Assembly (NCBI GenBank): GCA_043822705.1
Contig: JBDRBK010000115.1
Coordinates: 32,001 to 96,000, forward strand
Length of the DNA: 64,000 nucleotides
Source: Fidelibacterota bacterium
Lineage (GTDB): Bacteria > Fidelibacterota > Marinisomatia > Marinisomatales > TCS56
Direction of reading: 5' to 3'
The notes under the pieces are model-generated. The model worked only from the letters and a program-made list of their open reading frames with translations, did not search any database and was not told the DNA's origin. Positions 1-64,000 of this stretch are shown one piece after another (position 1 is the first letter of the stretch; each line of letters starts with the position of its first letter). A program made the translations under genes and the position numbers.

Positions 1-745
1 GGAAGATCGAGTCGACCGTGCCGGTCAGATCGTAGGGTCCCGCCATCGGCGCCACCGCCGTCAGATTGAATTCGTCGGAAAAATTCTGTTCGATTTCCCG
101 GTGGGTTGCCAGCGTGGCGTAACCGCCTTCGGAATAGCCGGTGAGAAACAGACGGTCGTCGAGATCGATTTCCCGTTCCCGGCAGAAATTGCGGCCGGCG
201 CGGATAAAATCGATCACCGCCGAGGCCAGCGACCGGGCGTGCAAATAGGGATGCAGCAATTCCGACTGGCCGTAGCCGAGGTAGTCAGGCACGGCGGTGC
301 AGTAGCCCCGGGAAGCGGCGATCAGACCGATGAAGCCTTCGCCGGAATTATAGGGATGGACCGATGCCACCGCGTCGCGCTCGGTCACCGTACCGTGCTG
401 GAGGCTCAACAGGGGGTAGGCCGGGCCGCCAACTGGCACGAACAATGCGCCTGAAGCCTTTACATCGGCGCCGGCCGGATCGATCGTTTCATAGATTATC
501 CGGTAGGCGTCTACCGCGAATTGCGGATCACTGCTGTTATCGAAACCGGCAAGAGTGATGATGGTGGCGATCTGTTCGCTGGTATAACTGCCCAACGCCG
601 TCGCGCTGACAATCTCGCCGCGGATGGGCTGGTCTTCCGGGTTGAGGTCGCAGCTGCCGGTCATGACGATCAGCGCAATCAGAATGGCGCAGCGAGGCAA
701 ATTACCCCCGATCGATTTACCGTGATTGAATAGATTGCTTTTCAT
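1..745 (-). CDS. Lipase / alpha-beta hydrolase lipoprotein, truncated by the window edge
   Basis: Manual minus-strand translation from ATG 745: MKSNLFNHGKSIGGNLPRCAILIALIVMTGSC (lipobox-like). Later LFLTGYSEGGYATLA (GxSxG) and AVAPMAGPYDL. Missing from the ORF track because its stop lies outside the window. Confidence 0.8.
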   Translation of the reverse strand, partial: MKSNLFNHGKSIGGNLPRCAILIALIVMTGSCDLNPEDQPIRGEIVSATALGSYTSEQIATIITLAGFDNSSDPQFAVDAYRIIYETIDPAGADVKASGALFVPVGGPAYPLLSLQHGTVTERDAVASVHPYNSGEGFIGLIAASRGYCTAVPDYLGYGQSELLHPYLHARSLASAVIDFIRAGRNFCREREIDLDDRLFLTGYSEGGYATLATHREIEQNFSDEFNLTAVAPMAGPYDLTGTVDSIF

Positions 746-997
746 TGATTTTCCTGACAACCGTCCGCGGGCGTTCATGGTCCTATTTGCTGCGGGAAGT
801 TAACAATTTGACGGACGCCGGCGGATTAATATCTCCGGAAAATATTTACTTGGCCGCAGTTCTGTCCAGTAGAAAATCTGCGGCGATCAATCGTCCGATG
901 GTTGTAATTTCGCCAATGAATAATTACTGGCTGAATATACCTGTTAATCCGATCCACACTGCAATTTTAATAATCACCAATCGGGAGGAACCCAATT

Positions 998-3088
998 GTG
1001 AGACAACTGCAATTATTGGTACTGATCGTCGGGGTGGGACTGATGTCCTGTAGCAAAACCAGCGACAATCCGTTTTTCACGGAATGGGATACGCCCTTCC
1101 AGGCGCCCCCGTTCGATCAGATCAGTGAAGAACATTACTTGCCGGCTCTGCTGGCCGGGATCGAGCGGGAAAAGACCGAAATAGCGGCGATTGTCGACAA
1201 TCCGGCGTCCCCCACCTATGCCAACACGATCGAAGCCTACGAAGCCAGCGGTGAATTTCTGACCCGGGTCGAGGAAGTATTCTTCAGCATTTCCGGTACG
1301 GATGCCACCCCCGGAATCGATGATATCGAGCGCGAGTACACGCCGATACAGTCCCAGCATAGTGATGATATTCTGCTGAACAAGGAACTGTTCCGACGCA
1401 TTAAAACCGTTTATGAGCAGGCCAATCGTACCAGTCTAACGGTCGAGCAAAACACACTCCTGGAGAAGATCTACAAGGACTTTGTCCGCAACGGTGCCGA
1501 TCTTGCCGCCGATCAGCAAACCGAGCTGCGACGGATAAACGAGGAACTGGCCAATCTGAAAATGGAATTCGGTCAGAATATCCGCAAGGAAAATAATACC
1601 TGGGAAATGCTGATCGACAAAGAGGCCGATCTGGTCGGGTTGCCGCTACGGGTCCGGGCCGGCGCCGATCAACTGGCGCGTGAGCGCGGTTACGCCGGAA
1701 AATGGCTGTTCACCCTCGATAAACCCAGCCTGACGCCGTTTCTGCAGTATTCCCAGCGCCGTGATCTGCGCGAACGGATTTTTATGGCTTATATCCATCG
1801 CGGCGATAACAACGATAAACTGGATAATAAAAACAAGATAATCAAAATCGTCAACCTGCGGATCGAACGTTCCCAATTGCTGGGTTATGACACCTATGCC
1901 GATTATTCGCTGGAACGCAGCATGGCCAAAACCAGCGCCAATGTATACGACCTGCTGTACAAGTTATGGGGACCGGCCCAGAACCGCGCCCGGATGGAAG
2001 TGGCGGAGATGCAGGCCATCATCGACCGGGAAGGCGGTGGTTTCAAGCTCCAGCCCTGGGACTGGTGGTACTACGGCGAGAAACTGCGCCAGGAAAAATA
2101 TAACCTGGTTGACGATCAATTGCGGCCATATTTCGAGATCAATAATGTGCTGCAGGGGGCATTTGATGTCGCCTCGCGCCTGTACGGTATCAGTTTTACC
2201 CGGCGGGATGATATCCCGGTGTATAATCCTGATGTAAAGGTTTACGAAGTCAAGGAAGCCGACGGCACCCATATCGGCCTCCTGTATACTGATTACCATC
2301 CGCGGGTCGGCAAGCAGGTGGGGGCCTGGTGCGGCGGTTTCCGCGGACAGTCCAACCGCCACGGCCACTGGGTGACGCCGCTGGTGACTAATGTCTGCAA
2401 TTTTTCCGCGCCGACGGCAGAAATTCCCGCACTGATCAGTTTCAGCGAAGTGGAAACGCTGTTCCACGAATTCGGCCATGCCCTGCACAGCCTGTTGCAG
2501 ACCTGTGTTTATCCCAGCCAGCTGATGCCGCGGGATTTCGTCGAACTGCCTAGCCAGGTGATGGAAAACTGGGCTGCCGAGCCGGAGGTGCTGCGGTTGT
2601 ACGCCCGGCATTTCATTACCGGTCGGCCGATTCCCGAGGATCTGATCGAGAAAATCCGCAATTCGCGTCTGCATAACCAGGGCTTTATCAACACCGAATA
2701 CCTGGCGGCGTCGCTGTTGGATATGGAATGGCATACCCTGAATACACCGGTCGACGGTGATCCTGTGGCGTTTGAGAACGCGGTCTTTAAAAAAATCGGC
2801 TTGATTCCGGAAATTGTATCCCGTTACCGCAGTCCCTATTTCAACCATGTCTTTTCCTGGGGCTACTCCGCCGGGTACTACAGCTATATGTGGGCCCAGG
2901 TGCTGGATGCGGACGCCTTCCAGGCCTTCAAGGACTCGGGCGACCTCTACAACCAGGAGCTGGCGGCCAAATTCAGAAAATACGTGCTTGGTCTGAGCGG
3001 TACCGAAGATGCTATGGATATTTACCGCAAATTCCGCGGCGGCGACCCGGACATCCAACCGCTGCTGGTGAAACGGGGACTGAATTAG
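998..3088 (+). CDS. dcp: M3 family peptidyl-dipeptidase (Dcp-like) lipoprotein
   Basis: HEFGH zinc motif, DFVELPSQVMENW, YSAGYYSYMWA, N-terminal LMSC lipobox. Confidence 0.9.
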   Translation: MRQLQLLVLIVGVGLMSCSKTSDNPFFTEWDTPFQAPPFDQISEEHYLPALLAGIEREKTEIAAIVDNPASPTYANTIEAYEASGEFLTRVEEVFFSISGTDATPGIDDIEREYTPIQSQHSDDILLNKELFRRIKTVYEQANRTSLTVEQNTLLEKIYKDFVRNGADLAADQQTELRRINEELANLKMEFGQNIRKENNTWEMLIDKEADLVGLPLRVRAGADQLARERGYAGKWLFTLDKPSLTPFLQYSQRRDLRERIFMAYIHRGDNNDKLDNKNKIIKIVNLRIERSQLLGYDTYADYSLERSMAKTSANVYDLLYKLWGPAQNRARMEVAEMQAIIDREGGGFKLQPWDWWYYGEKLRQEKYNLVDDQLRPYFEINNVLQGAFDVASRLYGISFTRRDDIPVYNPDVKVYEVKEADGTHIGLLYTDYHPRVGKQVGAWCGGFRGQSNRHGHWVTPLVTNVCNFSAPTAEIPALISFSEVETLFHEFGHALHSLLQTCVYPSQLMPRDFVELPSQVMENWAAEPEVLRLYARHFITGRPIPEDLIEKIRNSRLHNQGFINTEYLAASLLDMEWHTLNTPVDGDPVAFENAVFKKIGLIPEIVSRYRSPYFNHVFSWGYSAGYYSYMWAQVLDADAFQAFKDSGDLYNQELAAKFRKYVLGLSGTEDAMDIYRKFRGGDPDIQPLLVKRGLN

Positions 3089-3114
3089 CTGACTGAACCG
3101 ACGAGTGGAATTTT

Positions 3115-3142
3115 AAAAGGCGGCCCGTGAGCCGCCTTTTTT
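3115..3142. terminator. Bidirectional intrinsic terminator
   Basis: AAAAGGCGGC-ccgtga-GCCGCCTTTTTT between convergent genes. Confidence 0.8.
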
Positions 3143-3170
3143 AATGATATGTTCGTGATTGCTGCCTGTC

Positions 3171-4064
3171 TCAGGCGGCAAGATCGGCCAGGAATTTCCG
3201 CATCTCCACCACCATGTCGCCGCTGTGGGTACGGGTGTTGGTCCCCATATCGATATAGCTGCAGCGGGACAGCAGCGGAATCATTTTGGCGATGTTGCCC
3301 GGATCGTGCAGTTTATCGGATTCGGCGCCGAAAATCAGGACCGGCAGGGTAACCCCCGGCAGGGTATCCCAGATTTCATATTTGATCAGTTCCCGCGCCG
3401 CCTGCTTCAGTTTGTAGGGGTCGGCGTCGTCAAGATTGGCACAGTATTTTTGGTACTGAACCGGGTCGGCCTGGGCATCGACGCGGAAATTCCGCAGATA
3501 CCATTTTAAAAACGGTTTCATGATCAGATAAAGCCGCGGCGGAAAAATCCGGATCAGCAATCCGCCCCACCAGGGCGAATGAAAAACGGCGTTGGGTCCC
3601 ACCAGGATCAGGGCTAAGGGCCGCTGATTCAGATCGCGGCAGCTTTCCAGGATCGCCGTGGCACCCAGCGAACTGCCGAAAAGCAGGTAATTGTCAGCGG
3701 TCAGCCCGAACCGGTCCACCAGACGCACGATGTCGCGGGCGATGGCCGCCACACCGTATTCAACCCGGCCACTGACGACAGAAGTGACTTTTTCCCGTGA
3801 GTCCACATAGTACACTTTATGATCCCGGGTCATTTCCCGCAGGGCATGCACCCAACTGTCCAGGCGCGATATCCAGCCGGGGATGAACAGCACAGGTGGG
3901 TTGGTTGTTTTGACCGGCGGCGTGAACGTGATTACCCGCAGACTGACACGGTCGGATATTGCCAGCATTTCTTCCAGGATGTGACAGCCGGGTGCGCAGT
4001 ATTCGGTCAGGTCGAGTGCCGGTGCAGCGGTCCGCAGATCTGAGGCCGTCAGTGACGAACTCAT
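3171..4064 (-). CDS. Alpha/beta hydrolase
   Basis: PVLFIPGW oxyanion strand, GSSLG nucleophile elbow, C-terminal Asp/His (GAESD..., THSG). Confidence 0.75.
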   Translation of the reverse strand: MSSSLTASDLRTAAPALDLTEYCAPGCHILEEMLAISDRVSLRVITFTPPVKTTNPPVLFIPGWISRLDSWVHALREMTRDHKVYYVDSREKVTSVVSGRVEYGVAAIARDIVRLVDRFGLTADNYLLFGSSLGATAILESCRDLNQRPLALILVGPNAVFHSPWWGGLLIRIFPPRLYLIMKPFLKWYLRNFRVDAQADPVQYQKYCANLDDADPYKLKQAARELIKYEIWDTLPGVTLPVLIFGAESDKLHDPGNIAKMIPLLSRCSYIDMGTNTRTHSGDMVVEMRKFLADLAA

Positions 4065-5005
4065 ATCACTACCCGGATCGCCTGCTTCATAACGGAGTAG
4101 CGGGCCGGCGGATAGCCGGCGATCTCACCGTCGGTCTCGATACAGATATCCTGGTCCGAGTCGATTTCGAACGATTGGCACTGCCAGTGATGGGCGGCCT
4201 TGTTCTTGAGGACCGAGCCCAAGTAGAGCGTGGGAATTACCGCCAACAGCCGCAGCCGCGACAACGGTTCCAGCAGGACCACGTCGACCAGACCGTTATC
4301 CTGAATGCATTCGATGCCGTAATTCATGCCGCCGCCGAAATACGGCGTCTTGAATACGGTGACGTTGCTCATCTGCGAGCCGGACCACTCCTCACCATCG
4401 ATCCTGATCCGGCAGTCATAAGGTGTGAATTCGCGGATCGCGCCCAGTCCGGCCATGATCGCGCCCAGGTCGACGCTCAGGCGCTTGATGATCTGTGACA
4501 GGCCGGTGACGTTATTGTAGCGGTTGTTGGCGGCACTGATCACGCCGATGCTGGAATTGTTAATGAAATAGCGACTGGCAGGCTGGCCGTCACGGTCAAG
4601 GCATTCCACCAGACAGATGTCGATCAGGGAGGTTTCATTGCTGGTAAAGCGATCCAGCAGGCTGCGACCATCGGGGAATTTCCGGGCAAAATCGCAACTG
4701 CTGCCGGCCGGGAAGTACAGTAGCTGCAACTCGGAGGTGATCTGCTGGCCGAATTGCGCCAGTCCCTGGATCGTTTCGTTGATCGTACCGTCGCCGCCGA
4801 ATACGGCGATGCGCTTGTATCCCCGGCGAATCAGGTCGCCGGCGATTTCCGTGGCGTGGGAGGGGTACTCGGTGACTTGGTAGTCGAAAGCGAGGTTGTG
4901 ATCCTCTAACTGGCGCTTGAATTTTACCCAGCGCTTGGCCGCCAGCCATTCCCCCGCCGCCGGATTGCAAATAATAAACGTCTGGTCCATTGCCGTCTGA
5001 TTCAT
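4061..5005 (-). CDS. Diacylglycerol kinase family (YegS/DAGK-like) lipid kinase
   Basis: NPAAG, GGDGTINE, PAGSSCDF, YFGGG and ETDGE motifs. Confidence 0.85.
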   Translation of the reverse strand: MNQTAMDQTFIICNPAAGEWLAAKRWVKFKRQLEDHNLAFDYQVTEYPSHATEIAGDLIRRGYKRIAVFGGDGTINETIQGLAQFGQQITSELQLLYFPAGSSCDFARKFPDGRSLLDRFTSNETSLIDICLVECLDRDGQPASRYFINNSSIGVISAANNRYNNVTGLSQIIKRLSVDLGAIMAGLGAIREFTPYDCRIRIDGEEWSGSQMSNVTVFKTPYFGGGMNYGIECIQDNGLVDVVLLEPLSRLRLLAVIPTLYLGSVLKNKAAHHWQCQSFEIDSDQDICIETDGEIAGYPPARYSVMKQAIRVVI

Positions 5006-5331
5006 ATTTCCCCAACAAGCTGATTGCGCTAAAGTATTAACAATTTCCGTTACCGGGCAAAATAAAGTTTTCGGTCGGGTAACAAGATTTTCTCGAAATG
5101 CTAGGAATGCAATAATTCGGGATTAAACCCGGATCGCATTTTAATAGCAAGAAAATATTAAATTGGCGGACAACTAAATGCCAGAGCAGGTGTCGATCAG
5201 TTATGGTAGCGAATATTGTCTGAGAGGGGTAGAGCCCTGCATTACAGCTATAGAGTATTTCCTTACCTCCCGGGTCGCGCGTATCCGGTTATGATTATAT
5301 TTCAACGAATGCAAATGAAAGGAACCAGTTG

Positions 5332-7197
5332 ATGAAGTACAGAAAACCGATATTTATTGGTTTGACCGTTATATTCGCCTGTTTCACATTGCTGCCGGCG
5401 AGTGATATTCCGCAGCGCAGCGACATGGAGGAACAATATCTCTGGGATCTCACCAGCATCTATCCTTCCATCGCGGAATGGGAAAAGAATTTTCTGGCGG
5501 TGGAGACGGGGATGACCGAATTCGAAAAATACCGGGGAACGCTTGGCAAATCCGGTGTCAATATTCTGAAATGTCTGCAACAGGACACGGAATTATCGAA
5601 AAAACTGGATAATCTGTATGTCTATTCCGGTCTGTTGAAAGATCAGGATACGCGGGTTTCGGAAAACATGGCCCTGGACGATCGCGCCCGCAGTCTGCTG
5701 GTCAAATACGGAGAAGCAACCGCCTATATCGTACCGGAATTGCAGACCATCCCCGAGAAAAAGTTGACTAAATTCATCGTCAAAACACCGGGACTGGAAG
5801 TATATCAGTTTTTCTTCGATAATCTGATTCGCCGGCGCGCTCACACACTTTCCACCGCCGAAGAAGAGCTGCTGGCCAAGGCCGGCGATTTATTCAACGG
5901 CCCCCAGAAAATTCACCAGCAGCTGACCAATGCCGATATGGTTTTTGGAATGGTGAAAGATGATGATGGTAACGAGATTCAGTTGACCCGCGGCCGCTAT
6001 TCAAAATTATTACAGTCACGCAATCCGGAAGTGCGGCGTGGCGCCTTCCTGACCCGGACTGAAGCCTTCGACAAGGTTAAGAATACCAATGCGGCGGTAT
6101 TCGATACCTACCTGAAGAAGGATTTATTCATTACCCGGGCTCGGAAGTACAACAGCACGCTGGAAATGGCTCTGGATGCCGACAACGTTCCGGTGGCAGT
6201 GTTCGACAACCTGCTGAACACGGTCTACGCCAATGTGGAATACCTGCATCGTTATATGGAGCTGCGGCGCAAGGTTATGGGCATGGATGAGATTCACCTG
6301 TACGACACGGCCTTTCCGATTGTCGATGATGTCAGCCTGGAAGTGACTTACGAGCAGGCCGTGGAAATGCTGCTCAAAGCCTTCGAGCCGATGGGCGAAG
6401 AGTACCTTGACATGGTCAAGCAGGGTTTTGCTTCGCGTTGGGTGGATGTTTATGAGAACGAAGGCAAGCGCGGCGGCGCCTACTCTTGGGGTACATTTAC
6501 GTCGCATCCCTACATCCTGATGAATTACAATGACACCCAGGATAACATGTTCACGCTGGCCCACGAGATGGGGCACGCCATGCACAGTTTTTATTCCAAC
6601 CAGAACCAGCCCTACCCGACGGCCGACTACACCCTGTTCGTGGCTGAAGTTGCTTCGACCTTTAACGAAGCGCTGCTGATGGATTACATGATGAAAAATA
6701 CCGACGACCCGAAACTGAAGCTGGCGCTGCTGGATCAGTGGGTGAACAATTACCTGGGCACGGTATTCACGCAGGTAATTTTTTCGGAATTCGAGCGCAA
6801 CGCCCATCAGATGGTGGCGGATGGCGTTCCGGCGACTGTGGAATCACTGAACCAGACCTATTTTGACGTCGAACATAAATGGTACGGTCCGGTGGCAGTA
6901 GTTGATGACGGCTACAAGTACAACTGGGGTCGGATACCGCATTTCTATCGCCGTTTCTATGTGTACAAATATGCCATCAGCTACTGCGCTTCGGCCTCCC
7001 TGGTCAAGGCAGTGCTGGAAGGCCGCGAAGGCGCGATGGAGAATTACATGAACTTCCTCAAATCCGGTGGCAGTGATTATTCAATCGAACTGCTGAAAAA
7101 AGCCGGTGTCGATCTCTCGACGCCCCAGCCGGTGGACGATGCCATGGAGGTATTCGGCAATCTGATCACCCAGATGGAAGAACTGCTGCTGCAGTAG
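5332..7197 (+). CDS. pepF: Oligoendopeptidase F (M3B) with N-terminal signal peptide
   Basis: WDLTSIY, GKRGGAYS, HEMGH, FVAEVAS, PHFY...FYVYKYA; hydrophobic N-terminus. Confidence 0.9.
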   Translation: MKYRKPIFIGLTVIFACFTLLPASDIPQRSDMEEQYLWDLTSIYPSIAEWEKNFLAVETGMTEFEKYRGTLGKSGVNILKCLQQDTELSKKLDNLYVYSGLLKDQDTRVSENMALDDRARSLLVKYGEATAYIVPELQTIPEKKLTKFIVKTPGLEVYQFFFDNLIRRRAHTLSTAEEELLAKAGDLFNGPQKIHQQLTNADMVFGMVKDDDGNEIQLTRGRYSKLLQSRNPEVRRGAFLTRTEAFDKVKNTNAAVFDTYLKKDLFITRARKYNSTLEMALDADNVPVAVFDNLLNTVYANVEYLHRYMELRRKVMGMDEIHLYDTAFPIVDDVSLEVTYEQAVEMLLKAFEPMGEEYLDMVKQGFASRWVDVYENEGKRGGAYSWGTFTSHPYILMNYNDTQDNMFTLAHEMGHAMHSFYSNQNQPYPTADYTLFVAEVASTFNEALLMDYMMKNTDDPKLKLALLDQWVNNYLGTVFTQVIFSEFERNAHQMVADGVPATVESLNQTYFDVEHKWYGPVAVVDDGYKYNWGRIPHFYRRFYVYKYAISYCASASLVKAVLEGREGAMENYMNFLKSGGSDYSIELLKKAGVDLSTPQPVDDAMEVFGNLITQMEELLLQ

Positions 7198-7220
7198 TCC
7201 GGATTAGTTTGCATGTTATG

Positions 7221-7259
7221 AGCGGCCCCGTCTTCAAAGAAGCTGGGGCCGTTTTGTTT
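7221..7259 (+). terminator. Intrinsic terminator after pepF
   Basis: AGCGGCCCC...GGGGCCGTT followed by TTGTTT. Confidence 0.65.
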
Positions 7260-7358
7260 ACCGGCATTTTCAACCGGCGACTATGACCGCTGATTCATGT
7301 AAATTCCTGCTGTAATTTTGTGCTTCGGAAATTGAAACAGTGTTTAAGTCGAGGGGTA

Positions 7359-9404
7359 ATGATGAAACAGACAAATTTCACTGGAATTCACCGGTTTTTA
7401 TTGATTATTCTGACCGGTATCTTGTTTTTTGGCTGCCAACCGGAAAAACCGGTTGGACTGCCCCTTACGGCTGCCGAAACCGTGATCGCCGGACTGGTGA
7501 CCAGTCACGGACCCGAACAGCAGGAGCGGATTGCCACCGGCGTTGAACAACTCCGGCGGCTCTGGCAGTCGAAGGATGGCTCTGACGAACTATTCGGGGA
7601 CTTCTGCCGCGAAAATTTCGTTTCCGATCCGGATGAACTGTTGCAGTCGTTCCAGCGGCTGGAAGCAGCCCTGGAAAGCGTCAACGGCCACCTGACCCAG
7701 TTAAGCCGCGAATTGCAGTGGAACCTGGATGTCGACACCGGACCATTGCAACCGATCGATTATCTGCTGGGCAGTCTCAGTCTGGACAGCCATGTCAATT
7801 CCGATCTGTTCGCTACTAAAATCGCCTTCTGGGTGCTGCTGAATTACCCATTGTACAGCCTCGAGGAATGTCTGGCGCAGGGCGCCGACTGGTCCCGCCA
7901 GAAATGGGCCGAGGTACGGCTGGCCCAGCGCTTCGCGAACCGCGTACCGGCCGCCGTCAGCCAGGGGATTCATGAAGCCTACACCAACGCCGATAATTAT
8001 ATCAACGGTTACAATATTTACATGGGCAACCTGCTGACCGCCAGCGGCGAGCATCTGTTCCCGAAGGACCTGCGTCTGGTTACCCACTGGGGACTGCGCG
8101 ATCAACTCAAGGCCGACTTCGGACAGGCGGACGGTCTGACACGGCAGCGGCTGATTTATGACGTCATGCAAAAAATAATTTATCAGGATATCCCTCAGAT
8201 TGTCATCGACAATCCCACCGTCGACTGGAATGTGGCCGCCAATACCATCAGCGGCGCCGCCACCGATAACAGTCCCGAGCCGGATACGCGCTATTATTAT
8301 CTGCGCAATTATTTCCTGGCCGAAAAGAACGCCGATCCCTACTATTCCCAGTATCCGAATTTTGTCGATCGCAGCTTCAATCTGGATCGGGAGGTGCCGG
8401 AAGCGAAGATTCGGGAAATGTTCAATACACTGTTATCATCAGAAGAACTGGCGGCCACGGCCCGGCTGATCGGGCAGCGGCTGGGGCGTGATTTCGAGCC
8501 ATTCGATATCTGGTACAACGGCTTGCGCAACTCGGACCGGCCCGACCAGGCCGTGCTGGACCGGCTCGTAGCGGAGCGTTACCCCGACGCGGCAGCGTTT
8601 CAGGAGGAATTGCCGGATTTCCTGACTTTCATGGGATTCGACCGGGCGACCGCCTTATTTCTGCAATCCAAGATTGACGTTGATCCTTCCCGAGGGATCG
8701 GGCATGCCGCCGGCGCCGGCCGCCGCAACGACAATGCTCACCTGCGCACCCGTGTTCCGGCCGGCGGTATGGATTACCGCGGCTACAATATAGCCACCCA
8801 TGAACTGGGTCATAATGTGGAGCAGGTCTTCAGCATCAGTCGCATCGATCATACCCTGCTGGAAGGTGTACCGAACACTGCTTTTACCGAAGCTTTCGCC
8901 TACGTTTTCCAGGACCGGGATCTGGCCTATTTGGGTTTCGCCGAAACAAATGAACAACAGCAGTATTACTCCGCTTTGCACGGACTCTGGACGGTTTGTG
9001 AAATCGCCGCCGTCGCCCTGGTCGATATGGACGTCTGGCGCTGGATGTATGCCCATCCCGATTGCACGCCGGCGGAACTGAAAACGGCCGTGATTGAAAT
9101 CGCCCGCGGTATCTGGAATAAATATTATTATCCGATATTGGGACACCGCGACACACCGATTCTGGCGGTTTATTCGCACATGATCGATAACGGCCTGTAC
9201 CTGCCCAACTATCCGCTGGGTCAGATCATCGAATTTCAGATTCAGGAATATATCGCCGGCAAAAACCTGGGTCGTGAGATGGAACGGATGTGCACGATCG
9301 GCAATATTACTCCGGACCAGTGGATGCAGCAGGCAGTCGGTCAGGCGATTTCGGTCGAGCCGCTGTTGGCTAAGACCCGTCAGGCGCTGGCTATCCTGAA
9401 ATAA
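7359..9404 (+). CDS. Uncharacterised lipoprotein, probable gluzincin metallopeptidase
   Basis: FFGC lipobox; HELGH followed by NTAFTEAFA (third-ligand Glu); YLPNYPLG near the C-terminus. Start moved to ATG 7359 after GAGGGG. Confidence 0.6.
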   Translation: MMKQTNFTGIHRFLLIILTGILFFGCQPEKPVGLPLTAAETVIAGLVTSHGPEQQERIATGVEQLRRLWQSKDGSDELFGDFCRENFVSDPDELLQSFQRLEAALESVNGHLTQLSRELQWNLDVDTGPLQPIDYLLGSLSLDSHVNSDLFATKIAFWVLLNYPLYSLEECLAQGADWSRQKWAEVRLAQRFANRVPAAVSQGIHEAYTNADNYINGYNIYMGNLLTASGEHLFPKDLRLVTHWGLRDQLKADFGQADGLTRQRLIYDVMQKIIYQDIPQIVIDNPTVDWNVAANTISGAATDNSPEPDTRYYYLRNYFLAEKNADPYYSQYPNFVDRSFNLDREVPEAKIREMFNTLLSSEELAATARLIGQRLGRDFEPFDIWYNGLRNSDRPDQAVLDRLVAERYPDAAAFQEELPDFLTFMGFDRATALFLQSKIDVDPSRGIGHAAGAGRRNDNAHLRTRVPAGGMDYRGYNIATHELGHNVEQVFSISRIDHTLLEGVPNTAFTEAFAYVFQDRDLAYLGFAETNEQQQYYSALHGLWTVCEIAAVALVDMDVWRWMYAHPDCTPAELKTAVIEIARGIWNKYYYPILGHRDTPILAVYSHMIDNGLYLPNYPLGQIIEFQIQEYIAGKNLGREMERMCTIGNITPDQWMQQAVGQAISVEPLLAKTRQALAILK

Positions 9405-9420
9405 CCGGGGGAGATACAAT

Positions 9421-9449
9421 AAAAAAAAGGCGCCATATAGACGCCTTTT
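9421..9449. terminator. Bidirectional intrinsic terminator
   Basis: AAAAAAAAGGCG-ccatataga-CGCCTTTT between convergent genes. Confidence 0.7.
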
Positions 9450-9471
9450 AAATTTATAGTGGCCTGTTTTA

Positions 9472-10323
9472 TCAGGTCAGATAGGGCCGCAGGGCTTCCC
9501 GGCGTGAGCGATGCTGGAGACGGCGAATGGCCTTCTGTTTGATCTGACGGACCCGTTCGCGGGTCAGACTGAATTCCTCGCCGATTTCATTCAGCGTCAG
9601 CGGCTTGCCGCGGTCGATTCCGAAATACAGTTTTAGAATCTGCTGCTCACGATCGGTCAGCGTCGCCAGGGCGGCGTGGATTTCTTCCTTCAGGGATTCG
9701 AACATGATCGGCTCATCCGGCAGGTAATAGCCGTCATCGGGGATGATATCCTTAAGTGAGCCGTCTTCGCCTTCCCGCAGGGGATTATCCAATGACTGGG
9801 CGCGCCGTGAAATCCGGATGGCGTCGACGATTTCGTGGCCGGTCATTTCCAGGTGACGGCCGATCTCGTCGGCTTTGGGAGACCGTTCCATTTCCGCTTC
9901 CAGTTTTTCGGCGGTACGCGTGATCTTGGTGATCATGCCGACGCGGTTCATCGGTAAACGAACCAGACGCGACTGTTCCGCCAGTGCCTGCAGGATCGAT
10001 TGACGAATCCACCAGACGGCGTAGGAAATGAATTTAAATCCCCGCGTTTCGTCAAATCGGCCGGCGGCCTTGATCAGGCCGATATTGCCTTCGTTGATCA
10101 GATCGGTCAACTGCAATCCCATGCCCTGATATTTCTTGGCCGTTGATACCACAAACCGCAGATTCGCTTCGATCAGTTCTTTCTTGGCCAGTTCATCACC
10201 CTGTTTGATCCTTACGGTCAATTCGACTTCGCGGTCGGGTTTGAGGGGTTCGAACTTGCTGATTTCCTGTAGATAGCGACTGAGTTCCCGGTTGCCGGAA
10301 CCACTTCTTGAATTTGCTGTCAT
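9472..10323 (-). CDS. rpoD: RNA polymerase sigma factor, RpoD/SigA family, short form lacking region 1.1
   Basis: YLQEI, ANLRFVVSTAKKY, DLINEGNIGL, FISYAVWWIRQ, LTRERVRQI; 283 aa. Confidence 0.85.
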   Translation of the reverse strand: MTANSRSGSGNRELSRYLQEISKFEPLKPDREVELTVRIKQGDELAKKELIEANLRFVVSTAKKYQGMGLQLTDLINEGNIGLIKAAGRFDETRGFKFISYAVWWIRQSILQALAEQSRLVRLPMNRVGMITKITRTAEKLEAEMERSPKADEIGRHLEMTGHEIVDAIRISRRAQSLDNPLREGEDGSLKDIIPDDGYYLPDEPIMFESLKEEIHAALATLTDREQQILKLYFGIDRGKPLTLNEIGEEFSLTRERVRQIKQKAIRRLQHRSRREALRPYLT

Positions 10324-10561
10324 TAACTGATCCTTTATTCTCGGTAAAAAGCTTACGAATTTACTGCTGTACTACATTCTTTCCATAATAATTGTTCCAA
10401 TTTCATAATCGGTGCATTGGGGTATTGTAAAAAAATCAAGCCGATCTAAGATATCCAATTACGGATCGATATTGTTGTCATATGATACAGTTTACCGACG
10501 ACAATGTCCAGTATTAATTCAACCGCAACGGGAGCCGATTTGCCGGATGTCAAATCGGCAA

Positions 10562-11920
10562 TCAGAATGGCAGGGCAGCGCTACCGGCGGCGATGAATTC
10601 ACCCGGCGGTACGTCGCTAATCCGTCCCTTCCGATCGACTGGTACACCGCGGCGGATCACCAGTTCGGGAAAGATCGCCGGAAATCCGTCGAACGCATTC
10701 CAGTCCGGGTCACCGATTAAATCGGGCTGCCAGTCGTCGGTGACGCGTTCGGGGTCGACCACTACCAGGTCGGCGTCGCTGCCGGGGGCGATCAGGCCTT
10801 TCCGGGGGTACAGCCCGAATACCCGGGCGGCGTTGGTGCTGAGCAGGCGCGTCAGGAGACTAAGGTCGAGCCCGTGCCGAACGAATTCCGCCAGCAGAAC
10901 CGGGAACAGCGTCTCGACGCCGCCGATTCCGTTGGGAATATCCTGAAACGGGATATCTGGATGTTTATCCTGCAAGTGAAACGGACAGTGGTCGGTGCCG
11001 ATCACTGAAATTCGTCCGGACAGCACCGCCGCGCGCAGGACCTGGTTATCCGCCGGGCGGCGCAACGGTGGACTGGCGACGTACATCCGGCCGTCGGACC
11101 GGCGGTAGCGGGACTCATCTAACAGCAGGTACTGGGGGCAGGTCTCCAGGAGCAGTTCGAGGTGGGCTGCGGCGGCCTTTAAACCGGCGGCCGAACTCAG
11201 GTGCACGATATAGGCGGGGCAACCGGTCCGTTCGACGATCCCGGCGATGGCGGCGACGGCCTGGGCTTCGGCGCGGTCGGGCCGGCTCAATCCATGATAG
11301 AATGGTGCGATGTGACCGGCGGCGGTCAACGGCGCCTGGGCCGCGGTAATGATGGCGTCATCTTCGGCATGGACCATCAGGAGTCCGCCATGCTCGGCCA
11401 GTACTTCGGCGACCTGTTCGATTTCCCCGTAACTCAGCATCATTCCGGCTTCCCTGTAGGTGGTGAACACCTTGAAGCTGCTGACGCCGGCGGCGATCAG
11501 GTCGGGGATTTCCGCCAGCAGGTTGCGGTCGAACCTGGTTAAGTTGCAGTGCAGATGATAATCGCACATCGAACCGGCGGCGGCCCGCTGCCGGGCGGCG
11601 ATGCTGTCGTGCAGGGATTGATTCGGTTCCAGGATCGTGAAATCGATAATTGTGGTGACACCGCCGTGGAGGGCGGCTCTGCTGCCGCTGGTAAAATCGT
11701 CGGCGGACCAACCGCCCTTGATGGGGATGCCCATGTGGGTGTGGGGATCGATGATCCCCGGGAATATTAATTTCCCCTGGCAGTCGATGATCCGGGCACC
11801 GTCCGCTGCCGGAAGCGCTTTCCCGACGGCGCCGATCCGGCCGTTTTCAATCAGTACATCCTCCCGGCGGATACTATCATGATGCACAACGCGGCCGTTT
11901 TTCAAGATCATTGCCGTCAT
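10562..11920 (-). CDS. hydA: Dihydropyrimidinase / D-hydantoinase (HydA/HyuA-like)
   Basis: PGIIDPHTH, GGVTTIIDF, SFKVF, VHAED, ETCPQYL, SPPLR, GTDHCPF. Start reassigned to MTAMILKNG at 11920. Confidence 0.85.
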   Translation of the reverse strand: MTAMILKNGRVVHHDSIRREDVLIENGRIGAVGKALPAADGARIIDCQGKLIFPGIIDPHTHMGIPIKGGWSADDFTSGSRAALHGGVTTIIDFTILEPNQSLHDSIAARQRAAAGSMCDYHLHCNLTRFDRNLLAEIPDLIAAGVSSFKVFTTYREAGMMLSYGEIEQVAEVLAEHGGLLMVHAEDDAIITAAQAPLTAAGHIAPFYHGLSRPDRAEAQAVAAIAGIVERTGCPAYIVHLSSAAGLKAAAAHLELLLETCPQYLLLDESRYRRSDGRMYVASPPLRRPADNQVLRAAVLSGRISVIGTDHCPFHLQDKHPDIPFQDIPNGIGGVETLFPVLLAEFVRHGLDLSLLTRLLSTNAARVFGLYPRKGLIAPGSDADLVVVDPERVTDDWQPDLIGDPDWNAFDGFPAIFPELVIRRGVPVDRKGRISDVPPGEFIAAGSAALPF

Positions 11921-11922
11921 TT

Positions 11923-12978
11923 TCAGGGAGCCTTTGGCGCCGACAGTGACTGTGTCGACCGGTGGCCGGTACGGTAGTGCTGGATGATCTCGGATATGAC
12001 GCTGACGGCGATTTCCGGGACGGTCTCGGAAGCAATATCCAGTCCGACCGGGGCGTGAACCTGGTCTAATTGTTCCCTGCTGTAGCCCTTTCCGGCGAGC
12101 GCGTCCGCCAGAATTTTCCATTTACGCCGGCTGCTCATCAATCCCAGGTAGGCCGTATCCAACGCCAGCAACCAGCTCATGAGTTCAAAATCATGGCGGT
12201 GTCCGCGGGTGGCTACCAGGACAAAATCAGTCGTGGCGATCGCGATTTTTTGCGGCAGGTCGGTGATCGATGATGTATCCAAACGCAGGGCGTGGGGAAA
12301 ACGTTCGGTGGTAGCCAGATCGGCGCGATCGTCATAAATGAATGTATCTAATTCGATAAAATGGGCCAGTTCGGCCACCGCCTGCGCCACATGACCGGCA
12401 CCGAAGATATGCAGCCGGGCCGGCGGCGCCAGATAGTTGATGCAGTGCAACGTTTTACCGATTTCGACCGACAGGGACTGCCGCGACTGCCGGGACAGCG
12501 CCAAGGCGCGGTTGAGCTCGTCCGGCAGGTTCTCCGGTGCACCCGCTTCATCCACCAGCCAGCGCCGGACAATAGCCGGTTCAAATCCGTTGATGGCGGT
12601 TACCAATTGACGGCTGACAGCCTGCGGTTCCAGCAGGGCGACGGACCGTATCAGGTCCCGGATTGCCGGCGTGAACGGTTCGATCAGCACTTGCGTGCTG
12701 CCACCGCAAATGCCGTCGGCACCTTCGGCGCCGGTACCGCTGAGATCGTATTCCGCACGAACCGGTTGTCCGTCGGCGATGACTTTCCGGACGGCTTCGA
12801 TCACGCGGAATTCCATCGGACCGCCGCCGACCGTACCGATTGTCGTGCCATCGGCCAGGACCAGCATCAGCGGATAATCGCGCCGTGGCACCGATCCCTG
12901 CCAGTCCACCAGGGCGCACAGGGCCGCCGGTTGTTCGAAACCGTATTCGGTCAACTGCCGGTAGATGCGTTTTTCCAT
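11923..12978 (-). CDS. xdhC: XdhC/CoxI family Mo-cofactor insertion chaperone
   Basis: GSVPR, GTVGGG, CGG, IFGAGHVA, TRGH, YLGL, APVGLDI, ETVPEIAVS. Confidence 0.9.
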   Translation of the reverse strand: MEKRIYRQLTEYGFEQPAALCALVDWQGSVPRRDYPLMLVLADGTTIGTVGGGPMEFRVIEAVRKVIADGQPVRAEYDLSGTGAEGADGICGGSTQVLIEPFTPAIRDLIRSVALLEPQAVSRQLVTAINGFEPAIVRRWLVDEAGAPENLPDELNRALALSRQSRQSLSVEIGKTLHCINYLAPPARLHIFGAGHVAQAVAELAHFIELDTFIYDDRADLATTERFPHALRLDTSSITDLPQKIAIATTDFVLVATRGHRHDFELMSWLLALDTAYLGLMSSRRKWKILADALAGKGYSREQLDQVHAPVGLDIASETVPEIAVSVISEIIQHYRTGHRSTQSLSAPKAP

Positions 12979-12981
12979 GGC

Positions 12982-13785
12982 TCAGGAACGGGTGAAATTG
13001 ACATATTCCAGCACCGCTTCCAGGACGGCCCGGCCCACGGCTCGGGATTTATCGGATATGCGGTGCACATCGACCGCCTTGCCGCGGGGGTCGATATCGC
13101 CGATTTTCAGTCCTTTGGTGATGCTGACCTGCGGAGAAATCAGGCCCCGGATGACTCCCGCGATCGGCGCCTCGATCCGGTGATTGTAATTGATGGTGCC
13201 CAGCAATTCGCCGGCGCCGACCAGATTGCCGAAATCGACCCGCCACTCCAGCCGGCCCGCTTCTCGGGCTCGCAGCAAACGACGCACGGTTTCGCCGCCC
13301 AGGTCGCCGGGGATGCCGGTATCGGGCGCGGCGGAACCTTCGTAGATGATCCGCCCCAGGTCGTGCCCGCGTTTGGTTTCGATCACTGCGTGGCAGTTTG
13401 TACCAGCGGTGAAACCTGGCCCCAGCCCCACCGTATAGGCCTTCCCGACTGCGAAATCGGCCTGCTGCTGTTTCTGCATCCGGGCGTCGACTAGAATCCA
13501 CGGGCGCAGGGAAGCGATAATCGCCGGATCGTCAGTAATCAGCGGCAGGGCGCCACGGTTGCGGATGGCCCCGATACCGGCCGGTTGGCAATATTCGGCC
13601 CGCAGTCCTTCCACCGTCGCTGTACCGCTGAGCATGGCATCGCTGAAAGTCACCGTCCGCCGGATCGCCAGCGGTACCGGCAGCTCGGTCAGGATCACCG
13701 GAAAACCGCAGTGCTGCAGGCTGCTGGCGGCGGCGCTGGCCAGTTCCCCGGCACCGCGAATGACAATTATTGTGTCACTGAACAT
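12982..13785 (-). CDS. yqeB: Selenium-dependent molybdenum hydroxylase system protein YqeB
   Basis: IRGAGELAS, AIRRTV, GLGPGF, IETKRGHDLG, KIGDIDPRG, ISDKSRAVG. Confidence 0.9.
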   Translation of the reverse strand: MFSDTIIVIRGAGELASAAASSLQHCGFPVILTELPVPLAIRRTVTFSDAMLSGTATVEGLRAEYCQPAGIGAIRNRGALPLITDDPAIIASLRPWILVDARMQKQQQADFAVGKAYTVGLGPGFTAGTNCHAVIETKRGHDLGRIIYEGSAAPDTGIPGDLGGETVRRLLRAREAGRLEWRVDFGNLVGAGELLGTINYNHRIEAPIAGVIRGLISPQVSITKGLKIGDIDPRGKAVDVHRISDKSRAVGRAVLEAVLEYVNFTRS

Positions 13786-13883
13786 GACCGATTTTAAACA
13801 GAAAAGGGTGTACGTGTTAAGACGGATCTGCCCCGAAACACGCCGACGCCGCTATTTATCCGGACCGCAATCGGTTGAATTGG

Positions 13884-14846
13884 TTACGGTCGCTGTGCGG
13901 TGAAAAATTCCCGGATCAGGGTTGTGACCTGGTCGGTCGCTTCGACCCAGACCCAATGACCGGCGTTGGGCACGATTTCCAGCCGGGCGCCCGGAATGCC
14001 GTCGGCGATTGGTCGGACCCATTCCAGAGGTGTCATATCGTAGTCGCCGTAGATGATCAGGGTCGGACAGGTTATCCGGTTCAGGCCGGGAGCCAGATCA
14101 TAGTTGCGAAAAAACCGTCCCAGACCGGCATAGCGGCCGGGAACGGCCGTCCAGGTCGTATCGCGCAACCACAGGTGAATGCTGTCGGCGTAGGTCGGAT
14201 TGTAGCAGTAGGAGCGGAAGTAGACCCGCCAGAACTTTTCCCAGCTTTCGGGAAGTCGCCGTTGGAAACCGTCGCTGGCAAAAATTTCTTCCAGCGCCAG
14301 GCTATCGGCGGTGGTACGCCGGCTTTCCTTGATTGCGCTGAATGATTCCATGGCTTCCGCCCGAATCCCGGTAGTGGACATGATCACCAGGGAACTGATA
14401 TTCTCCGAATATTTCATGGCATATTGCAGCGCCAGCAGGGCGCCCCAGGAACCACCGATCAGGTTGATTTTTTCCGGGGCCAGTTGCTGCCGCAACTGTT
14501 CCAGATCTTCGACGAACTGCTCGACCGTATGGTTGGCGGTATCGGCGTCGCCGGTGGAACGGCCCGCCGCCCGCTGATCGTAGAAGATCAGACGGTACTG
14601 GTCGGCCAAATCCTGCAATTGCAGCATCGTGTCATGGGTGTCGCCGGGCCCGCCGTGCAGTATGAAAGTGGGTGTGCCGCTGCCGACGATTTTATAGTAG
14701 ATTTCGGCGCTGCCGATCCGGGCCCGACCTTCGGTGACGGATATATCCGTTTTCGACCGGCAACCGATCAAATTCAGAACGGCGAAGATAACCAGTCCGA
14801 CGCTCATCAGCGCCCGGACCGAGACGATCCTGAGTGACTGTTTCAT
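13884..14846 (-). CDS. Proline iminopeptidase-like alpha/beta hydrolase lipoprotein
   Basis: LHGGPG, YDQRAAGRS, GGSWG, GDYD, AGHW; LIGC lipobox. Confidence 0.8.
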   Translation of the reverse strand: MKQSLRIVSVRALMSVGLVIFAVLNLIGCRSKTDISVTEGRARIGSAEIYYKIVGSGTPTFILHGGPGDTHDTMLQLQDLADQYRLIFYDQRAAGRSTGDADTANHTVEQFVEDLEQLRQQLAPEKINLIGGSWGALLALQYAMKYSENISSLVIMSTTGIRAEAMESFSAIKESRRTTADSLALEEIFASDGFQRRLPESWEKFWRVYFRSYCYNPTYADSIHLWLRDTTWTAVPGRYAGLGRFFRNYDLAPGLNRITCPTLIIYGDYDMTPLEWVRPIADGIPGARLEIVPNAGHWVWVEATDQVTTLIREFFTAQRP

Positions 14847-14918
14847 CAGTTGACTCCAGATATTTGAGTGTTTCGTTTCACTTGAGCAGTAACAAATTTT
14901 CATGGAATAAATATTAAT

Positions 14919-16151
14919 CTAAGGCAGCAGTACATAGCCGAAGCCTAACTCCTGACGCGGTACTGCCGCGAATTCCAGTTTGACCACCGTAATCCCGGCG
15001 ATCCGGTCGGGACTCATCGCCGGCAGGTCCAGCAGCCGCAGATGTTCACCGGTCTGTTCGAATCTGATTGCCGTGCCGTTCGCCAGCAACGTGGCCCGGT
15101 CCAGTTTGGTCTTAAACCCGGCCAGTGTGATTTGTCCTCCCGGCCAGCGGTCGCACCAGAAATAAGCCGTGTTTCCTTTGCGGGTCCAGGCACCCAGGGG
15201 ATTGACTTCAAAACAGTCGTCGTTGCGATCGATGCCGCCATAGAGCGCTGCGCCATTTTGTTTAAGCCAGCGACCGACCGTAGCCAGTCGTTCCAGCGCT
15301 TCCGGCGGGACGGAACCGTCGGGAGCCGGACCGATATTCAACAGCAGATTACCGCCGCCGGCCGTGACCTGCTGGAGCATGCTCAACACCTTGCGGGCGC
15401 TGTGCCAGTCCTCCGGCGGGGCGTAGGGCAGGCAGCCCCAGGCGCCGTTAAAGGTCATGCAGGATTCCCAGGGGCGATCGGCTTCGGCCGGCCGGATCGC
15501 CTCTTCCGGGGTGGAGAAATCTTCCGGCAGCATGGCCCGGTCGTTGATAAGTATTTGCGGCTGGAGCGTTCGAACCATTGAATTCAATTCAGTACTCTCC
15601 CAGGCAGTCGCGGTGGGCAGAGGCCAGGGTACGTCGTACCAGAGAATATCGATTTTGCCGTAATTGGTCATCAGTTCACGCACGCAGCCGTGGGTGAAAT
15701 CAACAAACCGGCGGCGGGCGGCTTCGTCATTAGCGCAATTTGCACCATCGGGATGGTGCCAATCCATCAGCGAGTAATAAAAGCCGATTTTGAGGTCGAA
15801 TTCCCGGCCGGCTTCCACGAATTCCCGGACCAGGTCCCGGCCCGGTCCGCGCCGGACCGAATTGTATTCGGTCTGAGCGGTATCCCAGAGACAGTAACCG
15901 TCGTGGTGTTTGGTGGTGAAAACCAGGTACTTCATTCCCGATTCGCGGGCCAGCCGGGCCCAATTCCGGGCGGGTGTTTCAGCGGGCTGCCAATCGTCAG
16001 CCAGCCGCTCGTAGTCTGCAACCGGAATCCGCTCCTTGTTCATCACCCATTCGTGGCGGCCCAGACGCGAATACAGACCCCAGTGGACGAACATTCCGAA
16101 ACGGGCGACCTGCCACCAGGCCAGATGATCGTTCCGCTGCAATTTATTCAT
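14919..16151 (-). CDS. Alpha-L-fucosidase (GH29)
   Basis: ARFGMFVHWG, TTKHHDG, YYSLMDW, ILWYD, NLLLNIGP. Confidence 0.9.
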   Translation of the reverse strand: MNKLQRNDHLAWWQVARFGMFVHWGLYSRLGRHEWVMNKERIPVADYERLADDWQPAETPARNWARLARESGMKYLVFTTKHHDGYCLWDTAQTEYNSVRRGPGRDLVREFVEAGREFDLKIGFYYSLMDWHHPDGANCANDEAARRRFVDFTHGCVRELMTNYGKIDILWYDVPWPLPTATAWESTELNSMVRTLQPQILINDRAMLPEDFSTPEEAIRPAEADRPWESCMTFNGAWGCLPYAPPEDWHSARKVLSMLQQVTAGGGNLLLNIGPAPDGSVPPEALERLATVGRWLKQNGAALYGGIDRNDDCFEVNPLGAWTRKGNTAYFWCDRWPGGQITLAGFKTKLDRATLLANGTAIRFEQTGEHLRLLDLPAMSPDRIAGITVVKLEFAAVPRQELGFGYVLLP

Positions 16152-16212
16152 GCGACACCGGTCGCCGGATCATTATATTTTCCAATTTTCAATATCCCCC
16201 CGGGTCTTTGGT

Positions 16213-16950
16213 TTATTTCAAATCAAGGATCGACAGCATGCTGGTCGACGGCAGGTGTTCGCGAATGTAAGCGATCTGTTCGCTGTCGCCGTATTCGTCA
16301 TTTTCGGGCAGCCAGTGGATCGGCACAATTATTTGTGGTTTTACCGCTATAGCGAATTCCACCACATCCTGCCCGGACAGGCCATAGGGCTTACGAACAT
16401 TCAGTACGGCGATATCGATGCCGGAGAGGGCCAGTGCTTCCGGGGTGGGGCCGGTGTCGCCGGAAATATAGCAGCGCACACCGTCCAACGTGAACAGATA
16501 ACCCAGTCCGCCTGCTTCGGCGGGGTGGGCCGCGCAACCGTAGGCCGGAATTGCATCGATGACGAAATCATTCACTGACGCCGGTTTTCCCGGCAGTACC
16601 AATGCTGTTTTGGCCTGCGGCAGCGCTTCCTGCACCGTTTGCAGATCAGGGGTAATAATCACCGTGGCGGGAGTCAGCAATGGGCCGATCGTGGCCGGTG
16701 AAAAATGATCGCCGTGGAAATGGGTCAGCAGGATGACGTCGGCCGGGGGCAGGGTATCAATGTTTACGAGATCAACCGGATCAACATAGATAGTCAGTTC
16801 AGCGGTCTGTATTTTGACGGCGGTACTGCCGTAGGGATGCGTGGACGCCAACCAGGTGATTTTTTCCAGCATGGCTGATGGTGACTTAGCGCAGCCGGCC
16901 AAAACAATAATCAGCACTAAGATGAAAAATCCTTGGATTGCTACTTTCAA
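16213..16950 (-). CDS. MBL-fold metallo-hydrolase lipoprotein
   Basis: THFHGDH, YISGDT, VPIHW; LAGC lipobox. Confidence 0.8.
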   Translation of the reverse strand: MKVAIQGFFILVLIIVLAGCAKSPSAMLEKITWLASTHPYGSTAVKIQTAELTIYVDPVDLVNIDTLPPADVILLTHFHGDHFSPATIGPLLTPATVIITPDLQTVQEALPQAKTALVLPGKPASVNDFVIDAIPAYGCAAHPAEAGGLGYLFTLDGVRCYISGDTGPTPEALALSGIDIAVLNVRKPYGLSGQDVVEFAIAVKPQIIVPIHWLPENDEYGDSEQIAYIREHLPSTSMLSILDLK

Positions 16951-17235
16951 TGGTTTTTCCCTCCGCAGTATTTTGACTTAATTCCAGCAGACTTTACGGT
17001 CTAATCGGATCATGATCAAGAGTTTAATCGATAAGCGGTTGACTCTGCCGGTCAGCCGGTAATGACTCTAAATTGCTGGTTGCCGGAACTTCGTTGGCGC
17101 CGGACTATTCCCGCTAAGCCCATTGGCGAAAACCGGGAATTACCAAATGACCGTTTCGACTGTAAATTTGACCGACTGATAACATCAGCATGTCATTCGA
17201 AATAGTCAAATTCTGATCGAAATACGATTATTATT

Positions 17236-18426
17236 ATGTTTGAACCGAATCGTTCCACTGGTCGGCTGGCCGGCATTCTGCTGGTCATCTTGATAGTCGG
17301 GGCCTGTGACAAGAATTCCGACGATCCCGCCGGCACTTTTTCAAAGACCTTCGGATTCGAATATCAGGATGAGGGAGCGGCCGTGCAACAGACAGCGGCT
17401 GGCGGCTATATCATTGTCGGGACGACCAATTCCTATCAGACCCTGGCGGATGTCTGGCTGCTAAAGACCGACCGGTACGGTGAGGAAGAATGGTCACAGG
17501 TGTTTGGCGGGTCTGGTTTTGATCGCGGCCTGGCCCTCGATCAGACCGCCGATGGCGGCTTTATCATCGGCGGTTATACCGAATCGTCCGGTGCCGGTTT
17601 GAAGGATGCCTGGATCATTAAAACCGATTCCCGGGGCAACCGGCAATGGGATAAAATCTACGGCGCTGCCAATGATGATATCTGTTACGACATCAAACAA
17701 ACCGGTGACGGCGGATATATCATTTGTGGAACTACAACACAGGCGGGTCAGGGGCTCAGCGATATCTGGTTGATCAGAACCGACCCGGGTGGTGAGCGGC
17801 AATGGAACCAAACCTATGGTTACAGCGGGTCGGCCGATCAGGGTTACGCGGTGCTGGAAACCCTGACCGGTGATTTTGTTGTGGTCGGCTATACGTCGCC
17901 GGGGGACTTTGGTTTCTCCGATTTGCGCCTGCTGCGGACTGATAATCAGGGTGCCATAATCTGGGATATAATTTATGGCGGTGACGATTATGACGAGGGG
18001 TATTCGGTTTGTGAGACCAGCGACGGCGGGTGGGTGCTGGCCGGTTCGGCTGAATCCTACGGCAATGGTCTGGATGACATCTGGCTGATCAAGCTGGACG
18101 CCGACGGCGAAATCGCCTGGGAACGGGTTTTCGGCGGCGATGGTCGCGACCTGGCCCGGTCCGTCGTGGAGACTTTTGACGGCGGCTTTATCGTGGTTGG
18201 CGCGACCAATTCGTTCAACACCGGCGATTACGATGTCTGGGTCGTCAAGACCGATAGCAGCGGCTCTCAGCTTTGGAACAAAAGTTACGGCGGTGAGCTT
18301 GACGATGGTGGGAATTCGATCTGCCGGACAGCGGACGGCGGCTATATAATCACCGGCTATACCAACTCAGCCGGAAACGGCGGCGACTTGTGGCTGCTTA
18401 AAATCGATTCGCAGGGGAATTACTGA
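17236..18426 (+). CDS. Beta-propeller repeat lipoprotein
   Basis: About seven ~50-aa repeats QT.DGG[YF]II.G...D.WL.KTD..G..W; VGAC lipobox. Confidence 0.75.
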   Translation: MFEPNRSTGRLAGILLVILIVGACDKNSDDPAGTFSKTFGFEYQDEGAAVQQTAAGGYIIVGTTNSYQTLADVWLLKTDRYGEEEWSQVFGGSGFDRGLALDQTADGGFIIGGYTESSGAGLKDAWIIKTDSRGNRQWDKIYGAANDDICYDIKQTGDGGYIICGTTTQAGQGLSDIWLIRTDPGGERQWNQTYGYSGSADQGYAVLETLTGDFVVVGYTSPGDFGFSDLRLLRTDNQGAIIWDIIYGGDDYDEGYSVCETSDGGWVLAGSAESYGNGLDDIWLIKLDADGEIAWERVFGGDGRDLARSVVETFDGGFIVVGATNSFNTGDYDVWVVKTDSSGSQLWNKSYGGELDDGGNSICRTADGGYIITGYTNSAGNGGDLWLLKIDSQGNY

Positions 18427-18518
18427 CGGCAGCCGCCGGGGCGGTTATTTTGTAATTGGTTTGATCAGACCGTCTCCGCCGGTGGATTGTTCATCATGCG
18501 ATCATTTTAACAAATTAT

Positions 18519-18548
18519 TGTAGGGGCACAGCATGCTGTGCCCCTACA
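18519..18548. repeat. GTAG-type REP-like perfect palindrome
   Basis: TGTAGGGGCACAGCA|TGCTGTGCCCCTACA, 30-bp perfect palindrome. Confidence 0.8.
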
Positions 18549-18564
18549 GCATTATTATCATCAC

Positions 18565-18963
18565 GGGCAGCAACCCGAAGCGTTGGGGAACCATCCCGAA
18601 CCCTTCGGGAACCAACCCGGAGCTTTGGGGAACCAACCCGGAGCTTTGGGGAACCAACCCGGAGCTTTGGGGAACCGACCCGAAACGTCGGGGAACCATC
18701 CCAATCCTTTCGGGAACCATCCCAATCCTTTCGGGAACCAACCCGGAGCTTTGGGGAACCATCCCAATCCTTTCGGGAACCGACCCGAAGCGTCGGGGAA
18801 CCATCCCGAACCCTTCGGGAACCGACCCGGAGCGTCGGGGAACCATCCCAATCCTTTCGGGAACCATCCCGAAGCGTCGGGGAACCAACCCGAAGTGTTG
18901 GGGAACCAACCCAATCCTTTCGGGAACCGACCCGGAGTATCGGGGAACCAACCCAATCCTTGC
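18565..18963. repeat. Tandem array, 19 x 21 bp: GGGAACCNNCCC + 9 variable nt
   Basis: Units counted by hand in exact 21-bp register from 18565; a partial 20th unit starts at 18964. Confidence 0.95.
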
Positions 18964-19143
18964 GGGCAGCAATTCCGGGATTTGTGTAAAATGAAAATAA
19001 TGTGTTAAATTAATTACACCACCGGGGGCGAGGAATCCCGGTGAAGAAATACTTTCATATTGATTGATAGTCTGACTCCGGTCCGCCGGAGATTACCTGT
19101 AAATACGCTTGAAAGTAGTAATCTTTAGCTAAGGAGGGTAACA

Positions 19144-19458
19144 ATGGGTACACCAACTTTCGCCGAAACCATCAGTAACGGGAAGGTCATGCTCAGCGGC
19201 CTGCGGGCCCACGCCGCGGCCCTGGCCGTCCGGGGTATCGACGCCGAATTTATCGGCGGCTTTGAAACTGATATCAACGCCTGCGAGCAACTGAACAACG
19301 AACAGGAAGCCCTGAAAGCCGGGCTGAAAGCCAAGACGGCGGAACTGAACCAGCAGATGCAAAGCCTGAAAGCGCGCTACGGCGAAGCCAATCAACTGGT
19401 GAAAATCACCATCGATCATTCGCTTTGGCTGGAGTTCGGCATTACCGCCAAACGTTAG
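19144..19458 (+). CDS. Small helical/coiled-coil hypothetical protein (104 aa)
   Basis: Strong RBS AAGGAGG at 19131; heptad-like NNEQEALKAGLKAKTAELNQQMQSLKARY; C-terminal WLEFGITAKR. Confidence 0.8.
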   Translation: MGTPTFAETISNGKVMLSGLRAHAAALAVRGIDAEFIGGFETDINACEQLNNEQEALKAGLKAKTAELNQQMQSLKARYGEANQLVKITIDHSLWLEFGITAKR

Positions 19459-19626
19459 GCCGTTGGGTGCGACGTTCCCGACACCGGGCTCCCGCCGGCA
19501 GGCGTTCGGTTGACAATGATCTCTCTCATCAGGTGCCAGTTAAACCGGACGAAAATACTTGATTCCGAGCGGAATTTGGTATAGCTTCGGTTGTCGGTAA
19601 AACAAGACTTGATTACGCCCAACGGC
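19459..19626 (+). ncRNA. Candidate multibranched structured RNA (3' trailer or sRNA), family not recognised
   Basis: Nested helices found by hand, with all G-U wobbles valid on the + strand (see findings). Confidence 0.45.
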
Positions 19627-19668
19627 AATGATTTTTTCGAAAGTCAGCGACCCGCGGGCGTATTTTTT

Positions 19669-20457
19669 TTAACCGACCTGATAGTACTGCCGGGGGTTTT
19701 TAACAAAAGGCAGGTAAATCTGGAAAATGCGGTACTGCAGGAGACGACGGCTTTTACCGGTCAGTTTATTGGCCCAGCCTGGTTTGCGTCCGGTTACCTG
19801 GTGCTTTTCATCGAGGGTATTGATCATGGCATGGATAATAATACCATATACCAGTAGAGTTTGCCGGTCATCCTGATAATCCAGGTTTTCCAGAATGGCA
19901 ATCAGGGGGTCGAACCAGCGTCTGAAACCCGCCTCGGCTAAAAACCTGTCGGTGAATTCCGCGAATGTTATCGTATAGTATTTTTCGTTGATTTGTTTAA
20001 TCAGCGATTCACCCATGCCGCGCTGCCAGCCCCGTTTCACGATTTGATTTTTACTGCTCTCGAGCGCCCGGATGAATGCCAGCAACAGCGCCCCCCGCTT
20101 ATTCAGGGCTAAATTGGTGTAGATGCCTTCCAGTCGCATGATCTGGATGCGCGCCCAGAGTTGAACGAAGAGATAAATACTGTCCAGGTAAGTGAACCAG
20201 TCGGAGAATTCCAGTCCTTCCGGCCGGTCAGTGTAACTGAATTCATCGAAATCGGATTGGGCCAGGTAGCGAATTTTACCGACCAGTTCATCGGCGGCTT
20301 TTAAAATCGGATCAAGATTTTTATTGATCAACTGGGCGGCGGACTTCCGGTCGTTCACTTTTTGGACATAAAAATATTCGAACAGTTTTACCAGCATCCC
20401 GCCACTGAACAAGGCAATTATAATTTTCAGCCAGCTCGGCTCGGCAATACTTCCCAC
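19669..20457 (-). CDS. Hypothetical protein with N-terminal hydrophobic helix
   Basis: 262-aa ORF with protein-like composition; no recognised motif. Confidence 0.6.
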   Translation of the reverse strand: MGSIAEPSWLKIIIALFSGGMLVKLFEYFYVQKVNDRKSAAQLINKNLDPILKAADELVGKIRYLAQSDFDEFSYTDRPEGLEFSDWFTYLDSIYLFVQLWARIQIMRLEGIYTNLALNKRGALLLAFIRALESSKNQIVKRGWQRGMGESLIKQINEKYYTITFAEFTDRFLAEAGFRRWFDPLIAILENLDYQDDRQTLLVYGIIIHAMINTLDEKHQVTGRKPGWANKLTGKSRRLLQYRIFQIYLPFVKNPRQYYQVG

Positions 20458-20729
20458 TTAAATTAATCCGGTTGAGTTATTGTAATCTTCAACGGTCGAT
20501 TTCCCTCCCGCACAAGGCTCATGAAAATATTTTCCGTCAATAAGCCCGCCATCAGATTACATTATAAATAGTAAAATTTCAAGGAATCAAACGCATTTGA
20601 TTGGGCTTAATACACTTCTTTCCCTCAATCCCCGCCTCAGATTAGCGGTATAAATATGTCCGCCACAGATGGTTAGCAGGATCGCCCGGATTAAAATCGC
20701 AGTACGCAAACCACCGATGAGTGATTCGG

Positions 20730-21191
20730 TCAGATCGTCCCGGTTTCAAGGATCGCCTTCAGATTGCGGCCTTCTTCCAGCATATGTTGGCGCATGGCCG
20801 CGATCCGGTTCCTGAATAACAAAAGAAAAACGAAATCGAGCAGACGATCGATGAATTTTACCCTCGAACCGATTTCGAGTTCGGCGGTAAAGCGGACGTC
20901 ATACCCGTTTCCCCGGGCCTCGAATGCCCCGCGTCCCATGCCGGCAATGGCAAATTCCACCCGCTGGTCCGGAACCACATTCGTGATGCGGAAGCGCAGC
21001 TTGTGGGATTTTCCATGGAGAAATTCCTCACATTCGATCTCAGAACCCACCGCCAGCAGCGATCCATGCAACACCCGGCAGGATACATGCGCCGGATGCC
21101 AGAGCGTATAGTGCCGCGGCATTTGCTCCAACCAGGCGAAAACTTCGCCGGGAGTTGTTCTGATATCAATGCTGTCGCGCAGTGAAATCAT
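20730..21191 (-). CDS. SRPBCC/START-like family protein
   Basis: SIDIRTTPGEVFAWL...WHP...HMLEEGRNLKAILE; start moved to ATG 21191 after GAAGGAG. Confidence 0.7.
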   Translation of the reverse strand: MISLRDSIDIRTTPGEVFAWLEQMPRHYTLWHPAHVSCRVLHGSLLAVGSEIECEEFLHGKSHKLRFRITNVVPDQRVEFAIAGMGRGAFEARGNGYDVRFTAELEIGSRVKFIDRLLDFVFLLLFRNRIAAMRQHMLEEGRNLKAILETGTI

Positions 21192-21278
21192 GTTTGCTCC
21201 TTCCAGGCTATTCTGCCGGATGTTGGCAACAGGTGCCGCGTGTACTGCGTCCGCCGGAATGGGTGACAAGTAGGGACT

Positions 21279-21608
21279 TCAATCAACGATGAACAGCTTG
21301 GCCCCGACTGCCGTGAGCGAACGGTGTGGTTCGGTGTTGTCGGCGACCTGGTAGCTCATCCCCGGCCTCAGGGTGAAAATGCGACCGTCTTTGAGTTCGG
21401 TCTGCAGCTCACCCTCAATAACCAGCAGGATATGGCCCTTGTCGCACCAGTGATCGGCGAGATAGCCCGGCGAATACTCGACCATCCGGACGCGGATTTC
21501 GCCGAATTGCAGGGTGCGCCAGTACGCCCTGCCGCGTTCACCCGGATATTCGGTTTTCGGGATTTCCGACCACTCGATGACATTAAAGGGAATGTCTGAT
21601 AATTTCAT
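21279..21608 (-). CDS. DHCW-motif cupin protein
   Basis: RVRMVEYSPGYLADHWCDKGH...GAKLFIVD. Confidence 0.85.
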   Translation of the reverse strand: MKLSDIPFNVIEWSEIPKTEYPGERGRAYWRTLQFGEIRVRMVEYSPGYLADHWCDKGHILLVIEGELQTELKDGRIFTLRPGMSYQVADNTEPHRSLTAVGAKLFIVD

Positions 21609-21641
21609 GATGAATCCTTTCGCTATTCCTAACCGCTTGAC

Positions 21642-22244
21642 TCACTGGTTTGTGTTGTGTCCGGTATTATTAGAATCCAGATAACTATCCATATCCAGTG
21701 CCACGCCGGCATCATTTACTGGAACATACCGCACTGCATTACCATGTCTTAGAATTATTTCCCGGGCGCCGTTATCGCCGCTGAGGGCCAACAGTTCGGG
21801 GGTCAATTCGGAAGAAAAAAAGGTGGGGTGGCCCATCCGCTCACTGAAGGTGGGGACCAGAATCAACGGTTTGATCCGCTCCAATTCGGCCAGCAGAAAT
21901 TCGATCGTCGCCGGTTGGATGAACGGCTTGTCGCCGTTGCAGAAAGCCCAATAATCCGGTTCTCCGGACGTATTTGTCAGGCCGGCCTTAATCGATGAGG
22001 TCAGTCCGGTGGCAAAATCAGGATTGTAAACAATGGTGATCCGGTCACCGAAGCGCCGGTTGAGCAGCGGCTTGATTTTTTCCCATTGATGGCCGGTGAC
22101 GACGGTGATTCCCATGTTCGAGTCGATGAAACTCCAGACAGTGGTTTCGATCACTGTCCGATTGCCCGATGGCAACAATAATTTGTTCGGCGGGTGGCGG
22201 CGGGAAAGTCCGGCGGCGGTGATGATCAATTGGGTCGTGGTCAC
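21642..22244 (-). CDS. mocA: Molybdenum cofactor cytidylyltransferase-like (MocA/YgfJ) NTP transferase
   Basis: TAAGLSRR...NKLLL, NPDF..G..SSIKAG, GDKP, GHP, GDNGAR, DMD. Confidence 0.8.
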   Translation of the reverse strand: MTTTQLIITAAGLSRRHPPNKLLLPSGNRTVIETTVWSFIDSNMGITVVTGHQWEKIKPLLNRRFGDRITIVYNPDFATGLTSSIKAGLTNTSGEPDYWAFCNGDKPFIQPATIEFLLAELERIKPLILVPTFSERMGHPTFFSSELTPELLALSGDNGAREIILRHGNAVRYVPVNDAGVALDMDSYLDSNNTGHNTNQ

Positions 22245-22978
22245 TGCACCGGTTCCAGATGATCCTTTTGTACGCTGCCGTACCAGGTGGGTCGGCCGGA
22301 GGCGGCGTAAATCGCGCGTGCCAATGCGCTGGCCTGACCGGGATGGGCGTCGGTCTTATTGACGAAATAGGTGCGCGGAATGGCCGGCGGTATTTTTGAT
22401 GAGTAGCCCTTTTCCGAGGTGACGACCCGGGTAATGAAAGCAGGCGTCAGCACGAAATTGTCGGCGATGCCCCAGAATTCGCGGAAGCGCTCCGGGCGGT
22501 GTACCAGTCCGTCGGCCAGGGTCGTGCCGACCACATCGGCGCCGACGATGACGATCACCCGATCGAAGAAATCCGGGACCATCGGGTCGTGATCGCAATG
22601 GACCTTCAACGGCCGGTTGCGGGCACCGTCGCATTCAACAATCGTGACATCGGCCTGGTCTTTGAATTGCTCCAATTCATCCATGGTGATGCCGTCCACT
22701 TTGTGGGCATTCAGGCAGGTGCCCATCACGCACAGGGGATTGTGGCGGGCGAACCAGGTGGCTAAATCGCCGCTGCCGATTTCATCCCGGCAGATAATTT
22801 TAGGGTCGGTATGAAATGCAGATTTGGTAATCGAGGTCAACAGGACCCGGCCAAACACTTGCACCAGTTCCCGGCCCAGCCGTTGCTGCAGACCGGTCTT
22901 GCCGCCGCCGCCCAGCAGGGCGATGCAGGCACCGGCAACCGGGGCACCATCGGGGAAGGCCAGAGCGGTAAAGTCCAT
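22241..22978 (-). CDS. yqeC: Selenium cofactor biosynthesis protein YqeC
   Basis: GGGGKT, IVECDGARNRPLK, VHRPERF, VNKTD; overlaps mocA. Confidence 0.85.
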   Translation of the reverse strand: MDFTALAFPDGAPVAGACIALLGGGGKTGLQQRLGRELVQVFGRVLLTSITKSAFHTDPKIICRDEIGSGDLATWFARHNPLCVMGTCLNAHKVDGITMDELEQFKDQADVTIVECDGARNRPLKVHCDHDPMVPDFFDRVIVIVGADVVGTTLADGLVHRPERFREFWGIADNFVLTPAFITRVVTSEKGYSSKIPPAIPRTYFVNKTDAHPGQASALARAIYAASGRPTWYGSVQKDHLEPVQ

Positions 22979-23167
22979 GAGTTAATTTACGGTCCTCAGG
23001 AATAAATTGCGCCAGCCGCTATCGGCAACCGCTGATTTGACGGAAGACTGGCAAACTTCCCGTATATTTCGCCCGGGAAAAAACCGACTTAAGATCGCGA
23101 TTGAAAAATTGTCGTCGTGGTGCGGTCATCCCCGGTTCGATATCAATTATCAGGAAAAAGTACGACC

Positions 23168-24358
23168 ATGACCGGAATCATCCTAAAACCAGGCCGTGAA
23201 CGCAGCCTGCTGCGGCTGCATCCCTGGATATTTTCGGGGGCGATCAAAAAAGTCAACAGCGCTCCCCGGCCGGGGGAGACGGTCGATCTGTTTTCCGCCG
23301 ACGGCCGGTTCCTGGGGCGCGGGGCCTATTCCCCGGTTTCCCAGATTCGGGTGCGTGTCTGGACTTTCGACGAAGGCGAGACGATCGACGTGGCATTCTT
23401 CGAAAAACGGATCAAGGCTGCCGTGGCCCTGCGTAAGGCAGCGGGAATTGCGCAGCAGACGGACGCCTGCCGGCTGGTGGCGACCGAGGCCGACGGACTA
23501 CCGGGACTGATAGTCGACCGTTACGGCGCCTTTCTGGTCTGCCAGTTTCTGAGTGCCGGGGCGGCGTATTGGCAATCTACTGTCGTCGATATCCTGCGGC
23601 ACTCGCCCGGCGTTACGGGAATCTATCAGCGCTCCGATGCCGACGTCCGTGGCAAGGAGGGTCTGGAGCCGGTCCGGGGACTACTGTGGGGCGCGGAACC
23701 GCCGGAGTTGGTGGAAATCGTTGAAAATGGTCTAAAATTTCTGGTGGACATTCGCAACGGCCACAAGACCGGTTTTTACCTGGACCAACGGGAGAACCGG
23801 CAACTGGTCCGTTCCTGTAGTGCCGATAAGGATGTGCTGAATTGTTTCGCCTATACCGGCGGATTCGGGCTGGCGGCCCTCCAGGGCGGCGCCCGGCAGG
23901 TAACCAACGTGGAAAGCGTGGCCGGCCTGCTATCGCTGATCGATCAGAATCGGCAACTGAATTCATTAGACGAACAACTTTGTATGAACGTGAAGGCCGA
24001 TGTATTCCAATTGTTGCGACAATACGACGAAACGGGCCGGACCTTCGATATCATCGTTCTGGACCCGCCGAAATTCGCCGAATCGCAGAGCAATCTGCCC
24101 AGGGCCAGTCGCGGCTACAAGGATATCAACCGGTTGGCTTTCAAGTTACTGCGGCCGGGCGGGCTGCTGTTTACTTTTTCCTGTTCGGGTCTGATGAAGA
24201 TGGACTTGTTTCAAAAGATCGTGGCCGATGCCGCCCTCGATGCGGGGCGCGATGGGCGGATTCTGCAATGGCTGCGGCAGGGGGCCGACCATCCTGTGAC
24301 GCTGCCCTTTCCCGAGAGCCTGTACCTGAAAGGCTTGCTGGTTGAGGTTGTTGAATAA
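23168..24358 (+). CDS. rlmI: 23S rRNA m5C1962-type class I SAM methyltransferase (RlmI)
   Basis: HPWIFSGAI, EADGLPGLIVDRY, GHKTGFYLDQRENR, VLNCFAYTGGF, LDPPKF, FSCSG, YLKG. Confidence 0.9.
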   Translation: MTGIILKPGRERSLLRLHPWIFSGAIKKVNSAPRPGETVDLFSADGRFLGRGAYSPVSQIRVRVWTFDEGETIDVAFFEKRIKAAVALRKAAGIAQQTDACRLVATEADGLPGLIVDRYGAFLVCQFLSAGAAYWQSTVVDILRHSPGVTGIYQRSDADVRGKEGLEPVRGLLWGAEPPELVEIVENGLKFLVDIRNGHKTGFYLDQRENRQLVRSCSADKDVLNCFAYTGGFGLAALQGGARQVTNVESVAGLLSLIDQNRQLNSLDEQLCMNVKADVFQLLRQYDETGRTFDIIVLDPPKFAESQSNLPRASRGYKDINRLAFKLLRPGGLLFTFSCSGLMKMDLFQKIVADAALDAGRDGRILQWLRQGADHPVTLPFPESLYLKGLLVEVVE

Positions 24359-24454
24359 CCCGTCACAAATTGATTTGTATATCCAGGCGAATCTGATTAA
24401 AATCGGCATCATTTCCTGCCGATGGCAATCCATTGGTATTCAAAGGAGGAATCT

Positions 24455-24979
24455 ATGCGCAGAATTTTACTCTTTTGTATGACTTTTCTTATGCTTGGCT
24501 TAATGGCCGGTTGTTCGAACACAGATGAATCCCTTTGCGATTTCGGCCTTTACCTGCTGGCGGATACTACCCTGAGCTATGCCGAGATTGCCGACAAATC
24601 ACTTGGTAAACTGAAATTGCAGGATAATCCGGTGATTATATCCGAAGACATTCAAAGTTACGAGGTATTGTATTCTTCCGATTCTACCTATTCTTTGTTC
24701 CATAGAATGGTAGTAACGGCTGCGACAGTCGATAAACTGGGATCGGAAATCATTCCTTATGTGGTGAAAGTCGGCTCCAATCGAATCTACCTGGGCGAAT
24801 ACTGGCCCCAATTGATGTCGATTATGGCTCAAACAGTTACGATGGTCAATATGGCGTATGTGGATTTAGTTTTTATTGCTAATAATGACACAGGTGCTGA
24901 ATTAATAAACGATTTCCGAATAGTAGCAGCCCTTGAACAGGGCGGGGTAGAGATCGTGTATGAAGATATCAGCAACTGA
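24455..24979 (+). CDS. Hypothetical lipoprotein
   Basis: RBS AGGAGG; MRRILLFCMTFLMLGLMAGC lipobox; AT-richer than its neighbours. Confidence 0.7.
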   Translation: MRRILLFCMTFLMLGLMAGCSNTDESLCDFGLYLLADTTLSYAEIADKSLGKLKLQDNPVIISEDIQSYEVLYSSDSTYSLFHRMVVTAATVDKLGSEIIPYVVKVGSNRIYLGEYWPQLMSIMAQTVTMVNMAYVDLVFIANNDTGAELINDFRIVAALEQGGVEIVYEDISN

Positions 24980-25100
24980 ATAGAATCCATCATCATTTTG
25001 AACGGAATCGTGGTATTGGAGCTGATCCGATAAGTTTCCATCTCCGACTGAAATCTTAGTAAATTATATCGATAGAAAGGGCAAAGAGTAAGAATTAATT

Positions 25101-26735
25101 ATGGCACATTTGCAGTTTGAAATTTCCGGAAATATTGTCGATATATTCAATCAACGCACCTTCCCCGGCCGGATTGCCGTTGAAAACGGACGCATCGTAG
25201 CGATTGATGAAACCAGCCATGCCGTAGAACAGACTATCTTGCCGGGTCTGATCGACGCCCATATTCACATCGAAAGCTCAATGCTGGTGCCCACGGAATT
25301 CGCCCGGCTGGCGCTAGCGCACGGCACGCTGGCGGCGGTTTGTGATCCCCATGAGATTGCCAATGTACTAGGTGTCGCAGGGGTGGAATTCATGCTGAAA
25401 AACGCTGCGCGATCACCCTTCAAATTTCATTTTGGCGCCCCTTCCTGCGTACCGGCGACACCGTTCGAAACCGCCGGTGCGACCATTACCGCGGCCGATA
25501 TCGAACGGTTATTTTCCCGGCGGCAGCTCAAATTCCTCAGTGAAATGATGAATGTCCCTGGTGTGCTACTGGACCTGCCGGAGGTGACGGCCAAACTGGC
25601 TCTGGCCCGTAAATACGGCCGGCTGGTGGATGGTCATGCCCCGGGGCTGCAGGGATCCGCGGCCGGAAAATATATCGCTGCAGGTATCACGACCGACCAC
25701 GAATGCGTGACCCTGCCGGAAGCCCGGGAGAAAATCACACGGGGGATGAAAATTCAGATTCGGGAAGGCAGCGCCGCCCGAAATTTCGACGATCTGTATC
25801 CATTAATTGACGAATACCCGGGTATGTGCATGCTCTGCAGCGACGACAAACATCCCGACGACCTGGTGCGCGGGCACATCAACGAGCTGGTCCGACGCGG
25901 GCTGGCGGCCGGACTCAATCCATACAACCTGCTGCGGGCGGCCTGTCTCGCTCCGGTGGAGCATTACGATCTGGAGGTGGGCCTGCTGCGGGTGGGCGAT
26001 CCGGCCGATTTCATCGTGGTGGACGATCTGGCGCAGTTCAATGTGATTCGGACTTATATCGATGGAATCCTGGTGGCGGAAAACGGCTGCTCGGCATTAC
26101 CGGCCGTCGCGGTCGAGTCGCTGAATAAATTCAATTGCCAGCGCAAGCAGATTACCGATTTCGCCGTGCCGGCGGCCGGTAATAAAATCCGGACCATCGA
26201 TGTGATTCCCGGCCAGTTAATCACCGGTAGTGCCTTGGTCGAACCGTGGATTTCCGATGGGAACGTGGTGGCCGATCCCGGTCGCGACATACTGAAATTG
26301 ACGGTGGTCAACCGTTATGCCAATGCCAGGCCGGCGCTGGGTTTCGTGCGCAATTTCGGTCTTAAAACCGGTGCGATTGCCTCATCGGTGGCTCATGACA
26401 GCCATAATATTGTTGCTCTGGGCGCCAGCGACGAAGAACTATGCCGGGTGGTAAATCTGGTGATCGAACAACGGGGCGGAATCGCCGCCGTTGGTGGAAT
26501 GGAAGAAGTGATTATGCCGCTGCCGGTGGCTGGTATCATGAGCGACCGTGACGGACAGACTGTGGCCGGGCTGTATTCCGCTTTGGATCGCTTTGCCAAG
26601 GGTCTTGGTTCATCCCTGCCGGCGCCCTTCATGAGCTTGTCCTTCCTGGCCTTGCTGGTCATCCCCGAGCTGAAACTCAGCGATCAAGGTCTCTTCGATG
26701 GAATAAATTTTAAATTCACTTCCGTCTTTGGATGA
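25101..26735 (+). CDS. ade: Adenine deaminase
   Basis: DAHIHIESS, DPHEIANV, PSCVPAT, DGHAP, DHEC, REGSA, SDDKHP, SVAHDSHN. Confidence 0.93.
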   Translation: MAHLQFEISGNIVDIFNQRTFPGRIAVENGRIVAIDETSHAVEQTILPGLIDAHIHIESSMLVPTEFARLALAHGTLAAVCDPHEIANVLGVAGVEFMLKNAARSPFKFHFGAPSCVPATPFETAGATITAADIERLFSRRQLKFLSEMMNVPGVLLDLPEVTAKLALARKYGRLVDGHAPGLQGSAAGKYIAAGITTDHECVTLPEAREKITRGMKIQIREGSAARNFDDLYPLIDEYPGMCMLCSDDKHPDDLVRGHINELVRRGLAAGLNPYNLLRAACLAPVEHYDLEVGLLRVGDPADFIVVDDLAQFNVIRTYIDGILVAENGCSALPAVAVESLNKFNCQRKQITDFAVPAAGNKIRTIDVIPGQLITGSALVEPWISDGNVVADPGRDILKLTVVNRYANARPALGFVRNFGLKTGAIASSVAHDSHNIVALGASDEELCRVVNLVIEQRGGIAAVGGMEEVIMPLPVAGIMSDRDGQTVAGLYSALDRFAKGLGSSLPAPFMSLSFLALLVIPELKLSDQGLFDGINFKFTSVFG

Positions 26736-26839
26736 TGCTCGATAAAAGCGCTAAATTTCACGGTTTGCTGTAATAGAAAAATGAAGAAAATACCTTACTT
26801 AAAAATGATTGCAACGGCGCGATTTTGAACAGGAATACG

Positions 26840-29116
26840 GTGAGTAAGGATTTCAAATATATCGGTCGGTCGGTCCCCCGGGTCGACGCCGCCGGCAAGG
26901 TAACCGGCCGGACCCGCTTTGTCACCGATGAATTCTTGGATCGGATGGTCCATGCCTACCCGTTTTATTCCGCCATTCCGTTCGGTCGGGTGACGGCCAT
27001 CGATATTGCACCGGCAGCCTCGCAACCGGGAATTCTGGGCGTGCTGACCGCTCGCGATATCCCTGGGAAAAATCAGGTGGGGGTCATTATCGAGGATCAG
27101 CCGCTACTGGCCGATCCGGTGGTGCGCTTCGTCGGCGATACGATCGGGATCGTCGTAGCCGAGACCGCAGTCGCCGCCCGCCGGGCCGCCCGCCTGGTGA
27201 TGGTGCAGTACGAAGAATTCGAACCGATTTTCTCGATCGCTGAAAGCAAAGCCGCCACCGGTAATTTTATCCACGATTCCAATGTGGCCTGTCGCCACCG
27301 GGTCGATAAAGGCGATATCGAAGCCGGTTTCGCTTCCGCCGACCAAATCATCGAGGCCGATTTCGTCACGCCGTTTCAGGAACATTATTACCTGGAACCA
27401 CAGGGTTGTATCGTCATCCCGGAAGATGACGGCAGCGTCACGGTCCACGGTTCGATCCAGTGCATTTATTATGTCCAGAAAGCAGTGGCCCGGGTACTGG
27501 GAATTCCCTTCAGCAAAGTCCGGGTGGTCCAGTCGCCGATCGGCGGCGGCTTCGGCGGCAAGGAGGATATTCCATCGGAGCTCTGCGCCCGTGCCGCGTT
27601 AGCGGCCGTAAAATTCAATCGGCCGGTAAAAATGGTATACAACCGCCGCGACGACGTGCAACTTACCAGCAAACGGCACCCGTTTCAGATTCATTTCAAG
27701 GTCGGCGTCACCAATGACGGCCGTTTGCTGGCGGCCGATATCCGGCTGGAAGAGAACTCCGGCGCCTACGCCACTTTGTCGACCGTCGTATCCTCCCGCA
27801 GCACGATTCACGCCATGGGACCCTACGTGATTCCCAATATCCGGGTGCGCTCGACCGCCTGGTACACCAACCTGCCCACCACCGGCGCCTTCCGTGGTTT
27901 CGGTTCGCCCCAGGCCACTTTCGGTCACGAGCGGATGCTGGACATCATCGCCGACAGCCTGGGTATCGATCCGGTGGAACTGCGGCTGAAAAACGTGCTG
28001 CGAACCGGCGACCTGACCCAGACCGGCCAGAAATTATCCGTCAGTGTGGGTGCGGAAGAGACGATTACCCGCAGCCGGGACCGCTCGGATTGGAACGCCG
28101 TTCGCTCGGCTCGGACGTCCGCCGGGCGCTACCTGAGCGGCATCGGGATCGCCGCCTCCCATTACGGCAATTGCCTGGGTGCCGCCGGCTGGGCGCTGGA
28201 CGGGGCCGGCGCCAAAATCCAGATTCGCCGTGATGGTTCGGTGGCTGTTGCTTATGGACTGGCCGAGATGGGCCAGGGCGCCCTGACCGCCGTGACCCAG
28301 ATGACGGCCGAGGCGCTGGGGATCGATTCCGGCCGGATTACCGTGCCTGCGCCGAGTACTGACCTGGTACCGGACAGCGGTCCCGGCGTCGCCAGCCGCA
28401 ATGTGGTCATGACCGGCAACGCGATTCGTGATGCCGCCGCCAAACTGGCGCCGATCCTGAAAACCGCCGCCGCTGCCATGCTGGAAACCGATCCGGAAAA
28501 AATTACGATTGCCGGCGACCGGATTCTGGTCGACGAGACCGAAAAATCCGACTTCGGCACCCTGGCCGATTACCTGTTCACCGGCAATTACCAGATGGAT
28601 ATGCTGGGCTGGTGGCACGTGCCGGCGCTGAATTACGATCCGGAAAAGGGGATCGGCGAGGCCTATTTTACCTATTCCTACGCCACCCATGTGGCTAAGG
28701 TGCGGGTGGATCGCCTGACAGGGCTGGTCCACGTGGACAAAATCTGGGCTGCCCATGATATCGGTCAGGCCATCAATCCCGCCGGACTGGAGGGGCAGGT
28801 GGAAGGTGGTACGACCCAGGGCATCGGTTGGGCTTTGACCGAACAGTTCAAATTTGACCGCGGCCGGGTGCTGACCGGAAATCTTTCGACCTATTTATTG
28901 CCCACGGCCGCCGATGTAGGCGAGGTGGAAACGATCCTGGTGGAAGCCGCTGAACCGCTGGGTCCCTGGGGCGCCAAGGGTATCGGCGAACCGGCGGTGA
29001 TTCCCACGGCGGCGGCAATTGCCAACGCCGTCAGCCACGCCATCGGCGTGCAGTTGAATGAGATTCCGTTGACACCCGAAAAAGTGTTGGCCGCCATCGA
29101 AGGGAGAGACCGCTGA
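26840..29116 (+). CDS. xdhA: Xanthine dehydrogenase family molybdopterin-binding subunit
   Basis: GGGFGGK, AFRGFG, EMGQG, ASR, GQVEGG, GAKGIGEP; GTG start at 26840 after AGGA. Confidence 0.9.
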   Translation: MSKDFKYIGRSVPRVDAAGKVTGRTRFVTDEFLDRMVHAYPFYSAIPFGRVTAIDIAPAASQPGILGVLTARDIPGKNQVGVIIEDQPLLADPVVRFVGDTIGIVVAETAVAARRAARLVMVQYEEFEPIFSIAESKAATGNFIHDSNVACRHRVDKGDIEAGFASADQIIEADFVTPFQEHYYLEPQGCIVIPEDDGSVTVHGSIQCIYYVQKAVARVLGIPFSKVRVVQSPIGGGFGGKEDIPSELCARAALAAVKFNRPVKMVYNRRDDVQLTSKRHPFQIHFKVGVTNDGRLLAADIRLEENSGAYATLSTVVSSRSTIHAMGPYVIPNIRVRSTAWYTNLPTTGAFRGFGSPQATFGHERMLDIIADSLGIDPVELRLKNVLRTGDLTQTGQKLSVSVGAEETITRSRDRSDWNAVRSARTSAGRYLSGIGIAASHYGNCLGAAGWALDGAGAKIQIRRDGSVAVAYGLAEMGQGALTAVTQMTAEALGIDSGRITVPAPSTDLVPDSGPGVASRNVVMTGNAIRDAAAKLAPILKTAAAAMLETDPEKITIAGDRILVDETEKSDFGTLADYLFTGNYQMDMLGWWHVPALNYDPEKGIGEAYFTYSYATHVAKVRVDRLTGLVHVDKIWAAHDIGQAINPAGLEGQVEGGTTQGIGWALTEQFKFDRGRVLTGNLSTYLLPTAADVGEVETILVEAAEPLGPWGAKGIGEPAVIPTAAAIANAVSHAIGVQLNEIPLTPEKVLAAIEGRDR

Positions 29117-30441
29117 TGGATCTGATTCTGACCAACGGCCGGATCGCCAGTCCCGGTACCAATCCCGGGCTGATCGAGGAAGGTTTTATTGCTATCCAGG
29201 ATGGCGTGATCGTCGCCGTCGGCGCCGCGTTGCCGGAAGGCCTGTCCGCCGGACAGGTCGTCGATCTGGCCGGTAAACTGGTGTTGCCGGGCATGATCAA
29301 CGCTCACACCCATTTATATTCGGCTCTGGCCTTGGGGATGCCCTGGCCGGCGGCGCCACCGCAGAATTTCGTCGAGAAACTGCAGAAAATCTGGTGGCGG
29401 CTGGACCGAGCCCTCGATACAGAATCCACCCGCGCCTCGTTTGCGGCGGGACTGTTGGATTGCCTCCACAGCGGGGTGACCACGGTGATCGACCACCATT
29501 CCAGTCAGAATTTCATCGGCGGCTCGCTGGAGCTGCTGGCGGAAGTGGCCGAAACCATCGGAATCAATGTGGCGGCGGCCTTCGAAATCACCGATCGCAA
29601 CGGTCCCGCCGGATTCCAGGCCGGACTGCAAGAAAACCTCGATTTTTTTAATAATTATCGCAATCACCCCAACATCCGGCCGCTGATCGGTTTGCATGCA
29701 TCATTCACCCTGTTGGACGAGTCGTTGGCGACAATTCGCCGGACCCTGGGTGATGATTGTGATTGGGGTGTTCATATCCACGTTTCCGAAGATCAGGCCG
29801 ACGAAACCGACGCCCGCAATCGTGGCTACCGCTCGGTGATCGACCGCCTGCAAGCCTTCGATCTGATCAATCAGTGCAGCCTGATTATTCACGGTCTTCA
29901 CATGCCGCCGGAGGATGTGGATATTCTGGCGCAGACCGGTGCCCTGCTGGTGCATAATCCCACCTCGAATGCCAACAACCGGGTCGGCATTTTGAGTGCC
30001 GCTACCGTCAACAGATTAAAAGCCGGACTAGGTACCGACGGCATGCAGGCCAATCTGCTGAACGAGGCCAAGGAAGGTACCCTGATCCGCAGCCACAGTC
30101 TGACGGGCGGGGCCGACAACCTGGATTACAGCCAACTCTTGTTCGATCACAATCCGGCGATCGCCTCGCGAATCTTCGGGCGGTCGATCGGCAAAATCCA
30201 GGTGGGGGCTTCCGCCGATCTGGCGATCTATGATTATTCCCCCCGGACGGAACTGTCCGCCGCCAATCTGAGCGGCCACCTGCTGTTCGGGCTGGATCGG
30301 CCCGAAGCGGTCATTATCAACGGAAAGTTTAAACTGCGTGACCGGCAATGCGTCACGCTCGACGAAGATGAACTACTGCACAAAGCGCGGTTCCAGTCAC
30401 GGAAATTATGGGCCGCCATGGAACAATTAACTGTGAGATGA
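29116..30441 (+). CDS. ssnA: SsnA-like aminohydrolase
   Basis: [54 protein letters not shown]. Confidence 0.85.
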
Positions 30442-31676
30442 AAATGGATTTTATGAAAATCAAACACCAGGCCGAATTTTACCGGTTCGACATGGTCCGC
30501 TTTCTGCGGGACATGATCGCGATTCCCGGTGAAAGCGGCCAGGAGGCAGCGGTGATTAAACGGGCCGCCGAGGAAATGGAAAAAGTCGGCTTCGACCGCA
30601 TCGAGATCGACGATTTCGGCAACCTGCGCGGCTGGCTGGGGCATGGCAAACACCTGATTGCCATGGACGGCCATATCGACACGGTAGGCGTCGGCAATCG
30701 TGCCAACTGGGAGTTCGATCCCTATTCCGGTAAAGAGGATGATGACTGTGTCTATGGTCGCGGCGCCTCCGATCAGGAAGGCGGGATTGCAGCGATGGTC
30801 TATGCCGGAAAAATTATCAAGGACCTGGGTCTGGAGGATGACTATACCCTGGTGGTAACGGCCACGATCCAGGAAGAGGACTGTGACGGTCTTTGCTGGC
30901 AGTATATCATCGATAAGACCGGACTGCGGCCGGAGTTCGTGGTGATCAGCGAACCGACCTCGTGCCGGGTCTACCGCGGCCAGCGCGGCCGGATGGAAAT
31001 CAAGGTCAGCACCAGCGGAATCAGCGCCCACGGTTCGGCGCCGGAACGGGGCGATAACGCTATTTACAAGATGGCGCCGATCCTGGCCGAACTGGAGCAG
31101 TTGAACGGTCGCCTGGCCGATCACGATTTTCTGGGCAAGGGATCGCTGACAGTGTCGGAAATTTTCTTTTCGTCACCCTCGCGCTGCGCCGTGGCCGATG
31201 GCTGCTCGATCTCGATCGACCGACGCCTGACCTTCGGCGAAACCATGGAATCGGCCCTGGCCGAAATCCGGTCCCTGCCGGCGGTCCAAAAAGCCGGTGC
31301 CGAAGTGGCGCTCTACGATTACGACCGGCCGTCCTATCGCGGCGTCCGCTACCCGACCGCCTCCTATTTTCCGACCTGGTTGATCGACGCCGATCATCCC
31401 GCCACCCGGACCGTGGTGGATGCTTACCGCGGACTGTTCGGCAACGAACCGCTGGTCGACAAATGGACATTTTCCACCAACGGTGTAGCAATCATGGGCA
31501 AGTACGGGATTCCCTGCATCGGTTTCGGTCCCGGCCACGAAGACCAGGCCCACGCTCCCAACGAGCGCACCTGGAAAGAAGAGCTGGTCACCGCCGCCGC
31601 CGTCTACGCCACCATCCCCAAAATTTATGTGAACAATTATGCTGCTGGTGCCAAAACCGGAAGCGAGCTGGAGTAA
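30438..31676 (+). CDS. ygeY: YgeY-family M20 hydrolase
   Basis: [48 protein letters not shown]. Confidence 0.9.
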
Positions 31677-31678
31677 CT

Positions 31679-32686
31679 ATGAAATTTGATAAGGAATTGA
31701 TCGATCGGCTGAAAGGCAAGCATTTCATCACCCTGCAGGACTGGTCCAAAGCGGACATCGATGCCCTGCTGGAACTTTCCGCCGACCTGAAACAGAAATT
31801 CAAGACCGGTGAAATCACCGATTACCTGAAAAATCAGACCGTATTTCTGATGTTCTTCGAGCAGTCCACCCGCACCCGCAATTCCATGGAGGCGGGTATC
31901 ACCCAGTTAGGCGGGCATGCTCATTACCTGGACACCAGCACGATGCAGATATCCCACGGCGAATCGCCCAAGGACACGGCGGTGATTTTATCCCGCTACG
32001 GGCATGCCATCGCCTGCCGCAACTGTTTCTGGGAGATCGGCAACAAGTATCTGAACGATATGGCGGAATGGTCGCCAGCACCGATCATTAACATGCAGTG
32101 CGATAAATACCATCCGCTGCAGGCCCTGGCCGACCTGCTGACGATGCAGGAAAAACTGGACAATCTGCAGGGTAAAAAAGTCTCGATCATCTGGGCCTAC
32201 GCCACCAGCCATAAAAAGCCGATATCGGTGCCGCTGTCACAGATTTTGTTGTTCCCGCGCTACGGCATGGATGTGACCCTGGCCCACCCCGAGGGCTACG
32301 AGATGCCCGACTGGGCGCTGGCTCAGGCCCGGCGGAATGCGGCTGAAAACGGCGGCCGGTTCCGGATCACTCACGATCAGGATGCCGCCTATCAGGATGC
32401 CCAGATCGTGATCCCCAAGAACTGGGGCAGTTGGGTCAGCAACCAGAGCACCGCCGTTGTGGACGATCTGCTGGAAAAGAACCGTTACTGGAAATGCACC
32501 GCCGAACGGATGAAATTGACCGCCGCCGCCCGGTACATGCACGCCTTACCGGCGGATCGCGGTAACGAAGTCGAGGATGCCGTCATCGACGGACCGCAGT
32601 CGATCGTTTACGACGAGGCGGAAAACCGCCTGCACACTTCCAAGGCCGTGATGGCCCTGACCATGGGAGGGATCGATCGTGGATAA
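31679..32686 (+). CDS. ygeW: Carbamoyltransferase, YgeW-like (OTC family)
   Basis: STRTR, HPLQ, WAYATSHKKPISVP (YgeW-like loop), MHALPAD; lies directly after ygeY. Confidence 0.7.
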   Translation: MKFDKELIDRLKGKHFITLQDWSKADIDALLELSADLKQKFKTGEITDYLKNQTVFLMFFEQSTRTRNSMEAGITQLGGHAHYLDTSTMQISHGESPKDTAVILSRYGHAIACRNCFWEIGNKYLNDMAEWSPAPIINMQCDKYHPLQALADLLTMQEKLDNLQGKKVSIIWAYATSHKKPISVPLSQILLFPRYGMDVTLAHPEGYEMPDWALAQARRNAAENGGRFRITHDQDAAYQDAQIVIPKNWGSWVSNQSTAVVDDLLEKNRYWKCTAERMKLTAAARYMHALPADRGNEVEDAVIDGPQSIVYDEAENRLHTSKAVMALTMGGIDRG

Positions 32687-34148
32687 ATCGCCCGCCCGGA
32701 TTCTGGAAAATACCGTTCGGCGCTGCCGGGAAAACAATGTCATTATTCCCACCTATCGGCAGATGGCCAACCCCGACTTGATTCCGGCCGGGATCCGGCA
32801 GGAATTGCGTTCGATCGGGCTGTGGGACCTGAATCCCCGCAATCTGTTCCGAATCACCTGGAAGAATGAACCGGTGAAGCAGGGCGGGGGCTTTGGTCCG
32901 GTCAATTACCTGGAATTGCCCACAGCCCTGACCGGTGTACCGGCGCGGATTTTCGTCCTGCTGGGCAAATATTTTCCCACCGGTGCCCACAAGGTAGGCG
33001 CCACGTTCGGTCCGCTGGTCGAAAAGCTGGTGACCGGCAGGCTCGATCCCACCACCCAGAAAGCGTTGTGGCCCTCCACCGGTAATTACTGCCGCGGCGG
33101 CGCCTTTAATTCCTACCTGCTGGGGTGCCCGTCGATTGCGATCCTGCCGGAAGAAATGTCGGCGGAACGTTTCGCCTGGCTGAAGGAGATCGGTTCCGAG
33201 GTGATCGCCACTCCCGGCGGCGAAAGCAACGTCAAGGAGATATACGACAAGGTCAAGGAACTGGTGGCCGAGCGCGGCGACGAGATCGTGGTCCTGAATC
33301 AGTTCGCCGAGATCGGCAATCCTCTCTGGCATTACGCCGTTACCGGTCCCGCCATGGCCGAAGTGTTCGCCGCCAAATGCGGCGACCGGGCCCGGTTCAG
33401 CGGAGTGTTCCTGACCCAGGGGTCGGCCGGCACCTTGGGCAGCGGTGATTACCTGAAAGAGATTTTCCCGGCCGTCAAGATCGGGGCTGGCGAGGCGCTG
33501 CAGTGCCCGACCCTGCTTTACAATGGCTTCGGCGCTCACCGCATCGAGGGGATTGGTGACAAGCACGTACCCTGGATTCACAATTTGCGCAACACCGATA
33601 TGGTGGTTGCCATCGATGACAATATCGTCATGTCGGCCCTGCGCCTGTTCAACGAGCCAGCCGGTCAGCGGGTGCTGGAAGACCGCGGGGTTCCGGCTGC
33701 GTTTATCGAACAATTGCATCATTTCGGCATCTCCGGCATCGGCAACATCATCGGGGCGATTAAAATGGCCCGCTATTACGAAATGAACGAGAATGACGTC
33801 ATCTTCACGGTAGCCACCGATTCCATGGAAATGTACCAGTCCCGGCTGGCCGAAGCAACCGCGCAGCAAGGCGAGTACGGTGCCACCCGGGCGGCGATCG
33901 ATTTCGACGGGCGCTGGTGCGAGCTGGGTGTCGATAATCTGCTGGAATTGTCGCATTATGACCGCAAACGGATGCATAACCTGAAATATTTCACCTGGGT
34001 CGAGCAGCAGGGCAAGACGGCGGAAGAATTGAACGCCCAGTGGTACGACGAAAATTACTGGAAACGGCAGTACGCCCAGGTCGAAGAATGGGACCGGGCC
34101 ATCGATGAATTCAACGAACGCACGGGAGTGATCGGAAAATACCGGTAA
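32679..34148 (+). CDS. PLP-dependent fold-type II enzyme (cysteine synthase/TrpB-like superfamily)
   Basis: PTGAHKVG (PLP lysine), PSTGNY, GSAGT phosphate loop, IEGIG. Confidence 0.8.
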   Translation: MDKSPARILENTVRRCRENNVIIPTYRQMANPDLIPAGIRQELRSIGLWDLNPRNLFRITWKNEPVKQGGGFGPVNYLELPTALTGVPARIFVLLGKYFPTGAHKVGATFGPLVEKLVTGRLDPTTQKALWPSTGNYCRGGAFNSYLLGCPSIAILPEEMSAERFAWLKEIGSEVIATPGGESNVKEIYDKVKELVAERGDEIVVLNQFAEIGNPLWHYAVTGPAMAEVFAAKCGDRARFSGVFLTQGSAGTLGSGDYLKEIFPAVKIGAGEALQCPTLLYNGFGAHRIEGIGDKHVPWIHNLRNTDMVVAIDDNIVMSALRLFNEPAGQRVLEDRGVPAAFIEQLHHFGISGIGNIIGAIKMARYYEMNENDVIFTVATDSMEMYQSRLAEATAQQGEYGATRAAIDFDGRWCELGVDNLLELSHYDRKRMHNLKYFTWVEQQGKTAEELNAQWYDENYWKRQYAQVEEWDRAIDEFNERTGVIGKYR

Positions 34149-34167
34149 TGACTGACAGAGCAGCGGA

Positions 34168-35415
34168 ATGATGGAACTGGAGCAACGTTTGCAAGGCTAT
34201 CGCTGTCTGGAGTGTGGCAAGCTCCAGCCGCCGGAGCCATTCCCCTATACCTGCGGCAGTTGCGGCGCCAATCTGGACGCCGTTTATAATTATGATGTGA
34301 TCGGCCGACACTGGGATCGGCCGAGACTGGCCGGCACTCGCGATCGATCGCTGTGGCGCTACGCTCCCTTGTTACCGGTTATCGAACCGCTGGCTGGTTG
34401 CTCAATTCAGGTGGGCGGCACACCGCTGGTGGCGGTTCCCCGCCTGGCCGATGAAATTGGTATAACAAACCTGTGGATCAAGGATGATACGCGCAATCCT
34501 TCGGGCAGCCTGAAGGACCGGGCCTCGGAGGTCGGTCTGTGTCATGCCGCCGAAGCGGGACTCGAGACACTGGTGACCGCCTCCACCGGCAATGCAGCAG
34601 CCTCCCTGGCAGCCCTGGCGGCTTATCACGGCCGGCAGGCGGTGATTCTGGCCCCGGCTGACGCACCACCGGCCAAGCTGACCCAGATTCTGCAATATGG
34701 CGCGACCCTGTGTCCGGTGGACGGCAGCTATGACGATGCCTTCGATCTGGCCACGGTAGTTGCCGGTCACTTCGGCTGGTACCTGCGCAGCACCGGGATC
34801 AACCCGGTCATGTCGGAAGGGAAGAAAACCGTTGCCCTGGAAATCGCCGAACAACTGGACTGGCAGGTGCCCGATTTCATCTTCGTGCCGGTGGGCGACG
34901 GCTGCATCATCGGCGGTGTTTTCAAGGGATTCTTTGACCTGCTGCAGCTGGGTTGGATCGACCGGCTGCCACGGATCGTGGCGGTGCAGGCCGAGGGATC
35001 GGCGGCGATCGTGCGGGCTCTGGAGGCGAATTCTGAAATTGTGGCGGTAGCGGCCAACACGGTGGCGGACAGCATCGCCGTTGACCTGCCCCGTGACGGA
35101 TTGAAAGCGCTACGGGCGGTGCGGGAATCAGATGGATTCGGAATCGTCGTCAGCGATGAAGCGATTTTACAGGCTCAGAAGAAGTTAGCGGAGACGACCG
35201 GTATTTTCGTCGAACCGGCTGCCGCCGCCGCCTTCGCCGGATTATTGCGTGCCCGCGAAGGTGACTTGATTAAAAGCGGCGAATCGGCGGTTGTACTGGC
35301 CACCGGCAGTGGACTGAAGGATATTGCCGCGGCTCAAAGAATACTATCCATCCCGGCTGCCATCCGGCCGGATATCGAATCATTTGTACAATTTATTGAA
35401 ACGACCAGTAGGTAG
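34168..35415 (+). CDS. Threonine synthase-like PLP enzyme with N-terminal zinc ribbon
   Basis: CxxC...CxxC, GGTPL, NPSGSLKDR, ASTGNAA, EGKKT, VPVGDG, TGSGLKD. Confidence 0.8.
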   Translation: MMELEQRLQGYRCLECGKLQPPEPFPYTCGSCGANLDAVYNYDVIGRHWDRPRLAGTRDRSLWRYAPLLPVIEPLAGCSIQVGGTPLVAVPRLADEIGITNLWIKDDTRNPSGSLKDRASEVGLCHAAEAGLETLVTASTGNAAASLAALAAYHGRQAVILAPADAPPAKLTQILQYGATLCPVDGSYDDAFDLATVVAGHFGWYLRSTGINPVMSEGKKTVALEIAEQLDWQVPDFIFVPVGDGCIIGGVFKGFFDLLQLGWIDRLPRIVAVQAEGSAAIVRALEANSEIVAVAANTVADSIAVDLPRDGLKALRAVRESDGFGIVVSDEAILQAQKKLAETTGIFVEPAAAAAFAGLLRAREGDLIKSGESAVVLATGSGLKDIAAAQRILSIPAAIRPDIESFVQFIETTSR

Positions 35416-35422
35416 CGAACTG

Positions 35423-35905
35423 ATGCTGTTTTCCGATAAACCCGAGTATTTTGACCTCAGCGTCACCATCAATGGCAAGTTGATCCGGCGAACGGTCCTG
35501 ACTCACCTGCGCCTGCTGGATTTCTTACGGGATGACCTGCGCCTCACCGGCGCCAAGGAAGTCTGCGGCGAAGGTGAATGCGGTGCGTGCACCGTGATCC
35601 TGGATGGAAAAACGGTCAATTCCTGCCTGATCCTGGCGGTTGAGACCCACGGTTCGACAATTCAGACGATTGAGGGAATGACACCGGCCAGTGGATTTAC
35701 GGAATTGCAGAAGTCTTTCGTTGACCAGCATTCGGTCCAGTGCGGCTACTGCATTCCCGGAATGGTGCTGTCGGCGGATCAATTGCAGCGTGATTGTAAC
35801 AATCCTGACCACGAAGCTGTGAAGGAGGGGTTGACCGGGAATATCTGCCGCTGTACCGGTTATAAGAAAATTATTGCTGCCGTAGAAAAGGGGTCGGACG
35901 GATGA
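35423..35905 (+). CDS. Xanthine dehydrogenase (2Fe-2S) subunit
   Basis: CGEGECGACTV, QCGYCIPG, GNICRCTGY; start at ATG 35423. Confidence 0.9.
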   Translation: MLFSDKPEYFDLSVTINGKLIRRTVLTHLRLLDFLRDDLRLTGAKEVCGEGECGACTVILDGKTVNSCLILAVETHGSTIQTIEGMTPASGFTELQKSFVDQHSVQCGYCIPGMVLSADQLQRDCNNPDHEAVKEGLTGNICRCTGYKKIIAAVEKGSDG

Positions 35906-36738
35906 AATATTACCGGCCCGAAACGACGGCACAGTTATTCACCCTGTTGACTGATATACCGGCTAATCGCCGGACCCTGCTGGCGGGAGGAACCGATCTG
36001 CTGCCGCGTTATGAAAATGGATCAGCGCTGCCGGATAATCTGATCGATTTGAAAAAAATACCTGACTTCTGTGGGATAACCGAGTTTAGCGACCGGATCG
36101 AAATCGGCGCGCTCACTACGATCGAAATACTGAAAAATAACGCGCTGGTCCGTGATCATTTTCATGGCCTCTGGCTGGCGACGACCCAATTCGCCGGTGT
36201 GCAGATTCGACACCGGGCCACCCTGGGCGGCAATATCGTTAATGCATCACCGGCCGGCGATACATTGCCGGCACTTTACGCACACCGGGCGAAGCTGCGT
36301 CTAATCGGTCCTACGGCAGAGCGGGAAGTAGCGATCGCTGATTTTATATCCGGTCCCGGCAAAACTATCACCAGGGAGGATGAAATTCTGCAGGCCGTAA
36401 TCCTGCCGAAAAGCGCCGGCTTTTCCACCTTTTATAAGCTGGGACTGCGCCAGACAATGGCCATTTCGGTGGTGAATTTTGCCCTAGTCGGAAAGATTAT
36501 GTCCGGCGGATTCACTAATCTGACGATCGCCGCCGGGGCGGTGGCGCCGACGGTGAAATACCTTTTCCGGTTCAGCACTACTGTAGTGCAAGAAGGCCGC
36601 TCACTCGGCGATAGTATCGACCTGGTCGATGCGGACATCGCTCCGATTGATGATATCCGGGCTTCGGCTGACTACCGCCGCCGGGCACTGAAAAATGTGC
36701 TGGTGTTTACACTGCAAGAATTGGTGAATAAAGGATGA
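35902..36738 (+). CDS. Xanthine dehydrogenase FAD-binding subunit
   Basis: AGGTDL, QIRHRATLGGN, NASPAGD, PIDDIRASADYR. Confidence 0.9.
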   Translation: MKYYRPETTAQLFTLLTDIPANRRTLLAGGTDLLPRYENGSALPDNLIDLKKIPDFCGITEFSDRIEIGALTTIEILKNNALVRDHFHGLWLATTQFAGVQIRHRATLGGNIVNASPAGDTLPALYAHRAKLRLIGPTAEREVAIADFISGPGKTITREDEILQAVILPKSAGFSTFYKLGLRQTMAISVVNFALVGKIMSGGFTNLTIAAGAVAPTVKYLFRFSTTVVQEGRSLGDSIDLVDADIAPIDDIRASADYRRRALKNVLVFTLQELVNKG

Positions 36739-36760
36739 CAGAGCAATGCTGCAGTTCAAA

Positions 36761-37061
36761 TTCGACCCCTTCAGGGTCATGGCCTCTGTGCAGAGGTACT
36801 ATCGGTTGCGCCGATAGTTATTCATATTCAATCCCTGCAGGATTGTTCTCTGGTACAATGCAAAGTAGGTTTTGCTGGAGTTTGACCCCTTCCAGGTCAG
36901 AGCCTCTGTGCAGAGGCCCTATCGGCCACACCGATAGTTATTCATATTCAATCCCTCCGGGATTGCTCAAACGGTGTTATACCGATTTCGAAAACTCCGA
37001 AGGAGTTTAATGTGAATAGACGGTTAAATTTGAATAATACGACAACCCCGGAGGGGTTGAA
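36761..37061. repeat. REP-like palindrome cluster upstream of tnpA (units A1, A2, B2)
   Basis: A1 36761-36845 and A2 36881-36965 are near-identical 85-bp units; B2 36991-37061 carries the same hairpin type (TTCAACCCCTCCGGGGTTG) inverted. Confidence 0.85.
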
Positions 37062-37067
37062 TAAATA

Positions 37068-37514
37068 GTGTCAACATATACGCAAATATATTATCATATC
37101 ATTTTTTCGACTAAAAACAGGGTGCCCTGCCTTAAAGAAGCGGGCCGTGATGAATTATTCAAATATATCTGGGGTATTGTTAAAAATAAGGATTGCCACC
37201 TGTATCGAATTAATGGCGTTGAGGACCACGTTCATATATTGATTAGCCTGAAACCAGCGGTTGCCCTCGCTGATTTGGTTAAAGATATTAAGGTAGCAAC
37301 CTCAATTTGGATAAAAGAACGGAATATTTTTCCACGATTCGAAGGCTGGCAGGGGGGATATGCCGCCTTTACATATGCGGACAAAGATAAAAACACCGTA
37401 ATCAATTATATAAAAAACCAGGTTGAACATCATCGGAAGAGAAGTTTCCGCGAAGAGGTCGAAGCTCTGTTAAAAGAACATGGTGTTGATGTTGATGAAA
37501 GGTTTTTGGTTTGA
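37068..37514 (+). mobile_element. tnpA: IS200/IS605-family Y1 HUH transposase (REP-associated-type TnpA), no tnpB
   Basis: YHIIFSTKNR, DHVHIL (HUH), WQGGY, YIKNQ (catalytic Tyr); 148 aa. Confidence 0.9.
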
Positions 37515-37690
37515 CCCATTCAGGGTCATGGTCTCTGTGCAGAGGCGATATCGGTTGTGCCGATAGTTATCCAGGTTCAATCCCTTCGGAATTGCTCAAA
37601 CGGTGTGATACCAATTTCGAAAACTCCGCAGGAGTTTTATGTGAATAGACGATCAGATTGGAAAGAAACGGCAATCCCGGAGGGGTTGAA
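37510..37690. repeat. REP-like palindrome cluster downstream of tnpA (A3+B3), direct repeat of 36881-37061
   Basis: 181-bp colinear match to 36881-37061; contains the tnpA stop codon. Confidence 0.85.
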
Positions 37691-37697
37691 TTAAACC

Positions 37698-40600
37698 ATG
37701 TCCGATAAATTATTCACCTGCCCGATCGATCGACTGCTGAGCTGGATACTGGCCGAGGAGCGTCAGGGATCAATCTTTGGCATTGATAAGAACCTGTTTT
37801 TTATGCCTGCCGCCACCGATCCGTTCCGGATGCGGCGTTACGACCAGCTTCTGGAAACACCTGTCGGTGTGGCGGCGGGTCCCCACACCCAGCTTTCCCA
37901 GAATATTATATCCGCCTGGCTCACCGGCGCCCGCTACATCGAACTGAAAACCGTCCAGACATTGGATAAAATCGAGGTCGCCAAACCCTGCATCGATATG
38001 CAGGACGAAGGCTACAACTGCGAATGGTCCCAGGAATTGAAACTGCGCCGGTCCTTCGACCAGTACCTGGATGCCTGGATTCTGATTCATGTTCTCCGCC
38101 GGCATTTCGGCTGGGAGTTCGGTATCGGTCCCGGTGTCATCTTCAACATGAGCGTGGGTTATGATCTGGCCGGTATTAAAAACGCCAATGTCCAGGAATT
38201 CCTCGATTTAATGGAGAACTGCCAGCCATTGCTGGAAGCCAAACTGGAACAGATTGAAACAATCTATCCGGCCACTCATGACTTAGGAATAGCGTCCCGT
38301 CTGTCCGATAACGTGACCCTGTCCACCATGCATGGCTGTCCACCAGATGAGATCGAGCGAATCGCCCGCTATTTGATTGAAGAACGCCGCCTGCACACGG
38401 CGGTGAAACTGAATCCGACTCTGCTGGGACCCGACAATCTGCGGCAAATCCTCACCAGCAATCTGGGCTTCAGGAATATCACCGTTCCCGATCAGGCTTT
38501 CGAGCACGATCTGAAATATGATCAGGCTCTCACAATTATTCGCAATTTGCAAGCCAGCGCCGGAAAAGCGGGGGTGGAATTCGGACTGAAACTCACCAAC
38601 ACACTGGAAGTACTGAATCAGAAGGAATTGTTTCCCGGTAGCGAGGAGCAGGCGTACCTGAGTGGTCGCGCGCTCCATCCCCTGAGTGTCAACTTGGCTG
38701 CTAAACTGCAGACTGAATTTGATGGCGCTTTGGATTTATCGTTTTGCGCCGGTGCCGACTGTTTTAATATCGCTGATCTCGTTGCCTGCGGACTGGCCCC
38801 GGTTACCACCTGCTCCGACCTGCTCAAGCCGGGAGGCTATGGCCGGTTGAAACAGTATATCGGCCAACTTGCGGATCGATTCTCCAAGCGGTCAGCGGTC
38901 AGCGTTGAAGATTTTATCAATATTACAGCCGGGCATCCCGGCTCAACCAGTCAGGCCGCGCTGAAGAATCTACAGGCTTACGCCAAAGTTGTGCTCACTA
39001 ATGATAGCTACCAGCGGGAATCACCGTTCTACCCGTCGGTGAAAACCCTCAAGCCGCTTCCGGTATTCGATTGCATTTCCGCCCCCTGCACCGCGGCCTG
39101 CGCTACCGATCAGGGTATCCCGGAATACATGTACCACACCGCCAAAAGCGATTTCGATCGGGCTTATGCCACAATTTTAAAGACCAACCCGTTGCCAGGT
39201 ATTACCGGTTATGTCTGCGATCACCTGTGCCAGACCAAATGCACCCGCATCAACTACGACCGGCCGCTGCTGATCCGGGAAATCAAACGTTTTGTCACCG
39301 AACACGGTCAGACCGGGAATACACCTATAAAGATCACCTCGAATGGCAAACAAGTAGCCGTTATCGGTGGAGGACCATCGGGATTGTCATGTGCCTATTT
39401 CCTGGCATTGCAGGGTTTTGCAGTGGAAATATTTGAAGCCAAGGCCAACCTGGGCGGCATGGTTTCCGGGGCGATTCCACGGTTTCGACTGGGCGATGAC
39501 AGCGTTCAAAATGATCTCAATCTAATCACCGGACTGGGCGTGCAAATCCATTACAGCCGTACTATTGATCAGGACGAATTCCAGCGCCTGCAGACCGAAT
39601 ATGACTATGTCTATCTGGGTCTGGGGGCCCAGGCCAGCCGCAAACTGAATATCCCCGGTGAAGACCACAACCGGGTTTTGGATCCCCTGAAATTTTTGTC
39701 CGCCGTGAAGAATGGTATATCCCTGCCGATGGGGTCGGAAGTAATTATTATCGGCGGTGGTAACACCGCCATGGATGCCGCCCGCACCTCGTTACGATTG
39801 GTCGGTGAAGGGGGAACAGTGACCATCGTTTATCGGCGCACCATCGACCAGATGCCGGCGGACTGGGAAGAGGTGGCGGCCGCCCAAGCAGAGGGGATTG
39901 CCATCCACGAGTTGCTGGCGCCGGTTTTTATTGAAGAACAGGGCGGTAAGTTGGTACTGATCGTACGCCGCATACGACTGGGTGCCAAAGACAGCAGCGG
40001 ACGTCCCCGGCCGGTGGATATTCCCGGCAGCGATTTCGCATTGGACTGTGATTACCTGATTCCCGCCGTGGGGCAGTCGGTGGCAGTGGATTTTCTGGAT
40101 GATGCCGATTTGCGGGTTGATCCGCGGACCAAGGCTACCAGCCGGCCAAAGGTATATGCCGGTGGTGACGCCGTCCGGGGGGCCTATACCATCATCGCCG
40201 CCGTGGGCGACGGCCAGCGCGCCGCTGCTGCAATTGGTGAACAGGTCACGGGGACTACGGTTAATTTTGATACGGGCCTGGCCGGAAAAGCGTCGGCGGA
40301 AGTACAAGCTCAGCGCTTTGCTACGCGCGATTATGGTTCGATAACCAGCGGATTTGAACCGCACCACGATCGTCCGGTCAAGACATTGCTGACGTCGGAA
40401 CAGGCCTGGACCGAGGCCGCCCGCTGTCTGTACTGTGACGAATTTTGCGATATCTGCGTTACCGTCTGCCCCAACCGCGCCAACCTGGCTTATCCGGTGG
40501 ATAAGATCGCCATTGATATTCCGATTGTTACGCAATTAGGCGGCAAAACCGCAATCAAAGCAGGCAGCCGCTTGATAGTGGATCAGCCGACCCAGATCGC

Positions 40601-40991
40601 CAATATTGCCGATTTCTGTAACGAATGCGGCAACTGTACGACGTTTTGTCCCACCGCCGGTGCCCCCTGGCGGGACAAACCGCGCATCTGCCTGTCGGAG
40701 GCCGGTTTCGCCGACCTGGTCGAAGGTTATTACCTGCGGCTGGACCGGCTGGACTTCAAATCTCCCGCCGGCAGCACCAGTTTGCAAATCATAGACGAGC
40801 AACTGGTCTGGGAAACACCTCAATTGACGGTGACATTTGACAAAAAGACATTGGAATTGACCCGGGTGGACTGGAAAACAACACCCGACCAATCAATCTC
40901 ACTGGAGCCGGCGCTGAGAATGGCGGTTATCTGGAAAGGGTTGCGTGAAATATCGATATCCGGTTTACCATTGATAAACCAGGAGCACTGA
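37698..40991 (+). CDS. ygfK: YgfK-type Fe-S flavoprotein oxidoreductase
   Basis: AAGPHTQLSQNI, ELKTVQ, EGYNCEWS, KLNPTLLG, GltD-like GGGPSG/GGGNTAMD, CDICVTVCPNRAN, CNECGNC. Confidence 0.9.
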   Translation: MSDKLFTCPIDRLLSWILAEERQGSIFGIDKNLFFMPAATDPFRMRRYDQLLETPVGVAAGPHTQLSQNIISAWLTGARYIELKTVQTLDKIEVAKPCIDMQDEGYNCEWSQELKLRRSFDQYLDAWILIHVLRRHFGWEFGIGPGVIFNMSVGYDLAGIKNANVQEFLDLMENCQPLLEAKLEQIETIYPATHDLGIASRLSDNVTLSTMHGCPPDEIERIARYLIEERRLHTAVKLNPTLLGPDNLRQILTSNLGFRNITVPDQAFEHDLKYDQALTIIRNLQASAGKAGVEFGLKLTNTLEVLNQKELFPGSEEQAYLSGRALHPLSVNLAAKLQTEFDGALDLSFCAGADCFNIADLVACGLAPVTTCSDLLKPGGYGRLKQYIGQLADRFSKRSAVSVEDFINITAGHPGSTSQAALKNLQAYAKVVLTNDSYQRESPFYPSVKTLKPLPVFDCISAPCTAACATDQGIPEYMYHTAKSDFDRAYATILKTNPLPGITGYVCDHLCQTKCTRINYDRPLLIREIKRFVTEHGQTGNTPIKITSNGKQVAVIGGGPSGLSCAYFLALQGFAVEIFEAKANLGGMVSGAIPRFRLGDDSVQNDLNLITGLGVQIHYSRTIDQDEFQRLQTEYDYVYLGLGAQASRKLNIPGEDHNRVLDPLKFLSAVKNGISLPMGSEVIIIGGGNTAMDAARTSLRLVGEGGTVTIVYRRTIDQMPADWEEVAAAQAEGIAIHELLAPVFIEEQGGKLVLIVRRIRLGAKDSSGRPRPVDIPGSDFALDCDYLIPAVGQSVAVDFLDDADLRVDPRTKATSRPKVYAGGDAVRGAYTIIAAVGDGQRAAAAIGEQVTGTTVNFDTGLAGKASAEVQAQRFATRDYGSITSGFEPHHDRPVKTLLTSEQAWTEAARCLYCDEFCDICVTVCPNRANLAYPVDKIAIDIPIVTQLGGKTAIKAGSRLIVDQPTQIANIADFCNECGNCTTFCPTAGAPWRDKPRICLSEAGFADLVEGYYLRLDRLDFKSPAGSTSLQIIDEQLVWETPQLTVTFDKKTLELTRVDWKTTPDQSISLEPALRMAVIWKGLREISISGLPLINQEH

Positions 40992-41076
40992 GTGCCGCGA
41001 GGATTATCGTATGCATCCTTATCGCTGCAGTATCCGCTGTGCCGCCGTGGTAAAAATAGCTTAAATTAAACGAATT

Positions 41077-42483
41077 ATGTCGCGAATATTAATCAAGAAC
41101 CCGCTCCTGGTCGCCACTATGGATGACCGCCGCCGGGAATTTCACGGCGGCCATATACTAGCCGAGAACGGCATTATCACAGCGCTGGGACCGGAACCTG
41201 CGGACCTGTCCGCCGATGAAGTCATCGATGCCGTCGGGATGGTAGTTCTTCCGGGACTGGTTAACACACATCATCATTTTTACCAAACCCTGACCCGCAA
41301 TATCCCGCTGATGCAGAACCAGCCCCTGTTCGGCTGGCTCACCAACCATTACCAGGTCTGGCGCGAACTCACCGCCGAGGCGGTGAGCATCAGCACTAAA
41401 ACGGCCCTGCTGGAATTGATGAAATCCGGTTGCAGCACCAGTTCCGACCACCTGTACCTGTTCCCGGCCCGGGAGACCGGTAAGTTGATCGATGCCCAGA
41501 TTGCCGCCGCCCGTGAAATCGGTACCCGTTTTCACGCCACCCGCGGTTCGATGTCGCTGGGAAAATCGCAAGGTGGTTTGCCACCGGATGACACGGTTCA
41601 GACCGAGGCGGAAATCCAGGCCGACACCGAACGGTTGCTGAAAACCTATCATGACGACGGGGAAGGAGCCATGATCCGCCTGGCCCTGGCGCCCTGCTCG
41701 CCGTTTTCAGTCACCCCGGAATTGATGCGTGCGGCTGCTGAATTCGCCCGTGCTAACAATTTGCAGATTCACACCCACCTGGCGGAAACCCTGGATGAGG
41801 AAAAATTCTGTCTCGAAACGTACGGAAAACGTCCCGCCGATTACGTGGATTCCCTGGGCTGGATCACCGATTTTGCCTGGTTTGCCCATTCAATATTCCT
41901 GAATGATGATGAAATCAAGCGGCTGGGCGCCACCGGTGCCGGCGTCAGTCACTGCCCTTCATCCAACATGCGGCTGGGCTCGGGCATCGCCCGTGTCCGG
42001 GAAATGCTGGATGCCGGCGTCAAGGTATCACTGGGGGTGGACGGTTCCGCCTCCAATGACGGCAGCAACCTGCTGGCTGAAGCGCGGCAGGCGCTGTTGA
42101 TTTCCCGCTTGCGTGAAGAGCAATACTGGCTCACCGCCCGCGATGTGCTGGCAATCGCCACCCGCGGCGGCGCCGCTGCTTTGGGTCGCAGTGATATCGG
42201 CGAGCTGGCGGTGGGCAAACGGGCCGACCTGGCCCTGTTTTCCGTGACCGGACTCGAGTATGCCGGCGCCCTGTCCGATCCCCTGGCGGCGCTGGTATTT
42301 ACCGTGCGGCAGTCGCCGGTGGACTACCTGCTGGTCGAGGGCGTGATCCGGATTCGGAACGGGCGCAGTCAGGTCGACGAACGCCAACTGGCGCAAACCC
42401 ATAACCGGCTGGCGGCCCGGATGCTGGAACAGGCCGGCGCCAGGACCGGTATCGATTTTCGGCAGCAGGAAGGTGATAGATAA
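41077..42483 (+). CDS. 8-oxoguanine deaminase-like amidohydrolase
   Basis: NTHHHFYQTLTR, SDHLY, RGSMS, APCSPFSV, HTHLAET, HCPSSNMRLGSG, GVDGSASND. Confidence 0.85.
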   Translation: MSRILIKNPLLVATMDDRRREFHGGHILAENGIITALGPEPADLSADEVIDAVGMVVLPGLVNTHHHFYQTLTRNIPLMQNQPLFGWLTNHYQVWRELTAEAVSISTKTALLELMKSGCSTSSDHLYLFPARETGKLIDAQIAAAREIGTRFHATRGSMSLGKSQGGLPPDDTVQTEAEIQADTERLLKTYHDDGEGAMIRLALAPCSPFSVTPELMRAAAEFARANNLQIHTHLAETLDEEKFCLETYGKRPADYVDSLGWITDFAWFAHSIFLNDDEIKRLGATGAGVSHCPSSNMRLGSGIARVREMLDAGVKVSLGVDGSASNDGSNLLAEARQALLISRLREEQYWLTARDVLAIATRGGAAALGRSDIGELAVGKRADLALFSVTGLEYAGALSDPLAALVFTVRQSPVDYLLVEGVIRIRNGRSQVDERQLAQTHNRLAARMLEQAGARTGIDFRQQEGDR

Positions 42484-42486
42484 CCT

Positions 42487-43209
42487 ATGTGGTCTTCGCT
42501 GAAAACCATTCACGTTCCGATTTCACTGGCTGCGGCCGCTGAGCTGGCGGTAAAACGCGGTCATGCCGTATTCGCCGGTGGCAGTTACCTGGCCGCGGAG
42601 CGCGATCCGGCCGTCACCACGCTGGTGGACATCAATCATCTGATCACGAGAAAAATCAAGGTCACCAAAGGACAAATCCGCTGTGGCGCCGGTGTCAGTT
42701 TACAGCAGTTGATCGACCAGCTGGAGACCGCAGACGACTTAAAACTGGCGACCGCCGCCCGCTGGTCCTGCGCCTCGAAAAATATCCGCAACCAACGCAC
42801 CATCGGCGGTGAAATCAGTCGCAGCCGGACCGATTCCGAGCTGGTGGTTCTGCTGCAGGCGTTGGCAGTCCGACTTGACCGGGCCGGTGACCGGATTATT
42901 ACCGAGTTAATCATTGAACATAACGATGTCGGCGCCGTTGCTCTTGAGCGTTTCGCGCTGTTGCCGTCGGCGCCGGCCTTTGTCATTGTCGCTGCCGTAC
43001 GGCGGAAGCATAATTATGATATTGCCGTTGGCGGCAGCGCAACCACGATCACTACTGCCGCAGTGGTGAAATCGGATTTCACCGACGACTGGATCGACAG
43101 CTTCGCCAGGGCGGTGGCCGGAAAATTCCGGGCCGATGAGGTCGGTTCCCGGAAATATAAACAATCCGTGGTCGCCACCGGCCTGCGGCGGGCGCGAGGG
43201 GTCTTATGA
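42487..43209 (+). CDS. FAD-binding subunit (YgfM-like), short and divergent
   Basis: FAGGSYL, NIRNQRTIGG, GSRKYK; overlaps the next gene. Confidence 0.7.
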   Translation: MWSSLKTIHVPISLAAAAELAVKRGHAVFAGGSYLAAERDPAVTTLVDINHLITRKIKVTKGQIRCGAGVSLQQLIDQLETADDLKLATAARWSCASKNIRNQRTIGGEISRSRTDSELVVLLQALAVRLDRAGDRIITELIIEHNDVGAVALERFALLPSAPAFVIVAAVRRKHNYDIAVGGSATTITTAAVVKSDFTDDWIDSFARAVAGKFRADEVGSRKYKQSVVATGLRRARGVL

Positions 43210-43643
43210 CCATCGAATTTATCTTGAATGACCGGCGCGTTGCAGTTGAAGCGGAGCCGGGCGCCAACCTGTTGGAAATGCTGCGGGAGCGGGGTTTGTT
43301 CAGCGTCAAGCATGGCTGCGATCACGGCGAATGCGGCGCTTGCACCGTGCTGCTGGACGAACGGGCCGTTAATGCCTGCCTGGTGCTGGCTTTTTCAGTG
43401 GCCGGGAAGAGGGTGGAGACGGTGGAGAAATTCAGCAGTCACGACCACTTGCACCCGCTGCAGGAAAAATTCATCGCCAGCGGGGCGATCCAGTGCGGTT
43501 TCTGCACGCCGGGGATGATCCTGGCGCTGGAAGCGCTACGGCGGGAGAAAGCGAATCCCACCGAAAGCGACGTCCGCGATGCCCTGGCCGGCAATCTCTG
43601 CCGTTGTACCGGCTACGTTAAACCGGTGGAGGCGGCCCAATGA
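43206..43643 (+). CDS. (2Fe-2S) subunit of an XdhD-like enzyme
   Basis: GCDHGECGACTV, QCGFCTPG, GNLCRCTGY. Confidence 0.9.
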   Translation: MTIEFILNDRRVAVEAEPGANLLEMLRERGLFSVKHGCDHGECGACTVLLDERAVNACLVLAFSVAGKRVETVEKFSSHDHLHPLQEKFIASGAIQCGFCTPGMILALEALRREKANPTESDVRDALAGNLCRCTGYVKPVEAAQ

Positions 43644-45925
43644 AGGTGATCGGCCAACAGACCGCCCGCATCGACGGCCGTGCCCTGGCTACCGGTCAGC
43701 CGGTATTCGCCGACGATATTGAATTAAAAAACGTGCTGCACTGTAAGGTGTTGCACAGCACCGTGGCGCATGCCCGGATCAAAAAAATTGATGCCGGCCG
43801 CGCCCTGCGGCGGCTCGGGGTGGTGGCGGTCTATACGCATGCCGATTTTCCGCGGCATTATTACACCACCGCCGGTCAGGGGTATCCCGAACCGGGTCCC
43901 CGGGATTACCGCATCCTGGACGACACCGTCCGCTACGTGGGTGACCGGGTGGCGTTGGTGGTGGCCGAATCGCTGGCCGCTGCCGAAGCTGCCTTGACGG
44001 CAATTGCCGTGGAATATGAAGAATTACCGGCGGCATTCGACCCGCGCGAAGCGCTGAACGGTAAGGTGGTAATCCATCCCGAGGCAGGCAAGACCGGCAT
44101 TCACGAAGTCGGCCGCAACGTTGCCGCCCACATCAGCGCCGAAGTTGGCGATGTGGAGGCGGCATTCAAGTCGGCACCCCACGTATTTGCCGGGGAATAC
44201 AGTACGCCCTTCGTCCAGCAGGCCCATATCGAACCGCATATCTGCCTGAGCTGGCGCGACGAGCACAACCGGATCGTGATTCGGACCGCCACCCAGGTAC
44301 CCTTTCATGTGCGGCGGATCGTGGCCGAGGTTCTGAATATACCCGTGGGACAGGTGCGGGTGATCAAGCCCCGGATCGGCGGCGGCTTCGGCGGCAAACA
44401 GGAAATATTGAACGAGGAACTGGTGGCGGCGGTGACGCTGAAAACCGGTCGTCCGGCCCGGCTGGAATACACCCGGGAAGAGGAATTTTACGCCGCCCGC
44501 TGCCGGCACCCGCAGATCACCAATTTCCGGATCGCCGTGGATGACGACCACTGCATCCAGGCCATCGACCTGAAAATACTGGAAAACACCGGCGCCTATG
44601 GCGCCCATTCACTGACGGTGATGTCGGTGACGGCCCAGAAGACGCTGTCGCTGTATCGGGCACCCAATCTGCGGGTCCACGGCGATGCGGTCTACACCAA
44701 CCTGCCGATCGCCGGGGCCTACCGTGGCTATGGCGCGCCCCAGGGTTTTTTCGGCCTGGAATCGCTGCTGGATGAGATTGCCGATCAATTGGGCATCGAT
44801 CCGGTGGAATTTCGCCATAAGAATTATGTGCGGGTGGGCGACGACCTGCCGATTGCCGCCATTCTGGGCGAAGGCCGGGAGGGTTACCCGGCCCAGGTGC
44901 GCTCATCGGGATTGCGGGAGTGCCTGGAGGAAGGCAAAAAACTGATCGGCTGGGACAAACTGCGCAACGCCGCCAGGAGCGGTGCGATCCGGCGCGGCGT
45001 CGGCGTGGCGGCGGTGGGGCAGGGCAGCGGGATTCCCGGGATCGACATGGGTTCGGCCTTTATTAAAATGAACGAGGACGCCAGTTTCAACCTGCTGGTG
45101 GGCGCCACCGACCTGGGGACCGGCTCCGACACGGTGCTGGCCCAGATCGCCGCCGAGGAACTGGGCGTAGCGGTGAATAAAATCATTGTCTACTCGTCGG
45201 ACACCGACCACACCCCCTTCGATACCGGCGCCTATGCTTCCAGCACGACTTACATCTCCGGGGCGGCCGTCAAAAAAGCGGCGGCGGCGGTGAAACGGCA
45301 GATTCTGGAACTGGGTAAAAAGTTATTGTCCGTGGATCAGGCGGAAATCCGGGACGGGCAGGTAGTGGCCCCGGGTGGCGAGAGCATATCCTTTGGAGAA
45401 ATCTGCACCAAAACCTTTTATACTGATGAGCAGACCCAGATCATGGCCACCGCCAGCCACTTGAGTTTCGATTCGCCCTCGCCCTACAACGCCACATTTG
45501 CCGATGTGAGCGTCGATACCGAAACCGGGCTGGTAACCGTGAACAAGGTGGTATCGGTGACTGACATCGGCCAGGTGATCAACCCGCAGATGGCGGAGGG
45601 GCAGACCGAAGGGGGCATCCCCCAGGCGTTGGGGATGGCGTTGACCGAATTCATGGTTTTCGACGATAAAGGCCGGCCGCGGAATACCGACTTCAACCGT
45701 TACCATATTTACACAGCCATCGATATGCCTGAGATCGTGGCCCGATTCATCCCTACCCACGAGCCCACCGGACCCTACGGCGCCAAGGCGGCGGCGGAGA
45801 TACCGATCAATGGTCCCGCCCCGGCGGTGCTGAATGCGATTTACAATGCCTGCGGGGTGCGGATTCGGGAGCTGCCGGTCACGCCGGAGAAGGTGCTGGC
45901 GGGATTAGTGAGGAGTAATAAGTAA
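43640..45925 (+). CDS. xdhD: XdhD-like molybdopterin oxidoreductase, Mo-binding subunit
   Basis: YTTAGQGYPEP, TQVPFHVRR, GGGFGGKQ, AYRGYG, DTGAYASS, GAKAAAEI. Confidence 0.85.
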   Translation: MKVIGQQTARIDGRALATGQPVFADDIELKNVLHCKVLHSTVAHARIKKIDAGRALRRLGVVAVYTHADFPRHYYTTAGQGYPEPGPRDYRILDDTVRYVGDRVALVVAESLAAAEAALTAIAVEYEELPAAFDPREALNGKVVIHPEAGKTGIHEVGRNVAAHISAEVGDVEAAFKSAPHVFAGEYSTPFVQQAHIEPHICLSWRDEHNRIVIRTATQVPFHVRRIVAEVLNIPVGQVRVIKPRIGGGFGGKQEILNEELVAAVTLKTGRPARLEYTREEEFYAARCRHPQITNFRIAVDDDHCIQAIDLKILENTGAYGAHSLTVMSVTAQKTLSLYRAPNLRVHGDAVYTNLPIAGAYRGYGAPQGFFGLESLLDEIADQLGIDPVEFRHKNYVRVGDDLPIAAILGEGREGYPAQVRSSGLRECLEEGKKLIGWDKLRNAARSGAIRRGVGVAAVGQGSGIPGIDMGSAFIKMNEDASFNLLVGATDLGTGSDTVLAQIAAEELGVAVNKIIVYSSDTDHTPFDTGAYASSTTYISGAAVKKAAAAVKRQILELGKKLLSVDQAEIRDGQVVAPGGESISFGEICTKTFYTDEQTQIMATASHLSFDSPSPYNATFADVSVDTETGLVTVNKVVSVTDIGQVINPQMAEGQTEGGIPQALGMALTEFMVFDDKGRPRNTDFNRYHIYTAIDMPEIVARFIPTHEPTGPYGAKAAAEIPINGPAPAVLNAIYNACGVRIRELPVTPEKVLAGLVRSNK

Positions 45926-46053
45926 TAGGTAATTAGTGAGCCTGCCTGCGCCAAGGCTTCGGCAGGTGAGAGCAGCTTAGCTGCTAAGTGAGAATGTCAG
46001 CCTGTGGCGGACTGGAGAGAATGCTTCGCTTAGTGAGGAACAACAAACTTGCT

Positions 46054-46170
46054 GTCATACTGAGCCTGCCTGTCAGGCGTAACGCAGTATAGACTGATCG
46101 AAGTATGATTCAATAAAACACCCTTCCCCGCCTGCGTACCTCCGGCGGGCAGGGACCAGCTCAGGGTGAC
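46054..46170. repeat. Inverted pair of GTCA/TGAC-type REP-like elements, each interrupted by a short insert
   Basis: GTCATACTGAGCCTG[..]TCGAAGTATG and CCCTTC[..]GACCAGCTCAGGGTGAC (reverse complement GTCACCCTGAGCTGGTCGAAGGG). Confidence 0.55.
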
Positions 46171-46195
46171 ATTGTCTTAATGTATCTGGTTCGTC

Positions 46196-46268
46196 CAATA
46201 CCTGCGGGGTGCGCATCCGCGAGCTGCCGGTGACACCGGAGAAGGTGCTGAATGTCTTAATAAAATGA
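46196..46268 (+). pseudogene. Orphan copy of the xdhD 3' end
   Basis: 46196-46250 matches 45844-45898 at 49/55 nt and reads NTCGVRIRELPVTPEKVLNVLIK*. Confidence 0.8.
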
Positions 46269-46302
46269 AAAATACATTCATTTACTAAGGGGATATTTTA
46301 TT

Positions 46303-46830
46303 ATGAAATTAAGAATGACAGAGGATGAGTATTTTAGTGATTTAACTTGGATCGGTCTTATAGGAGCCATTGCTGGTGCAGTTGGTGGGGCCTACCTTTC
46401 TGGTAAAACACCATTAGAAGAAGAAATTGTTACAAATTATAATATTGAGCAGAAGGAATTGGAGAGAAAACAGAGGCTGCTTGAGCCAATATTAGAATTG
46501 GAAAAACTAAAATCACATTCAAATGCTTTCAAGATTTATGTTGAATCAGTTGAACTATTTCTAAATGGATATTATCGAGCTTCATGCATATTCGCGGCTG
46601 CATTATTAGAACATATCCTGAAAAATAAATTTGGTCACGAAAAAGGATTTTCTGATTTAATTAACATTGCATACAATACGAGCCTACTATCAAAAAGTGA
46701 TAGACATTTTCTAGATGGAATTAGAGAAGAAAGGAATTCATTAATTCACGATTTCTCTTATAATATAAATGAGGATGAGGCAAAGACACTATTGTACCTG
46801 TCAGTAGCATTGATTAATAGATTATTATAG
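46303..46830 (+). CDS. HEPN-like (DUF4145-like) protein with N-terminal Gly-rich hydrophobic helix
   Basis: GYYRASCIFAAALLE helix and RNSLIH (Rx4H) motif; AT-rich. Confidence 0.6.
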   Translation: MKLRMTEDEYFSDLTWIGLIGAIAGAVGGAYLSGKTPLEEEIVTNYNIEQKELERKQRLLEPILELEKLKSHSNAFKIYVESVELFLNGYYRASCIFAAALLEHILKNKFGHEKGFSDLINIAYNTSLLSKSDRHFLDGIREERNSLIHDFSYNINEDEAKTLLYLSVALINRLL

Positions 46831-46844
46831 CTGTTAACTATATA

Positions 46845-47756
46845 ATGGTTAATAAACCAAAGAAACAGCACTATGTGGCCCGATCATACCTTAAAGGCTT
46901 TTCTAAAGAATATCTCAAACCAATGAGAAACCAAAATAATAATGAATTTTACTTATGGTACTATGATATTGAACGAAATGAATATAGAAAACAACATATA
47001 AAGGAAGTTGCACAACAAAGATACTTCTATTCATGGATAACAGAAAATGGTACTCGTAATTATAGCTTAGAGGAACACCTTTCAGAAATTGAATGCGCAA
47101 TCTATCCACTAATTTGTGATATTAATACAGTATCAACGGGATTGCAAAGCAGGAAGCAAAAAACTGGTCAAGTTACAATATCTCAAAACGAACGTGACTG
47201 GTTAATCGAGTATATTAGAATAATGATGGTTAGAGTACCATCAACAATTAATACGATTAGAGATTCGTTGATTGATGAGTTATCAGCATTTACTCAAGAA
47301 AACGTTAACAGTTCAAGCGAACTCATAAAACATGATTCTCTAATGGTTGCATTTGAAATGGGAACAAAAGATAACAAATTTCTTGATATCCTTAGAGAAC
47401 GTGAATTATGGGTGTTTTACCCAGCAGATCAACAAACAAGTTTTATAACTACTGATAGACCAGTCACACGATTTAATAAACTTAACCCAGATGGAATAAT
47501 CTACGACAATACCGAAATATATATACCACTTACTCAAAACTGTTTATTAATGGTGACCGGTGTCGAAAAAAATAAAAATCTTCTTCGATTCACCTCAATA
47601 AACGATAGGAGTTTAATAAGACGGATGAATCGTTATCTTGCGTCTTTTGCCACTAAAATTGTAATTGGAAGAGATAAAACTTTGTTAATATCAATTGTGA
47701 AAAACCTACAGTTTGATAAACAACCTAAGTATATAGAAGGTAAGTATAAATTTTAG
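46845..47756 (+). CDS. DUF4238-like protein
   Basis: KKQHYVARSYLKGF, LEEHLSEIE, RVP, FITTDRPV, IYIPLT; AT-rich. Confidence 0.7.
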   Translation: MVNKPKKQHYVARSYLKGFSKEYLKPMRNQNNNEFYLWYYDIERNEYRKQHIKEVAQQRYFYSWITENGTRNYSLEEHLSEIECAIYPLICDINTVSTGLQSRKQKTGQVTISQNERDWLIEYIRIMMVRVPSTINTIRDSLIDELSAFTQENVNSSSELIKHDSLMVAFEMGTKDNKFLDILRERELWVFYPADQQTSFITTDRPVTRFNKLNPDGIIYDNTEIYIPLTQNCLLMVTGVEKNKNLLRFTSINDRSLIRRMNRYLASFATKIVIGRDKTLLISIVKNLQFDKQPKYIEGKYKF

Positions 47757-47972
47757 ATTATCCATTTGTATGCAATAGTGACTACTATTCTTTGTATAGA
47801 GCAATTTCAAACCACTATAGAGAAACGGTTAAAACGGTTCTATCTGACTTGATGCATTTTTCTTCCAGATAAATCCATGTACTTGGAAATTCGGTGCCAA
47901 ACTGATTGATAAAACGTGAATCGACCCACCCCGTGCCGATTACCGGGACACACCTACCAAGAGTGTTATATT

Positions 47973-48000
47973 GTAAGGGCACGATGCATCGTGCCCCTAC
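47973..48000. repeat. GTAG-type REP-like palindrome (one mismatch)
   Basis: GTAAGGGCACGATG|CATCGTGCCCCTAC; same arms as 18520-18547. Confidence 0.75.
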
Positions 48001-48034
48001 CTCCCAGGCCACATAGTGCTAACTGGAAAGGTGG

Positions 48035-48430
48035 GGAAATACGTGCATTGGCCTGCTAAAACCTGTGTATAGGCCTACTAAAATGCGTGCATGGGTCTGG
48101 TAAAGCACGCATATAGGCACGGTAAAGTGCGTGTATGGGTCTGGTAAAGCACGCATATGGGCATGGTAAAACGCGTGCACCGGCCAGGCAAAACCCGCAT
48201 ATGGAACTGGTAAAGTGCGCGTATGATCACACTAAAACGCGCAGTCAGACCAATCGGAATGCACGGTCGGACCCCTCGGTACATGCGGTCGTACCCCTCG
48301 GAATGCACGGTCAGACCCCTCGGAACGGTCGGTCAGACCCCCCGGAACGTGCGGTCAGACCCCCCGGAACGTGCGGTCAGACCCCTCGGTACGGTCGGTC
48401 AGACCCACTGGAATACGTGGTTGGGGACAG
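48035..48430. repeat. Tandem array, 18 x 22 bp, two motif blocks in one register
   Basis: 10 units of type TAAARYRCGYRYATRGGY.... (48035-48254), then 8 units of type CGGWAYGNNCGGTCAGACCCCY (48255-48430). Confidence 0.9.
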
Positions 48431-48617
48431 GTGTTAGCCGTGGTGATGGATTTATTTTATGAGCACCAGCTTATTGGTCCGGGTGAAGCCGCTGCCGGTG
48501 CGCAGGCGGGGAAGCATGAGCCTGCCTGTGCGACGTAATCCGTCAGTGGGTGGCTGAAGGCGTATCGAAGCATGAGCCTGCTTGTCCGCCACTCCCGCCC
48601 CGCCGTAACTTCCATCC

Positions 48618-50420
48618 ATGTCCACCGACCATATACGCAATTTTTGCATCATCGCCCATATCGATCACGGTAAGTCGACCCTGGCCGACCGCCTGCTGGA
48701 AGAGACCCACACGCTGACCAAAAAGGAGATGAAGGCCCAGGTGCTGGACAGCATGGACCTGGAGCGCGAGCGTGGCATAACGATCAAGAGCCACCCGATC
48801 CAGATGCATTACCGCGACCGCGATAAACGTGAGTACGTCCTGAACCTGATCGACACGCCCGGACATGTCGATTTCAGCTATGAGGTCTCGCGCTCGCTGG
48901 CGGCCTGCGAAGGCGCCCTGCTGCTGGTGGACGCCGCCCAGGGGGTGGAGGCCCAGACGGTCAGTAACGCCTACCTGGCGATCGACAACGACCTGGTGCT
49001 GATCCCGGTGATCAACAAGGTCGATCTGCCGGCGGCCCGGGTGTCCGAGGTGATCGAGCAGATCGTGGAACTGATCGGCTGTTCGGTCGCCGAAATTATC
49101 CAGATCAGCGCCAAGACCGGGCAGGGCACCGCCGATATCTTCCGGGCCGTAATCGACCGCATCCCGCCGCCGCCGGATCATTCCGCGGATCGGCCGCGGG
49201 CCCTGATCTTCGATTCGATGTATGACAACTACCGCGGGGCGATTCCCTACGTGCGGATCGTCGACGGGATCTTGAAACCCGGCCTGACGGCGAAATTCTT
49301 CGGCCATGATTTCACCTATGAAATCACCGAAGTCGGGCATTTCGTCCTGCGGCAGATTCCCTGCGCGGAACTGCGATCGGGCGACGTGGGCTATCTGATC
49401 GCCAATATCCGCGAAGTCGGACATATCCTGCCCGGCGATACGATCACCACCCGCCAGAACCCGGCGCCGGCAAGGCTGCCGGGGTATAAGAAAATCAAAC
49501 CGATGGTGTTTTCCGGGCTGTACCCTTCCGATGCCGACGACTACGACCAACTGCGCCAGGCCCTCGATAAGCTCAAACTCAACGATGCCTCGCTGGTCTA
49601 TGAACCGGAAACCAGCGAAGCGCTGGGGTTCGGTTTCCGGGCCGGCTTTTTGGGGCTGCTGCACCTGGAGATCGTTCAGGAACGGCTGGAGCGGGAGTTC
49701 GACATCGATCTGGTCACGACCTCGCCCAATGTGCGCTATCAGGTCCTGGGAAAAGACGGCGACCTGTTAGAGGTCGATACACCGGCGAAAATGCCGCCGG
49801 CCGGGCAGATCGAGGAAATTCGCGAACCGTTCGTAGATGCGGAAATCATCACCCCCAAGGAATTCATCGGCACGATCATGAAATTGTGCCAGAATCACCG
49901 CGGCACCTATAAGAACACCCATTATCTCTCGGCCGAGAAGGCCCAGGTGCACTACGATCTGCCGTTGGGCGAAATAATTTTCGACTTTTATGATAAACTC
50001 AAATCGTCCACCCGCGGTTACGCGTCGTTCGACTACAACCTGACCGGCTACCGGGCGGGCGATCTGAAAAAGCTTGATATCCTGATCAATAACGAACCGG
50101 TGGATGCGCTGTCGAGCATCTGCCATGCCGATGACGCCTACCACCGCGGCGTCGCCCTGACCTCGAAACTGAAGGAACTGATCCCGCGCCAGATGTTCGA
50201 TGTGCCGATCCAGGCCGGCATCGGCACCAGGATCATCTCGCGGGCCAACGTGCGTGCGCTCAAGAAGAATGTGACCGCCAAATGTTACGGTGGCGATATT
50301 TCCCGCAAACGTAAACTGTGGGAAAAGCAGAAAGAGGGTAAGAAGCGCATGAAACAGATCGGCCGGGTCGAAATTCCCCAGGAAGCGCTGCTGGCGGTGC
50401 TGCGCATCGACCGCGAGTAA
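48618..50420 (+). CDS. lepA: Elongation factor 4 (LepA)
   Basis: IAHIDHGKSTLADR, ERERGITIK, DTPGHVDF, AKCYGGDISRKRKL. Confidence 0.97.
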   Translation: MSTDHIRNFCIIAHIDHGKSTLADRLLEETHTLTKKEMKAQVLDSMDLERERGITIKSHPIQMHYRDRDKREYVLNLIDTPGHVDFSYEVSRSLAACEGALLLVDAAQGVEAQTVSNAYLAIDNDLVLIPVINKVDLPAARVSEVIEQIVELIGCSVAEIIQISAKTGQGTADIFRAVIDRIPPPPDHSADRPRALIFDSMYDNYRGAIPYVRIVDGILKPGLTAKFFGHDFTYEITEVGHFVLRQIPCAELRSGDVGYLIANIREVGHILPGDTITTRQNPAPARLPGYKKIKPMVFSGLYPSDADDYDQLRQALDKLKLNDASLVYEPETSEALGFGFRAGFLGLLHLEIVQERLEREFDIDLVTTSPNVRYQVLGKDGDLLEVDTPAKMPPAGQIEEIREPFVDAEIITPKEFIGTIMKLCQNHRGTYKNTHYLSAEKAQVHYDLPLGEIIFDFYDKLKSSTRGYASFDYNLTGYRAGDLKKLDILINNEPVDALSSICHADDAYHRGVALTSKLKELIPRQMFDVPIQAGIGTRIISRANVRALKKNVTAKCYGGDISRKRKLWEKQKEGKKRMKQIGRVEIPQEALLAVLRIDRE

Positions 50421-50491
50421 ATTCGGCTGTGAATGGTCGATCCGCAACTACTGATCACCTGCTGACCGATTGACTGAATGACCACTGACTA

Positions 50492-51214
50492 ATGACCACC
50501 GAGCGCACCTACTGGAACCAATCCCGTTCGCCTTTTTACAGTTTCATATTCATCCTGCCGCTGATCCTGATCTACGAGACCGGCATACTGCTGCTGTCGG
50601 CGGAGGATATGCCCGATCTGCGCAACGGCGCCGACGTCCTGATGCGCCAGATATTCGGCAATTTCGGTATGCTGGGCGCCTATGGCATCGGCCTGTTGTT
50701 CATGACCGGCTTCATCTTCACCTTCCTGCTGCAGAAAAGACGCTGGGCGATCACCAACATCCGCAGCGGTTACCTGCTGGCGATGCTGGCGGAAAGCCTG
50801 GCCTGGGGCGGTATCTTGTTTATTATTTTACGGGGCGCCCAGACCCTGTTGCTGTTTTCCAACGGTAAAACACTGATTCAACAACTGATCCTGGCAGTGG
50901 GGGCCGGTATCTACGAGGAATTTGTATTCCGGGTGCTGCTGATCAGCGGACTGGCGGCCCTGCTGAAATTAATCTTTCAATGGACCGGCCCGGTTCGCAA
51001 CACCGGGGCGGTGATCCTGGCAGCCCTGCTGTTTTCGGTTTTTCATTTCATAGGCAGCTTCGGCGACAGCTTCGCCCTGCGGCTGCTGCTGGTGCGTGCC
51101 CTGGCCGGGATCATTTTGGGTCTGATCTACGTTTTAAGAGGATTCGGCATTGCCGCTTACAGTCATGCCTTCTACGATCTGATCGTTCTGACGCTGATTA
51201 CAACGACTGATTGA
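50492..51214 (+). CDS. CPBP family intramembrane glutamic protease
   Basis: EEFVFR, FSVFH, H...D (SHAFYD); multiple TM segments. Confidence 0.8.
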   Translation: MTTERTYWNQSRSPFYSFIFILPLILIYETGILLLSAEDMPDLRNGADVLMRQIFGNFGMLGAYGIGLLFMTGFIFTFLLQKRRWAITNIRSGYLLAMLAESLAWGGILFIILRGAQTLLLFSNGKTLIQQLILAVGAGIYEEFVFRVLLISGLAALLKLIFQWTGPVRNTGAVILAALLFSVFHFIGSFGDSFALRLLLVRALAGIILGLIYVLRGFGIAAYSHAFYDLIVLTLITTTD

Positions 51215-51296
51215 ATCAGCCGGGCGACGGCCGGCGGGCGGCGCTTAAGTTGTGAATCAAAACCGATTTCTGGTTAACTTTCTGTATCAATAGAGG

Positions 51297-52178
51297 ATGA
51301 ATATGCGACGATTACTGTTAGCGGGATTAACGGCCTTTGGTCTGGCGGCGGGGGCGCCACCGGTGTTCGAAGAACTGGTGTTTTCACTCTGGCCGGAATA
51401 CGATCATCCCGGCGTCCTGGTGATTTACAGCGGCCGGCTGGCGGCGGAAAACCTGCCCCAGGTGATCGAATTCCGGGTTCCCGCGGCGACCGAGCAGGTC
51501 CTGGCGGCCGGTGTGCTGGATACCACCCGGGAATTGCGGACCGTGACAATCGAATCCCGCGGGGCGGAGAAATGGGTCAAACTGGAACTGCAACGACCCG
51601 CTTTTCATTTCGAATTCTACTACAATCCTTTCGGTGATACGCATCAACGGCAGGTCGACTATGAACTGGAATTCGGTCATCCCGTGCCGGCCTTTATGCT
51701 GGCGGTCCAGAAACCGATCATGGCCGAAAATTATACCCTGCCCGAAACCGACATGGAATCTTTTCAGGATCAGCACGGCATGACTTTTTTCCGGAAACAA
51801 ATGCCGGCCCTGAAAGCAAATACCGTGAAAAAATTATCCTTCAGCTATGAGAACCATACCGCCGAGACCAGTATCCAGCAGTTACAGAAAATGCTGGCGA
51901 GTGAAAATGGCGCCCTGGGCGGCGGAATGCCCGGGGGGGCGGAACGTCCGCTGACCGACCGCCATCGTCTGCCGCTGCTGGAACCGTTGCTGGTGCTGGC
52001 GCTGGCAGCAATCGTTTTAGGCGGCCTGTTCTACCGGCAGCGTCGACGGGAAGGGACGGAAGCCGTAGCTTCCGAAAAGACCGGCCGCTTCTGTACCAAA
52101 TGCGGTCAGCCGGTGAAACAGCTGGATAAATTCTGCGCCAATTGCGGAGCCCGACAGCATGCTGCCGATCCTGTTTAA
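51297..52178 (+). CDS. Membrane-anchored protein with C-terminal zinc ribbon
   Basis: Signal peptide, WPEYD motif, TM helix, FCTKCG...FCANCG. Confidence 0.7.
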   Translation: MNMRRLLLAGLTAFGLAAGAPPVFEELVFSLWPEYDHPGVLVIYSGRLAAENLPQVIEFRVPAATEQVLAAGVLDTTRELRTVTIESRGAEKWVKLELQRPAFHFEFYYNPFGDTHQRQVDYELEFGHPVPAFMLAVQKPIMAENYTLPETDMESFQDQHGMTFFRKQMPALKANTVKKLSFSYENHTAETSIQQLQKMLASENGALGGGMPGGAERPLTDRHRLPLLEPLLVLALAAIVLGGLFYRQRRREGTEAVASEKTGRFCTKCGQPVKQLDKFCANCGARQHAADPV

Positions 52179-52911
52179 AATCGGACCGCTGAAAATCCAC
52201 AGTTACGGCCTGGCCCTGGTGCTGGCCTTCTATGCCTGCTATTATCTGCTGCACTACGATCTCAAGCGACTGAAATACGATCCGCAACTGGCGACCGATA
52301 TTATCTTTTTCGGGGCGGTCTGCGGCATCCTGGGATCGAAAATCTGGTACCTGATCGAGAATATCGGCGCGGTGCTGGCCGATCCGGTGGGATTGATTAT
52401 TTCCGGTTACGGCCTGGTTTTCTTCGGCGGTCTGATCGGCGGCACGCTGGGTGTGACCTGGGTGCTGCTGCGGAATAAGCTGGACTGGCTGACTTTCGGC
52501 GACATCGTGGCGCCGCTGCTGATTTTGGGTTATGCCATCGGCCGGACCGGCTGCTTCATGAACGGTTGTTGTTACGGCGTCACCACTGCTCTGCCCTGGG
52601 GCATTCACTACCCGCACCTGGGACCGGGGATTCAGGTGCACCCGACCCAGTTGTACGAACTGACGCTGGGCCTGTTGATATTTCTGTTTTTATGGCGCCG
52701 CCGGCTGCGGCTGAAAACTACCGGCAGCCTGTTTTTTACCTACCTGGTGCTGGCCGGAGCGGAACGGTTTCTAATCGAGTTCATCCGGATTAATCCCAAA
52801 TACCTGTTCAACCTGTCCGGCGCGCAGTGGTTCGCCCTGATCATTATCGCGATCGGAGCCTATTTTCTGAAATACCCGCCGGGAAAGGCTTACGGATCAG
52901 CGGCGAATTGA
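52159..52911 (+). CDS. lgt: Prolipoprotein diacylglyceryl transferase
   Basis: HSYG, FFGG, IGRTGCFMNGCCYG, HPTQLYE, RFLIEFIR. Confidence 0.93.
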   Translation: MLPILFKIGPLKIHSYGLALVLAFYACYYLLHYDLKRLKYDPQLATDIIFFGAVCGILGSKIWYLIENIGAVLADPVGLIISGYGLVFFGGLIGGTLGVTWVLLRNKLDWLTFGDIVAPLLILGYAIGRTGCFMNGCCYGVTTALPWGIHYPHLGPGIQVHPTQLYELTLGLLIFLFLWRRRLRLKTTGSLFFTYLVLAGAERFLIEFIRINPKYLFNLSGAQWFALIIIAIGAYFLKYPPGKAYGSAAN

Positions 52912-52928
52912 TCCGGCGTACGGTCCAG

Positions 52929-53780
52929 ATGCGTATCCGGCTGTTACTGACACTTTTGGGATTGACGATCCTGTTGGGCCAACCGGCGGTAACCGTTCTG
53001 GAGCGGATCGACTATCCCAAACACTTGAAAAGCGGGTTCCGGCCGGCACTGCTGACCGTCGGCAATAATGGCGCCGTCTACCTGCTGGATCGGTCCGCGC
53101 GCCGACTGGCGCTGATCGGCACGGACGGGACAGTCGGTTACGGCGGCGGTTTCGGCCGCGACCTGGATGCCTTTTTCGATCCGGTGGCCTTGACCGCGAA
53201 TAATCTGGAAATCCTGGTCTGCGACCGCTCCGAAAACCGGCTGCTGCGCTTCGATTACCTGCTGAATTATATCGGGGCGGTAACGACGGGTACCGCCACC
53301 GGCGACCTGCTGTACCCGGAACAACTGGCGGTCGATTCCTGGGGCGAACTGCTGCTGTATTCCGAAGTACTGGATAAAATCTACAAAATCGCCGCTGCGA
53401 CCCCGACGCCGCTGCCGCAGATTGATCTCGACCACCTGAAACTCACGGCCGGCTGCGTGGGAGCCCTTGCCAGCGGACCCGACGGCGATGCCGGCATTCT
53501 GCTGACCTGCCGGCGGGAATTGCGTCTGTACAACCGCTTCGGGCGGCCGGCGGCGGTCTGGCCGCTGCAAATCAGCGGGCCGGAATTGCTGGTCAATTAC
53601 CGTGGTAACTGGCTGGTCCTGAATCGGCAGGGACAGTGGCAGACGGTCGGTCGTCAGGCGGTAAGCGGCAGTCTGCCGGAAATAGCGGGAAACATTACTG
53701 CCTGCGCCGCCTATAAAGATCGACTATACCTGTTGACTGGGGAAACCATATTTGTCGTCCGGATCAGGATTCAACCTTAA
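52929..53780 (+). CDS. Secreted NHL/beta-propeller-like protein
   Basis: Signal-like MRIRLLLTLLG; NHL-like YLLD, FFDPVAL, ILVCDRSENRL. Confidence 0.6.
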   Translation: MRIRLLLTLLGLTILLGQPAVTVLERIDYPKHLKSGFRPALLTVGNNGAVYLLDRSARRLALIGTDGTVGYGGGFGRDLDAFFDPVALTANNLEILVCDRSENRLLRFDYLLNYIGAVTTGTATGDLLYPEQLAVDSWGELLLYSEVLDKIYKIAAATPTPLPQIDLDHLKLTAGCVGALASGPDGDAGILLTCRRELRLYNRFGRPAAVWPLQISGPELLVNYRGNWLVLNRQGQWQTVGRQAVSGSLPEIAGNITACAAYKDRLYLLTGETIFVVRIRIQP

Positions 53781-56700
53781 ACTGATTTCACTGCTGCTGG
53801 CCGGTTGCTGGCAGTTGCCGGCCGCCCGGCCCTTTGAAATCGCCACGGCCCGCGACACCATTATCGTCGTTCCCGCCGATAGTCTGTTGCGGCTGTCCCA
53901 CCGACCGCTCATCGCCGGTGAGTTTCAACTGTTCCGGGAGGGCGTCCTGGTTCCCGAGCCGGACCTCTATCCGGTACAGGGGATCGTCCGCCTGCAGGGC
54001 GGGCGCAATGACAGCATCCGTTTTATCGCCTCCTACAACTACCTGTCGCCGTCGCCGCCGCTGACGGTGGGTCCCAGGGTTCTGGATCTGCCGACATTGA
54101 CTGCAACGCTGCGCCCGAGCGACCAACCCGACAGTGGAAGGGCAGTGCCATTACCGTCCCCGCTGCCCCCGCAGGATGAATTATTTGCGGCCGGCAGCAT
54201 CTACCGGGGTGTGGAACTGTCGCCTTTCGGCGGCACCGATTTCAGCGGCGGCCTGCGGCTGCAATTGCAGGGCCGGCTGGGGCCCGACCTGCAGGTCAAC
54301 GGCGTTTTGACCGACGAAAGCCTGCCGATCCAGCCCGAGGGCAACACCCAGACCATCGACGAAATCGACCAGGTCTATCTGCAGGTCAGCCACACGCTGG
54401 GCAGCGTAACCGCCGGCGACATCGATTTCAATCTGCAGCAGGGGAAATTCCTCAACCTGAACCGGCGGCTCACCGGACTTTCCGGCGTGCTGGCAACGCA
54501 AAAATTTAAGAGTCAGGCGGTTTATGCCGGCGCCAAGGGAAACTACCAGCAGTTGCTGCTCAAGGGCGTGGATGGTTTCCAGGGACCTTATTCGCTGACC
54601 TCAGTCGCCGGCAGTCGTGATATTGTCGTTGTCGCCGGGTCGGAAAAGGTCTATATCGACGGGCAGCGCCTGACTCGTGGTGAGAATAACGATTATGTCA
54701 TCGACTATTCCGTCGGTGAAGTGACCTTCACCGCGCGACGGCTGATTCATGCCGACAGTGATATTCAGGTGGAGTACCAGTATTCCGATTTCAACTACAG
54801 CCGCAGTCTGGTGGGCGCCAACTGGGAATCGGTCGGCAGCGGCAAGGCCAAGTTCGCCATCGGTTGGCTGCGGGAGCAGGACGATACCGGCAGCGGGCAG
54901 CTCAATTTATCGACGGCCGAAACCGACAGTCTGCGCCGTGCCGGCGACCGGGAGATTCATATCGACGGCGCCCAGGCCGATTCCAGCGGCGATTATTATT
55001 TGCTAGACGGCATATATGTCTATCGTGATTTTGTCGGCGCCGGACAGAGCGCTCCGCGCTTCAATGTCACTTTCCGCAATACCGCCGAACAGGGCGCATA
55101 CCGGCGGGCGGTCACTGCCGGTGGTCAGCTGTATTATGAATTTGTACCCGAAACCGAGCGCCACTGGCAGCAGGATCTTTACAGCCCGGTCCGGGTGTTG
55201 ACGGCTCCCGAACGGCGACAGTTGCTGCAGGTGACGGCCGATATGCGGCCACTGGACAATCTGGCGGTCACGACCCGGCTGGCGTTGTCGGACCAGGATT
55301 TGAACCGTCTGTCGGACCGCGATGACGCCGATAATCTGGGCTGGGCCTACGAGTTGAATATCGTGGGGCAGGGAGCCCTGGCCGACCCGGACTGGCATTA
55401 TGACTACCGGGTCAACAACTGGGGGCGCACGGACCGCTTCCGGACTTTGCAGCGGGACCGGGAAGTGCGCTTCGAAAGGGACTGGAATCTGACGGATAAT
55501 AATATAGCCGCCGAGAATCTGCTGAGCGGGGGGATCGGTCTCAGCCGTCGGGAGCTATGGGACATCAACCTGGACTGGTCCCAGTATCGCCGGGACCGGC
55601 ACTTGAAGACCAGCCAGGCCGCGACTGTCAGCGGTGGCAGCGGCTGGTTGCCGGAAGTAAATGGCTATTATCGGCGGATGGCGGCGACCGGCGAAATGCT
55701 GCTCCAGACCGGCGGCCGGATCGCCCTGCTGCCGGGCAATTTACACCCCTATTTGGATTATTCGACTGAACTGAACAAGGACCGGTCCCGCTTCGACCAG
55801 CGGATTGCCGGCCTCAACTATGCCACTGCCGGTAGTCAGGCACAACTGGGCATCGGTCGGCGCGCCGATTGGAGCGAAACCGATTCCACCGAAGCCGGCC
55901 TGGAAAGTCTGAGCCGCAATTATTTCGGCAATATCGATCTGGTCCATCGCAGCACCGGTGGCTGGAACCTGGATTTGACTTTCCGGAAAAGTCTGAAGTC
56001 CGAGTACCTGACCGGCCAGGACTATGATTTCGAGCTGCTGCGGACCGACGTCAGTTTCAATAACCGCCAACGGCCGTTGCAGTGGGACCTGAAAACCAAG
56101 CTGGAAGAAACCTTTACCGAGGGCCGGGCCGTGGTCTATGATTCGGTCGGCGTCGGGCTCGGTACGCATCGCTATGATTCCGGATTTAATGAGTATGTGC
56201 CGGACCTGAACGGTGCGTACATCGGTTATTCCGTACCAACCGGTGATCGCAGTCCCACCACCCGCTTCGACGGTATTCAACGGTTGCGCTTTGATTTCAG
56301 TCGCACGGGCTGGACGCGATTGCACGGACTAAGCGCCCGGCTGGAACTGCGCTCGGAATTCCGTGGTCGTCGTTTTGGAACCTCCCGTCTGGTACGGCCC
56401 GGCCTCGGTGACGATGGCATCAGTCGCGCCCAGTGGAATGCCTTGACCGAGATCGATCTGCAACTGCGCGGTTCCGGGCGACGTATCCGGGCCTGGAACC
56501 GCCAGGGGCGGGACCTGAACGGTCTGGACCCCCGGGGCAGTGATCTGAAACGGGAGCGGGAAATCGGGATCGATCTCACCCGGACGGTCAGCAAAAATAT
56601 CCAGGCAGTGACGCGCCTGGAGCAGCGGGATGTCCTGGTCAATTCATCGCTGTCGGCCTTGCGCCGGCGGGCGGTGAACGGCTACTGGCTGGAAGGGGGT

Positions 56701-57075
56701 GCCAAATGGCAGGTGGAGCGGGACTGGCAGTTGGAATCGACCCTGCAGTGGGGGCACGACGACGGGAACCACCAGCAGAACGATTTTTCAGCGGTCGCCC
56801 GCGGCGTCAAACTGGAGGTCCTGCGCTTCCTGGGGCGGCAGGGGCGGCTACAGACGCAACTGGAATATTACCAGGTGGCCGCGGCGGAAGCGGTCGCGGC
56901 CCTGCCGCCTGAAGCGCTGCACGGTCTGGCTTTGGGACGCTCGCTGCGGGCCAACCTGGCGGGCCAGTTCCTGATCGGCGCCAACCTGACCGCCACCGTC
57001 ACGGCCAATTATATCAGTGACCGCCGCTACACAAACCTGATCACGGTGACCGGAGAACTGCGTGCGTTTTTCTAG
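53752..57075 (+). CDS. Large putative outer-membrane protein
   Basis: 1107-aa ORF with PIQPEGNTQ, VAGSEKVYIDG, DYVIDY; amphipathic strands; C-terminal Phe (ELRAFF); start uncertain. Confidence 0.65.
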   Translation: MSSGSGFNLKLISLLLAGCWQLPAARPFEIATARDTIIVVPADSLLRLSHRPLIAGEFQLFREGVLVPEPDLYPVQGIVRLQGGRNDSIRFIASYNYLSPSPPLTVGPRVLDLPTLTATLRPSDQPDSGRAVPLPSPLPPQDELFAAGSIYRGVELSPFGGTDFSGGLRLQLQGRLGPDLQVNGVLTDESLPIQPEGNTQTIDEIDQVYLQVSHTLGSVTAGDIDFNLQQGKFLNLNRRLTGLSGVLATQKFKSQAVYAGAKGNYQQLLLKGVDGFQGPYSLTSVAGSRDIVVVAGSEKVYIDGQRLTRGENNDYVIDYSVGEVTFTARRLIHADSDIQVEYQYSDFNYSRSLVGANWESVGSGKAKFAIGWLREQDDTGSGQLNLSTAETDSLRRAGDREIHIDGAQADSSGDYYLLDGIYVYRDFVGAGQSAPRFNVTFRNTAEQGAYRRAVTAGGQLYYEFVPETERHWQQDLYSPVRVLTAPERRQLLQVTADMRPLDNLAVTTRLALSDQDLNRLSDRDDADNLGWAYELNIVGQGALADPDWHYDYRVNNWGRTDRFRTLQRDREVRFERDWNLTDNNIAAENLLSGGIGLSRRELWDINLDWSQYRRDRHLKTSQAATVSGGSGWLPEVNGYYRRMAATGEMLLQTGGRIALLPGNLHPYLDYSTELNKDRSRFDQRIAGLNYATAGSQAQLGIGRRADWSETDSTEAGLESLSRNYFGNIDLVHRSTGGWNLDLTFRKSLKSEYLTGQDYDFELLRTDVSFNNRQRPLQWDLKTKLEETFTEGRAVVYDSVGVGLGTHRYDSGFNEYVPDLNGAYIGYSVPTGDRSPTTRFDGIQRLRFDFSRTGWTRLHGLSARLELRSEFRGRRFGTSRLVRPGLGDDGISRAQWNALTEIDLQLRGSGRRIRAWNRQGRDLNGLDPRGSDLKREREIGIDLTRTVSKNIQAVTRLEQRDVLVNSSLSALRRRAVNGYWLEGGAKWQVERDWQLESTLQWGHDDGNHQQNDFSAVARGVKLEVLRFLGRQGRLQTQLEYYQVAAAEAVAALPPEALHGLALGRSLRANLAGQFLIGANLTATVTANYISDRRYTNLITVTGELRAFF

Positions 57076-58432
57076 AATATTGCTGCTGCTGGCGACCACC
57101 ATCGCCGTTCCGGCGCAAACGGTAGTTGTTTCGATATCGGCCACCGGACTGGAATTCTCTGCGGGCGATTCGCTGGCGATCGTGCAGCGGCTGGATTCGC
57201 TGTTGCTGGCGGCTGGTGACTGGGGCAGTCAGTTCAGCTTGTCCGGCGTCAATCGTGGTGACGATCTGCGACTCGATTATTCGCTGCAAACACATCGCCG
57301 GCAGGTCGATTCCCTGGTGTTCAGCGACGACGGTGAAATAGCGCTTGCCGTGAAACGAATGCTGTTCCGGCATATTCTGGCGGCGGAATCTCCGGGCGCG
57401 GCCGAATCGGTCCTGAGTCGAATCAGAGAGACCTATCCATTCCTGAATGAAAAGACGGAATTGGCCTGGGGCCGCTATGCTGACGACCGGATCGCCGCCG
57501 TTATCCGGGTCCGGCCCGATTTCGCCAGCAGTTTCAGCGGAATTGCCGGCTTGAGTCGTGAAGCCGACCGGGACTGGCAGTTGACCGGCCAATTGGACCT
57601 GCACCTGGAAAATGCCTGGCGCAGCGCCGGTACTGTCGATATCGAGTGGCGTCGCAAGGATGAATTGTCCCAGAATATCGCCCTGGCGATTGAGGAACCG
57701 CACCCGCTTTCACTGCCGATCGGCCTGACCGCCTCCTTCCGGCAGAATCTGGAGCAGGGCTGGTATGTGCAAAAGGAAATTTCGGCTGGCGTAGTAGCGG
57801 TTCTAGCGGATCGCGGCCAGTGGCGGCTCGGCTCGGAACGGATCACGGTTGTGCCGACGGAAAAAGGCGATTCGGCCGGCGTCACCGCCCTTACCAGCAA
57901 CCTGCTGTTCTGTTCCGGCAGCGGTGACAGCCGTGACGATCGCTGGCTGCCCCAAAAAGGCGGGACCTGGCAATTTTACGGCGCATTCGGCGAGCGGAAG
58001 ACCGCTACCGCCAGCCGCAGCGGGCGATATCAGTTGCAGGCGGCCTACTATTTCCGGGTGCTTCCGTTACTGAGTTTTCATCCGGCGCTGCGATTCCAGG
58101 GCACCACGGTCAAACAGGCCGCGCTGCACCAGTCGGAAATGGTGAAATTCGGCGGCACCGGTTCGCTGCGCGGTTACCGGGAGGATTTTTTCCAGGCTCC
58201 CTGGGTCATGCTGACACAACTGGAACTGATCTACCGGGCCGGAAAAAACCTGCAACTACTGTTATTCGGCGATATCGGCGGCCAGGACGTGTACCGGCCG
58301 TTGCCGTTTGGATTAGGGCTGGCCCTGGTTCAGCGCTCGGCGGGAACGATTGTCGAGGTCGGCTATGGTATTGGCCGCAGCGATCGGTTAGCGGAGGGGA
58401 AATTGCATGTTCGACTTACCGGGCGGTTGTAA
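57062..58432 (+). CDS. BamA/TamA-like (Omp85) surface antigen beta-barrel
   Basis: Signal peptide; FGGTGSLRGY (Omp85 loop-6 RG[YF] motif). Confidence 0.65.
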   Translation: MRFSRILLLLATTIAVPAQTVVVSISATGLEFSAGDSLAIVQRLDSLLLAAGDWGSQFSLSGVNRGDDLRLDYSLQTHRRQVDSLVFSDDGEIALAVKRMLFRHILAAESPGAAESVLSRIRETYPFLNEKTELAWGRYADDRIAAVIRVRPDFASSFSGIAGLSREADRDWQLTGQLDLHLENAWRSAGTVDIEWRRKDELSQNIALAIEEPHPLSLPIGLTASFRQNLEQGWYVQKEISAGVVAVLADRGQWRLGSERITVVPTEKGDSAGVTALTSNLLFCSGSGDSRDDRWLPQKGGTWQFYGAFGERKTATASRSGRYQLQAAYYFRVLPLLSFHPALRFQGTTVKQAALHQSEMVKFGGTGSLRGYREDFFQAPWVMLTQLELIYRAGKNLQLLLFGDIGGQDVYRPLPFGLGLALVQRSAGTIVEVGYGIGRSDRLAEGKLHVRLTGRL

Positions 58433-58452
58433 AACACACTAAATTCAAACCA

Positions 58453-60567
58453 ATGATAATGAAAAATAAAAGCAATTTAGAACAAAATTTACTGGAATAT
58501 ATCAAATCCCACGCCGCCGGCAGCTTCCGCCAACGCGATCTGGTCCAGCAACTGAAAGTCGCCGAACAGGATATCAATCAACTGAGCTCCCTGCTCCAGC
58601 GCTTTACCGAGGAAGGACTGATCGGCCGCGTGAAACGGGGACTGTATAAAGTCAAGCTTGCTGAAAACGAATGGGAAGGTAAGCTGGTCGTCAACCAGAA
58701 AGGTTTCGGATTCGTAATATCCGACACCGACCGTCCCGATATTTTTGTCGGCCGACGACAGATGGGCAATGCCGTCCATGGTGACTGGGTCCGGGTGCGG
58801 GTTAAAGGCCGGTTGGCTGAATCTACCAGCGGAGCGATCGACCGGGTAATTTGGCGCGGTACCGACCGGTTCGTGGGTACCGTCTATCGGGAAAATTCCA
58901 GCGACTGGCTGGCTGTGCAGCCGCTGACACCGGCCCGGGGTATTAAAATTCTGGCCGGCGGATCGATCAAGTACACGCCCGGTTTGACGGTGGTGGCCGT
59001 GGTCAAGGACTGGGGCAGCCAGAACAGTCCCATCACGGTGGTTATTACCAAGATAATCGGCGCCGCCGGCGATCCGATGAACGACCTCGCCATAATTCTC
59101 AGCCGTTACGGATACGATACGGAATTCCCTGCCAAGGTTTTGACCCAGACCCAAGGATTCTCCGAAGCCGATGTCCGGAAGGAAAGTAAGCAACGCCAGG
59201 ATTTTCGCGATCTGTTGACTGTCACCATCGATCCCGAGACGGCCCGCGATTTCGACGACGCGCTGTCGATCGAAGAATCCGCTGACGGTTACCAACTGAG
59301 TGTGCATATCGCCGACGTCAGCCATTTCATCCCGGTCGGTTCTCCTCTTGACCGGGAAGCATTGAACCGCGGAACATCGGTGTACTTCACCGAAGGTACG
59401 GTCCCGATGTTGCCGGAAGCGCTGTCGGGCGATCTCTGTTCCCTGAAACCGGGAGTCGACCGCCTTACCCTGACGGCACGGATCAAGCTGAGCCGGAAGT
59501 TTGCGGTAACCGGTTTCGAGGTGGTTCCGGCGGTCATCAACAGCGATTACCGTTTTACCTATCGCCAGGTCCAGGAGATTCTTGATGGTCGCAGCGCTCA
59601 CCCGGTCCGCAGGCAGTTATTGCTGCTGCTGGAATTAAGCCGCTTCCTGCACCGCCAGCGCAGTGCTTGGGGCAGTATCGATTTTGATATTCCCGAGTCC
59701 ATTTTCACGCTGTCACCCGAGGGTATTCCCCGTGAAATAACCACCGGCGAACGGCTGGACAGTCACCGGCTGGTGGAAGAATGCATGTTGCTGGCCAACC
59801 GGCTGGTAGCGGAACGGATTCCCGGAAAAGCACCTAATCAGCGGCCGTTTTTATACCGCATCCACGATCAGCCGGAGAGCACCGATGTGGTGCGCCTGCT
59901 GGACCTGCTGCGCCGGCTGAAAATCTACCACGGCACCGCCACCGACGAACTGACATCGGCCCAATTGCGTGATATAATCGCCGGTGTCGAGCAGTCACCC
60001 TACAAGTATCTGGTGGAAAATATTGCTTTGCGGTCTATGACCAAGGCGGTCTATCTGCCGGTCAACCGGGGGCATTTCGGGCTGGCCTTCCGCGCCTATA
60101 CTCATTTTACCAGCCCGATCCGGCGCTACCCGGACCTGGTCGTGCACCGGTTGATCAAGCAGTACTATTTTCAGACGGAATTTTATTTGAAAGAGACCCT
60201 CCCGCCGGTTCTGAGCAGCGTCTGCGAAGCGGCCGTTCAGGCCGAACTGAAGGCGTTGCAGGCCGAGCGGGAATACACCAAGATCAAACAGTTGCGCTGG
60301 CTGCAGGAACATCTCGGCGAGACCTTCGAAGGAATTATCTCCGGCGTCATCCAGTTTGGATTTTTCGTGGAACTGGCCGATACGCTGGTGGAAGGGCTGG
60401 TGCACGTCGAGACGCTGACTGCCGATGATTTCAGTTTTGACGAGGAACATTACTGCCTGACCGGGCGGCGCAGCGAGCAGAAGTACTGTCTGGGACTGGC
60501 TGTCAGGATCAAGGTTCAGGAAGTGCTGCTGGATAAAGTGCGGGCGAATTTCATCCTGGCTGACTGA
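58453..60567 (+). CDS. rnr: Ribonuclease R
   Basis: GFGFV cold-shock domain, TIDPETARDFDDALS, HFTSPIRRYPDL, C-terminal S1 domain. Confidence 0.93.
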   Translation: MIMKNKSNLEQNLLEYIKSHAAGSFRQRDLVQQLKVAEQDINQLSSLLQRFTEEGLIGRVKRGLYKVKLAENEWEGKLVVNQKGFGFVISDTDRPDIFVGRRQMGNAVHGDWVRVRVKGRLAESTSGAIDRVIWRGTDRFVGTVYRENSSDWLAVQPLTPARGIKILAGGSIKYTPGLTVVAVVKDWGSQNSPITVVITKIIGAAGDPMNDLAIILSRYGYDTEFPAKVLTQTQGFSEADVRKESKQRQDFRDLLTVTIDPETARDFDDALSIEESADGYQLSVHIADVSHFIPVGSPLDREALNRGTSVYFTEGTVPMLPEALSGDLCSLKPGVDRLTLTARIKLSRKFAVTGFEVVPAVINSDYRFTYRQVQEILDGRSAHPVRRQLLLLLELSRFLHRQRSAWGSIDFDIPESIFTLSPEGIPREITTGERLDSHRLVEECMLLANRLVAERIPGKAPNQRPFLYRIHDQPESTDVVRLLDLLRRLKIYHGTATDELTSAQLRDIIAGVEQSPYKYLVENIALRSMTKAVYLPVNRGHFGLAFRAYTHFTSPIRRYPDLVVHRLIKQYYFQTEFYLKETLPPVLSSVCEAAVQAELKALQAEREYTKIKQLRWLQEHLGETFEGIISGVIQFGFFVELADTLVEGLVHVETLTADDFSFDEEHYCLTGRRSEQKYCLGLAVRIKVQEVLLDKVRANFILAD

Positions 60568-60675
60568 ACCGGACCAGACCTGTTCAATCTCAGACGGGCA
60601 ACTAGTGCTGCTGTTTTGATTATGATAATAAATTCATTAGCCTGAAATTCCATCGTTATTAGCGGAATTAAATCT

Positions 60676-61683
60676 ATGAAAATGCCAGTTCGGATTATTT
60701 TGATTGCCAGCGTGGTAATTATTGTCGGCGCATGTGGTTCGCTGCGCGATGCCATCGGTGACGATAATAAAATTATTGTTATTACACCCGAACCGCAGGC
60801 GGCGGCGGTCCGCCGGGCCTTGAGCACTATTTTTTCCGATACCCTGTTTACGCCGCAGCCCGAACCGCTATATGTGATTCAGACGGCCAAAGTGGAGGAA
60901 TACAACCGGTATAACACCCACGTCAATTTCATCGTGACCGGATTAGGCACCGACCCGGTCAACCCCGGCAACCGGCTGGTCAAACAACTGTTGCCGGCCG
61001 CCAGTTATGCCGCATCCAAAAACGGCGGTGAGGCGATTTACCTGAGCCATGATCAACATGCCCAAAACCAGCTTTTTCTGGTGCTGAGTGCCCGGGATGA
61101 GGAACATCTGGTCACTGAATTAATCCGCAATCGGGATTGGTTGAAAGAGCAGTTCGATGGGCTGTTCGAAATGCGTCAGGGCGAGTATCTGTTCGATAAG
61201 GTCCGCCAGGAAGCGGTGGAGAAGCGAATTTATCAGAACTTCGGCTGGGGCATGAAAATTCCCTGGGGTTTCGAAATACTCGCCGAAGATTCAATCAGGA
61301 ATTTCTTCTGGATGGGCCGCGATTTGCCGTATCGCTGGATATCGGTCCAATGGCAGGACGGGCAGCAGCTCGTCGACAGTGTCGTGGCCGGCCGCCTGGC
61401 GACCGAATACCCGGATCAGTATTATGGCAACGTGCGCTTCACCGATTACAAATTTACCGTCAAGGCTGTCGATTTCGCCGACTGGTCCGCCTGGCGTGTG
61501 ACCGGGCTCTGGGAAGAAAAGGTCGAGCCGCAGGGCGGGCCGTTCGTACACTACATTTTTTATGACGGCATTACCGACCGTACTTATCAGGTTAATTTGC
61601 TGATCTTCTTTCCCGGCAAGGATAAGGCGATCCTGATGCGGCAGTTGGACATTATCGCCCGTTCATTTTTTGTGGAACAATAA
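60676..61683 (+). CDS. DUF4837-like lipoprotein
   Basis: VGAC lipobox, TPQPEP, GLWE...GGPF, FPGKDK. Confidence 0.6.
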   Translation: MKMPVRIILIASVVIIVGACGSLRDAIGDDNKIIVITPEPQAAAVRRALSTIFSDTLFTPQPEPLYVIQTAKVEEYNRYNTHVNFIVTGLGTDPVNPGNRLVKQLLPAASYAASKNGGEAIYLSHDQHAQNQLFLVLSARDEEHLVTELIRNRDWLKEQFDGLFEMRQGEYLFDKVRQEAVEKRIYQNFGWGMKIPWGFEILAEDSIRNFFWMGRDLPYRWISVQWQDGQQLVDSVVAGRLATEYPDQYYGNVRFTDYKFTVKAVDFADWSAWRVTGLWEEKVEPQGGPFVHYIFYDGITDRTYQVNLLIFFPGKDKAILMRQLDIIARSFFVEQ

Positions 61684-61692
61684 ACTGACCAG

Positions 61693-62598
61693 ATGGCGGC
61701 CGAAGGCAAATTACCCAAAGTTTTAGTAACCGGCGCCTGCGGACAGGTGGGGGCCGATTTAATTCCGTTGCTGACGCCGGATTTGCAGGTCCTGGCCGGC
61801 GACCTGGCGTTGGTCGACAGTCTCGGCTACGACTGCCCCTGCGTCCAGCTTGATATAACCGATCCCGGCACCGTCTGTCAAACAGTGACTGACTGGCGAC
61901 CGGATGTCATCGTAAACCTGGTCGCGCTGACCAACGTCGATCAGTGCGAGCGTGAACCGCAATTGGCCCGGCGGGTTAATGTCGATGGCGTGGAAAACCT
62001 GCTGATGGTGCTGCCGGCCGGCGGGCATTTCATCCAGATTTCGACCGATTATATTTTTGACGGTGCCGCCGGTCCCTACCGGGAAACCGATCCACCCAAT
62101 CCGATCAACCAGTACGGTCTGACCAAACTTGCTGCGGAGGAATTGTTAATCGGTGGGACGATGGACTGGACGGTAATCCGGACCAACGTTGTGTTCGGGG
62201 CGTCGATTCATACCGGGGCCAGTTTTCTGAAATGGGTGGTCGATTCACTGCGCTGCGGCCAGTCGATCAAAGTGGTAGACGATCAGTGGAATAACCCGAC
62301 CTGGACGGTCGGACTGGCGGAGATGATCCGGCAGGCAATCGAAACCCGCCTGACCGGCGTCTATAATTATGCCGGCAGCGACTATCTGAACCGGCTGGAT
62401 TTCGCCCGGCTGATCGCCCGTTCCTTCGGACTTGCGGAAGACCTGATCACGCCGATCAGCACTGCTTCGCTGCGCCAGATTGCCGCCCGGCCGTTACGCG
62501 GCGGACTGGTCACCGACCGGACTGTCGCAGCGACCGGAATCCGTGCTTATTCGCTGCCGACAGCGCTCGCAACCATTCGTGCACAAGGTATATTATGA
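61693..62598 (+). CDS. rfbD: dTDP-4-dehydrorhamnose reductase
   Basis: TGACGQVG, TNVDQCE, ISTDYIFDG, YGLTK, VDDQ. Confidence 0.88.
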   Translation: MAAEGKLPKVLVTGACGQVGADLIPLLTPDLQVLAGDLALVDSLGYDCPCVQLDITDPGTVCQTVTDWRPDVIVNLVALTNVDQCEREPQLARRVNVDGVENLLMVLPAGGHFIQISTDYIFDGAAGPYRETDPPNPINQYGLTKLAAEELLIGGTMDWTVIRTNVVFGASIHTGASFLKWVVDSLRCGQSIKVVDDQWNNPTWTVGLAEMIRQAIETRLTGVYNYAGSDYLNRLDFARLIARSFGLAEDLITPISTASLRQIAARPLRGGLVTDRTVAATGIRAYSLPTALATIRAQGIL

Positions 62599-63311
62599 AG
62601 ACCCTGATCATTTCACCGACCTATAACGAACACAAGAATATTCCCAACCTGCTGGCGAAAATTTTCGTCCTTGATCCCGATTATCATCTGTTGATCGTCG
62701 ATGATAACTCTCCCGATGGTACCGGCGATCTGGTGGAGTCGCTCCGCCGGGATTATCCCAACCTCCACCTGGAACGGCGGGCGGAGAAGGGTGGACTGGG
62801 TACGGCCTATTGTCATGGGTTCCGATGGGCACTGGATCGTGATTTTGAGGTAATTGCCCAGATCGATGCCGATCTGTCCCACGATCCTAATGAAATTCCG
62901 GCGATGATCAAGAAACTTGACAATCATGATTTGGTGATCGGCAGCCGCTATTGCGATGGCATCAGTGTGGTGCGCTGGCCGCTGCGGCGGCTGGCACTCA
63001 GTTATGGCGCCAATATATATTCGCGGCTGGTCACCGGCATTCCGATTAAGGATAGTACCGCCGGTTTCAAAGTCTGGCGCCGCCTGGCGTTGGAGGCTAT
63101 CGACCTCGGTGCCGTCCAGTCGCAGGGCTATTCGTTTCAGATTGAGATGCATTTCAGGGCGGCTGTCAAGGGTTTTAGAATTGCCGAACACCCGATTATT
63201 TTCATCGACCGGACTATCGGCGAATCGAAGATGAGCCATAAAATCATGTTTGAAGCCATGTGGATGGTCTGGCGGTTGCGTTTCTGGAAACTGATCGGAA
63301 AGATAAAATAA
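62595..63311 (+). CDS. Polyprenol monophosphomannose synthase (GT2)
   Basis: PTYNE, VDDNSPDGT, GLGTAY, DADLSH, GSRY, GYSFQIE, GESKM. Confidence 0.88.
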   Translation: MKTLIISPTYNEHKNIPNLLAKIFVLDPDYHLLIVDDNSPDGTGDLVESLRRDYPNLHLERRAEKGGLGTAYCHGFRWALDRDFEVIAQIDADLSHDPNEIPAMIKKLDNHDLVIGSRYCDGISVVRWPLRRLALSYGANIYSRLVTGIPIKDSTAGFKVWRRLALEAIDLGAVQSQGYSFQIEMHFRAAVKGFRIAEHPIIFIDRTIGESKMSHKIMFEAMWMVWRLRFWKLIGKIK

Positions 63312-63318
63312 AGCCGCC

Positions 63319-64000
63319 ATGCCGACACCTGCCGTATCGGTCCTGATAGTCAGTTTTAATGTGAGGCAGTATCTGGATCAAGCATTGCGTGCTGTCCATA
63401 AATCCGATTTCGCCGGTTCCCTGGAAATCATCGTCACCGAAAATAATTCATTTGACGGGACGGCGGATTTTCTGAAAAAGAATTATCCCGACGTCAGTTT
63501 AATCACTAACGCGGTCAACGCCGGTTTTGGTCGGGCCGTCAATCAGGCCGCCCGGCGGGCAGCCGGGAATTATTTCCTGATACTCAATCCTGATACGATC
63601 ATTCAGGAAAGCACGATCGCGGTTCTGGTCGATTACCTTGAGACCAATCCCACGGTGGGAATGATCGGTCCCAAAATATTAACCGCCGACGGCAGCCTGC
63701 AACCAGCCTGCAAGCGTTCATTCCCGTCTTTGGGCGTGGCTCTGCCCAAGGCGCTGGGACTGAACCGGTTGTTCCCCCGCTCCCAATGGGCCAACCGCTA
63801 CAATCTCACCTATCTCGATCCCGACCAGGTACATCGGGTGGATGCGATCAGCGGCTCCTGCATGTTCATACGTGCCGACCTGTTCCGCACGCTGGATGGA
63901 TTCGACGAGCGTTTTTTCATGTTCGGGGAGGACCTCGATCTCTGTTACCGGGTCAACGAAGCTGGTTATGAAGTCCATTATGTGCCCGCCACCCAGATCA
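63319..64000 (+). CDS. GT2 glycosyltransferase, truncated by the window edge
   Basis: Manual translation from ATG 63319: MPTPAVSVLIVSFNV...NAGFGRAVNQA...LNPDT...GFDERFFMFGEDLDLC. Confidence 0.85.
   Translation, partial: MPTPAVSVLIVSFNVRQYLDQALRAVHKSDFAGSLEIIVTENNSFDGTADFLKKNYPDVSLITNAVNAGFGRAVNQAARRAAGNYFLILNPDTIIQESTIAVLVDYLETNPTVGMIGPKILTADGSLQPACKRSFPSLGVALPKALGLNRLFPRSQWANRYNLTYLDPDQVHRVDAISGSCMFIRADLFRTLDGFDERFFMFGEDLDLCYRVNEAGYEVHYVPATQI

Follow-up and report, generated by a model that had tools for sequence, protein, structure and literature searches.

The stretch of DNA that was analysed (64,000 nucleotides; hereafter the window) carries at 18519-19626 a compact set of repeats, folds and a small gene, in an accessory block that separates YqeC- and MocA-like genes from YqeB-, XdhC- and dihydropyrimidinase-like genes and thereby interrupts a selenium/molybdenum-hydroxylase maturation cluster. 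This placement, which a first-pass annotation had proposed by naming the side genes yqeC-mocA and yqeB-xdhC-hydA, was confirmed by family matches (YqeC and YqeB above the family cut-offs, the other three below). The perfect 30-bp palindrome (REP-like, GTAG-tagged) is indeed found at 18519-18548 and is an independent repeat outside the module. It is followed by the proposed binding array (18565-18979), in which 19 full dyad-symmetric units of 21 bp run in phase from 18571 to 18969, as many as had been counted before, with partial units at the ends and a half-site core GGGA (TRF: 18571-18954, period 21, 18.3 copies, 75% matches). On the plus strand there then come an AT-rich putative promoter (18980-19020), a leader (19020-19143), the gene of a 104-aa protein with a predicted helical hairpin (19144-19458), which was recovered together with its strong Shine-Dalgarno sequence AAGGAGG (19131-19137), and a locus-specific folded stretch (19459-19626), closed by an 11-bp inverted repeat for which an integron (attC) reading was considered. 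The promoter-like hexamers do lie at 18982 and 19006, but the pair is weak: with 7 of 12 consensus bases it may be a chance match, and a promoter scan of the window did not call it, although a promoter there stays plausible because of the TG before the -10 hexamer and the AT-rich stretch. The module reads as array, promoter, gene and terminator, in that order. The five elements originally put forward as one system are all present in the sequence, yet only the array and the gene belong together. Convergent with the module lies a 262-aa ORF (19669-20457, minus strand) with no family match over cut-off.

The 104-aa protein founds an unannotated family of 579 clusters at 50% identity (326 at an E-value of up to 1e-10). 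It has no match over cut-off in Pfam, NCBIfam or PADLOC (the latter giving 0 matches for four window proteins), a PDB sequence search returned nothing under E 0.07, and an Atlas search returned unnamed clusters only, with DUF6261 as a lead at 0.79. Weak matches to the NCBIfam family PQLLE (NF052641) exist for 100 of 124 family members (best E 2e-10), but the window protein, a single unit of 104 aa compared to about 211 aa, scores far below the cut-off (23.8 vs 80 bits) and is not a member. Homology to one half of such proteins is nevertheless supported, since an alignment of the family profile (98.2%, 102 columns) covers the first half of nine two-domain relatives, including two full PQLLE members. 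DUF6261 (Pfam PF19775) is absent both from the window protein's matches and from the 25 families listed for the 124 members, its profile link to the family being weak (HHalign 17.8%, E 0.0014). These comparisons make the family a single-domain relative of PQLLE and, weakly, of DUF6261 proteins, both of which are uncharacterised. Most of the two-domain loci, taken together with one DUF6261 locus, likewise have arrays of 21/42 bp. Among the papers listed in searches of the openly accessible literature, no description was found for DUF6261, PQLLE or array/helical-protein pairs. Family loci were named in Bacteroidota, Spirochaetota, Bacillota, Chloroflexota, Caldithrix, Deltaproteobacteria, Verrucomicrobiota and Neomarinimicrobiota, and one viral contig also encodes a member.

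The association of the array with the gene was followed across homologues. In a first set of 74 representatives at 70% identity, with a periodic segment (20-22 or 40-44 bp) searched for within 700 bp, arrays were found upstream of 57 of the 70 genes with enough sequence, compared to 3/68 downstream, 2/59 far upstream and 0/55 far downstream, and in 54 of 58 cases a period of 21 or 42 fitted best. When the set was enlarged to 245 genes with 111 representatives, an array was detected upstream of 80 of 96 core members, versus 3 of 88 downstream; 16 of the 96 have no detected upstream array, and neither has any of the 11 distant relatives. The median distance between array and gene is 103 bp, the pairing holds across phyla, and the host genome's four paralogues (one of them frameshifted) each have 21-bp-phased repeats upstream, each with a different unit. 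The association of protein and array is therefore strongly supported, whereas direct binding, i.e. the suggestion that the small protein oligomerises on an array of two helical turns per unit, is moderately supported, by the residue-3/motif covariation and the dimer model described below. In Bacteroidota homologues the promoter element TAnnTTTG (-7) occurs between array and ATG in 16 of 38 cases, 15 of them 43-56 bp before the start; within the arrays it was counted 3 times, and 6 times in a stretch of equal length ahead of them; at these loci the array is upstream of the promoter. At L062, L023 and L202 the array is downstream of the gene, the one at L202 (714-1388) being the longest seen, with 32 units of 21 bp. 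On the viral contig (L001:2805-2985) some 16 bp separate the end of the array from the start codon, and the GG core is that of the window, although the proteins are about 30% identical. The distant subfamily without detected upstream array (L229, L231, L232, L235, L236, L243-L247) is possibly domesticated or repurposed.

The units step by 21 bp, rarely by 20, and this fixed period is kept, together with a dyad frame, across unrelated unit sequences. Of 88 arrays, 44 have a dyad symmetry above that of 95% of column shuffles, and the average frame over 54 arrays consists of T at -9 (0.62), A at -3 (0.58), T at +3 (0.57) and A at +9 (0.65), enclosing an inverted core that differs from locus to locus. 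In 30 of 43 arrays, sequence 42 bp apart is more alike than sequence 21 bp apart. None of the signs of an RNA was found in the arrays: within-unit complementarity equals that of permutations (2149 vs 2158 +/- 17; 2171 vs 2183 +/- 17), G-T is about as frequent as A-C (370/355; 369/337), i.e. there is no G-U bias, and the sense strand folds better than the antisense strand in 25 of 54 arrays, so that the plus-strand folding bias of the window array (z -4.57 vs +0.74) did not generalise. A coding array was rejected as well (no codon-position contrast; 12 of 54 arrays without open frame), and matches of the array ORF to TigB and GP350 look like low-complexity artefacts. The arrays look like double-stranded DNA binding sites, and are proposed to be such. 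CRISPR and TIGR arrays also adjoin a protein gene, but consist of repeats with unique spacers and have a Cas or Nop-domain effector nearby. The units of the window array, in contrast, are degenerate copies of each other without unique spacers, and no Cas, Nop-domain or nuclease effector recurs among the neighbours of the 74 loci (a Cas1-like gene lies near two of them, as read by eye).

The letters of the core track residue 3 of the protein. In a set of 98 arrays (dereplicated at 90%, in which kinship inflates a Fisher test, and phased with a bonus for the shared T/A frame), Thr3 is accompanied by GG at +6/+7 in 14 of 17 arrays, compared to 3 of 81 otherwise. On a tree built without the N-terminal arm Thr3 changes 12 times, and when the proteins are clustered at 60% identity, GG is found in seven of the nine clusters with Thr3. 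An AU test on 32 of the 98 rows rejects the grouping of Thr3/GG into one clade (p-AU 4e-81). Among pairs less than 55% identical, a shared residue 3 lifts motif similarity from -0.075 to 0.159, which is the largest contrast among positions 2-9. Sisters switch both traits: L127 and L153 have Thr and GGGCA versus Lys and CCCCA in L121 and L136, and L070 has Thr versus Asn with GTCCA in L213, a core that is also present at the host genome's Asn3 paralogue. When classes were predicted for 53 held-out genes, of which 25 had a scoreable array and a templated residue (the other 28, with a weak array or another residue, being unscored, and the Thr template having been built without two Thr3 exceptions), 15 of 25 were right versus 6.8 expected (p 2e-4), and 8 of 17 versus 4.0 expected among those below 70% identity (p 0.02). 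The ten errors, which include four of the five Arg3 cases, make this code only partial. In a scan of all columns, residue 3 against base +7 ranks first of 624 cells, its z of 4.4 being below the family-wise threshold of 4.97; an earlier column scan had ranked column 8 above column 3. Independent pairs on well-supported branches number four, with 3.5 going the same way and 0 the opposite way (p 0.125), while Lys3 against C gives 1.2 same and 0.4 opposite.

Structure prediction (AlphaFold2) returns the monomer as a confident helical hairpin (pLDDT 95.8), with helices at 6-22, 24-28, 34-89 and 92-98, of which the third counts 56 residues (about 84 Å, compared to about 71 Å for 21 bp of DNA). The homodimer is predicted with a score of 0.73 versus 0.00 for the best control (contact agreement between runs 97% or more, pLDDT 90 or more); in a benchmark, 20 of 30 solved pairs and 1 of 23 single chains came up to this mark. 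The predicted contacts (50-68, 57-61, 47-72, 16-82) would imply an antiparallel bundle in which the two-fold axis passes close to residue 59 and the N-termini lie towards the middle. In the model of the two-domain relatives the same helix pattern is repeated twice; fold searches with both models gave generic helical bundles only (best Z 6.8 for the single-domain and 10.2 for the two-domain model), which is no proof of a new fold. No helix-turn-helix was found, either as a Pfam match or in the hairpin model, nor any other recognised DNA-binding motif in the family protein. The net charge is near neutral (-1 for the window protein, family median +2), and lysines are conserved at 58 (97%), 62 (96%) and 87 (99% Lys/Arg).

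Following these results, array and gene form a real two-part system outside the named families, the function of which is inferred: the protein is probably a dimer of a new kind that binds DNA sequence-specifically and coats the phased array ahead of its own promoter. We would expect, with the same moderate confidence in the claim as a whole, that a dimer sits on each 21-bp dyad, with its arms reading the core, its conserved lysines holding the backbone and neighbouring dimers aligned along the array. The module would then be a horizontally spread pair of phased, dyad-symmetric DNA sites and the gene of their binder. With one dimer per unit, the two N-terminal arms, near the two-fold axis of the dimer, would read the variable core, K58, K62, K84, K87 and the basic tail would hold the DNA backbone, and adjacent dimers may pack on one face of the DNA, forming a filament whose super-period would be 42 bp. 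Given the position of the array, immediately before the promoter of the gene, autoregulation of the monocistronic unit seems the most likely direct role. The same protein may also occupy matching orphan arrays in the chromosome (see below), while the different cores of paralogues in one genome would avoid cross-talk between them. Such occupation of orphan arrays is what suggests the favoured role, that of a self-maintaining accessory element which would mark or bridge chromosomal sites. Autoregulation alone does not explain the arrays downstream of the gene at the three loci named above, nor those at orphan sites between convergent genes. Genome G057 (same record as G309) offers a natural panel for orthogonality: besides several two-domain relatives it has six genes of the single-domain type, and most of these genes have a distinct array to themselves (L166, L177, L185, L191, L217, L218, L222, L224).

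It is unlikely, but the best surviving alternative, that the array is a cis site for another host factor or a DNA-shape element, with the protein doing something else and the link to residue 3 stemming from a hitchhiking block. The arm and the array are about 100 bp apart and physically linked, so that old block transfer could contribute to the covariation, which misses family-wise significance as given above; in addition, the protein has no recognised DNA-binding fold or motif, and no upstream array was detected in the distant subfamily. On the other hand, Thr3/GG loci of different lineages keep the core of the array while their leaders show little likeness (z at most 3.2, compared to 33 for a close pair), which makes hitchhiking of arm and array less likely. 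Furthermore, the paralogues of one genome differ in their core, for which a single host factor would have no need, and the pairing is seen across phyla.

Decidedly unlikely is an NTPase-free centromere and its binding protein, serving the segregation or tethering of an integrated mobile element. The model for this is StbA/stbS of plasmid R388, in which a small dimer is encoded beside helically phased repeats in its own promoter region, without NTPase partner, the sites being 9-bp direct repeats on an 11-bp cycle (10.1101/2022.04.29.490116). The layout is shared, both with StbA/stbS and with ParR/TubR-type systems (a gene beside phased repeats upstream), and cooperative coating with autoregulation would match as well. 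The present units are instead inverted half-sites (dyads) with a 21-bp period, and the protein is a predicted helical hairpin in which no helix-turn-helix was recognised. The distribution is patchy, as would suit a mobile element: the family is present in 0 of 7 other genomes of the host's own family, and in 1/301, 9/251, 4/301, 2/151 and 2/101 genomes of the sampled groups (each count including the centre genome), compared to 14 of 31 genomes in one genus, where a single genome has as many as 9 copies. Matches on two plasmid types and on the viral contig point the same way, but they amount to 5 of 72,556 plasmid records and 0 phage records, and at the two plasmid loci inspected the gene lies among housekeeping or unrelated genes. 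Family loci are in fact mostly chromosomal, multi-copy and surrounded by housekeeping genes, with no plasmid genes alongside; no cluster of neighbour genes recurs in more than 3 of 74 loci, and no replication, integrase, conjugation or NTPase gene recurs among these neighbours.

Another reading, in which non-autonomous mobile elements such as BrickBuilt or MITEPgRS of Porphyromonas carry the array as a minisatellite and the gene is a passenger, is highly improbable, even if it fits the occurrence of orphan arrays at unrelated intergenic sites. The host genome has nine further 21-bp arrays without a family gene, one of which (contig C25) matches the window array with 79.6% identity along 269 bp; the array of a Chloroflexota homologue is 73% identical to the window array. 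In Capnocytophaga-group genomes three of the four orphan sites inspected are clear arrays between convergent genes. The BrickBuilt and MITE464/PgRS elements of Porphyromonas gingivalis are described as tandem repeats with units of 23 or 41 nt, located between genes at several sites, with IS5-type terminal inverted repeats and no linked gene (PMC4596501). The likeness lies in tandem repeats at multiple intergenic sites in Bacteroidota, but shared termini of the kind that this description gives were not seen among the arrays compared here. The window array and its C25 copy have no flanks in common, and a search for empty sites gave no clean case. A mobile minisatellite would, moreover, leave the period and dyad frame kept among unrelated units, the fixed side and distance to the gene, and the covariation with the protein unaccounted for. 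The nine orphan arrays resemble the motifs of the resident paralogues (mean 0.70 versus 0.36 for random family arrays; 0 of 5000 draws as high), as the binding of own and matching arrays by the protein would have it.

A REP-like palindrome abuts the window array, which also fits mobile elements and recalls REP/RAYT systems. In these REPtrons a gene stands beside its cognate repeat, orphan copies are dispersed in the genome and paralogues are repeat-specific (PMC3733652). Gene, cognate repeat and orphans are all present here too, and the 30-bp palindrome is GTAG-tagged, but the protein has no transposase or nuclease match, the arrays are tandem double-stranded dyads and no tyrosine transposase gene is adjacent (Y1_Tnp has five matches in the genome, the nearest being the IS200/IS605-family transposase gene at window 37068-37514, IS200-type and 17.6 kb off). 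The palindrome itself is incidental: it precedes the array at 1 of 53 loci, namely that of the window, it is absent upstream of the three other paralogues, and similar GTAG palindromes occur elsewhere in the host genome.

The first-pass annotation had combined all elements into one protein/RNA/repeat system with a structured RNA partner or antitoxin. The folds on which this was built do beat shuffles in the window (leader: z -2.62, 1 of 200 shuffles as good; downstream 168 nt: z -3.20, 0 of 200), but their conservation did not hold up, with BLASTN of the genome and of 191 loci giving self-matches only for the ~125-nt leader and the 168-nt fold, and Rfam giving no match at gathering score. Leaders of homologues have a median z of -0.7 (18 of 72 at -2 or lower). 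Regions downstream of homologues are more structured than controls (49/71 vs 13/39 at z of -2 or lower); as read by eye, this signal mostly consists of short terminator-type hairpins of unrelated sequence rather than of a 168-nt fold, so the conserved RNA structure expected near homologues was not found. With the palindrome confined to one locus, both folds matching nothing else, and arrays that show neither covariation nor strand bias, the five-part system is hardly credible. A type I or III toxin-antitoxin pair with an RNA antitoxin found no support either (no covariation, G-U or strand bias in the arrays; no conserved flanking RNA).

New findings are the family of single-domain proteins, the negative outcome of tests for a role as RNA or as coding sequence, and the link from residue to base, which makes the binding idea sharply and cheaply testable. 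A first testable function is thereby offered for hundreds of unannotated small proteins and their two-domain relatives, and the common intergenic 21/42-bp 'minisatellites' would be explained as protein-binding arrays. If the arm sets specificity, the result would be a 104-residue DNA-recognition module with an unfamiliar binding mode and natural orthogonal variants, of use in synthetic regulation and for studying how repeats and their binders co-diversify. More tentatively, and with doubt prevailing, the large, uncharacterised superfamily (the 104-aa family, PQLLE and probably DUF6261) could be a new class of DNA-binding helical bundles, in which the arm would set the bases by a simple re-usable code and the length of the bundle the 21/42-bp spacing, with paralogues making up orthogonal pairs of protein and array. 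The arrays of such pairs would serve as bridging or roadblock sites and spread in the chromosome with no enzyme of their own.

Some further repeats of the host genome were observed. About 630-500 bp upstream of paralogue L176 (G000 C199) lies a stretch that resembles an integron attC site and may be a candidate for one. A 22-bp array (C65:20046-20310) is found 38 bp upstream of a gene for a 198-aa protein (L327:1112-1708), for which neither an NCBIfam or PADLOC match nor any relation to the 104-aa family could be detected. A further eight arrays of 22 bp, as well as the window's second one, have no such gene alongside, and the 22-bp arrays are possibly a parallel system. At window 47972-48413 and at G000 C136:665-1270, two unrelated sites, a REP-like palindrome, a two-part 22-bp array and a tail of roughly 90 bp recur nearly intact, as if the set had moved as one unit.
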